A stretch of DNA of 32,000 bases from Promethearchaeota archaeon. Lineage in GTDB: Archaea; Asgardarchaeota; Lokiarchaeia; Sigyniarchaeales; SOKP01. The stretch lies in contig JAUWGH010000002.1 of the NCBI GenBank assembly GCA_030606485.1, positions 300,001-332,000 on the forward strand, read 5' to 3'. The position numbers and the translations under genes are program-made. Below are positions 1 to 32,000 of the stretch, in pieces. The notes below the pieces were generated by a model. That model made no database searches. It was not told where the DNA came from and was given only the letters and a program-made list of their open reading frames with translations. Position 1 is the stretch's first letter. Each line of letters opens with the position of its first letter.

Positions 1-2
1 AA

Positions 3-2336
3 GAAATAAAACTTTATCATTTTATCTTCTGGGCAAGTGATGGATACAATATAACTCGATATCCTCTGGGGGGTAATCTCACTATTGAAGTAAAGCCTTT
101 TTATGCTATTAATATCCCATATTACGAAAACTTTACGAGTATTACTCATAACTGGGCTGTAGAAGGTACTGGATGGAAAAGACTAGGACAAGAAAACTTC
201 GATCTTATGGGTCAGCCTTTTGATGATAGAAATAGGATATTTCCTTCTAATGATTTTAATCCTGATTGGTATTGTTTTTATTATGGTAATACTAGCACAC
301 CACTTACTCCTTATTCATATGAACCTTTAGAATTAAATGGAGATGGAATTAATAGTTCGTTAATAAGTCCAATAATAGATCTAACTGAAATAGATGAGAG
401 CTATGATCTAATAGCTAAATTTGGCCTTAGAGTTAGTATAAATGCATTAGATTTCATATACCTACAAATTAATATCAATTGTTCTATGAATTGGGTGACA
501 CTCAGAACCTACACAAATATGGAACGAGAATGGTTTATGGAAGAGATTGGTTTATCACCATACTTGAGTAATTATGTTCGTTTTAGATTTTATTCTGATC
601 TTAATGAACAGAGAGATTTACAGAATTATAAGGGATTTATGGTAGATTATGTAGCAATTGAAAATTACTCCAATTATTATGATCCTCAAATAATAACTCA
701 ATTTACCGAGATAGTATCTCCTGGAATTGATGAAGTCCAATATGAGTATGATATCTATACATTCTCAATTGATGTATATGATAATGATAATAATTATCCA
801 GCCTATGTGTATGTTGAAATAAATGATAATAACTATACGATGAATAACATTTACGGAGATTGGAACATCTCATCAAATATTTCAATAGAAGACACAGGTA
901 TTCGATTTGAAAAGGGATTATATATTGAAGACTTTGACGATTTGACATTTAGATTTCACGTATATGATGGGAATAATATTAATTCAACCGAATGGTATAA
1001 TACGGAAGAGAACCCCCTAATTGAATTTTCTAATCCAATACCTTATAATTACTCCTCGGATTTTGGGTACGAATTTAATGTTCAGTCTTTTGATGAGTTT
1101 TATATAACAGGCATTCCAGAACCGAGAGAATATACAATTTGGCTTTCAGCAGATGATACATGGCATTATATGAATTCCTCAATATATTGCGGAATTGGCC
1201 AAACGAATATAATAACTAGTGATAATGGATATGGAGAAAACTGGAATGCAAAATTAATAACTCACCCGCTGAATTTAGGAACAAAAAGTAAGAATTATAT
1301 TCAATTTTTTCAAAATATAACTTTAGAAAATGAGAACGCGACATTCTATGAGGGAAATGATTATGATCAATGCAATATTTCAATATCAACCGACTTCGGA
1401 GCAACTTGGCATGAATTAAATAAATATACCTATTTGAACAATAGTGAAGGTTATTATTATATTGATATCTCTAACTTCAATGGTGAGATTGTTATGGTTA
1501 AGTTTGAACTAGATTCAAATAATGAAACAAATCCATCCGGACTTGGATGGTTTATAAAAGATTTATTTATCGGTTATAGCGTCTTAATTGATTTTGTGAA
1601 TCCGATAAATGAAATTGTTGTAAATGGTGTTCAAATAATTAATATTTCTATATCTGAGAAGCATGGATATGATTTAACACAAATTAAATTATACATTAAT
1701 GATACATTAGTTAATGCTACCTATGAAAATGGAACATTGAATTTTGTTTGGGATACTTCATTATATTTAGATGGGGAATATATAATAGAAATTGTCGTAT
1801 ATGATAATTACGATAATAAGATAGATACTTCAATTGTTATAATAGTGGATAATATACCTATTTGGATTGATTGGCTTCCCTGGATAATTCTTATTGGTGT
1901 GTCGATAAGTTTATCAATAATTATAGGATTAATTACTGTTAAAAGAGGTAAAGTTTTGATTGATGGAATTAAAGCAAATCGCAGTGAAATAAAGAAAAGA
2001 ATTAGACTGTTTGATGAAGATAAAGAAAAAATCAGAAAAAGAGTTGATAGTTTGACTAAAGAAGAATTAAAAGAAAGACCTTATACATATTTCTGTAAGA
2101 ATTGTAAATCTTGGTTTGTCGATAATTCTGGTTTTAAATGGATGTGTCCAGCATGCAATACAGATCAATTATATCTTGCATATCAATGTCCTATTTGTAA
2201 AAATTGGTATTTTAAAGATGATCCAAGAGATTATAATTGTAAAAAATGTAAAATAAAAATGGTAAAGCTATCAATGGAAGAAATTAAAAAAGAATTAGTT
2301 TGGAAATCATTTGATGAATTAGGAGAAAAATCCTAA
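3..2336 (+). CDS. Large single-pass surface protein, 5'-truncated. It has repeated Ig/cadherin-like and MAM/jelly-roll-like extracellular modules, a Big-like Ig domain, one TM helix and a cytoplasmic double zinc ribbon
   Basis: The frame is open from position 3 (EIKLYHFIFWASDGYNITRYP...) into the ATG at 207, so the gene starts outside the window. Two similar beta modules (LISPIIDL...VRFRFYSD...GFMVDYVAI and LITHPLNL...VKFELDSN...GWFIKDLFI). Ig-like FVWDTSLYLDGEYIIEIVVYD. TM helix WLPWIILIGVSISLSIIIGLITV. Four CxxC pairs at the C-terminus. Confidence 0.75.
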   Translation, partial: EIKLYHFIFWASDGYNITRYPLGGNLTIEVKPFYAINIPYYENFTSITHNWAVEGTGWKRLGQENFDLMGQPFDDRNRIFPSNDFNPDWYCFYYGNTSTPLTPYSYEPLELNGDGINSSLISPIIDLTEIDESYDLIAKFGLRVSINALDFIYLQININCSMNWVTLRTYTNMEREWFMEEIGLSPYLSNYVRFRFYSDLNEQRDLQNYKGFMVDYVAIENYSNYYDPQIITQFTEIVSPGIDEVQYEYDIYTFSIDVYDNDNNYPAYVYVEINDNNYTMNNIYGDWNISSNISIEDTGIRFEKGLYIEDFDDLTFRFHVYDGNNINSTEWYNTEENPLIEFSNPIPYNYSSDFGYEFNVQSFDEFYITGIPEPREYTIWLSADDTWHYMNSSIYCGIGQTNIITSDNGYGENWNAKLITHPLNLGTKSKNYIQFFQNITLENENATFYEGNDYDQCNISISTDFGATWHELNKYTYLNNSEGYYYIDISNFNGEIVMVKFELDSNNETNPSGLGWFIKDLFIGYSVLIDFVNPINEIVVNGVQIINISISEKHGYDLTQIKLYINDTLVNATYENGTLNFVWDTSLYLDGEYIIEIVVYDNYDNKIDTSIVIIVDNIPIWIDWLPWIILIGVSISLSIIIGLITVKRGKVLIDGIKANRSEIKKRIRLFDEDKEKIRKRVDSLTKEELKERPYTYFCKNCKSWFVDNSGFKWMCPACNTDQLYLAYQCPICKNWYFKDDPRDYNCKKCKIKMVKLSMEEIKKELVWKSFDELGEKS

Positions 2337-2375
2337 CATTAATTATATCATAATTTAAAAAATTTATAATTTAAA

Positions 2376-5330
2376 ATGAAATTAAAAAAAAGATTAAAGA
2401 GAACATCTAACTTTCAATGGCTGAAACATTCCTGGGTGGATCTCAAACGAAACAAAGCTAAGACCCTATTCGGAGTCATGGGGATTTCAATCTCAATTGC
2501 TTTGTTAACTGGTATAGGAATGGTCAATGACACAATGAATTTTAATTATATGGATATGGTCACTAATCAAACAGGATCCGCCGATATCTGGATAATGAAG
2601 ACACTCAGCACTGACATGAGTTTTGATCTATATTTCAACCATAGTTATGTAGAAGATGTCCTAAAAGAAATAGAAGAAATTGAAGAAATGTTCCCTCGAT
2701 TGCAGATCTTACCTGTTGATGTGAATAATCTTGAGAACAATATTAGTGGAAGTATAATGCTTTATGGAATCGATTTTGAAAGAGAAAAGGATTCCAGGAT
2801 TATTGGAGATCTTATAATTTATGATGAAAATTTAACTGAGACTGATGAAATTTACGAAAATGTACCAGAAAAAGGACATTGTATAATATTAAAAGCAACA
2901 GCCGTTAAATTAAACGCGTCAAAAGGAGATACATTACATTTGGTTTATCAGAATAAAGAGATCGACTTAGTTATTGATGAAATTTGTGTCCAAGATTTAA
3001 AATTTAATGAATATGAAAATAATCAAATTATTATGGATATTGAACATGTTCAAGATTGGCTAAATCTGGGTGACCAAGCATCTATGGTTATGGTCTTGTT
3101 AAGAGATAGAGAATTTATTTATGATTCAAGTGATATTAAAGGTACAAAACTAACATTAAGAGATATTGGAGAAGAAATCCAAAAAATCCTTACAATTGAA
3201 GAGTATCAAGTTATGCTTCCAAAATTAGAAGAATTAGAAATGTCCGAATTTTCAATGATGGGACGGACAATTATGTTCTGGTTTGTGACTTTATTATCTA
3301 TGTTGATAACAGGTATCCTAATAAATGGTATATTATCAACTTCAGCAGAAGAAAGAATTAGAGAATTTGGGATAACACGAGTTTTGGGAGGAAAGAAAGT
3401 TTATTCAATTAAAATGGTTTTATTTGAAGGATTTTTATTAGGGACATTTGGAACTATAATTGGAATTATTGCAGGAGTATTTATTACACCTCCATTTGTC
3501 AATTCACTATTTGATTTTTTCATTAGACGATATGGTGAAAACTTTGAATATATTATCAGCCCTCAAACGATTATTTTGGCTATTATAATTGGAATTGTAG
3601 TATCTGTTGGTGTTGCATTAATACCTGCATTAAAAGTATCACGAATCAAATTAATAAAAGCTATAACTCCTTTTCAAACTAAAGAAGAAGGATGGGAAGT
3701 AGCTAAAGAAGGCTCCATGAATGTTAAAGGATTTTTAGTAGGAATCTCAATTGCGCTTATTGGTTTGTTAATTTTTATATTACTACCCCGAATATTTACT
3801 TCAATGGATATAATGTTAATAGCAATTTTTTTTATTGGACTATTAGCAGCGATTGTACTTGGATTGGTCTTTGCATCTCTGGCAATTATACCTTATATAC
3901 AAACATTTATGGTGTATATATTAAAGCCTTTTTTTCGAAAATATATGAATATAGTTAAAATATCTTTAAAAAGATACCAGAGAAGAAATTCTGGGACAAT
4001 TTTAATGTTTGCAATATCATTCTCATTCATATTTTTCATAACAACTTCTTCTGAAATTGAAAAACAAACTTGGTCTTTAAATTTTAAATTTCAATATGGA
4101 GCAGATTTAGTACTTGCTAATTATGGAACTTCAGAAGAAGGAAATGCTTTTACTATAGAGTCCGTAGAGGAGCTAAAGGAATTGCAAGGTGTGGAAGAGG
4201 TTGCACCGGTATTACACAATTCATTTGATCTTACTTCCTTCTTGTCTTTATTAGATTTTAGTTCTGAATCAGGATTAGACTTTAATCCAGAGCAAATTCA
4301 AACTGTTATGAGACAAGCGGCAACATTTAGTCAATATGGAGAGAGTAAATTTTCAATAACTATTTCTGATGTCGTAGATTTTGCTTCTGTCGATGTAAAA
4401 ATAGTTGGAGTTGACGAACGATATCTTAATCTAGTAGATCGAAATTTATTTATTTGGAAATCTGCAGGGAGTGGATTTGATGCATCATTTTCTGCAATTT
4501 TGGATAGAAATGATGCGATTATAATCTCTAAAGCAATAGCAGCAAAAATAGGTGTAAAAGAAGTTGGGCAAAAAGTAAGATTGACTGTTAGAGATCCAGA
4601 AAAGGGTGGAACTGGAAATCTCTCATTATTTGAAGTTGTTGGAATTTCTGGAGGAGTGCCGGGTTTTATTAATTTTAAATCTTCAGAAATGACGGCGGAA
4701 GATGGTGGGATTATGGTTTCTATGGATACATATATTGAACTTATGAATTGGCCTAATGGTGGAAAAGATATGATTGTTGATAAAATTTTTATTAATTTAG
4801 CTGATCCAAGTGAAGAAAATATTAGAGATACAAAACAATTGATAAACGATATGTATATGAATAATTTTTTTACTCTTGATGATGCTATTACTAAAATTAA
4901 ATTTGTTGAAGAGATGAATGAACAATTTTCTTCACTCTCAGAAATTCTTCTAACATTTACTGTCATTATTTGCATTTTTGGGTTAATCTCATCGATGTAT
5001 GCAACAATTCTTGAAAGAAATTTAGAAATTGGAATATTACGAGCACTCGGAATGAGAATAAAAGAAGTAAGAAATATGTTTCTATTGGAGAGCATGATTT
5101 TAATGATTTCGGCTGGTTTTATGGGGGTGTTAATTGGCAGCTATTCGGCTTACTTGATGGAGAGCAATTTATCCCTCATGACAGAATTACCAACAATATT
5201 TTCTATCCCAATAGATACAATAATTAGAGTATTTGGTATAAGTGTTATTATTGGGATAATAGGAATGTATTTAATATTATTAAGACTGAGCAGACAGACT
5301 TTAATGGATATCTTTAGACAGACCTTTTAG
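2376..5330 (+). CDS. ABC transporter permease, MacB/FtsX/LolE-like, with duplicated architecture
   Basis: N-terminal TM (KTLFGVMGISISIALLTGI) followed by an extracytoplasmic domain. Two FtsX-type signatures: EERIREFGITRVLGGKK and LERNLEIGILRALGMRIKEVRNMFLLE. Multiple TM helices. Confidence 0.9.
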   Translation: MKLKKRLKRTSNFQWLKHSWVDLKRNKAKTLFGVMGISISIALLTGIGMVNDTMNFNYMDMVTNQTGSADIWIMKTLSTDMSFDLYFNHSYVEDVLKEIEEIEEMFPRLQILPVDVNNLENNISGSIMLYGIDFEREKDSRIIGDLIIYDENLTETDEIYENVPEKGHCIILKATAVKLNASKGDTLHLVYQNKEIDLVIDEICVQDLKFNEYENNQIIMDIEHVQDWLNLGDQASMVMVLLRDREFIYDSSDIKGTKLTLRDIGEEIQKILTIEEYQVMLPKLEELEMSEFSMMGRTIMFWFVTLLSMLITGILINGILSTSAEERIREFGITRVLGGKKVYSIKMVLFEGFLLGTFGTIIGIIAGVFITPPFVNSLFDFFIRRYGENFEYIISPQTIILAIIIGIVVSVGVALIPALKVSRIKLIKAITPFQTKEEGWEVAKEGSMNVKGFLVGISIALIGLLIFILLPRIFTSMDIMLIAIFFIGLLAAIVLGLVFASLAIIPYIQTFMVYILKPFFRKYMNIVKISLKRYQRRNSGTILMFAISFSFIFFITTSSEIEKQTWSLNFKFQYGADLVLANYGTSEEGNAFTIESVEELKELQGVEEVAPVLHNSFDLTSFLSLLDFSSESGLDFNPEQIQTVMRQAATFSQYGESKFSITISDVVDFASVDVKIVGVDERYLNLVDRNLFIWKSAGSGFDASFSAILDRNDAIIISKAIAAKIGVKEVGQKVRLTVRDPEKGGTGNLSLFEVVGISGGVPGFINFKSSEMTAEDGGIMVSMDTYIELMNWPNGGKDMIVDKIFINLADPSEENIRDTKQLINDMYMNNFFTLDDAITKIKFVEEMNEQFSSLSEILLTFTVIICIFGLISSMYATILERNLEIGILRALGMRIKEVRNMFLLESMILMISAGFMGVLIGSYSAYLMESNLSLMTELPTIFSIPIDTIIRVFGISVIIGIIGMYLILLRLSRQTLMDIFRQTF

Positions 5331-5375
5331 ATGAAAAATTCAATAAATATGCAAAAATTTTTTCAAATTCTTTTT

Positions 5376-5978
5376 TTATAAATTTTGTTTAAGAAAATCC
5401 TCTAATTTGTTAAATGCTTGACTTCTATGAGATATTTTATTTTTTATTTCAATCGAAATCTCAGAAAAGGTTTTATCTGGAAACGTATCAGGTAAAAAAA
5501 TAGGATCAAAACCAAAACCATGGTTTCCCCTCATCTTTTTAGCAATTTTACCACTAACTTCACCTTTAAAAATTTTAATTTCATTAATTGGTTTGAAATA
5601 GAGTGCAATAACGCTCTCGAAATGCGCACAAGTTTTGGACTCTTCTCCAATTAACTTAAGAATCCCTTCATTTCCTATGGTTTTATGAACATACGCCGAA
5701 TAAACTCCCGGAAATCCATTTAAAGGCTCATCAACGAAAAATCCAGCATCTTCAACAAAACAAGATTCATTTAATTTATTCTTAACACTTTTAATTTTAA
5801 AGACAGCTACATCTCTTAAATTATCGGCTTGTATTTCAATCGGTTCGAGGTTAGAATGAAATAACTTATATTTTTGATTTAAATTAGATTTATTAAAAAT
5901 TTCTGAAACTTCATTAAATTTATGAATATTGCCGGTGATAAAATGAATGTATTTTTTTCCTCCTTTCATATTAGCCAA
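5376..5978 (-). CDS. rdgB: Non-canonical purine NTP pyrophosphatase (RdgB/HAM1 family)
   Basis: Motifs ITGNIHKFNE, EDAGFF, GFPGVYS, GFGFDPIF, KNKISHRSQA. Confidence 0.95.
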   Translation of the reverse strand: MANMKGGKKYIHFITGNIHKFNEVSEIFNKSNLNQKYKLFHSNLEPIEIQADNLRDVAVFKIKSVKNKLNESCFVEDAGFFVDEPLNGFPGVYSAYVHKTIGNEGILKLIGEESKTCAHFESVIALYFKPINEIKIFKGEVSGKIAKKMRGNHGFGFDPIFLPDTFPDKTFSEISIEIKNKISHRSQAFNKLEDFLKQNL

Positions 5979-6208
5979 CTTAAAATTTAATAGTTGAAAT
6001 AGAATTTATTTGTGTATAAATGTTTTTAATTAAATACTAATTAATTTTAATAGTTAAAAAAATAATTTTCGATTAATCTTTAGTTATTAGTAGTCAATGG
6101 GAAAAAAAAAAGTGTTTTAAATCTTGATTCCTATAAATAGAATCATTCAATGTAAATTCATAAACATATGAAAAATATACATTTTTAAATTTTAAAACTT
6201 GAACTTAA

Positions 6209-6799
6209 ATGTTTCATAATATTCCAGAAGTTGTAAAAAAGAGAATGAAATACTTAGAAGAAATAGATAGGAGAGATAGGCTTGATGGAACACCTAGAAT
6301 AAAAAGACTTCGTCAAATTCCTCATGAAACAGGGAAATTTATTTCAATTTTAGCAGCTTGTGCTCCAAAAGGGGAATTTTTAGAAATTGGAACAAGTGCG
6401 GGTTATTCTACACTGTGGATAGCGCTAGCATGTCAATTAAATGAAAATAAAATAACAACTTTTGAAATTTTAAAAGAAAAAGCTAAATTAGCTAGAGAAA
6501 CATTCCAAATAACTAATTTAGAGAAAATTATCGAACTAATAGAGGATGATGCTCGAAATTATTTAACTCGTTATACGAATATCTCATTTTGCTTTTTAGA
6601 TGCAGAGAAAGAAATTTACGGCGAATGTTACGAATTAATAATTCCAAATATGGTTAAAGGAGGGATATTTATTGCTGATAATGCAATTAATCATTATAAA
6701 ACGTTGAAACCTATGTTAGATAAAGCTATGGCAGATGATCGAGTAGATTCATTAATAGTGCCAATTGGAAAAGGTGAATTGGTGAGTAGAAAAATTTAA
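6209..6799 (+). CDS. SAM-dependent O-methyltransferase (caffeoyl-CoA OMT-like, class I)
   Basis: [16 protein letters not shown] motif [16 protein letters not shown]. Confidence 0.85.
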
Positions 6800-6813
6800 T
6801 TAGGAAAAAAAAG

Positions 6814-8118
6814 GTGTTTAAAATCACAGTAAATTTTGATTATATTGTTATTGGTGGAGGAATTGCAGGATTACACATTGGTGCTTTACTAAATCAGCAC
6901 GGAAAGGTAGTTGTTCTCGAAAAAACGAATGAAATTGGCGGTCGAGCAAAAGTTGTTGAAAAAGATGGATTTAAGCTAGATTTTGGAGCGCATCCCATAA
7001 GATTTGGACCTAAATCAGATCTTGGTGAATCTCTTGAAGAAATAGGAAAACCTATTGAATTCATTAAACCAGGAAAAGTATTGGCGTTCTTGGACGATGG
7101 TTCTATAACTACATATCCCTCGGGAGGTATTATAGCAGTTCTAAAAAGTAAATTGGTTCCTTTTTTCAAGACTTTAAAATTAATGATAATGATAAAAAAA
7201 ATGGCTGAGCAAGAGTTTATAGCTCTTTATGATATGTCTTTAGAAGAATGGTTTAATATGGAGAACATTATACCTAAAATTCGAGAATTTTTAACCATGG
7301 CAAGCGCCACTCTCCAAGTAAATCCCTTTATAGAACGATCATCAGCCGGGGAAACTCTACAAAATATTAGAAAAGTTCTCGATATTGGAAGTGTATATTA
7401 CCCAAGAGGTGGATGGAATGAAATCTTTTCAAGATTTTCTGAAAAAATTAAAGAGAATGGAGAGATCAGATTAAAAAGCGAAATAGCGGAAATTATAGTT
7501 AAAGAGGGCAAAGCAATAGGAGTTAAAATTGGAGCTGAAATAATTAAAGGTAAAAAAATCATTTCTACAATTCCTGTCCAGCAACTTTTTACTATATTGG
7601 ATGAAAATCTATGCGATAAAGATTATATTAATAAATGCAAAAATCTAAGGCCAACAGCAGGAGTTTCCATTGATTTTTGTTTATCTAAACCAATTAGTGA
7701 TATTGATGGAGGTATTATGCTCGAGAACCCGCTGGGTTTTGGTTTTATTCCATCTAATATTTCACCAGAAGTTGCTCCGGAAGGAAAATCTTTAATGACT
7801 TTTTTTACAATAACTAATGTTGAGGATATTAAAGATAAAAATAAATCTAATGAAATTTATCAACATCTCAGGAGTGCAATCTTAAGATTCTTCCCGGAGA
7901 TTGAAAATAACCTGGAATTTGAAAGACCGTTATTTCATGATATGATTGATGGAGTTGAGGTTAATATAGAACAACATCGATTAAAGAGACCGGGAAATGA
8001 AATTAAAGAAATCTCCAATTTATTTATTACTGGAGATTCTGTAGGAGGTGAAGGCGCTGGGGGCGATATCGGACATACTAGCGTTCGAAACTGCTATGAA
8101 ATAATTATTGGAAAATAA
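6814..8118 (+). CDS. FAD-dependent oxidoreductase, phytoene desaturase/amine oxidase superfamily
   Basis: GTG start. IVIGGGIAG dinucleotide-binding motif, VLEKTNEIGGRA, DFGAH, C-terminal LFITGD. Confidence 0.85.
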   Translation: MFKITVNFDYIVIGGGIAGLHIGALLNQHGKVVVLEKTNEIGGRAKVVEKDGFKLDFGAHPIRFGPKSDLGESLEEIGKPIEFIKPGKVLAFLDDGSITTYPSGGIIAVLKSKLVPFFKTLKLMIMIKKMAEQEFIALYDMSLEEWFNMENIIPKIREFLTMASATLQVNPFIERSSAGETLQNIRKVLDIGSVYYPRGGWNEIFSRFSEKIKENGEIRLKSEIAEIIVKEGKAIGVKIGAEIIKGKKIISTIPVQQLFTILDENLCDKDYINKCKNLRPTAGVSIDFCLSKPISDIDGGIMLENPLGFGFIPSNISPEVAPEGKSLMTFFTITNVEDIKDKNKSNEIYQHLRSAILRFFPEIENNLEFERPLFHDMIDGVEVNIEQHRLKRPGNEIKEISNLFITGDSVGGEGAGGDIGHTSVRNCYEIIIGK

Positions 8119-8284
8119 TTGCTTAAATAAGTTATGACTTGGCTTAAAATAAATTCCGTTTGAGATAAATATTTTAATAAATCCAAAATTTTATTTATTT
8201 TATTTCTTTATACTTTTTAAATTATATCTGAACAAGCGTTAATCATATAATTTAAATTAAGAGAGTTGGTTTAGCATCGCACGA

Positions 8285-8731
8285 ATGCACAGCAGAAAAA
8301 AAGGAAAAAGTGGCTCGACGAGACCGGCAAGGTTGGAAAAACCTAGTTGGTTAACAATATCAGCTGAACAAATAGAAGATTTAGTCGTAAAACTTTCACG
8401 AAAAGGAAATTCTAAGAGTATGATTGGTACGATTTTAAGAGACGGTTTTGGAGTCCCACTTGTTAAAATTGTTACTGGAAAAAAAATTAATCAGATTCTG
8501 GAGGAAGCCAAAATCGAGGAAGATTTACCAGAAGATTTACGAAATTTGGCCAAAAAAGCTGTAAATTTACGGAAACATTTAGAAACAAATAAAAAGGATT
8601 TAGATTCTAGGAAAGGATTGCAAAGAACGGAATCTAAAATTTACAGATTAATTAAGTATTATAAAAAGAAAGGAGTATTAGAAAAAGACTTCAAATATTC
8701 TCCCGAAGATATTAAAACATTATTAATATAA
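8285..8731 (+). CDS. rps15: 30S ribosomal protein uS15 (archaeal S15 / eukaryotic S13 type); true start is possibly the ATC at 8276
   Basis: MHSRKKGKSGSTRP, MIGTILRDGFGVPLVK, LPEDLRNL, HLETNKKDLDSRKGLQRTESKIYRLIKYYK. Confidence 0.97.
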   Translation: MHSRKKGKSGSTRPARLEKPSWLTISAEQIEDLVVKLSRKGNSKSMIGTILRDGFGVPLVKIVTGKKINQILEEAKIEEDLPEDLRNLAKKAVNLRKHLETNKKDLDSRKGLQRTESKIYRLIKYYKKKGVLEKDFKYSPEDIKTLLI

Positions 8732-8750
8732 TCATCAAAAAGGCGTAATT

Positions 8751-9581
8751 ATGAGTTCAAAAGGAAAAAGAGAAAGGAAAAAGGCCGATACTTGGAAAGA
8801 AAAAATTTGGTACGATGTTTATGCTCCTAAATCTTTTAAAAATCAATATATAGGTAAAATTGTAGGAAAAAATCCAGATTTTATTTTAAATCGAACAATA
8901 GAGACGTTATTATATGATTTTACGGGAGATTTTCATGATATTACTACTATCTTGCGCTTTAGAGTTATAAAAGTTGAGGGAAATAGATGTGAAACATATC
9001 TTGTAGGGCATCAATTGACAAAAGATTTCATTCGTTCATTAATTAGAAAAGGAGTTTCAAAGGTTCAAATGATAAATAATTATAAAACAGTAGATAATTA
9101 CATTTACCGTATTACTAGCGTTTGTACAACAATTAAAAAGGCTAGATCCAGTCAGATTATTACAATTCGAAAGATTACTGATGATATTTTGAATACTTTT
9201 GCTAGAGATCTAAAACATGAAAAATTTATTCGTGGTATGATATATGGAGAATTTTCAAACCAAATTAAAAGGGTTGCAAAAACGATATATCCGCTTTTCG
9301 AAGCAATAATAATTAAATCAAAACTGCTCTCCTCACCTAGTTTGGAGGATCAAGAAGCACCTCCAAAAGAAGAAGATTTTGAAATTGTTGAACCTCAAAT
9401 TAGGAGGACAGTAAAATCTCAAATTGCACGAGCTAAAAGAGTTAATGTCCAGAAGTTGACATATAAGAGGCAAAGAGCGGAAAAAAAGAAGGCTCAAATT
9501 GAAGAGAAAAAAGAACAAGAAGTATCTGATGAAAAGATTGAAGAGAAAGTCAATAAAGAAATAGTTGAAGTTGAAAAATAA
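8751..9581 (+). CDS. rps3ae: 30S ribosomal protein eS1 (S3Ae) with a long charged C-terminal extension
   Basis: DTWKEKIWYDVYAP, RTIETLLYDFTGD, GHQLTKDFIRSLIRK, KTIYPL. It lies 19 bp downstream of rps15. Confidence 0.95.
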   Translation: MSSKGKRERKKADTWKEKIWYDVYAPKSFKNQYIGKIVGKNPDFILNRTIETLLYDFTGDFHDITTILRFRVIKVEGNRCETYLVGHQLTKDFIRSLIRKGVSKVQMINNYKTVDNYIYRITSVCTTIKKARSSQIITIRKITDDILNTFARDLKHEKFIRGMIYGEFSNQIKRVAKTIYPLFEAIIIKSKLLSSPSLEDQEAPPKEEDFEIVEPQIRRTVKSQIARAKRVNVQKLTYKRQRAEKKKAQIEEKKEQEVSDEKIEEKVNKEIVEVEK

Positions 9582-9587
9582 ACTAAC

Positions 9588-10877
9588 TCAATCGATTTGT
9601 TTTTTTAGGATAATATTTTTAAAATCAGCGTAATATACTGATTTTGGGGGAATATCTTCATTAACTAGAGTATTTGCGCCGATTAAAGAATTTTCTCCAA
9701 CTTTAACGCCACACACAATATTTGTACTTATCCCTGTTTTTACATTATCCCCTATAATGGTTCCTAATTTTCTTCTTTTAGTATCGATGATTTTACCTTC
9801 TACAATCATTTTCACTGAAGTTCCCGTCAATTTTAAATTAGCAATTTTAGTTCCTGCTCCGAAGTTGACTTTTTCACCTATAATAGAATCTCCGACATAA
9901 TTAAAATGTGGAAAATTGGTATTGGACATAACAATTGAATTTTTAACTTCACTTGAGTTTCCAATATGACAATTATTGCATATACATGAATAAGGTCTAA
10001 TATGTGCATTAGGTCCAATTTTATTACCTTCTCCAATATAAACTGGTCCTTCAATATATGTACCTGACATAATGCGTGTATCCTTACCGATGAAAACCTT
10101 ATTTTTTATAATTACATTGTCTTCAACAATTCCATTAATTTCCGATTCAATTTTATCTAATATGAATTTATTCGCATCTAAAAGTTGCCAAGGTAATCCA
10201 ATATCACTCCAAAAGAATTGACTTAAGTCGTATCCTAAAATTTTTAATCCTTTTTTTATCATAATAGCAAAAGAATCCGTAATCTCGTATTCTCCCCTGA
10301 TTGATTTTTTAGTTTGATCTATCGCGTCAAATAATTTAGAATTAAAAATATAGATTCCTGCATTTGCTAGATTCCCAACATTTAATCCTTTAATTGGTTT
10401 TTCGACAATTTCTTTTGCATATCCTTGCTCATCTAAAGAAATAATACCAAAGCTTTCAGGATTTTCAACGCTAAAAAGTGTGATTATGCCATCACAATTA
10501 CCTTCTTGAAATAATTTAAATACATCAATAAAAACTTGTTCATCAGTGATAACATCGCCATTCATCAATAAGAAAGGTTTATTTTCCACAAAATTCTGAC
10601 AACATTTGGCAGCATGGGCTGTACCTAAACGCTTCTCTTGAATAACATACTTGATTTTTACTCCAAATTTGTCTTGCCCATCTCCAAAATATTCCTTAAT
10701 CATTTCATTTTTATAGCCAACAATTAAAAGAATTTCTTTAATACCAATATTTTTAATGTTATTTATAGAATGTTCAAGTAATGGAGCACCTCCAATAGGA
10801 ATCAAAGGTTTAGGTCTTGTATTTGTAAGTGGCCTTAATCGCTTACCTATTCCAGCTGCTAAAATTACTGCTTTCAT
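9588..10877 (-). CDS. glmU: Archaeal bifunctional sugar-1-phosphate nucleotidylyltransferase/acetyltransferase (GlmU-like)
   Basis: KAVILAAGIGKRLRPLTNTRPKPL nucleotidyltransferase motif. C-terminal hexapeptide left-handed beta-helix with PHFNYVGDSIIG, NFGAGTKIANL and KLGTIIGDNVKTG. Confidence 0.9.
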   Translation of the reverse strand: MKAVILAAGIGKRLRPLTNTRPKPLIPIGGAPLLEHSINNIKNIGIKEILLIVGYKNEMIKEYFGDGQDKFGVKIKYVIQEKRLGTAHAAKCCQNFVENKPFLLMNGDVITDEQVFIDVFKLFQEGNCDGIITLFSVENPESFGIISLDEQGYAKEIVEKPIKGLNVGNLANAGIYIFNSKLFDAIDQTKKSIRGEYEITDSFAIMIKKGLKILGYDLSQFFWSDIGLPWQLLDANKFILDKIESEINGIVEDNVIIKNKVFIGKDTRIMSGTYIEGPVYIGEGNKIGPNAHIRPYSCICNNCHIGNSSEVKNSIVMSNTNFPHFNYVGDSIIGEKVNFGAGTKIANLKLTGTSVKMIVEGKIIDTKRRKLGTIIGDNVKTGISTNIVCGVKVGENSLIGANTLVNEDIPPKSVYYADFKNIILKKQID

Positions 10878-10979
10878 TAGAAATTCACAAATTGAATTAT
10901 ATAAGAAAAAATAAATTGAATACTATTAAACATAATCCTTATTAAAAAAACAGTTGTAGTTAATATTAAAAAAATATTA

Positions 10980-11876
10980 TTATTTATTTACATATAACAC
11001 AATTTGCTCAATATCATTATTGAGAGCTCTATAAGGCTTTAAATCTCCGTTGAAATTATTTTGAAGTACTTTATATTTAGAAAAAGCGTCTAGAAGTTCA
11101 TCAAATATTTTCTGAATTTGAAAATAATTTCCTATTCCTACCATTTCCACTGTATAACCATTTAATTCCCCAAAAAGAGAGTATTTAAAAGAATCTTCTT
11201 CAATATCCTTAATATGAATAGATTTCAGATGAGAATTTGCTCGAATTAATGCATTAACTGCTAAAGTTGATAATTTTGAAGAAAAATTTGAAATAAAAAT
11301 CTCTTTCTTCTCATCATCAACCTTAAAATCCAAATTTTTTAATAAAGAATTGCTAAATAGTTTATAAATAATGGGAAGTCCATCGGCTGATATTCCACAA
11401 TAGAGTATTTTATTTTCTTTAAAATCATTATACATCACATCTGCTTCAAACCATTCTTTATCTAAGAATTCTTCATATTGTTTTAAAATGAAATCAACAA
11501 TATTTTCAATAATTGTATTAAATAACACCTTTTTATGAGATTGTTTCAAGATTTCTATTGAATTATAATATATCTCAACTTTATTTTGAAAGTCCCTTAA
11601 TAATTCATAGCATTTTATTGAAAATTCACTAAATTCTCCAATCATGCAAAAAAATAATTGGTCTCCATTTAACACGATGTGTTTTATAATAATAGTTTCT
11701 CTTTTAGAATGAACTGATTCCAATGTAATTTTATGTAATCGCCAAGTATTCTTAGGGTTTACATTTGTAAGCAAATCTTTTAAATATAAAATAATCTCAA
11801 AGGTATTATATCTACACTCATCTGAGCAAAAAATAATTTTATTGTTTAAAATTATACAAAATTCAGTAAGCATCAA
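10980..11876 (-). CDS. Hypothetical protein, probably with tandem longin/roadblock-like domains
   Basis: Two apparent beta-beta-alpha-beta-beta-beta-alpha units judged from the hydrophobic pattern (LTEFCIIL..IIFCS and KILYCGISADGLPIIYKLF...YTVEMVGIGNYFQIQKIFDELL). The fold is inferred, not searched. Confidence 0.5.
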   Translation of the reverse strand: MMLTEFCIILNNKIIFCSDECRYNTFEIILYLKDLLTNVNPKNTWRLHKITLESVHSKRETIIIKHIVLNGDQLFFCMIGEFSEFSIKCYELLRDFQNKVEIYYNSIEILKQSHKKVLFNTIIENIVDFILKQYEEFLDKEWFEADVMYNDFKENKILYCGISADGLPIIYKLFSNSLLKNLDFKVDDEKKEIFISNFSSKLSTLAVNALIRANSHLKSIHIKDIEEDSFKYSLFGELNGYTVEMVGIGNYFQIQKIFDELLDAFSKYKVLQNNFNGDLKPYRALNNDIEQIVLYVNK

Positions 11877-12155
11877 AAATCTCCCAAATAATTTTTTTTA
11901 AGAATTTAACCTTATATCCTCACAACTAAATATACTTCACATTTTATGGTAATTTAATTTTGATAAAAATTAATCAATATGTTCTATTGCAAAGAACTAT
12001 CCGATTTTACTTACAATTTATATAGATCAAAATCAGCAATAATTGAAATTATGGAGATTAAATATGTAAAATTTTTTACAAAAAATTATAAAATTCATTT
12101 TTAATTCATTATGATTTATCCTTAAATATCTCTTGAAAAATCTTGGTATTAAACT

Positions 12156-13814
12156 ATGACTGAAAAATTTAAATGGTGGATGAAAACTGTTGTATATCAG
12201 ATTTATCCCCGATCCTTTAAAGATACTACAGGTAATGGAATTGGAGATCTGCAAGGAGTTATTGAAAAATTAGATTATTTAAGAGAATTGGGGATAGAAA
12301 CTATTTGGTTTAGTCCTTTTTTTAAATCACCTCAAGCAGATCATGGATATGATATAACAGACTTTTATGACATTGCTCCGGAATATGGATCAATGTCTGA
12401 TTTTGATAAGTTGTTAAAAGAAATGCACAACAGAGACATGAAAATGGTATTAGATTTCGTTTTAAATCACACATCTATTGAGCATCCTTGGTTTAAGGAA
12501 TCTGCATCAAGTAGGGATAACCCAAAACGTGATTGGTATATCTGGCGTGTTGGTAAAAAACCAGGTGGCAAGAAGCCTCCAAATAATTGGAAAACTATGA
12601 CTGGAGGATCTTCTTGGTTATACTATGATAATACAGATCAATGGGTATATTTTCACTTTTTACCTAGCATGATCGATTTAAATTACCGAAATCCTGAAGT
12701 AAAAAAGACCATGTTTAATGTCATGCGATTTTGGTTGGATAAGGGAGTTGATGGGTTTCGATTAGATATATTGCATGCAATTTACGAAGATGAGCAGTTA
12801 AGAAATGACACTTTTACTTGGCAAATATTACCTTCCGATAAAAATACCGCTACTTTATTTAGAACGCATAAATACGATTTAAATCTACCAGAAACTTACG
12901 ATTTTGCCATGGAATTAAGAAAAGTTATGGATGAATATGAACCTGAGAGATTCCTAGTGGGAGAAGTTGATGGAACCGTAGAACAATTGAAAAAATATTA
13001 TGGTCCTAAAAATAATGGATTACATATGTTATTTTTATTCGAATTTACATCTACACCTTTTAATCCCCATAAATACGCAGATATAATAAATAGAATTGAA
13101 AAAAATTTACCCTTCCCATATACGCCAACTTATGTTTTTAGCAATCATGACCGTATGAGATTTATTTCTATCCTAAATGAAAATGTACAAAAAGCAAAAC
13201 TCGCTGCAACTATGCAATTAACTTTGCGTGGTGTCCCATTCATTTATTACGGCGAAGAAATTGGTATGCCAAATACTAAATTTAAGCTTAAAACGAGTCA
13301 AGACCCAATTGGTCGGAAATTTTCATGGATTCCTACTTCTCAAATCAAACGCTTGGGATTTTCATTAACACGTGATGGATGCCGAACTCCCATGCAATGG
13401 ACTGATGAACCTAATGCTGGTTTCTCTCCAGAAAATTGTGAAACGTGGTTGAGAGTATCTAATTCGTATAAAAAAATTAATGTTACTAGAGAAACAAAAA
13501 ATCCAGGGTCATTGTTAAATTGTTATAGGAGATTATTGAAAATTAGAAGAGAAAATGATATATTACAAGAAGGAAAATTTAAATTCATTGAAATAAAAAA
13601 TTTAAAAAAGAAGTGTTTAGCATACCGTAGAATTCATAATAATCAAGAAATATTTACATATCTCAATTTTTCAAAAGATTTCTTGAAATTGGATTGTCCT
13701 GTAAAAAAACCTACTTTATTATTTTCCACATTGGCTAATAGGGCCGCACTAAATGTGAATTCCAACAAAAATATTATGAAATTAACGCCATTTGAAGGAA
13801 TAATCTTCTCCTAA
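12156..13814 (+). CDS. GH13 alpha-glucosidase / oligo-1,6-glucosidase-like
   Basis: VVYQIYPRSFKD, GIGDLQG, DHGYDITDF, DFVLNHTS. Catalytic motifs DGFRLD, VGEV and SNHD. GVPFIYYGEEIGM and RDGCRTPMQW. Confidence 0.93.
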   Translation: MTEKFKWWMKTVVYQIYPRSFKDTTGNGIGDLQGVIEKLDYLRELGIETIWFSPFFKSPQADHGYDITDFYDIAPEYGSMSDFDKLLKEMHNRDMKMVLDFVLNHTSIEHPWFKESASSRDNPKRDWYIWRVGKKPGGKKPPNNWKTMTGGSSWLYYDNTDQWVYFHFLPSMIDLNYRNPEVKKTMFNVMRFWLDKGVDGFRLDILHAIYEDEQLRNDTFTWQILPSDKNTATLFRTHKYDLNLPETYDFAMELRKVMDEYEPERFLVGEVDGTVEQLKKYYGPKNNGLHMLFLFEFTSTPFNPHKYADIINRIEKNLPFPYTPTYVFSNHDRMRFISILNENVQKAKLAATMQLTLRGVPFIYYGEEIGMPNTKFKLKTSQDPIGRKFSWIPTSQIKRLGFSLTRDGCRTPMQWTDEPNAGFSPENCETWLRVSNSYKKINVTRETKNPGSLLNCYRRLLKIRRENDILQEGKFKFIEIKNLKKKCLAYRRIHNNQEIFTYLNFSKDFLKLDCPVKKPTLLFSTLANRAALNVNSNKNIMKLTPFEGIIFS

Positions 13815-13881
13815 TTATTATTATCAATAAATAAAATTTAAATAAGTTATTTACTTATATAAGTAAATAGGTGATGTTTAG

Positions 13882-14619
13882 TTGAAATGGCTGCCAAAGT
13901 GGGTTGGAAAGGTATATTCGAAATTGTGGGATGAATTTAGAGAAAACCTGTTTTTTTTTGAAGATGCCAATCAGATTTTGGGAAAAACCACCCCAAATTA
14001 TTTAAGTGAGTTAAAAAAAGCTCAAGCGTTATTTATTTTTAAAAGAAAAGCAAGGAAAAGAATATATCGACTTGTTTCACCAAACTTATTTTCACTTGCT
14101 GTTGCAAACAATTTAGATTTGCGATGGCTAAAACAAGGAGAATATTCAAATATAATCTTATTGATTTTAACGAAATTGAAAGAGAATTTTAGTCAAAAAT
14201 TATCATCTATAGGAATTTATGGCTCTTTAGCTAGAAATGAAGCTAAGAAAGATAGTGATATTGATTTTTTTGTAATATTTAAAGATTTGCCAGATAGTCT
14301 TATTGATAGATTGAAATCACTAAGAAAAATTGATACCTCAAAAGAAATTCAAGAAGAATTGAAATTCTTGAATTTAAATTCCATTTATCCTCGATTTAGC
14401 TATCATCCGATTAAAATAACCGAATTGGGATTAAATTTTTTTACCATTGATATTGTTTTTGATTTAAAAGTTATATATGATTCATTTAATGTGTTGAGCG
14501 ATTTTATATTCGAGGTAAATAAGAAGATCTGGGAGCATAAGATTCAAAGGAAATATTTAGATAAAAATCGTTATTATTTAGATTTAAACCTTTCTTTCGG
14601 TGAGGTTTTTAAGTTTTGA
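13882..14619 (+). CDS. Minimal nucleotidyltransferase (MNT) with an N-terminal winged-helix-like domain; putative antitoxin
   Basis: TTG start. GS-x10-DxD motif (GSLARNEAKKDSDID). About 70-aa basic N-terminal wHTH-like segment. 4-nt overlap with the HEPN gene. Confidence 0.85.
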   Translation: MKWLPKWVGKVYSKLWDEFRENLFFFEDANQILGKTTPNYLSELKKAQALFIFKRKARKRIYRLVSPNLFSLAVANNLDLRWLKQGEYSNIILLILTKLKENFSQKLSSIGIYGSLARNEAKKDSDIDFFVIFKDLPDSLIDRLKSLRKIDTSKEIQEELKFLNLNSIYPRFSYHPIKITELGLNFFTIDIVFDLKVIYDSFNVLSDFIFEVNKKIWEHKIQRKYLDKNRYYLDLNLSFGEVFKF

Positions 14620-15035
14620 ATCAGATTGATTTTGCTAAAGGTTATTTAAAAGAAGCAGAGCTCAGAATAGAGACCGCAGAAACAGTTATAAATAAAAAGG
14701 GATATGCTTATTGCGTACGACAATGTCAAGAGGTTGTTGAACTTGCTTTAAAAGGCGCGTTAAGGCTACTCGGTATTGATTTTCCAAAATGGCATGATAT
14801 TGGTAACATTTTAATTAAAGAAAAGGAAAAATTTCCAGAATGGTTTAAAAAAGAAATACCTGATTTAGCTTCATATTCAACATATCTAGCTGATTTAAGA
14901 GAGTTCACAATGTATGGTAATGAAATAAAGAAAAAAGCCCCCTCTGAAATATTTAATAAATCAAATGCGGAAAATGCCCTGAAAGATGCTAAAAAATGTT
15001 TAATAAATGTCAAAGAATTATTTCGACAAATATGA
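14616..15035 (+). CDS. HEPN domain protein (archaeal COG2250-like), partner of the MNT
   Basis: All-helical pattern with QEVVELALKGAL and PKWHDIG, coupled to the MNT gene (TTGA overlap). Confidence 0.85.
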   Translation: MNQIDFAKGYLKEAELRIETAETVINKKGYAYCVRQCQEVVELALKGALRLLGIDFPKWHDIGNILIKEKEKFPEWFKKEIPDLASYSTYLADLREFTMYGNEIKKKAPSEIFNKSNAENALKDAKKCLINVKELFRQI

Positions 15036-15118
15036 TATGATTAATTATCTAAACAAATAATAGTGTATTTTTCTTTATGTAATTAATAATTCTAAATAAA
15101 AATCTTTTCGATGTTATT

Positions 15119-15895
15119 ATGGATAAGCAAGCAGTTTTAATATCTATCGCTAAATTAGCAAAAATGATAATCGATGCAAAACAAACAACCGTTTTGACTG
15201 GAGCTGGTATCTCAACTGAAAGTGGAATCCCAGATTTTCGAAGTCCGGGTGGTCTATGGGAAAAATATGCTCCAGAGATTTATGCTAATATTCATAGTTT
15301 TTTAAAGAACCCTACCAAATTTTGGGAGATGGCAGAAAAAATAGCTCCAAACATTTTTAACGCTAAACCCAATCCTGCCCATTATGCATTAGCAGAGCTA
15401 GAGAAAATAAATATGATTAAAGCCATTATCACACAAAATATTGATGGACTTCATCAAAAAGCTGGGTCTGTTATAGTTTATGAAGTTCATGGAAATATCG
15501 AGCGCCTTATTTGTTTAGGTTGTAGAGCTTCTTATCCCAAAAAACAAGTCATAAAGCAACTTAAAAAAGAAAAGAATTATCCTCCAATATGTGATATGTG
15601 CGGAGCTCCTTTAAAGCCTTCAGTCGTTTTATTTGGAGAGGACTTGCCTAAGTTTGAATTTTATCAATCTCATGCACTTTCTGAAAAATCAGATTTAATG
15701 ATTGTAGCGGGTTCTTCCTTAGAAGTTGCACCTGTAAGTGAATTCCCAAATTTAACTATTAAATATGGAGGCAAATTGGTAATTATCAATGACATGCCAA
15801 CACATATGGATAAAAAAGCTGAATTGGTTATTATAGGTAAATTAGGCACCGTTCTTCCACTTGTTGTTAAAAAAGTTAAGGAAAAAGTTTTTTGA
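15119..15895 (+). CDS. cobB: NAD-dependent protein deacylase, Sir2 family
   Basis: GAGISTESGIPDFR, ITQNIDGLHQKAG, EVHGN, zinc site CLGC...CDMC, KPSVVLFGE, GSSLEVAP. Confidence 0.95.
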   Translation: MDKQAVLISIAKLAKMIIDAKQTTVLTGAGISTESGIPDFRSPGGLWEKYAPEIYANIHSFLKNPTKFWEMAEKIAPNIFNAKPNPAHYALAELEKINMIKAIITQNIDGLHQKAGSVIVYEVHGNIERLICLGCRASYPKKQVIKQLKKEKNYPPICDMCGAPLKPSVVLFGEDLPKFEFYQSHALSEKSDLMIVAGSSLEVAPVSEFPNLTIKYGGKLVIINDMPTHMDKKAELVIIGKLGTVLPLVVKKVKEKVF

Positions 15896-15904
15896 GCAGA
15901 AGTG

Positions 15905-15930
15905 GATGCGGAGTTTCACCGCATCTTTTT
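15905..15930 (+). terminator. GC-rich hairpin followed by a U tract, downstream of the sirtuin gene
   Basis: GATGCGG-agtttca-CCGCATC-TTTTT is a perfect 7-bp stem starting 10 nt after the stop codon. Confidence 0.55.
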
Positions 15931-16009
15931 ATGCTTCATAGAAATATCTTAAATCGTTCTTTTTAATTTAATTAAAGATGAAAAATATTATTTGATTTTA
16001 TAGAGTTAT

Positions 16010-16205
16010 GCCCGATTTCCACTGTAGAGAGATTAAGCAGAGAGGAAACATTAAAGAGGAGAATGAGGTTTCTGAACCACTCAGAGAAATGCTCAGGGAA
16101 ACACCCGTACCTTCAATTGGATACTGAAGTTACGACGAGATTCACATGGAAATTAGGGGGAAAAAGATGAGATGGCTATCTCAATTTTTCTTCATTTCAT
16201 TTCTA
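16010..16205 (+). ncRNA. Candidate structured non-coding RNA or cis-regulatory element, family not recognised
   Basis: 44% GC by hand count (66/150 over 16011-16160) within AT-rich flanks. Closing stem 16011-16025/16144-16158, internal hairpins 16064-16095 and 16106-16134, and a downstream hairpin 16160-16190 followed by a pyrimidine tract. The strand is inferred from G-U pairs and purine-rich loops. Confidence 0.5.
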
Positions 16206-16251
16206 AATTTTTTTATAATAGTTAGAAATAGCATTCTAGTAATTAATAACA

Positions 16252-16293
16252 AAAAAGTAAAGCTTTATATAGCAAAGTATGATCATTATGATT
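16252..16293 (+). promoter_or_regulatory. BRE/TATA-like promoter with an adjacent palindrome (ATCAT-T-ATGAT) upstream of the 107-aa gene
   Basis: Purine run AAAAAGTAAAG followed by TTTATATA (16264-16271); palindrome at 16282-16292. Confidence 0.45.
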
Positions 16294-16339
16294 GGCTCCA
16301 ATTTCAATTTTAGAATTAAAAAAATAGAGGTTTAAAATC

Positions 16340-16663
16340 ATGGTATTGATTATATCGACTACTCGTTTTCCAATAAGTAAAGCGCAAGAAGTATCAGAAA
16401 GATACATTGAAGTTGCAAAAAAATATCCTCCTGATAGATCTTTAGAAAAGGTTCTTGTTCGAATGGCTGCCAGGGTAATAGATGATGAAGTCGAATCAAT
16501 AAGTGTATCAGAGGTTAAAGAAGGTAAACTTGAAGAACTAATAAAAAGAGCTACAGAAATACAAGTACTTTATAGAGATATCGAAGGAATGAAATTCAGA
16601 GTGGAAACCTTTTTATCAGGAGTAGAAGCTATGCCAATGATAGGTCTCAAGATGCCAGAATAA
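16340..16663 (+). CDS. Small hypothetical protein, probably with a ferredoxin-like/dimeric alpha-beta barrel fold
   Basis: Clean 107-aa ORF preceded by GAGGT (SD-like). Beta-alpha-beta-beta-alpha-beta pattern. It resembles small proteins that I recall being expanded in Asgard genomes (not verified). Confidence 0.7.
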   Translation: MVLIISTTRFPISKAQEVSERYIEVAKKYPPDRSLEKVLVRMAARVIDDEVESISVSEVKEGKLEELIKRATEIQVLYRDIEGMKFRVETFLSGVEAMPMIGLKMPE

Positions 16664-17068
16664 AATATTATGGAATCTCCTGAATTAAAAAAATAAATCC
16701 CTTTTTTTTGTTATATACAAAACGAAAAAAATAATCCTAAAGAAAGTAAAAAGTCGATTGATAAATTTAAAGGATTTTTGAATATTCAATTAATGAAATT
16801 AAATTTATGCTTTATATTATTCAAGTAATCTTTTTATATTATCGTTATTTATCATATAATTTTCGACTCTCTACTTAAACATTTCAAAATTAAAATAAAA
16901 TGACGTTATTTAAAGAAAAAATAGGTTTTTTAAAATCTTTACAAATTAAAATCTTAAAAATCGATTTTATTTTTCTGATGAAAGATTTATATTTGAACAC
17001 AAAATTATTAAATTATTCCAATTGATTTTTATATAATTTGAAGTTAATGCATTAAGATCGAATTCCAC

Positions 17069-18196
17069 ATGAAAGAGAAAATTTTAACCGATTTCATTAG
17101 AGAAGGACCTAATTATATTATCCGGCAAATGAAAAAAGAAGAAAAGAAGCAAATTCGAAAACTCGTGTGGCAAATTTTTCCTGTAACTGAAGCGTGGCCT
17201 TTTAGAATAACTCCAAACCTTTTGGTTGTTGAGCATGAAGGTAAATTAGTAGGGGGAGCCGCACTTAGAACCTTTTCTTTACTAAAAAAGCGTAAAGGGG
17301 GTTTTGTAGAATATATTTTTACCGCATCCGAAGTACAAGGAAAGGGTTTTGGTCAGAAATTAGTGGAAGCATCAATTGATCTATTAAAAGAACTGGGTTG
17401 CGATGAACTCATGACTCAAATAAAAGGGGATAATACCAGTTCAAGCAAGTGTTTTTCAACAAGAGGATTTACAATTCTATCTCCTGGTCAACAACTTCGA
17501 AGGTATGGAATCGGGATTGTCCCTTTATGGTTAGGTTCCATGCATATTCTTGCAAAAGGGCAGTTTCTATGGGTTCAAACTACTAAAGAAAAAGATAAGC
17601 CTGGAATACAGTGGATAGGAAGCCTTATTACAAACATACTCATATTCATGCTCTTATCCATCAGACCAGATACGGGTGTTCAGTTTAATTTAGATACTTT
17701 CTTCGCAATCTCTACCATATGGTTGTATTTCTTTAGTGTTCGATATGTTATCATGAAACTAACAGCAAAAGCGTTAAGTTTAAATTTACGGTTTCGACCA
17801 ATTGAAGATTGGTTTGGAATGAGCATTATTATGGGACTTGCAGGGGGAATTTGGATACCCGTGCCTGGAAATCTTTACCCTAAAGAAGATACATGGACCT
17901 ATAGAAATATTGCTAAAAAACTAGGGATCGTGGCGTTAATGGGTTCTTCCATCGTTTTGGCAAGCACTTGGATGTTATACTTCCTTCCTTATTTGTTAAT
18001 CATTCCTGATCAATTCGTTCTATGGTACCATTATGCTCTAACAACGGGAGGTATCTTGACTTTTCTCGATACTGCATTACCTTTCTTCCCGCTAGAAGTA
18101 TATAACGGGAAGAGAATATGGAATTTGAATAAGGTCGTATGGTTGATTATCACTACTCTAGGGATAACTGTCATAATTCTTGCAGTGTTCTTTTAA
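17069..18196 (+). CDS. GNAT acetyltransferase fused to a multi-pass membrane domain resembling a degenerate M50 (site-2) peptidase
   Basis: GNAT motif A FVEYIFTASEVQGKGFGQKLV and motif B NTSSSKCFSTRGF. The C-terminal TM domain contains IPVPGNLY, LGIVALMGS and ALPFFPLEVYNGKRIW. Confidence 0.75.
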   Translation: MKEKILTDFIREGPNYIIRQMKKEEKKQIRKLVWQIFPVTEAWPFRITPNLLVVEHEGKLVGGAALRTFSLLKKRKGGFVEYIFTASEVQGKGFGQKLVEASIDLLKELGCDELMTQIKGDNTSSSKCFSTRGFTILSPGQQLRRYGIGIVPLWLGSMHILAKGQFLWVQTTKEKDKPGIQWIGSLITNILIFMLLSIRPDTGVQFNLDTFFAISTIWLYFFSVRYVIMKLTAKALSLNLRFRPIEDWFGMSIIMGLAGGIWIPVPGNLYPKEDTWTYRNIAKKLGIVALMGSSIVLASTWMLYFLPYLLIIPDQFVLWYHYALTTGGILTFLDTALPFFPLEVYNGKRIWNLNKVVWLIITTLGITVIILAVFF

Positions 18197-18519
18197 TTTT
18201 TTTTCTTTCCCTTTATTTTTAGAAAATATACCTTTTACAGAATCCAGATAGACAAGGGAATAATCCAGAAATAAATATTTAAGAGCACTGAAACCAGTTT
18301 TCCCATAATTGGTGTGAGGATGCTCCAGATGAACCTTTATTTATCAAATTCTCAAAAATCTTTGAGGATAAAACTTGGGGTTAAGGTATTTTTTCAATAT
18401 TTTTCTTAATTTTTAAAAATCGAAAAAATTATAATTGTAAATTGATTTTAGTGCTTAATAATTTAGGATCAAAAAACTTAGTATTTACAAATAATAATAT
18501 TAAAGTCAATAATATTATA

Positions 18520-20163
18520 ATGGAATATCTTGTTGAAGAGCAAAATATTGTTAAAAAAGATTGGAGAACAATAAAATTATCATTTGCTTTAATATATCCG
18601 AATGTTTATCGCATTGGAATGTCTAGTTATTCTATACATCTTTTATATTCATTATTAAATTCAAGAGAAGATATTGTATGTGAAAGATTTTTTCTATCTG
18701 AAAAAATTAGATATCCTGCTTCTCAAGATATAAATGTAAATATGGGGAGAATTTTCAGTATAGAAAATCGAATTTTATTAAAAGAGTTTGATATTTTGGG
18801 ATTTTCAATTCAATTTGAAAATGATTATAGAAATGTTCTTTGGATTTTGGAAGCGGCAGGAATACCTCTAAGAGCCAAAGAACGACGTAAAAGATATAAA
18901 GAAAAGGGGATAATACACCCTTTAATAATTGCTGGTGGACCTTGTGCAACTTCAAATGCTATGGTTTTATCGGAATATATTGATTTATTTTTTATTGGTG
19001 ACGTTGAGCCAAATTTAAATGAATTTTTGGACTTAACAATAGAAATAAAAGAAAAGTTTATCAATTTGAATAATAACTTAGAAGTTTTTCGAAAAATCAA
19101 TGGTATATTTATCCCTTCGATAAAAAATAATTGCAAAAGAGCAATCTTAATAAATTTAGATGAATCAAAAACGCCTTTATTACAAATTAAATCAATTTTT
19201 GATCTACCAATAACCAATCTAAAAGGGCGTAAGAAACAAAAGGGATTATCTTTTGGTGATACATATCTACTGGAAATAAATCGTGGATGCCCATATAATT
19301 GTAAATTTTGTATCTCATGTCATCATAACACACCCTTTAGAAATAAAAGTTTTGAAGATATTATTAAAACGATTGATAAAGCCAGAGAATTTCAAAAGAT
19401 AAAAAAAATTACTTTTATTGGCTCCTGTGTGACAAGCCATCCGAATTTTATTAAGATTTGTAATTATTTATTGAAAAATAACATAGAATTTATGATACCA
19501 TCAATTAGGATTGATCATATTACCAAGAGATTAATTGGAATTTTAGAGAAAGGAAATATCAAAACAATAACAATAGCTCCTGAAACTGGTTTCAATAATC
19601 TTAGATATTCTATAGGAAAAAAGATTTCTAATGAACAAATAATAAAAGCCGCTAAAATTATAAGAACTTCAACTATTAAGAATATAAAATTTTATTTTTT
19701 AATTGGCTTGCCAGGCGAATGGGAGAATGAAGCTGATGCTATTGTGGAATTAATGACAGTTATCAGTGAATTAGGTTTTGAAAAAAATTCTTTAAAAGTC
19801 AATGTAAATCCTTTTATCCCTAAATTAAATACTCCTTTTCAAATCTATACAGATTATTTTTTTAAAGCTAATTTAATGAGCATAAAAAGTAAATTTGAAA
19901 AAATTCAAAATGGAATTAGCAAAATACCTTCAGTAAAATTAAAAATAAAAAATATTAAAAAAATAATAAATGAAGCAGTAATACAAACTCTTTTTTCTTT
20001 GGGGGATATTGAAGTCTCAAAATTATTATTGGATTATTATCATTATGGTGCAACCTTTGGGGCGTTAAAAAGAGTGGTAAAAGAATCAAAATTTTCATTT
20101 GATACATATTTTGAAAAGATTAAAGAAGGATACGGTCCTTTGCCACCTTCGTGTTCAATTTGA
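18520..20163 (+). CDS. Radical SAM protein with an N-terminal B12-binding-like region (uncharacterised family)
   Basis: CxxxCxxC motif in EINRGCPYNCKFC; FALIYPNVYRIGMS, IIAGGPCAT, TIAPETG, FYFLIGLPGE. The ATG at 18520 (MEYLVEEQN) is preferred to the TTG at 18442, whose extra codons look like intergenic DNA. Confidence 0.88.
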   Translation: MEYLVEEQNIVKKDWRTIKLSFALIYPNVYRIGMSSYSIHLLYSLLNSREDIVCERFFLSEKIRYPASQDINVNMGRIFSIENRILLKEFDILGFSIQFENDYRNVLWILEAAGIPLRAKERRKRYKEKGIIHPLIIAGGPCATSNAMVLSEYIDLFFIGDVEPNLNEFLDLTIEIKEKFINLNNNLEVFRKINGIFIPSIKNNCKRAILINLDESKTPLLQIKSIFDLPITNLKGRKKQKGLSFGDTYLLEINRGCPYNCKFCISCHHNTPFRNKSFEDIIKTIDKAREFQKIKKITFIGSCVTSHPNFIKICNYLLKNNIEFMIPSIRIDHITKRLIGILEKGNIKTITIAPETGFNNLRYSIGKKISNEQIIKAAKIIRTSTIKNIKFYFLIGLPGEWENEADAIVELMTVISELGFEKNSLKVNVNPFIPKLNTPFQIYTDYFFKANLMSIKSKFEKIQNGISKIPSVKLKIKNIKKIINEAVIQTLFSLGDIEVSKLLLDYYHYGATFGALKRVVKESKFSFDTYFEKIKEGYGPLPPSCSI

Positions 20164-20343
20164 AAAAATATTAGATTAAATAAGCGAAAAATCTAAATAA
20201 ATACGAATTTATAAAAATAAATGAGCTTAAGTTAAATTATACAGAATTTATCAATTTTTTGATTAATCTTCTCTATATAATTTTAGGTATTAATTAATAA
20301 ATCTATACTTAAGTAATGAAATTTATTTCATAAAAAATTCTTA

Positions 20344-20835
20344 TTATATTAATTTAAAATGAAATTGACATATATTATCTCCTAATCCTATAAATTTGTC
20401 TCTTTTTACTTGAATTTTGGGATTAAATGATTCAATAGCACTCTTATAAAGAGGAATACATATTTTCTTGCAAATTTGAGAGATTATATGGTGGCGCTCT
20501 TCATTTCTATCCATCATTGCTTTATAAGGACACTTTTTTATTTCGATATCTGCCTCTTTTTCCTCATTTTTGACAATTTCATACTCCCAACCTTCACAAC
20601 TCCATCTAAATGAGAGGATTTCAACTAAATCTTTAACAGAATCTGATTTTATGTTTAAATAACGTTTTATCCTACCAAGTATTATGTTTAAAAACTTCTG
20701 CCAAACTATTAAATCGATTTTTAACGCCGTCTCAAAATCAGTTTGATTCTCAATCTCCACTACAAATAAACCGTCAAGTGTAAAAAAATTCCTTTCAAAA
20801 TAAAACAATTTATCCTCTATACTTACATCCTTCAT
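20344..20835 (-). CDS. DUF6125 / V4R-like small alpha-beta protein
   Basis: FFTLDGLF, EIKKCPY, C-x3-C (ICKKIC) and terminal GDNICQFHF, the Cys pattern typical of V4R-fold proteins. Confidence 0.65.
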   Translation of the reverse strand: MKDVSIEDKLFYFERNFFTLDGLFVVEIENQTDFETALKIDLIVWQKFLNIILGRIKRYLNIKSDSVKDLVEILSFRWSCEGWEYEIVKNEEKEADIEIKKCPYKAMMDRNEERHHIISQICKKICIPLYKSAIESFNPKIQVKRDKFIGLGDNICQFHFKLI

Positions 20836-20899
20836 TTAAATTCAAATTCATTTATTTCATTAATTTAATTAAAATAATTTAAAGAAATCAGTGTTAATT

Positions 20900-22324
20900 T
20901 TATTTTTTTTTACTTTTATATTCATAATATATACCCCGATCATAATTTTCTTTTTTTTTAGAATGCAAATTCAATAAATCGGTGTGCAATTTGTTAAGAG
21001 ATTCGCCATGATATGGAAAAAAATATATGAAAATTAAACTAATTGAGTGCATCACAGAAGGTGCTACGAATAGGAGGATTTTAATCCCAATGATAGCTTC
21101 TGCAGATTGTGATGGGGCATCCCTAAGGAAACCAAAAATAAGTAAAACGCTTGTTGCAATAATTGGTCCTATACTTTCTGCTGGTTTGAATATAAGGGAA
21201 CTAACTCCTTGGAATATACTTTCCCGTCGACTTCCATGTTTAATTTCATCTTCATCTATTGCCAATGTTAAAAGGGTGAAATCAAAAACTAAAAATCCTG
21301 AAAACATTGAGCTAATAGATATACAAATCCAAATAATTGGAGCGGAATTAGTATTAAGAATTATTGCAAAACAAATTAAATTAACTATAATAAGAGCACA
21401 TTTAAGAATAAAAATTGTCTTTCGTATTCCCCATTTCTTAGCAACTTTCATATAGATAACTTGTGAAATATAACCAAGACCCATTGTAATTATCATAAAC
21501 AACATTGGTACAATCGGACCAGTCCCTAAGATGAATAAAAAGGCAAATAAAAATGATAATCCCATAGATCTTGCAAGGACGTTAAAGAAATTATAACCAG
21601 TTCGTGTTAAAAACGCTCTTGACTTAAGAACATCTTTCATCACTTGCAAAAGGTTATAATCCTCTTCAATTCTTAATTCAGGTCTTTCTTTTAGAATCCG
21701 AACTGCGATAAAGTATAAAATTATTGAGATTATTGCTATAATACCATTCAAGATTTGAAATGCTTGTAAACTGTTTTCAAACAATGGTTGTGCAAGAAAT
21801 ACAGGTATTGCAGCAAAGAGTTGTGAGAGATTAAAAATAAAATATAATTTATTACGCATTTCAATGCTATCAGTCATTTCTGCCATTAAGGACATATATA
21901 ATCCTATTACAATAGAAAGGAGGGTATCGAAAATACATATACTTAATATAAAATGAATGAATATTACTATTTGATCGGTATAACTCCAAGGAAACCACAT
22001 AAAAAAGTAAAGTATTGCCCATATAGGCCCACACCATTTGATATATATTAATCTTCGACTTCCCCATTTATCAATATTAGTACGATCACTTATATTTCCG
22101 GTTATTGGGTCATTAATTGCATTTATTGTTGCGTAAATCACCTGCCCAATAATAAAAAGTGTTTGATTTAAACCTAAAAAATTCCAGAAAAAATTAATAT
22201 ACATTAAAGTAAATATTCCTGCCATCATAAAACTTGGAGATGCTCCAATTCCATAAATAAATACCTGTTTTCGAGGCAACTTCTCGATTATTGATAAATT
22301 TTCTTTTTTTAATGGCTTTTCCAT
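20900..22324 (-). CDS. MFS transporter, glycoside-pentoside-hexuronide (GPH/MelB-like) family
   Basis: About 12 TM helices; INAINDPITGNISDRT, WGSRR, LMAEMT, IDEDEIKHGSRRESIFQG. Confidence 0.88.
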   Translation of the reverse strand: MEKPLKKENLSIIEKLPRKQVFIYGIGASPSFMMAGIFTLMYINFFWNFLGLNQTLFIIGQVIYATINAINDPITGNISDRTNIDKWGSRRLIYIKWCGPIWAILYFFMWFPWSYTDQIVIFIHFILSICIFDTLLSIVIGLYMSLMAEMTDSIEMRNKLYFIFNLSQLFAAIPVFLAQPLFENSLQAFQILNGIIAIISIILYFIAVRILKERPELRIEEDYNLLQVMKDVLKSRAFLTRTGYNFFNVLARSMGLSFLFAFLFILGTGPIVPMLFMIITMGLGYISQVIYMKVAKKWGIRKTIFILKCALIIVNLICFAIILNTNSAPIIWICISISSMFSGFLVFDFTLLTLAIDEDEIKHGSRRESIFQGVSSLIFKPAESIGPIIATSVLLIFGFLRDAPSQSAEAIIGIKILLFVAPSVMHSISLIFIYFFPYHGESLNKLHTDLLNLHSKKKENYDRGIYYEYKSKKK

Positions 22325-22540
22325 TTAATTCACTTTTTTTCAATTTTTAATCTTTATATTTCAAATTTATGGAAAAAATTAGGCATTATATTAAAAATAT
22401 TATTTTTTACGGATAATAATAGTTTTTAAAATTAATCAGTATTGAACGATGTTAAGTTTTAATTTCTTTTGAGTACAACTTCTCTTTTTTATAATTAAAT
22501 CTTATTTAGTATTTTGAAAAAAAAAAAGATTGCTTTTAAA

Positions 22541-23962
22541 TTAAATCAAATCCATAAATCCTTTGTATCCCATATGCATGAGATTATTTTGAATAAAGAG
22601 TTTCTCTAAATCAATTAAACCATCCGATTTGAGTTTTTTAATGTTTTTCTGGAACTTATATATTTCACTCTTGATAAGCTGAGTTGGATTAATCGGATTA
22701 TAAACACCGTTAGTTTTTAATATCCATTCTCGTTGCTGTAGCGTATTAAGAACATTATTAATCTCTGTTTCCTCTACTTTCATTACCTTACTTAACATCG
22801 AGATATCTGCATATCCTAAAGACATAAGGGTTGTATAAGTTTTTGCCTCGACCTCGGATACATTCAAAAGTTGTATAGCAGATATTACTTTCTCATCCAT
22901 TTTGGTTAATTTCGACTTTTTTCTTAGAGACTCTTTCTCGACTTTCGAGAGATCAATTGTATCAGCAACGGTTATTTTCCCAGCATCTACTGCATCATTA
23001 AATAGTTTTATCCCAATATCAGAGCGAATAATTACACTATTCCAATCATCTGCAGGAGCACCGACACTTCCTACTGATATATCTGCAAACTCAGCAGTGT
23101 AGTCCTTACAATATTGACAACTAGGCCAATTATGTACTTTAGTCTCTTTTATTGGAATTTCTTTAACCGACCCATCTTTCTTATAGACTAAGAATTTACC
23201 ACGTGAAATATCAATTTTTTTTACATCATTTATTGGTATTCTAAGTTCTTCTTGAACAGTTTTTCTCATTAAATCATATGAATAATTGGAGGAACAATAA
23301 AGTCCAATAATTAGGCTAAATTTACCAAATTTATCTGAGAGAGGTGGCCACAATTGGAGTTTTCTTGCCGCTTGAATTTGACAGGGCATACCAACAAAAG
23401 CAAGTTTTTCGAGCTCATATTCATATATTGCATCTTTATATGTTAATAAACTTGATGCAATAGTATAACGGGAGCCCGCAGCAGCCAATACTTCTTCTGG
23501 TGTTCTCGCAATAATAGGTTTTGGTTGCCAATTTTCATCCCTACCCGTAAGAAGAGCTCCATCAATTAATCCTGTATTTAGAGCGTGAATAAGTAGTGTA
23601 GTAACTACTCCACCATTTTGAGCTACCTTTAAAACTGATTCATCTGTGCTTTTTGCGACATTAGCTTTTTGATAATATCCTAACAAAGAATTTTTACGAG
23701 TTTGACCATTGAAAAATTCTTTCTCAGCCTCTTCTTCTGGAAAATAAGTTCTTGCGCAATATTTAAAGCACATAGAACACTCCGGATCGTATTCTAGAAG
23801 TTTTGGTTCTTTATCCTTTATATCAATGCGAGGACAAAGTGAAACACATGTTCCGCAAAGGACACAGAGATCTTTATCTAAAACGAAATCATACAAGTCT
23901 CGAAATCCGATACCTTCAACACAAGATTGTAAATAATCAATAATTGGCTCTTTTATTTCCAT
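22541..23962 (-). CDS. FrhB/FdhB-family (F420-dependent oxidoreductase beta subunit) protein with an N-terminal ferredoxin and a C-terminal TrmB-like HTH
   Basis: CVLCGTCVSLCP and CSMCFKYC; QNGGVVTTLL, AAAGSRY, VGMPCQ, IGLYC, CQYCKDYTAEFADISVGSVG. C-terminal LNVSEVEAKTYTTLMSLG...NNVLNTLQQREWI...YNPINP. Confidence 0.88.
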   Translation of the reverse strand: MEIKEPIIDYLQSCVEGIGFRDLYDFVLDKDLCVLCGTCVSLCPRIDIKDKEPKLLEYDPECSMCFKYCARTYFPEEEAEKEFFNGQTRKNSLLGYYQKANVAKSTDESVLKVAQNGGVVTTLLIHALNTGLIDGALLTGRDENWQPKPIIARTPEEVLAAAGSRYTIASSLLTYKDAIYEYELEKLAFVGMPCQIQAARKLQLWPPLSDKFGKFSLIIGLYCSSNYSYDLMRKTVQEELRIPINDVKKIDISRGKFLVYKKDGSVKEIPIKETKVHNWPSCQYCKDYTAEFADISVGSVGAPADDWNSVIIRSDIGIKLFNDAVDAGKITVADTIDLSKVEKESLRKKSKLTKMDEKVISAIQLLNVSEVEAKTYTTLMSLGYADISMLSKVMKVEETEINNVLNTLQQREWILKTNGVYNPINPTQLIKSEIYKFQKNIKKLKSDGLIDLEKLFIQNNLMHMGYKGFMDLI

Positions 23963-24227
23963 TTTTCAATCCTCTGTTATTTTTTTTTATTTATTTGATT
24001 TTAGTTTTTCTATAATCGCACATGTAATATAACCAAAATGATAATTTAAATTTTTATATTTGATAATCCTATATACCTTCTGCAATATATAATCTATGAT
24101 CTTGATAATAGAACCTATCAAATTAATAAATCTTATGAATTTAATAGATAACGTGATTTAAAAGGAAACATTTACTGATTAATTAAAAGAACTATATTAT
24201 TAAATTATAAATCATTTAACGATTGAA

Positions 24228-24755
24228 ATGAGAAAAAATAGAAAATTAATAGTATTTATGCTTATTCTGGAATTTTTTTTCTCAATACATATTATTAACT
24301 CCAAGGATTTTAAACCAAATTCAAAAATATCAAAAATAAAAATATTGGATGAGGATGATATTTTTGGAGAATTTACAGTAATTAGTCCAAATAGTCTTGA
24401 TGTATTAAGAATGGGGGAAAATTTCACTATAAAGTGGAATTTTATGGGTGACGTTAAATACGTCTCGATTGCATTATATAAAAGTATGGAATATATTGAT
24501 TCAATTGCCATTACTGCAAAAAATGACGGAGAGTATAAATGGAGTGTTGGACAATATGAGGAGGGAATAGACTATTCAATTCGTATATGGGATTATAATA
24601 ATTACCTAACTGGTGATTTTAGCGATTGTTTTCAAATTACGTCTAATAATGGCAGTCATTTTGAACCGATTATTAGTTTATTCCTAATTATTGGGATTTC
24701 AGTTGGAATAGTCTTTGTTATTATAATTTTTCTAAAAAAAGAGATATTTTCCTAA
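24228..24755 (+). CDS. Secreted, membrane-anchored single Ig-like domain protein (Kre9/KNH N-terminal-like)
   Basis: N-terminal signal helix; FTVISPN...GENFTIKW...VSIALYK...NDGEYKWSV...YSIRI...SDCFQI; C-terminal TM helix. Confidence 0.7.
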   Translation: MRKNRKLIVFMLILEFFFSIHIINSKDFKPNSKISKIKILDEDDIFGEFTVISPNSLDVLRMGENFTIKWNFMGDVKYVSIALYKSMEYIDSIAITAKNDGEYKWSVGQYEEGIDYSIRIWDYNNYLTGDFSDCFQITSNNGSHFEPIISLFLIIGISVGIVFVIIIFLKKEIFS

Positions 24756-24940
24756 AGAAAATCAAGATATGATTTATTAGTTAAAGGCTCAAATCCAAGA
24801 TCATCAGTTTTTAAAGAAATAAAAGGTGATATTGAATCACACATAAATGGCGCATGGAGGAATTGGAAAAAGTTCGAGAAGCATTAGAAAGGCAAGGTTA
24901 AAAAATTTTCATTTTAGCATATAAATAATATAAAAAATAT

Positions 24941-25606
24941 ATGAAAAATGAAATAAATAAAAGAAGGAAAAAATTAATGTCTAAAAGTAGTAAAGAAAGG
25001 ATAATTTGGAATGTGAAAGGAGTTTGGTACGAAGCGTGTGCAGCAGAGGGACATTGTTCGGTGTATTTTGGCAGAGATATGGGATCTCCCTGTAAATCTT
25101 TTCAATTATTTCAAATCATAGAGGGTAAAATTGGTAATGTAGATCTTAGCGGGGTTTTAGTGATCAATGTTATTGACTTATTTTCTCCAAAATTCGCCGA
25201 CTTAATGACTAAAGGTGGAGAAGGAGGTATATATATAAGCGACACCATCACTGATGAACAAAGAAGTTATTTAGAGCCTTTCTTTGTTAATAATATACCA
25301 GGTTTTCTATTATTAAAAAAACCTTTAGGAGTTAGAGTCGTTGAAATCAATCTAAATCAAGAAGGCAATACATACCATATTACAATGCCGTATGGAGAAA
25401 TGAAATTATCGTTAACACCCGGTGGTGATGGAAAGAACCCTCAACGTCTGGAGAACTCTATTTTTAGTGTATTTTTCTCGGATATCAAGATTTGCAATAC
25501 TCACTTCTGGAAATATAATGATTTCGGAAAAAAATGGGAATTTGTAAATAGAAGTGGTGCTATAGCAGATTTTAATTTAAAAGGTAAATCAAGAAAATTC
25601 TTTTAA
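24941..25606 (+). CDS. DUF1326 domain protein (start may be the ATG at 24977)
   Basis: WNVKGVWYEAC...C...C, IIEGKIGNVDLSG, IYISDTITDEQRSYLE. Confidence 0.7.
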   Translation: MKNEINKRRKKLMSKSSKERIIWNVKGVWYEACAAEGHCSVYFGRDMGSPCKSFQLFQIIEGKIGNVDLSGVLVINVIDLFSPKFADLMTKGGEGGIYISDTITDEQRSYLEPFFVNNIPGFLLLKKPLGVRVVEINLNQEGNTYHITMPYGEMKLSLTPGGDGKNPQRLENSIFSVFFSDIKICNTHFWKYNDFGKKWEFVNRSGAIADFNLKGKSRKFF

Positions 25607-25639
25607 TAATTTTTTTTATTTAAATCTAAATTAAATAAA

Positions 25640-26821
25640 TTATACAATAGGAGCCATTGGAGGTAGTGGAGGTACAACATCGGCTTTCCATTCATCAACT
25701 ACAGGATAATCCCACCAATGTGCGGGAATTTCGGAATATACGCTATATTTTTTGAGCCCCCGTTCAAATGCTCTAGTATTTTTTCTCGAGGCTTTAATCA
25801 CATCTGGTTGTGGATAAAAATAAGCCCCAAATCCACCTTCCTTAGTACCGAGATTCCTAACCATATGCCAGACCTCCCGTTCGCATTCTTCTAGTGTTCC
25901 TTGCGAATATATAGATTGTATATTCACACACCCCCATATCATAATTTTACCACGATAAGGCTTTAAGTCAGGATAACCACTCATTCTTGGACTGTCAAGT
26001 TCAATTGCATCCAAACCCCATTCAATTAAAGATGGTATTAATCGATCTATTTTACCACAGCAATGAATATGGTACTCACATCCCAATTTATGTGCCTCAT
26101 CAAAAATAGTACGATAAAATGGTTCGTAGAATTTGTTAAAAATTTTTGGACTAAAGAAAGGACCCAATTGTTCGCCTAAATCATCACTTAACCAAAAACC
26201 ATGAGGTTCTAATCCATATTTAAAACTCATTTTCATAACTTTCAAATGATATTCTGTTAAGTGATCAAGTAATTTTTTTAATTCTTGTGGGTGTTTTCGA
26301 TGATCCATTAAATAATTAGTAAAACCTCTAATTTTAGAAGCTAATTCAGAAAGTCCAAAAGTATTAATAAACATTCTGTATTTATCGTTGTCAAAAGATT
26401 TTTTCAGCGTATGAGCAAATAAATATCGGCTTTCATCATCAGGATCGGGATAATATTTTGAAATAAATTCTTCATAATTATTCCAATCAGTTAATACTGC
26501 TCTTCCCGGGTGACCCATATTATCTCCGCGCCCTGACATGTTCCAAATGCAGCCCCATTCATCTATATCCTCCCGGGGCAGATGACGCCATTTATTTCCC
26601 TCATATTTGGGGTTTTTTTTTGCCCATTCTGGTTTATCCCATTTAAATTCTACTCCCGCATGTGGAAATAATCCCTCTTCATTTTTATCCCACCCTGGTC
26701 GCCACTTTTTTGAGGGAATCATTAGCAAGGGTAAAATATCTCCTTTGACACCATTAAAGATAGGTGCTCGATCAGGATTTTTAATGTAGATCGCTGCCTT
26801 AACACGCTCAATCGAATTCAT
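25640..26821 (-). CDS. Uroporphyrinogen decarboxylase-fold (URO-D/MtaA-like) protein, not true HemE
   Basis: MNSIERVKAAI...PDRAP, DEWGCIW, LSDDLG, FFSPKIF, HIHCCG, GCVNIQ, GTLEECEREV. The HemE RQAGR motif is absent. Confidence 0.85.
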   Translation of the reverse strand: MNSIERVKAAIYIKNPDRAPIFNGVKGDILPLLMIPSKKWRPGWDKNEEGLFPHAGVEFKWDKPEWAKKNPKYEGNKWRHLPREDIDEWGCIWNMSGRGDNMGHPGRAVLTDWNNYEEFISKYYPDPDDESRYLFAHTLKKSFDNDKYRMFINTFGLSELASKIRGFTNYLMDHRKHPQELKKLLDHLTEYHLKVMKMSFKYGLEPHGFWLSDDLGEQLGPFFSPKIFNKFYEPFYRTIFDEAHKLGCEYHIHCCGKIDRLIPSLIEWGLDAIELDSPRMSGYPDLKPYRGKIMIWGCVNIQSIYSQGTLEECEREVWHMVRNLGTKEGGFGAYFYPQPDVIKASRKNTRAFERGLKKYSVYSEIPAHWWDYPVVDEWKADVVPPLPPMAPIV

Positions 26822-26979
26822 TATGTCACATTTTAATATCTTTTTTTTTATTTAAATTTCATATACTTTTATTCGTTATGCATCAATGTTTATTTTATAG
26901 AATTAAAAAAAAATTTTTTTATTGATAAAATTAATTAGTATATAAAAACTCAAATCTCAAATTAACTGAATGTGGAATC

Positions 26980-28941
26980 ATGAGACAAAATGAATATCCA
27001 ATTCAACCCATATCTTTTATCAAAGTCCAAATTACAGATAAATTCTGGGCGTCTAGAATTGAGACCAATCGTAAGGTAACAATTCCTCTTGCATTTAAGA
27101 AATGTGAAGAAACTGGTCGCATTAACAATTTTTCAAAAGCAGCTGGATTAATTGATGATGATATAGTGCCCTTCTTTCCCTTTGATGATTCTGATGTATA
27201 TAAGATTATTGAAGGTGCAGCCTATTCATTGAATATAAGACCTGATTCTGAGCTTGAAAAATATATTGATGGTATAATTGAAAAAATTGCAGCGGCACAA
27301 GAAGAAGATGGTTATCTTTATACAACTCGTACAATTAATCCTAAAAACCCCCATGATTTGGCGGGAAAAAAGCGTTGGGAGTGGGTTTCACTTAAAAGTC
27401 ATGAATTATATAATTTAGGTCATCTTATAGAGAGTGCCGTGGCGTATTATCAAGCGACAGCTAAGCGTAAGTTATTAGATGTTGCCATTAAAAGTGCTGA
27501 TCTAATAGAAAAAGTGTTTGGACCAGGCAAAATTGAAAGCGCACCTGGGCATCAAGAAATTGAGATGGCATTAGTACGCCTATATCGTGTGACCGATAAT
27601 GAAAAATATTTGAAATTAGCGAAATTTTTTCTTGATATTCGTGGTTCTAAAGATGCGATTGGTTATAATAATTATGTAAAATCAGCAAAAACTCAATTTG
27701 TTAAATGGAGAGATAAATACCTTCAATACAATCAAACTCATAAAAATATCACGCAACAGGATGAAGCAGTTGGACATGTAGTTCGTGCAACATATATGTA
27801 TTCTGGTATGGTAGATGTCGCAGCACTAACAAATGATAAAAATTACGTTGAAGCCGTTGATCGTATTTGGGAGAATGTTGTCTCTAAGAAGATTTACATA
27901 ACAGGTGGTATTGGAGCTAAAGCTCATGGTGAAGCTTTTGATCGGAATTACAAATTACCAAATATAAAAGCGTATAATGAAACTTGCGCCGCAATTGGTA
28001 ATATTTTCTGGAATCATCGTCTTTTCTTATTGCACGGGGATTCTAAATACATAGATGTCTTGGAACGAACGATTTATAACGGTTTCCTTTCAGGAATTTC
28101 TCTAGATGGGAAAAAATTTTTTTATCCTAATCCGCTTGCTTCAAGTGGATTTCACGAAAGAACTGAATGGTTCAAATGTGCTTGCTGTCCTTCAAATATA
28201 GTGCGTTTAATTGCCTCAATTCCCGGTTATGTATATGCACAACATGATGATACATTATATGTTAATCTTTTTGTTAGTAATACTGCTGCAATTTCAATTG
28301 ACGAAAATATTGTATCAATTACTCAAGATACAGAATATCCTTGGGATGGGATAGTAAAAATAACGGTTAATCTTCAAAAAAACTTAGATTTTAATATCGC
28401 AATTCGAATACCAGGTTGGACGCAGAACCAACCAGTGCCAAGTGATTTATATCATTATTTGAAAAAAATTGATGAAAAAGTAGGCCTTAAAGTTAATGGC
28501 AAACCAATTGAAATTATTTGTGAAAAAGGTTATACCCACATTTCACGCACGTGGAAGGATGGAGATATAATTAAATTGGACTTTCCTATGACCATTAGGC
28601 GTGTATTGGCACATGAACAAATTAAAGAAGATAATGGAAAAGTTGCCTTTGAACGCGGTCCGATCGTCTATTGTGTTGAATGGGTAGATAATAAGGCAAA
28701 ATATTTAAGAAATTTGTTTATTGCTGATGATATCGAACTTGCATCTGAATACCGTGAAGATATGTTTAATGGGATTGTTATTATTACAGGTACTGCTCAT
28801 TACCTTAAACATAATGAAGATAGGAAAAAAATTATTAAAAGTAAACTAAATTTTCTCGCAATACCTTATTATGCTTGGGCACATCGCGGAAAGGGTGAAA
28901 TGATAGTATGGATATTACGTGATTTAAATGCTTTTAAATAA
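26980..28941 (+). CDS. GH127 glycoside hydrolase (beta-L-arabinofuranosidase-like, DUF1680)
   Basis: FDDSDVYK, HELYNLGHL, GHQEIE, GHVVRATY, YITGGIG, YNETCAAIG, WFKCACCPSN, RGPIVYC, IPYYAWAHRG. Confidence 0.93.
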   Translation: MRQNEYPIQPISFIKVQITDKFWASRIETNRKVTIPLAFKKCEETGRINNFSKAAGLIDDDIVPFFPFDDSDVYKIIEGAAYSLNIRPDSELEKYIDGIIEKIAAAQEEDGYLYTTRTINPKNPHDLAGKKRWEWVSLKSHELYNLGHLIESAVAYYQATAKRKLLDVAIKSADLIEKVFGPGKIESAPGHQEIEMALVRLYRVTDNEKYLKLAKFFLDIRGSKDAIGYNNYVKSAKTQFVKWRDKYLQYNQTHKNITQQDEAVGHVVRATYMYSGMVDVAALTNDKNYVEAVDRIWENVVSKKIYITGGIGAKAHGEAFDRNYKLPNIKAYNETCAAIGNIFWNHRLFLLHGDSKYIDVLERTIYNGFLSGISLDGKKFFYPNPLASSGFHERTEWFKCACCPSNIVRLIASIPGYVYAQHDDTLYVNLFVSNTAAISIDENIVSITQDTEYPWDGIVKITVNLQKNLDFNIAIRIPGWTQNQPVPSDLYHYLKKIDEKVGLKVNGKPIEIICEKGYTHISRTWKDGDIIKLDFPMTIRRVLAHEQIKEDNGKVAFERGPIVYCVEWVDNKAKYLRNLFIADDIELASEYREDMFNGIVIITGTAHYLKHNEDRKKIIKSKLNFLAIPYYAWAHRGKGEMIVWILRDLNAFK

Positions 28942-28976
28942 ATAATTTAAAAGGTAGAGTTGATATCGAGAAATAC

Positions 28977-30401
28977 TTAAAATTGAGGGAGCCACTTAGC
29001 TTCAGCTTCAAACATTTCATCAACCATAATTCGAATCTCTTCTGGGGAACACACACTAGCAGTATTTGGGTCAAGTAGCACAGCTTGATATATTTTTTCC
29101 CGGTCTAGTTCGAGAGCTCCCTCGACTGCGGCTTTTTGTACCATGATATTTGAGATACATAGTGCTTGACAGATGGTAGGTAAGACAATGCCTCCCTGTG
29201 GATGTATTCCATGACTATCCGCAAAAACTGGTACTTCCACACAACACTCCTTAGGAAGGTTAGTAATTAAACCACCCTCTTTGTTCATAACATTTCCATT
29301 AAACCAAAATGGTTTGTTTGTTTCCATAGCATTAATAATGTGTGAAGCATATTCTCCCGAGGGTTTTTCCTTATATGGAAGTTTTTTTCGTTTGAGTTTT
29401 CTCTGGAAATTTTTATCCATTTTCCCTTGAAATATGACTTGCTGGTTATAATCTGATGCCTGCTCTAAGTTAGAAAGCCAGTGCAGGTTGCTTTTATATT
29501 TTTCCAAAAGTTCTGTACGTTTTCGATAATAAGGAAGATATTCACTCAGATGCCCTGAGGATTCTGTCATAAAATATCCACCTGTTGCCTTCATCATATC
29601 ATAACGCACTTTCTCTAATTCAATTAAATTTGGGTTATCTTGAATGGCTTTCATAATTAACGGGTAAGCATTTTGCCATGTTGAATTGGACTTATTTGAG
29701 TCTTTATACCAAACTTCGAGAAACCAAGCCATGTGGTTAATCCCTGCACATAAAAAACTGAATTCTTCTGGCTTTGCTCTGATACAACCACGTAAAATTG
29801 CAACTGTACCCTGAACGCCATGACAAAGACCAACCGTAGAATCTGGAACAAGTGAATTACAATACCATGTATTCATAGCCATTGGATTAGTATAATTAAG
29901 TAATATCGGTTTTATTCCATCATTTTCTACATTATATCCAATTTCTTGAATATCTTCTAAAAATGATTTAAAAAATGGTGCCGTTCGGAGGAAACGAAAG
30001 ATTCCACCGGGTCCTAGTGTATCCCCAACAGTTTGAGACACTCCATATTTGAAGGGTATTTCAACATCTAATTTAAAGGCCTCAAGCCCACCTATATGTA
30101 CTGTATTGATAATATACTTCGAATCCTGAATTGCTTTCTTCTGATTAGTAGTTTTTTCGAAAACAATTCCCTCTAGCTCTTGAGAATAATTATCCTTATA
30201 TTTTTGCATGTAATTAAACATTAAATCTAAACGATGAGAATCTAAATCTTCAAGACAAATTATTGTATCCTTCTGAAGCGCAGGAAATGAAGCAATATCG
30301 GTGAGTAAATTTTGCCCAAATACTAAAGAACCTGCACCAATAAATGCAATTTTTAACATAATCAGTGGATTGAATTTTTTCTGATTCTTAATATTTTCCA
30401 T
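28977..30401 (-). CDS. melA: GH4 NAD+/Mn2+-dependent glycosidase, alpha-galactosidase (MelA-like); start is 30401 or 30359
   Basis: KIAFIGAGS, QTVGDTLGPGG, NYTNPM, GLCHG, GINHMAW, ESSGHLSEY. Confidence 0.88.
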   Translation of the reverse strand: MENIKNQKKFNPLIMLKIAFIGAGSLVFGQNLLTDIASFPALQKDTIICLEDLDSHRLDLMFNYMQKYKDNYSQELEGIVFEKTTNQKKAIQDSKYIINTVHIGGLEAFKLDVEIPFKYGVSQTVGDTLGPGGIFRFLRTAPFFKSFLEDIQEIGYNVENDGIKPILLNYTNPMAMNTWYCNSLVPDSTVGLCHGVQGTVAILRGCIRAKPEEFSFLCAGINHMAWFLEVWYKDSNKSNSTWQNAYPLIMKAIQDNPNLIELEKVRYDMMKATGGYFMTESSGHLSEYLPYYRKRTELLEKYKSNLHWLSNLEQASDYNQQVIFQGKMDKNFQRKLKRKKLPYKEKPSGEYASHIINAMETNKPFWFNGNVMNKEGGLITNLPKECCVEVPVFADSHGIHPQGGIVLPTICQALCISNIMVQKAAVEGALELDREKIYQAVLLDPNTASVCSPEEIRIMVDEMFEAEAKWLPQF

Positions 30402-31464
30402 ATTTTAATGCTGCGGTCATAAAAGTCTTGACATTTTCAAGAGGAATTTTTTTAAAAATGACCGTGCTGGGACCTAATATGAAATGTCTGTTATCTTTAA
30501 GCGCATCCATTAATTTTTTTACATGATTATCAACATGCTCTGGGGTGCCGTATGGAAAAACATCACTAACATCTCCAAAACCAATAACTACAAAATCGGG
30601 AAAATGCTCATTTATATAGAAAGGATCGCAGCCACCTTCCCAGCCTTGTAATCCTCGAAATCCTGCCTTCTGAAGAGATGGAATCAATTCTGTTGGATCA
30701 CCATCAGTATGAACTTGAGGGATCATTCCTGCGTCCGATATAATAGAATTAATTTCTTTATAATAATTTAAAAAATCCTGTTCCCAACGTTCAGATGAAA
30801 TCATAGTTCGACCTTTGTATGCGACATCATCTAATATATTTAAGATCTTTCCTCTTCTACCAGTTGCCTCAATCAAACCTTCAATTTTTAGTTTCATTAT
30901 TTCCGCATAAAATTTTATTAATTCTCTATAAAGCTTGGTTTTTTTCCGAAAATTACGGCTAAATATAGGCATCCCCATACTCTGCCAAACCCTATCAAAA
31001 ATCCCGTCAACCATTAATACCGGAAATATTAAAGGAGAAAACTTTTCATATTGTGAGATCACCTTTTTAATTTGCTTGCTTCTATCAACTTGTTTTAAAT
31101 TTGCCCGGAGTTTATCCAAAATCTCCATGGTATGTATGTACCCTCCTTGATAATAAGGAGAATCACTATGGAAAGCTTCTCCACTTGCCTTAATCCTAAA
31201 TTTATTGCCTTTACTATCTTTTATCTTAATTGAATTGATTTTAACACTTGAAGGAAATGACGCAAAAATTGCATCAAATCCTAAAACGAACGGAATATCA
31301 AAATATGGGATATTAAATAATTTTCCTTTATAATTTTCCAGTAACTCATCCTTATATTGGATAACAAACTCATCTCTAATGTATTGAACATGAGTAGGAA
31401 CGCGATCTATTTTTTTTCGTTCATCATCATTAAAAACAGCAAGATATCGTTCACAGGCATTCAT
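30388..31464 (-). CDS. Second URO-D-fold protein, not true HemE
   Basis: MNACERYLAVF...DRVP, LDDVAYK, HTDG, GDVSDVFPYGTPEHV, FILGPS. Its stop overlaps the start region of the GH4 gene. Confidence 0.85.
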   Translation of the reverse strand: MNACERYLAVFNDDERKKIDRVPTHVQYIRDEFVIQYKDELLENYKGKLFNIPYFDIPFVLGFDAIFASFPSSVKINSIKIKDSKGNKFRIKASGEAFHSDSPYYQGGYIHTMEILDKLRANLKQVDRSKQIKKVISQYEKFSPLIFPVLMVDGIFDRVWQSMGMPIFSRNFRKKTKLYRELIKFYAEIMKLKIEGLIEATGRRGKILNILDDVAYKGRTMISSERWEQDFLNYYKEINSIISDAGMIPQVHTDGDPTELIPSLQKAGFRGLQGWEGGCDPFYINEHFPDFVVIGFGDVSDVFPYGTPEHVDNHVKKLMDALKDNRHFILGPSTVIFKKIPLENVKTFMTAALKYGKY

Positions 31465-31807
31465 GATATATCCCCATTTTATAATTAATTCTCAATATGT
31501 ATTTCTGAATTATTAATAATAAAAAGGTGAGAGCAATTACTAAATATATTATTAATTTAATATCCTCTAAATTTGGAACTTATTTTAATATTATTTAATT
31601 CTAATATAGAAAATTGATAATTAAATATTAATTTAATAAGATAAATATCGTTTTTTTACAAATGTCAATTTAAGAAAAAGTAGATGTTAGAAGACTTTCC
31701 ACTTTAATAAAATAAAATAGAAATAAATAGAATTTAGTTTTATTTATTTTATTGAAAACATATTTAAGTGATTTCTAATAGTGAGTTTAGACTATACAAA
31801 AAAAAAG

Positions 31808-32000
31808 ATGGCAAAGGATAGATTAAGATTTTTTATTTATGAAATTTCAATATCGTTAATTTTTATATTTTTACTTATGATTATCGTTTGGGGATTATTT
31901 ACTTTTATTGTAAATATAGATTCGATTTTTTTTGGGCCATTATTTTATTTAATAAGAGCTCTAATGACATTTTTCGCAATACCATTAGTTTTATTATTAT
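31808..32000 (+). CDS. Membrane protein, 3'-truncated by the window end
   Basis: Open frame MAKDRLRFFIYEISISLIFIFLLMIIVWGLFTFIVNIDSIFFGPLFYLIRALMTFFAIPLVLLL..., with two hydrophobic helices. Confidence 0.65.
   Translation, partial: MAKDRLRFFIYEISISLIFIFLLMIIVWGLFTFIVNIDSIFFGPLFYLIRALMTFFAIPLVLLL

Follow-up and report, generated by a model that had tools for sequence, protein, structure and literature searches.

The protein encoded at this locus joins a ferredoxin-like domain and an FrhB-type F420 oxidoreductase core to a TrmB-type winged helix-turn-helix (wHTH), which raises the question of what a DNA-binding fold does at the end of a redox enzyme. The reading favored here, with a probability of about 0.55, is that the protein works as a stand-alone F420/ferredoxin oxidoreductase and that its TrmB-derived tail serves to dimerise or dock it. 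Because the tail lacks the residues with which TrmB proteins read DNA, pairing or docking is a more likely role for it than that of an F420-sensing switch for sugar uptake, as proposed in the preliminary description of this DNA.

Models of syntrophic metabolism in Asgard archaea, and with them models of eukaryogenesis, depend centrally on how F420, ferredoxin, Hdr and Mvh are wired in these organisms. Here, a regulator domain has been recruited by a conserved but patchy family found near Hdr/Mvh clusters. A tail that does no more than dimerise or dock would be a clear example of a metabolic enzyme re-using a DNA-binding fold for protein-protein contacts; one that still binds DNA would directly link the redox state of the cofactor F420 to transcription.

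Domain layout and the ferredoxin-FrhB core

The window, that is, the whole 32-kb stretch of DNA analysed, contains the following features around the fusion gene, which lies on the minus strand (a correction to the preliminary description).

22541-23962, minus strand: whole gene, 473 aa, with ferredoxin-like domain, FrhB core and TrmB-type tail (ORF call, Pfam, NCBIfam, AF2)
23687-23962, minus strand: N-terminal ferredoxin-like Fe-S domain, aa 1-92 (Pfam, TIGR03294 positions 145-228, 8riu_B alignment)
22898-23686, minus strand: FrhB F420/FAD/[4Fe-4S] oxidoreductase core, aa 93-355 (Pfam, NCBIfam, alignments, Foldseek)
22688-22897, minus strand: TrmB-type wHTH, aa 356-425 (Pfam, models, TrmBL2 comparison)
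22733-22777, minus strand: recognition helix, aa 396-410 (alignments of fusions against TrmB regulators)
22544-22687, minus strand: amphipathic C-terminal helix region, aa 426-473 (conservation and models)
23963-24227, no strand: upstream intergenic region, 265 nt, shared with a divergent Kre9_KNH-domain gene
22325-22540, no strand: gap of 216 nt between the fusion gene and the MFS_2 transporter gene
20900-22324, minus strand: MFS_2/GPH transporter gene

The architecture first described for the protein (ferredoxin, FrhB, TrmB wHTH, helix) is borne out by Pfam and by structural models. Pfam places Fer4 at aa 27-44, FrhB_FdhB_N at aa 102-172 (4e-25; 88.2 bits, cutoff 22), FrhB_FdhB_C at aa 185-335 (2e-43; 148.2 bits, cutoff 23.3) and TrmB (PF01978) at aa 366-422 (2.8e-8; 33.9 bits, gathering cutoff 25.6), with both domains of the FrhB/FdhB family (PF04422 and PF04432) above their gathering scores. 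The AF2 model of the full-length protein has a pLDDT of 86.7 and a pTM of 0.89.

The fusion is real. That it might be an assembly artefact is excluded by at least 362 homologues, and by the tail profile, which finds the fusion in 29 of 301 sampled genomes of the Asgard phylum. In genera g2 and g4 it occurs in 11 of 22 and 6 of 28 genomes. All 120 homologues listed are full-length proteins of 469-497 aa that cover 96-100% of the query, and 101 of them have a precomputed TrmB (PF01978) call. On complete contigs, the frames that carry the fusion are open over 470-505 aa. Ethane-oxidising Methanosarcinales have divergent copies, and the tail persists in both phyla at identities as low as 33%. Lateral transfer between the window's genus and Borr/Sifarchaeia is a suggestion with only moderate support (85/85). 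No paper describing an FrhB-TrmB fusion was found in the literature searched; the Ethanoperedens study noted numerous unexplored frhB homologues and said nothing further on them.

The cysteine motifs of the redox part are complete, as first described. Seven cysteines are invariant in the ferredoxin-like domain (C33, C36, C39, C43, C62, C65, and C69), while C194, C223, C282, and C285 of the FrhB core are invariant in 61 sequences and align with the Cys motifs of 9r51_B and 8riu_B. The FrhB of M. thermolithotrophicus gives a strong full-length alignment with these motifs in register (E 1.8e-61), and the zeta subunit 8riu_B matches fusion aa 22-366 (E 8e-62), its residues 11 onward aligning with the N-terminal ferredoxin-like domain. 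Foldseek with the fusion model recovers 8riu_B at E 8e-31 (35% identity, TM 0.83 on target) and 9r51_B at E 1e-26 (43% identity, TM 0.85 on target).

Among NCBIfam models, the protein passes the FrhB subfamily model PRK09325 (282 bits, cutoff 269) but misses the FrhB equivalog model TIGR03289 (265.4 bits, cutoff 331.5) and falls far below the FpoF models (180 against 475; 176 against 444). A role as beta subunit of a canonical Frh hydrogenase was rejected, since neither FrhA nor FrhG was found above cutoff in the genome; the best matches reach 149.7 bits for FrhA (cutoff 392.5) and 73.9 bits for FrhG (cutoff 245.5). In many archaeal redox complexes, an FrhB-type module provides the plug-in interface to F420. 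Matches to the FrhB family and the conserved cofactor ligands predict that the core binds FAD and exchanges hydride with F420, and a check for F420 biosynthesis genes, recommended at the outset, returned CofD, CofE, and CofH above cutoffs in the same genome.

Mean column entropy over 121 orthologues is 1.05 bits for the FrhB core, 1.17 for the ferredoxin domain, and 1.57 and 1.65 for the tail. The core is intact, and no other part of the protein is under stronger constraint. The favored reading is of a free-standing, catalytically competent F420-dependent flavo-iron-sulfur oxidoreductase of the ferredoxin-domain-plus-FrhB type, as in FpoF and the zeta/FwdI modules. It would exchange electrons between F420/F420H2 and an Fe-S partner of low potential, which may be ferredoxin or a complex of the Hdr/Mvh type.

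The TrmB-derived tail

That the C-terminal domain is a wHTH is supported by the Pfam score and by its fold, with helices at 357-364, 370-382, 387-394, and 398-410 and wing strands at 414-417 and 420-423. The best structural match of the tail model is the chromatin protein TrmBL2 (TM 0.72, rmsd 2.5-2.8 Å). When the tail is modelled by itself, the helices and the two wing strands are followed by one long helix across 426-470; the full-length model has four helices in this region at a higher pLDDT, a comparison confounded by unequal alignment depths, 61 against 20 sequences. The C-terminal amphipathic helix has conserved heptad-like hydrophobic positions (430, 434, 437, 441, 444, 448, 452, and 455/456), and P426, E433, L452, N459, and N460 are invariant in the region. 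The protein ends 48 residues past the wing, lacking the C-terminal sugar/effector-binding domain of TrmB proper and TrmBL1.

The nearest non-fusion relatives of the tail are the N-terminal domains of TrmB-like proteins of 245-290 aa. Stand-alone tail proteins were considered and rejected, the short strong matches being contig-edge fragments of the same fusion. A possible exception is one 133-aa protein (P0129) from a 664-nt contig.

The recognition helix departs from that of TrmB regulators. The TrmB motif P-(R/Y)-(S/T)-(R/K)-(I/V)-Y is replaced by V-E-E-T-E-I-N in the window's protein, which has Asn and Glu where regulators have Tyr and the preceding basic residue, within an acidic stretch (EETEINNVLNTL, aa 397-408). 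Tyr50 is reported to be important for DNA binding in TrmB, TrmBL1, TrmBL2, and MalR (PMC4158304). The columns were compared between 97 stand-alone TrmB regulators, of 34% mean identity, and 121 fusions, of 50% mean identity. In the regulators the Tyr column holds Y in 88 of 96 sequences (0.59 bits), the column before it R/K in 68 of 96, and the Pro column P in 67. In the fusions, by contrast, the Tyr column is among the most variable of the tail (I38/R20/N15, also Q; 3.04 bits), the basic column holds E31/L31/I16, and the Pro column (397) is E or D in 94%. Two outlier fusions, P0141 from Argoarchaeum and P0142, carry Glu in place of the Tyr, and TrmB paralogues of the window's own genome keep R-(I/V)-Y.

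Exposed positions of the recognition helix (398-400, 402-403, and 406-407) mostly reach 2.4-3.1 bits, well above the FrhB-core mean. The DNA-binding surface is thus less constrained than the sensor part, the reverse of what orthologous regulators usually show. Constraint within the tail has moved to other surfaces, with S381, L382, M394, K395, W413, N418, E433, and I434 conserved in the fusions and variable in regulators. These results favor the caveat raised in the preliminary description, that an acidic recognition helix may point to oligomerisation. Under the favored reading, the enzyme has captured at its C-terminus the whole DNA-binding module of a TrmB protein, winged helix and amphipathic helix together. 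The module has kept its fold without its DNA-reading residues, and most likely functions now as a device for homodimerisation or docking.

Two features of the tail count against this reading. It is a complete, well-preserved TrmB module rather than a remnant, and it keeps basic residues typical of wHTH backbone contacts (K374, R411, and K395). Nor does a missing motif rule out DNA binding, since MreA is a genuine TrmB-family regulator without the Tyr (PMC4158304). Charge is of little help: net charge averages about -0.5 for the wHTH and about 0 for the recognition helix, but wHTH net charge was rejected as a discriminator, a genuine TrmB paralogue of the same genome being acidic in its first 75 residues too.

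The retained basic residues, the variable recognition face and the match to TrmBL2 would also suit non-specific tethering to DNA or the nucleoid, in which the tail holds the enzyme on chromatin without reading sequence. This is very improbable, as TrmBL2 itself keeps Tyr50 (PMC4158304), the net charges just given count against it, and there is no known rationale for putting such an enzyme on chromatin.

Genomic neighborhood and rival readings

The transporter does lie downstream of the fusion gene and on the same strand, across the 216-nt gap, as originally described. This arrangement is one ground for the proposal of a transcription factor that senses F420 or ferredoxin and controls the GPH/MFS sugar transporter; TrmB proteins are often sugar regulators (PMC4158304), and the window is rich in glycoside hydrolases. 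Synteny contradicts the proposal. The transporter gene is an indel within the genus, being absent at this position in the same-genus genome G129, whose fusion orthologue is 97% identical, and in other genera the fusion is not flanked by a sugar transporter at any of 18 loci. With the sugar-binding effector domain and the DNA-reading motif both missing from the tail, and with no shared operator found, control of carbohydrate uptake is scarcely credible.

The absence of nearby hydrogenase or dehydrogenase partner subunits, stated in the preliminary description, is true of the window's genus alone. No such partner genes occur anywhere in the window, and in the window's genome the fusion gene is far from all Hdr clusters. 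Outside the window's genus, however, HdrA-, MvhD-, HdrD- or FrhB-type genes are found near the fusion in 13 of 18 loci, against a genome background of 14%. The fusion gene of Borr/Sifarchaeia is divergent from a seleno-HdrA-MvhD-FrhB operon, and further neighbors at fusion loci include HdrD-like, GlcD-like, and Mvh hydrogenase genes. At 21 loci, where cluster representatives were annotated, neither CODH nor Fwd genes were found within about 9 kb.

The fusion is monocistronic in 21 of 21 loci, with upstream gaps of 186-563 nt, whereas 7 of 11 neighboring FrhB paralogues lie within 31 nt of a co-oriented downstream gene. This difference agrees better with an enzyme that works alone than with a subunit encoded in an operon. 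The same layout also weighs against the favored reading, in that local regulators classically have such an arrangement too: one gene transcribed by itself, in many cases divergent from redox operons, and in single copy (here among about 12 FrhB loci).

By analogy with PutA, the protein might instead be a trigger enzyme, or one-component regulator, in which the FrhB module would still be redox-active and the redox state of its FAD/Fe-S, set by F420H2/F420 or ferredoxin, would gate DNA binding by a dimeric TrmB-derived domain through a non-canonical recognition surface. Its targets would be Hdr/Mvh/FrhB-type redox operons and not sugar uptake. Besides the gene's solitary layout, its long upstream region and its association with Hdr/Mvh/FrhB genes, this alternative draws on the completeness of the wHTH and dimerisation helix, the TrmBL2 fold, the kept K374 and R411, and the precedent of MreA (PMC4158304). 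Set against it are a DNA-reading face that ranks among the least conserved parts of the tail beside a highly conserved sensor, acidic residues at key positions, and the distance from Hdr clusters in the window's genome. It is possible but rather unlikely. Slightly more tentative is the specific version in which the re-tooled TrmB domain has a lineage-specific recognition surface and the genes under its control are those of Hdr/Mvh-type electron bifurcation, both in Asgard archaea and in ethanotrophic Methanosarcinales; if true, the protein would be the first F420-responsive archaeal transcription factor, as far as the literature searched shows.

A search for a shared operator or regulon signal, which this alternative would call for, found none. 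Inverted repeats in both flanking intergenic regions are no more frequent than AT-rich DNA gives by chance. The upstream intergenic region contains a dyad, TTGATA-N8-TATCAA, at 24102-24121, which occurs genome-wide 2 times against 2.05 expected, and no palindromic half-site common to 19 upstream regions exceeded shuffles; in AT-rich DNA, and with a variable helix, both searches have limited power. Footprinting of upstream regions within the genus is without power at 97% identity.

The neighborhoods also bear on a docking subunit, whose tail would bind a protein partner, for instance an HdrA-MvhD-type complex, instead of a second copy of the fusion. The protein would then be an F420-reductase module plugged onto a flavin-based bifurcating enzyme encoded elsewhere. 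Consistent with this are the association with HdrA, MvhD, HdrD-like, GlcD-like, and Mvh hydrogenase genes, the fusion-specific conserved surface residues off the DNA-reading face, and the knowledge that FrhB-type modules plug into CODH and Fwd complexes (PMC11493965). A wHTH(DUF7347)-HdrA-MvhD fusion is also present in the same neighborhoods, but homology between its DUF7347 wHTH and the tail was rejected, with no detectable relation (hhalign probability 0.07). Moreover, no partner is co-transcribed with the fusion gene, the neighboring clusters already have an FrhB paralogue of their own, and the zeta subunit docks via its N-terminal ferredoxin domain rather than its C-terminus (PMC11493965). 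Docking onto a partner of this kind, instead of a second copy of the fusion, is unlikely.

Comparison with known systems

The tail shares its layout, a wHTH followed by a long amphipathic helix, with the DNA-binding domains of TrmB, TrmBL1, TrmBL2, and MreA (PF01978). In those regulators the domain is at the N-terminus of the protein, whereas in the fusion it is at the C-terminus of an enzyme, with no sugar-binding effector domain, without the Tyr motif and with a hypervariable recognition face.

PutA, a flavoenzyme of proline utilisation, also has a DNA-binding domain and is a trigger enzyme, regulating transcription according to the redox state of its flavin. It resembles the fusion, by analogy, as a redox-active flavoenzyme joined to a DNA-binding fold, but the folds and the domain order are unrelated. 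PutA has conserved DNA-binding residues and a known operator, neither of which is true of the fusion.

The whole core aligns with FrhB, the beta subunit of the F420-reducing [NiFe] hydrogenase (9R51, 3ZFS, 4OMF, 6QGR), with the cluster cysteines conserved. True FrhB lacks both the N-terminal ferredoxin domain and the tail that the fusion has. FpoF, subunit F of the F420H2 dehydrogenase, has the same layout of ferredoxin domain and FrhB as the fusion, but no wHTH tail. In Methanosarcina, FpoF is also reported as a soluble ferredoxin:F420 oxidoreductase, and a stand-alone role linking ferredoxin and F420 is possible for FpoF and the fusion alike.

The closest solved homologue is the zeta (F420-reductase) subunit of the CO dehydrogenase/ACDS of Ca. 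Ethanoperedens thermophilum (PDB 8RIU chain B), together with its relative FwdI (8RJA chain E). Like the fusion, these proteins begin with a ferredoxin-like domain, continue with an F420-reductase domain of the FrhB type ([4Fe-4S]/FAD) and end in an appendage from about residue 350. The zeta gene belongs to the ACDS operon and its product is bound to CODH (PMC11493965), while the fusion is monocistronic and without CODH context. The appendages differ as well. In zeta, a 20-residue extension (residues 350-370) promotes the homodimeric interface (PMC11493965), whereas the fusion carries a 120-residue TrmB DNA-binding module that starts at about aa 351 and would replace the short dimerising extension at the same position.

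Domain anatomy, distribution and origin

At a probability of about 0.55, we favour reading the FrhB-TrmB fusion as an active stand-alone F420/ferredoxin oxidoreductase, linked to Hdr/Mvh bifurcation and dimerised or docked by its TrmB-derived tail. The protein is laid out as follows:

22541-23962, minus strand: fusion open reading frame, 473 aa
aa 27-44: 4Fe-4S motif (Pfam)
aa 102-172: FrhB_FdhB_N (Pfam)
aa 185-335: FrhB_FdhB_C (Pfam)
aa 366-422: TrmB winged helix (Pfam, 33.9 bits; gathering score 25.6)
aa 397-408: recognition helix, EETEINNVLNTL

In NCBIfam the core belongs to the FrhB subfamily (PRK09325, 282 bits vs 269) while scoring under the equivalog cutoffs of both FrhB and FpoF, and aa 1-82 are similar to the ferredoxin portion at the C-terminus of FrhG. 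The full-length AlphaFold2 model is confident (pLDDT 86.7, pTM 0.89). In that model the core has its structural counterparts in zeta, which is the F420-reductase subunit of CO dehydrogenase from Ca. Ethanoperedens (8riu_B, E 8e-31), and in FrhB and Fsr; for the tail they are TrmBL2 and further wHTH proteins of archaea. A tail-only model shows a wHTH leading into a single long helix, and its top structural match is TrmBL2 (TM 0.72, rmsd ~2.6 Å, ~111 columns). Since Pfam, NCBIfam and the structure models agree, the domain anatomy of the preliminary description is correct, and the acidic character that it noted in the recognition helix is confirmed.

At least 362 homologues were returned by a search with the fusion; among the 120 listed, query coverage is 96-100% and identity 55-93%. 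An assembly artefact, raised earlier as a possible refutation, is therefore rejected. A precomputed TrmB call accompanies 101 of these 120, whose named sources are Promethearchaeota, Lokiarchaeota, Hodarchaeales, Thorarchaeota and Heimdallarchaeota MAGs. A tail-only profile located the fusion in 29 of the 301 genomes sampled from the phylum, and on every complete contig it lies in an open frame of 470-505 aa. Counts by family include 22/68 in the window's own family, 5/5 in the Borrarchaeota/Sifarchaeum family and 1/28 in a third. It is patchy within single genera even among 100%-complete genomes (11/22 and 6/28 in two of them), and its gene tree is discordant with genome taxonomy; it is an accessory gene, and probably a mobile one. 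In a search of 1.84 billion representative proteins, hits of the tail profile fell into three classes: pieces of this fusion, a few divergent fusions (33-41% identity), and DNA-binding domains at the N-terminus of ordinary TrmB-like regulators of 245-290 aa. The most divergent fusion occurs in Ca. Argoarchaeum ethanivorans and Ca. Ethanoperedens thermophilum, so the architecture spans Asgard archaea and ethanotrophic Methanosarcinales. A literature search found no published description of an FrhB-TrmB fusion.

Genomic neighbourhoods and host redox genes

Upstream of the fusion in the window lies a divergent Kre9_KNH-domain gene; downstream on the same strand are an MFS_2 gene, the co-oriented sugar transporter of the preliminary description, and a DUF6125 gene. 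That layout had suggested a regulator of sugar uptake, but in a second genome of the genus (G129), whose orthologue is 97% identical, no transporter separates the fusion from DUF6125, and the idea is now hardly tenable. Other genes of the window are:

13882-15035, plus strand: overlapping nucleotidyltransferase (Polbeta/NTP_transf_2) and HEPN genes, in the order of an MNT-HEPN toxin-antitoxin layout
15119-15895: Sir2-family gene following that pair
17069-18196, plus strand: GNAT acetyltransferase carrying a long C-terminal extension; lacks a counterpart in both other genus loci examined
18442-20163, plus strand: radical SAM protein with a Radical_SAM_N2 domain, kept in 3/3 genus loci examined
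25640-26821 and 30388-31464, both minus strand: URO-D-family paralogues (weak matches, 43-45 bits), which may be methyltransferase-like or decarboxylase-like enzymes in a sugar-utilisation neighbourhood
26980-28941 and 28977-30401: glycoside hydrolases GH127 and GH4, flanked by those paralogues

The earlier statement that partner subunits are missing nearby holds across the 32-kb window, where no redox partner was found, but not in other genera, where redox genes lie within ~9 kb of the fusion in 13 of 18 loci. They comprise HdrA-like genes (some interrupted by in-frame TGA), MvhD, HdrD/GlcF-like CCG proteins, a GlcD-like FAD oxidase, additional FrhB paralogues, an Mpt_N-domain protein, and a wHTH(DUF7347)-HdrA-MvhD fusion with an MvhG-like gene after it. 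Against a background of 14% of the window's genome (G000) within ~9 kb of an HdrA, HdrD, MvhD or FrhB family gene, the nominal P is 4e-8, which is overstated because the loci are kindred. Hdr/Mvh-type electron-bifurcation systems would be the functional link of the enzyme; in G000, Hdr/Mvh/FrhB-type clusters lie on contigs other than that of the fusion.

G000 (3.75 Mb, 29% G+C, 100% complete) encodes CofD, CofE and CofH above cutoffs, with a CofG-like gene adjoining CofH; F420 is therefore made, which answers the question of its biosynthesis raised at the outset. Neither FrhA nor FrhG was found in G000, and its two [NiFe] large subunits are both Mvh-like. Related genes in G000 (contigs C5, C8 and C10) and in compared loci (L numbers) include:

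C5:253268-254753: Mvh-like hydrogenase large-subunit gene with one TGA
C8:142108-143169, minus strand: 353 aa, matching a TrmB-like HTH weakly at the N-terminus (19.9 bits), with a Cys-rich, 2x[4Fe-4S] ferredoxin-like C-terminal part; may be another HTH/Fe-S fusion
C8:258275-260806 (minus strand) and L054:15064-17613: N-terminal DUF7347 (wHTH-like), HdrA and MvhD in 843-849 aa, a second wHTH-redox fusion within the same genomes, with no detectable homology of the DUF7347 protein to the TrmB tail
C8:256216-258312: MvhG-like small subunit and Mvh-like [NiFe] large subunit, following that gene
C8:261313-267148, L057:6903-8588 and L054:493-1134: recurrent gene pair encoding a 213-aa protein that no Pfam family matches and one of 560 aa with Mpt_N (methylene-H4MPT dehydrogenase N-terminal) and NAD-binding domains; adjoins the fusion at five loci, and is present in duplicate beside the Mvh/HdrA cluster of G000
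C10:156577-158304, minus strand: HdrA-like gene whose reading frame crosses one TGA, codon 115 (DDCGI*VLAP), which would fit a selenocysteine HdrA
L043:14744-16894 and L042:14581-16010: tandem Ras/Roc/Arf-like small GTPase genes directly downstream of FrhB'-GlcD-HdrD genes in Borr/Sifarchaeia loci

The tail as a possible DNA reader

A PutA-like trigger enzyme, still binding DNA through a re-tooled surface, is the strongest rival reading, though somewhat unlikely. In its favour, the DNA-binding module is complete and long retained, the tailed FrhB is single-copy (the TrmB tail occurs on the fusion only among 12 FrhB-family loci of G000), and the gene layout is regulator-like. The fusion is monocistronic in all loci, with upstream gaps of 186-563 nt and a co-oriented gene ≤60 nt downstream in only 1/21 loci, whereas 7 of 11 nearby FrhB paralogues are closely coupled to a downstream gene.

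Across 121 orthologues, column entropy is lowest in the FrhB core (1.05 bits) and ferredoxin domain (1.17) and higher in the tail (1.57-1.65). Fold-determining tail residues are near-invariant, and the majority of exposed recognition-helix positions (398-400, 402-403, 406-407) are among the tail's most variable (2.4-3.1 bits). The tails were aligned with 97 stand-alone TrmB-like regulators from the same profile, which retain a P-(R/Y)-(S/T)-(R/K)-(I/V)-Y motif despite their greater divergence (mean identity 34% vs 50% in fusions). The Tyr column is Y in 88/96 regulators (0.59 bits) vs I38/R20/N15 in fusions (3.04 bits), the basic column is R/K in 68 regulators vs E/L/I, and the Pro column is P in 67 vs acidic in 94% of fusions. 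Both genuine TrmB paralogues of G000 keep R-(I/V)-Y, and the Argoarchaeum fusion (P0141) and P0142 carry Glu at the Tyr site. This Tyr is reported to be important for DNA binding in TrmB, TrmBL1, TrmBL2 and MalR, but the genuine TrmB-family regulator MreA has Ser there (PMC4158304); motif loss thus weakens DNA binding as an explanation of the tail rather than excluding it. No shared palindromic half-site was detected beyond shuffled controls upstream of 19 orthologues, and the sole neat dyad of the fusion promoter (24102-24121) occurs at chance frequency across the genome. That the tail is a non-specific DNA tether appears very unlikely.

Eight sites conserved in fusions and variable in regulators (S381, L382, M394, K395, W413, N418, E433, I434) point to a new interaction surface. 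Docking of a heterologous partner by this tail is quite unlikely.

Comparison with the zeta subunit

Under the favoured oxidoreductase reading, the core would exchange electrons with F420/ferredoxin as an enzyme of the zeta/FpoF architectural type, and the TrmB-derived tail would now dimerise or dock it. A conserved heptad-like hydrophobic pattern runs along the C-terminal helix, and TrmB dimerises via the equivalent helix (PMC4158304). The distal helix is modelled more confidently in the full-length protein than in the tail alone, at differing alignment depths, which is only suggestive of its packing on something. In zeta, the nearest homologue with a solved structure, a ferredoxin domain with two clusters (residues 1-83) docks on the partner, residues 84-349 form the F420 reductase, and a dimerising C-terminal extension (residues 350-370), missing from the related FwdI, comes last (PMC11493965). 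The TrmB module of the fusion begins at ~aa 351, the same point as this extension of zeta.
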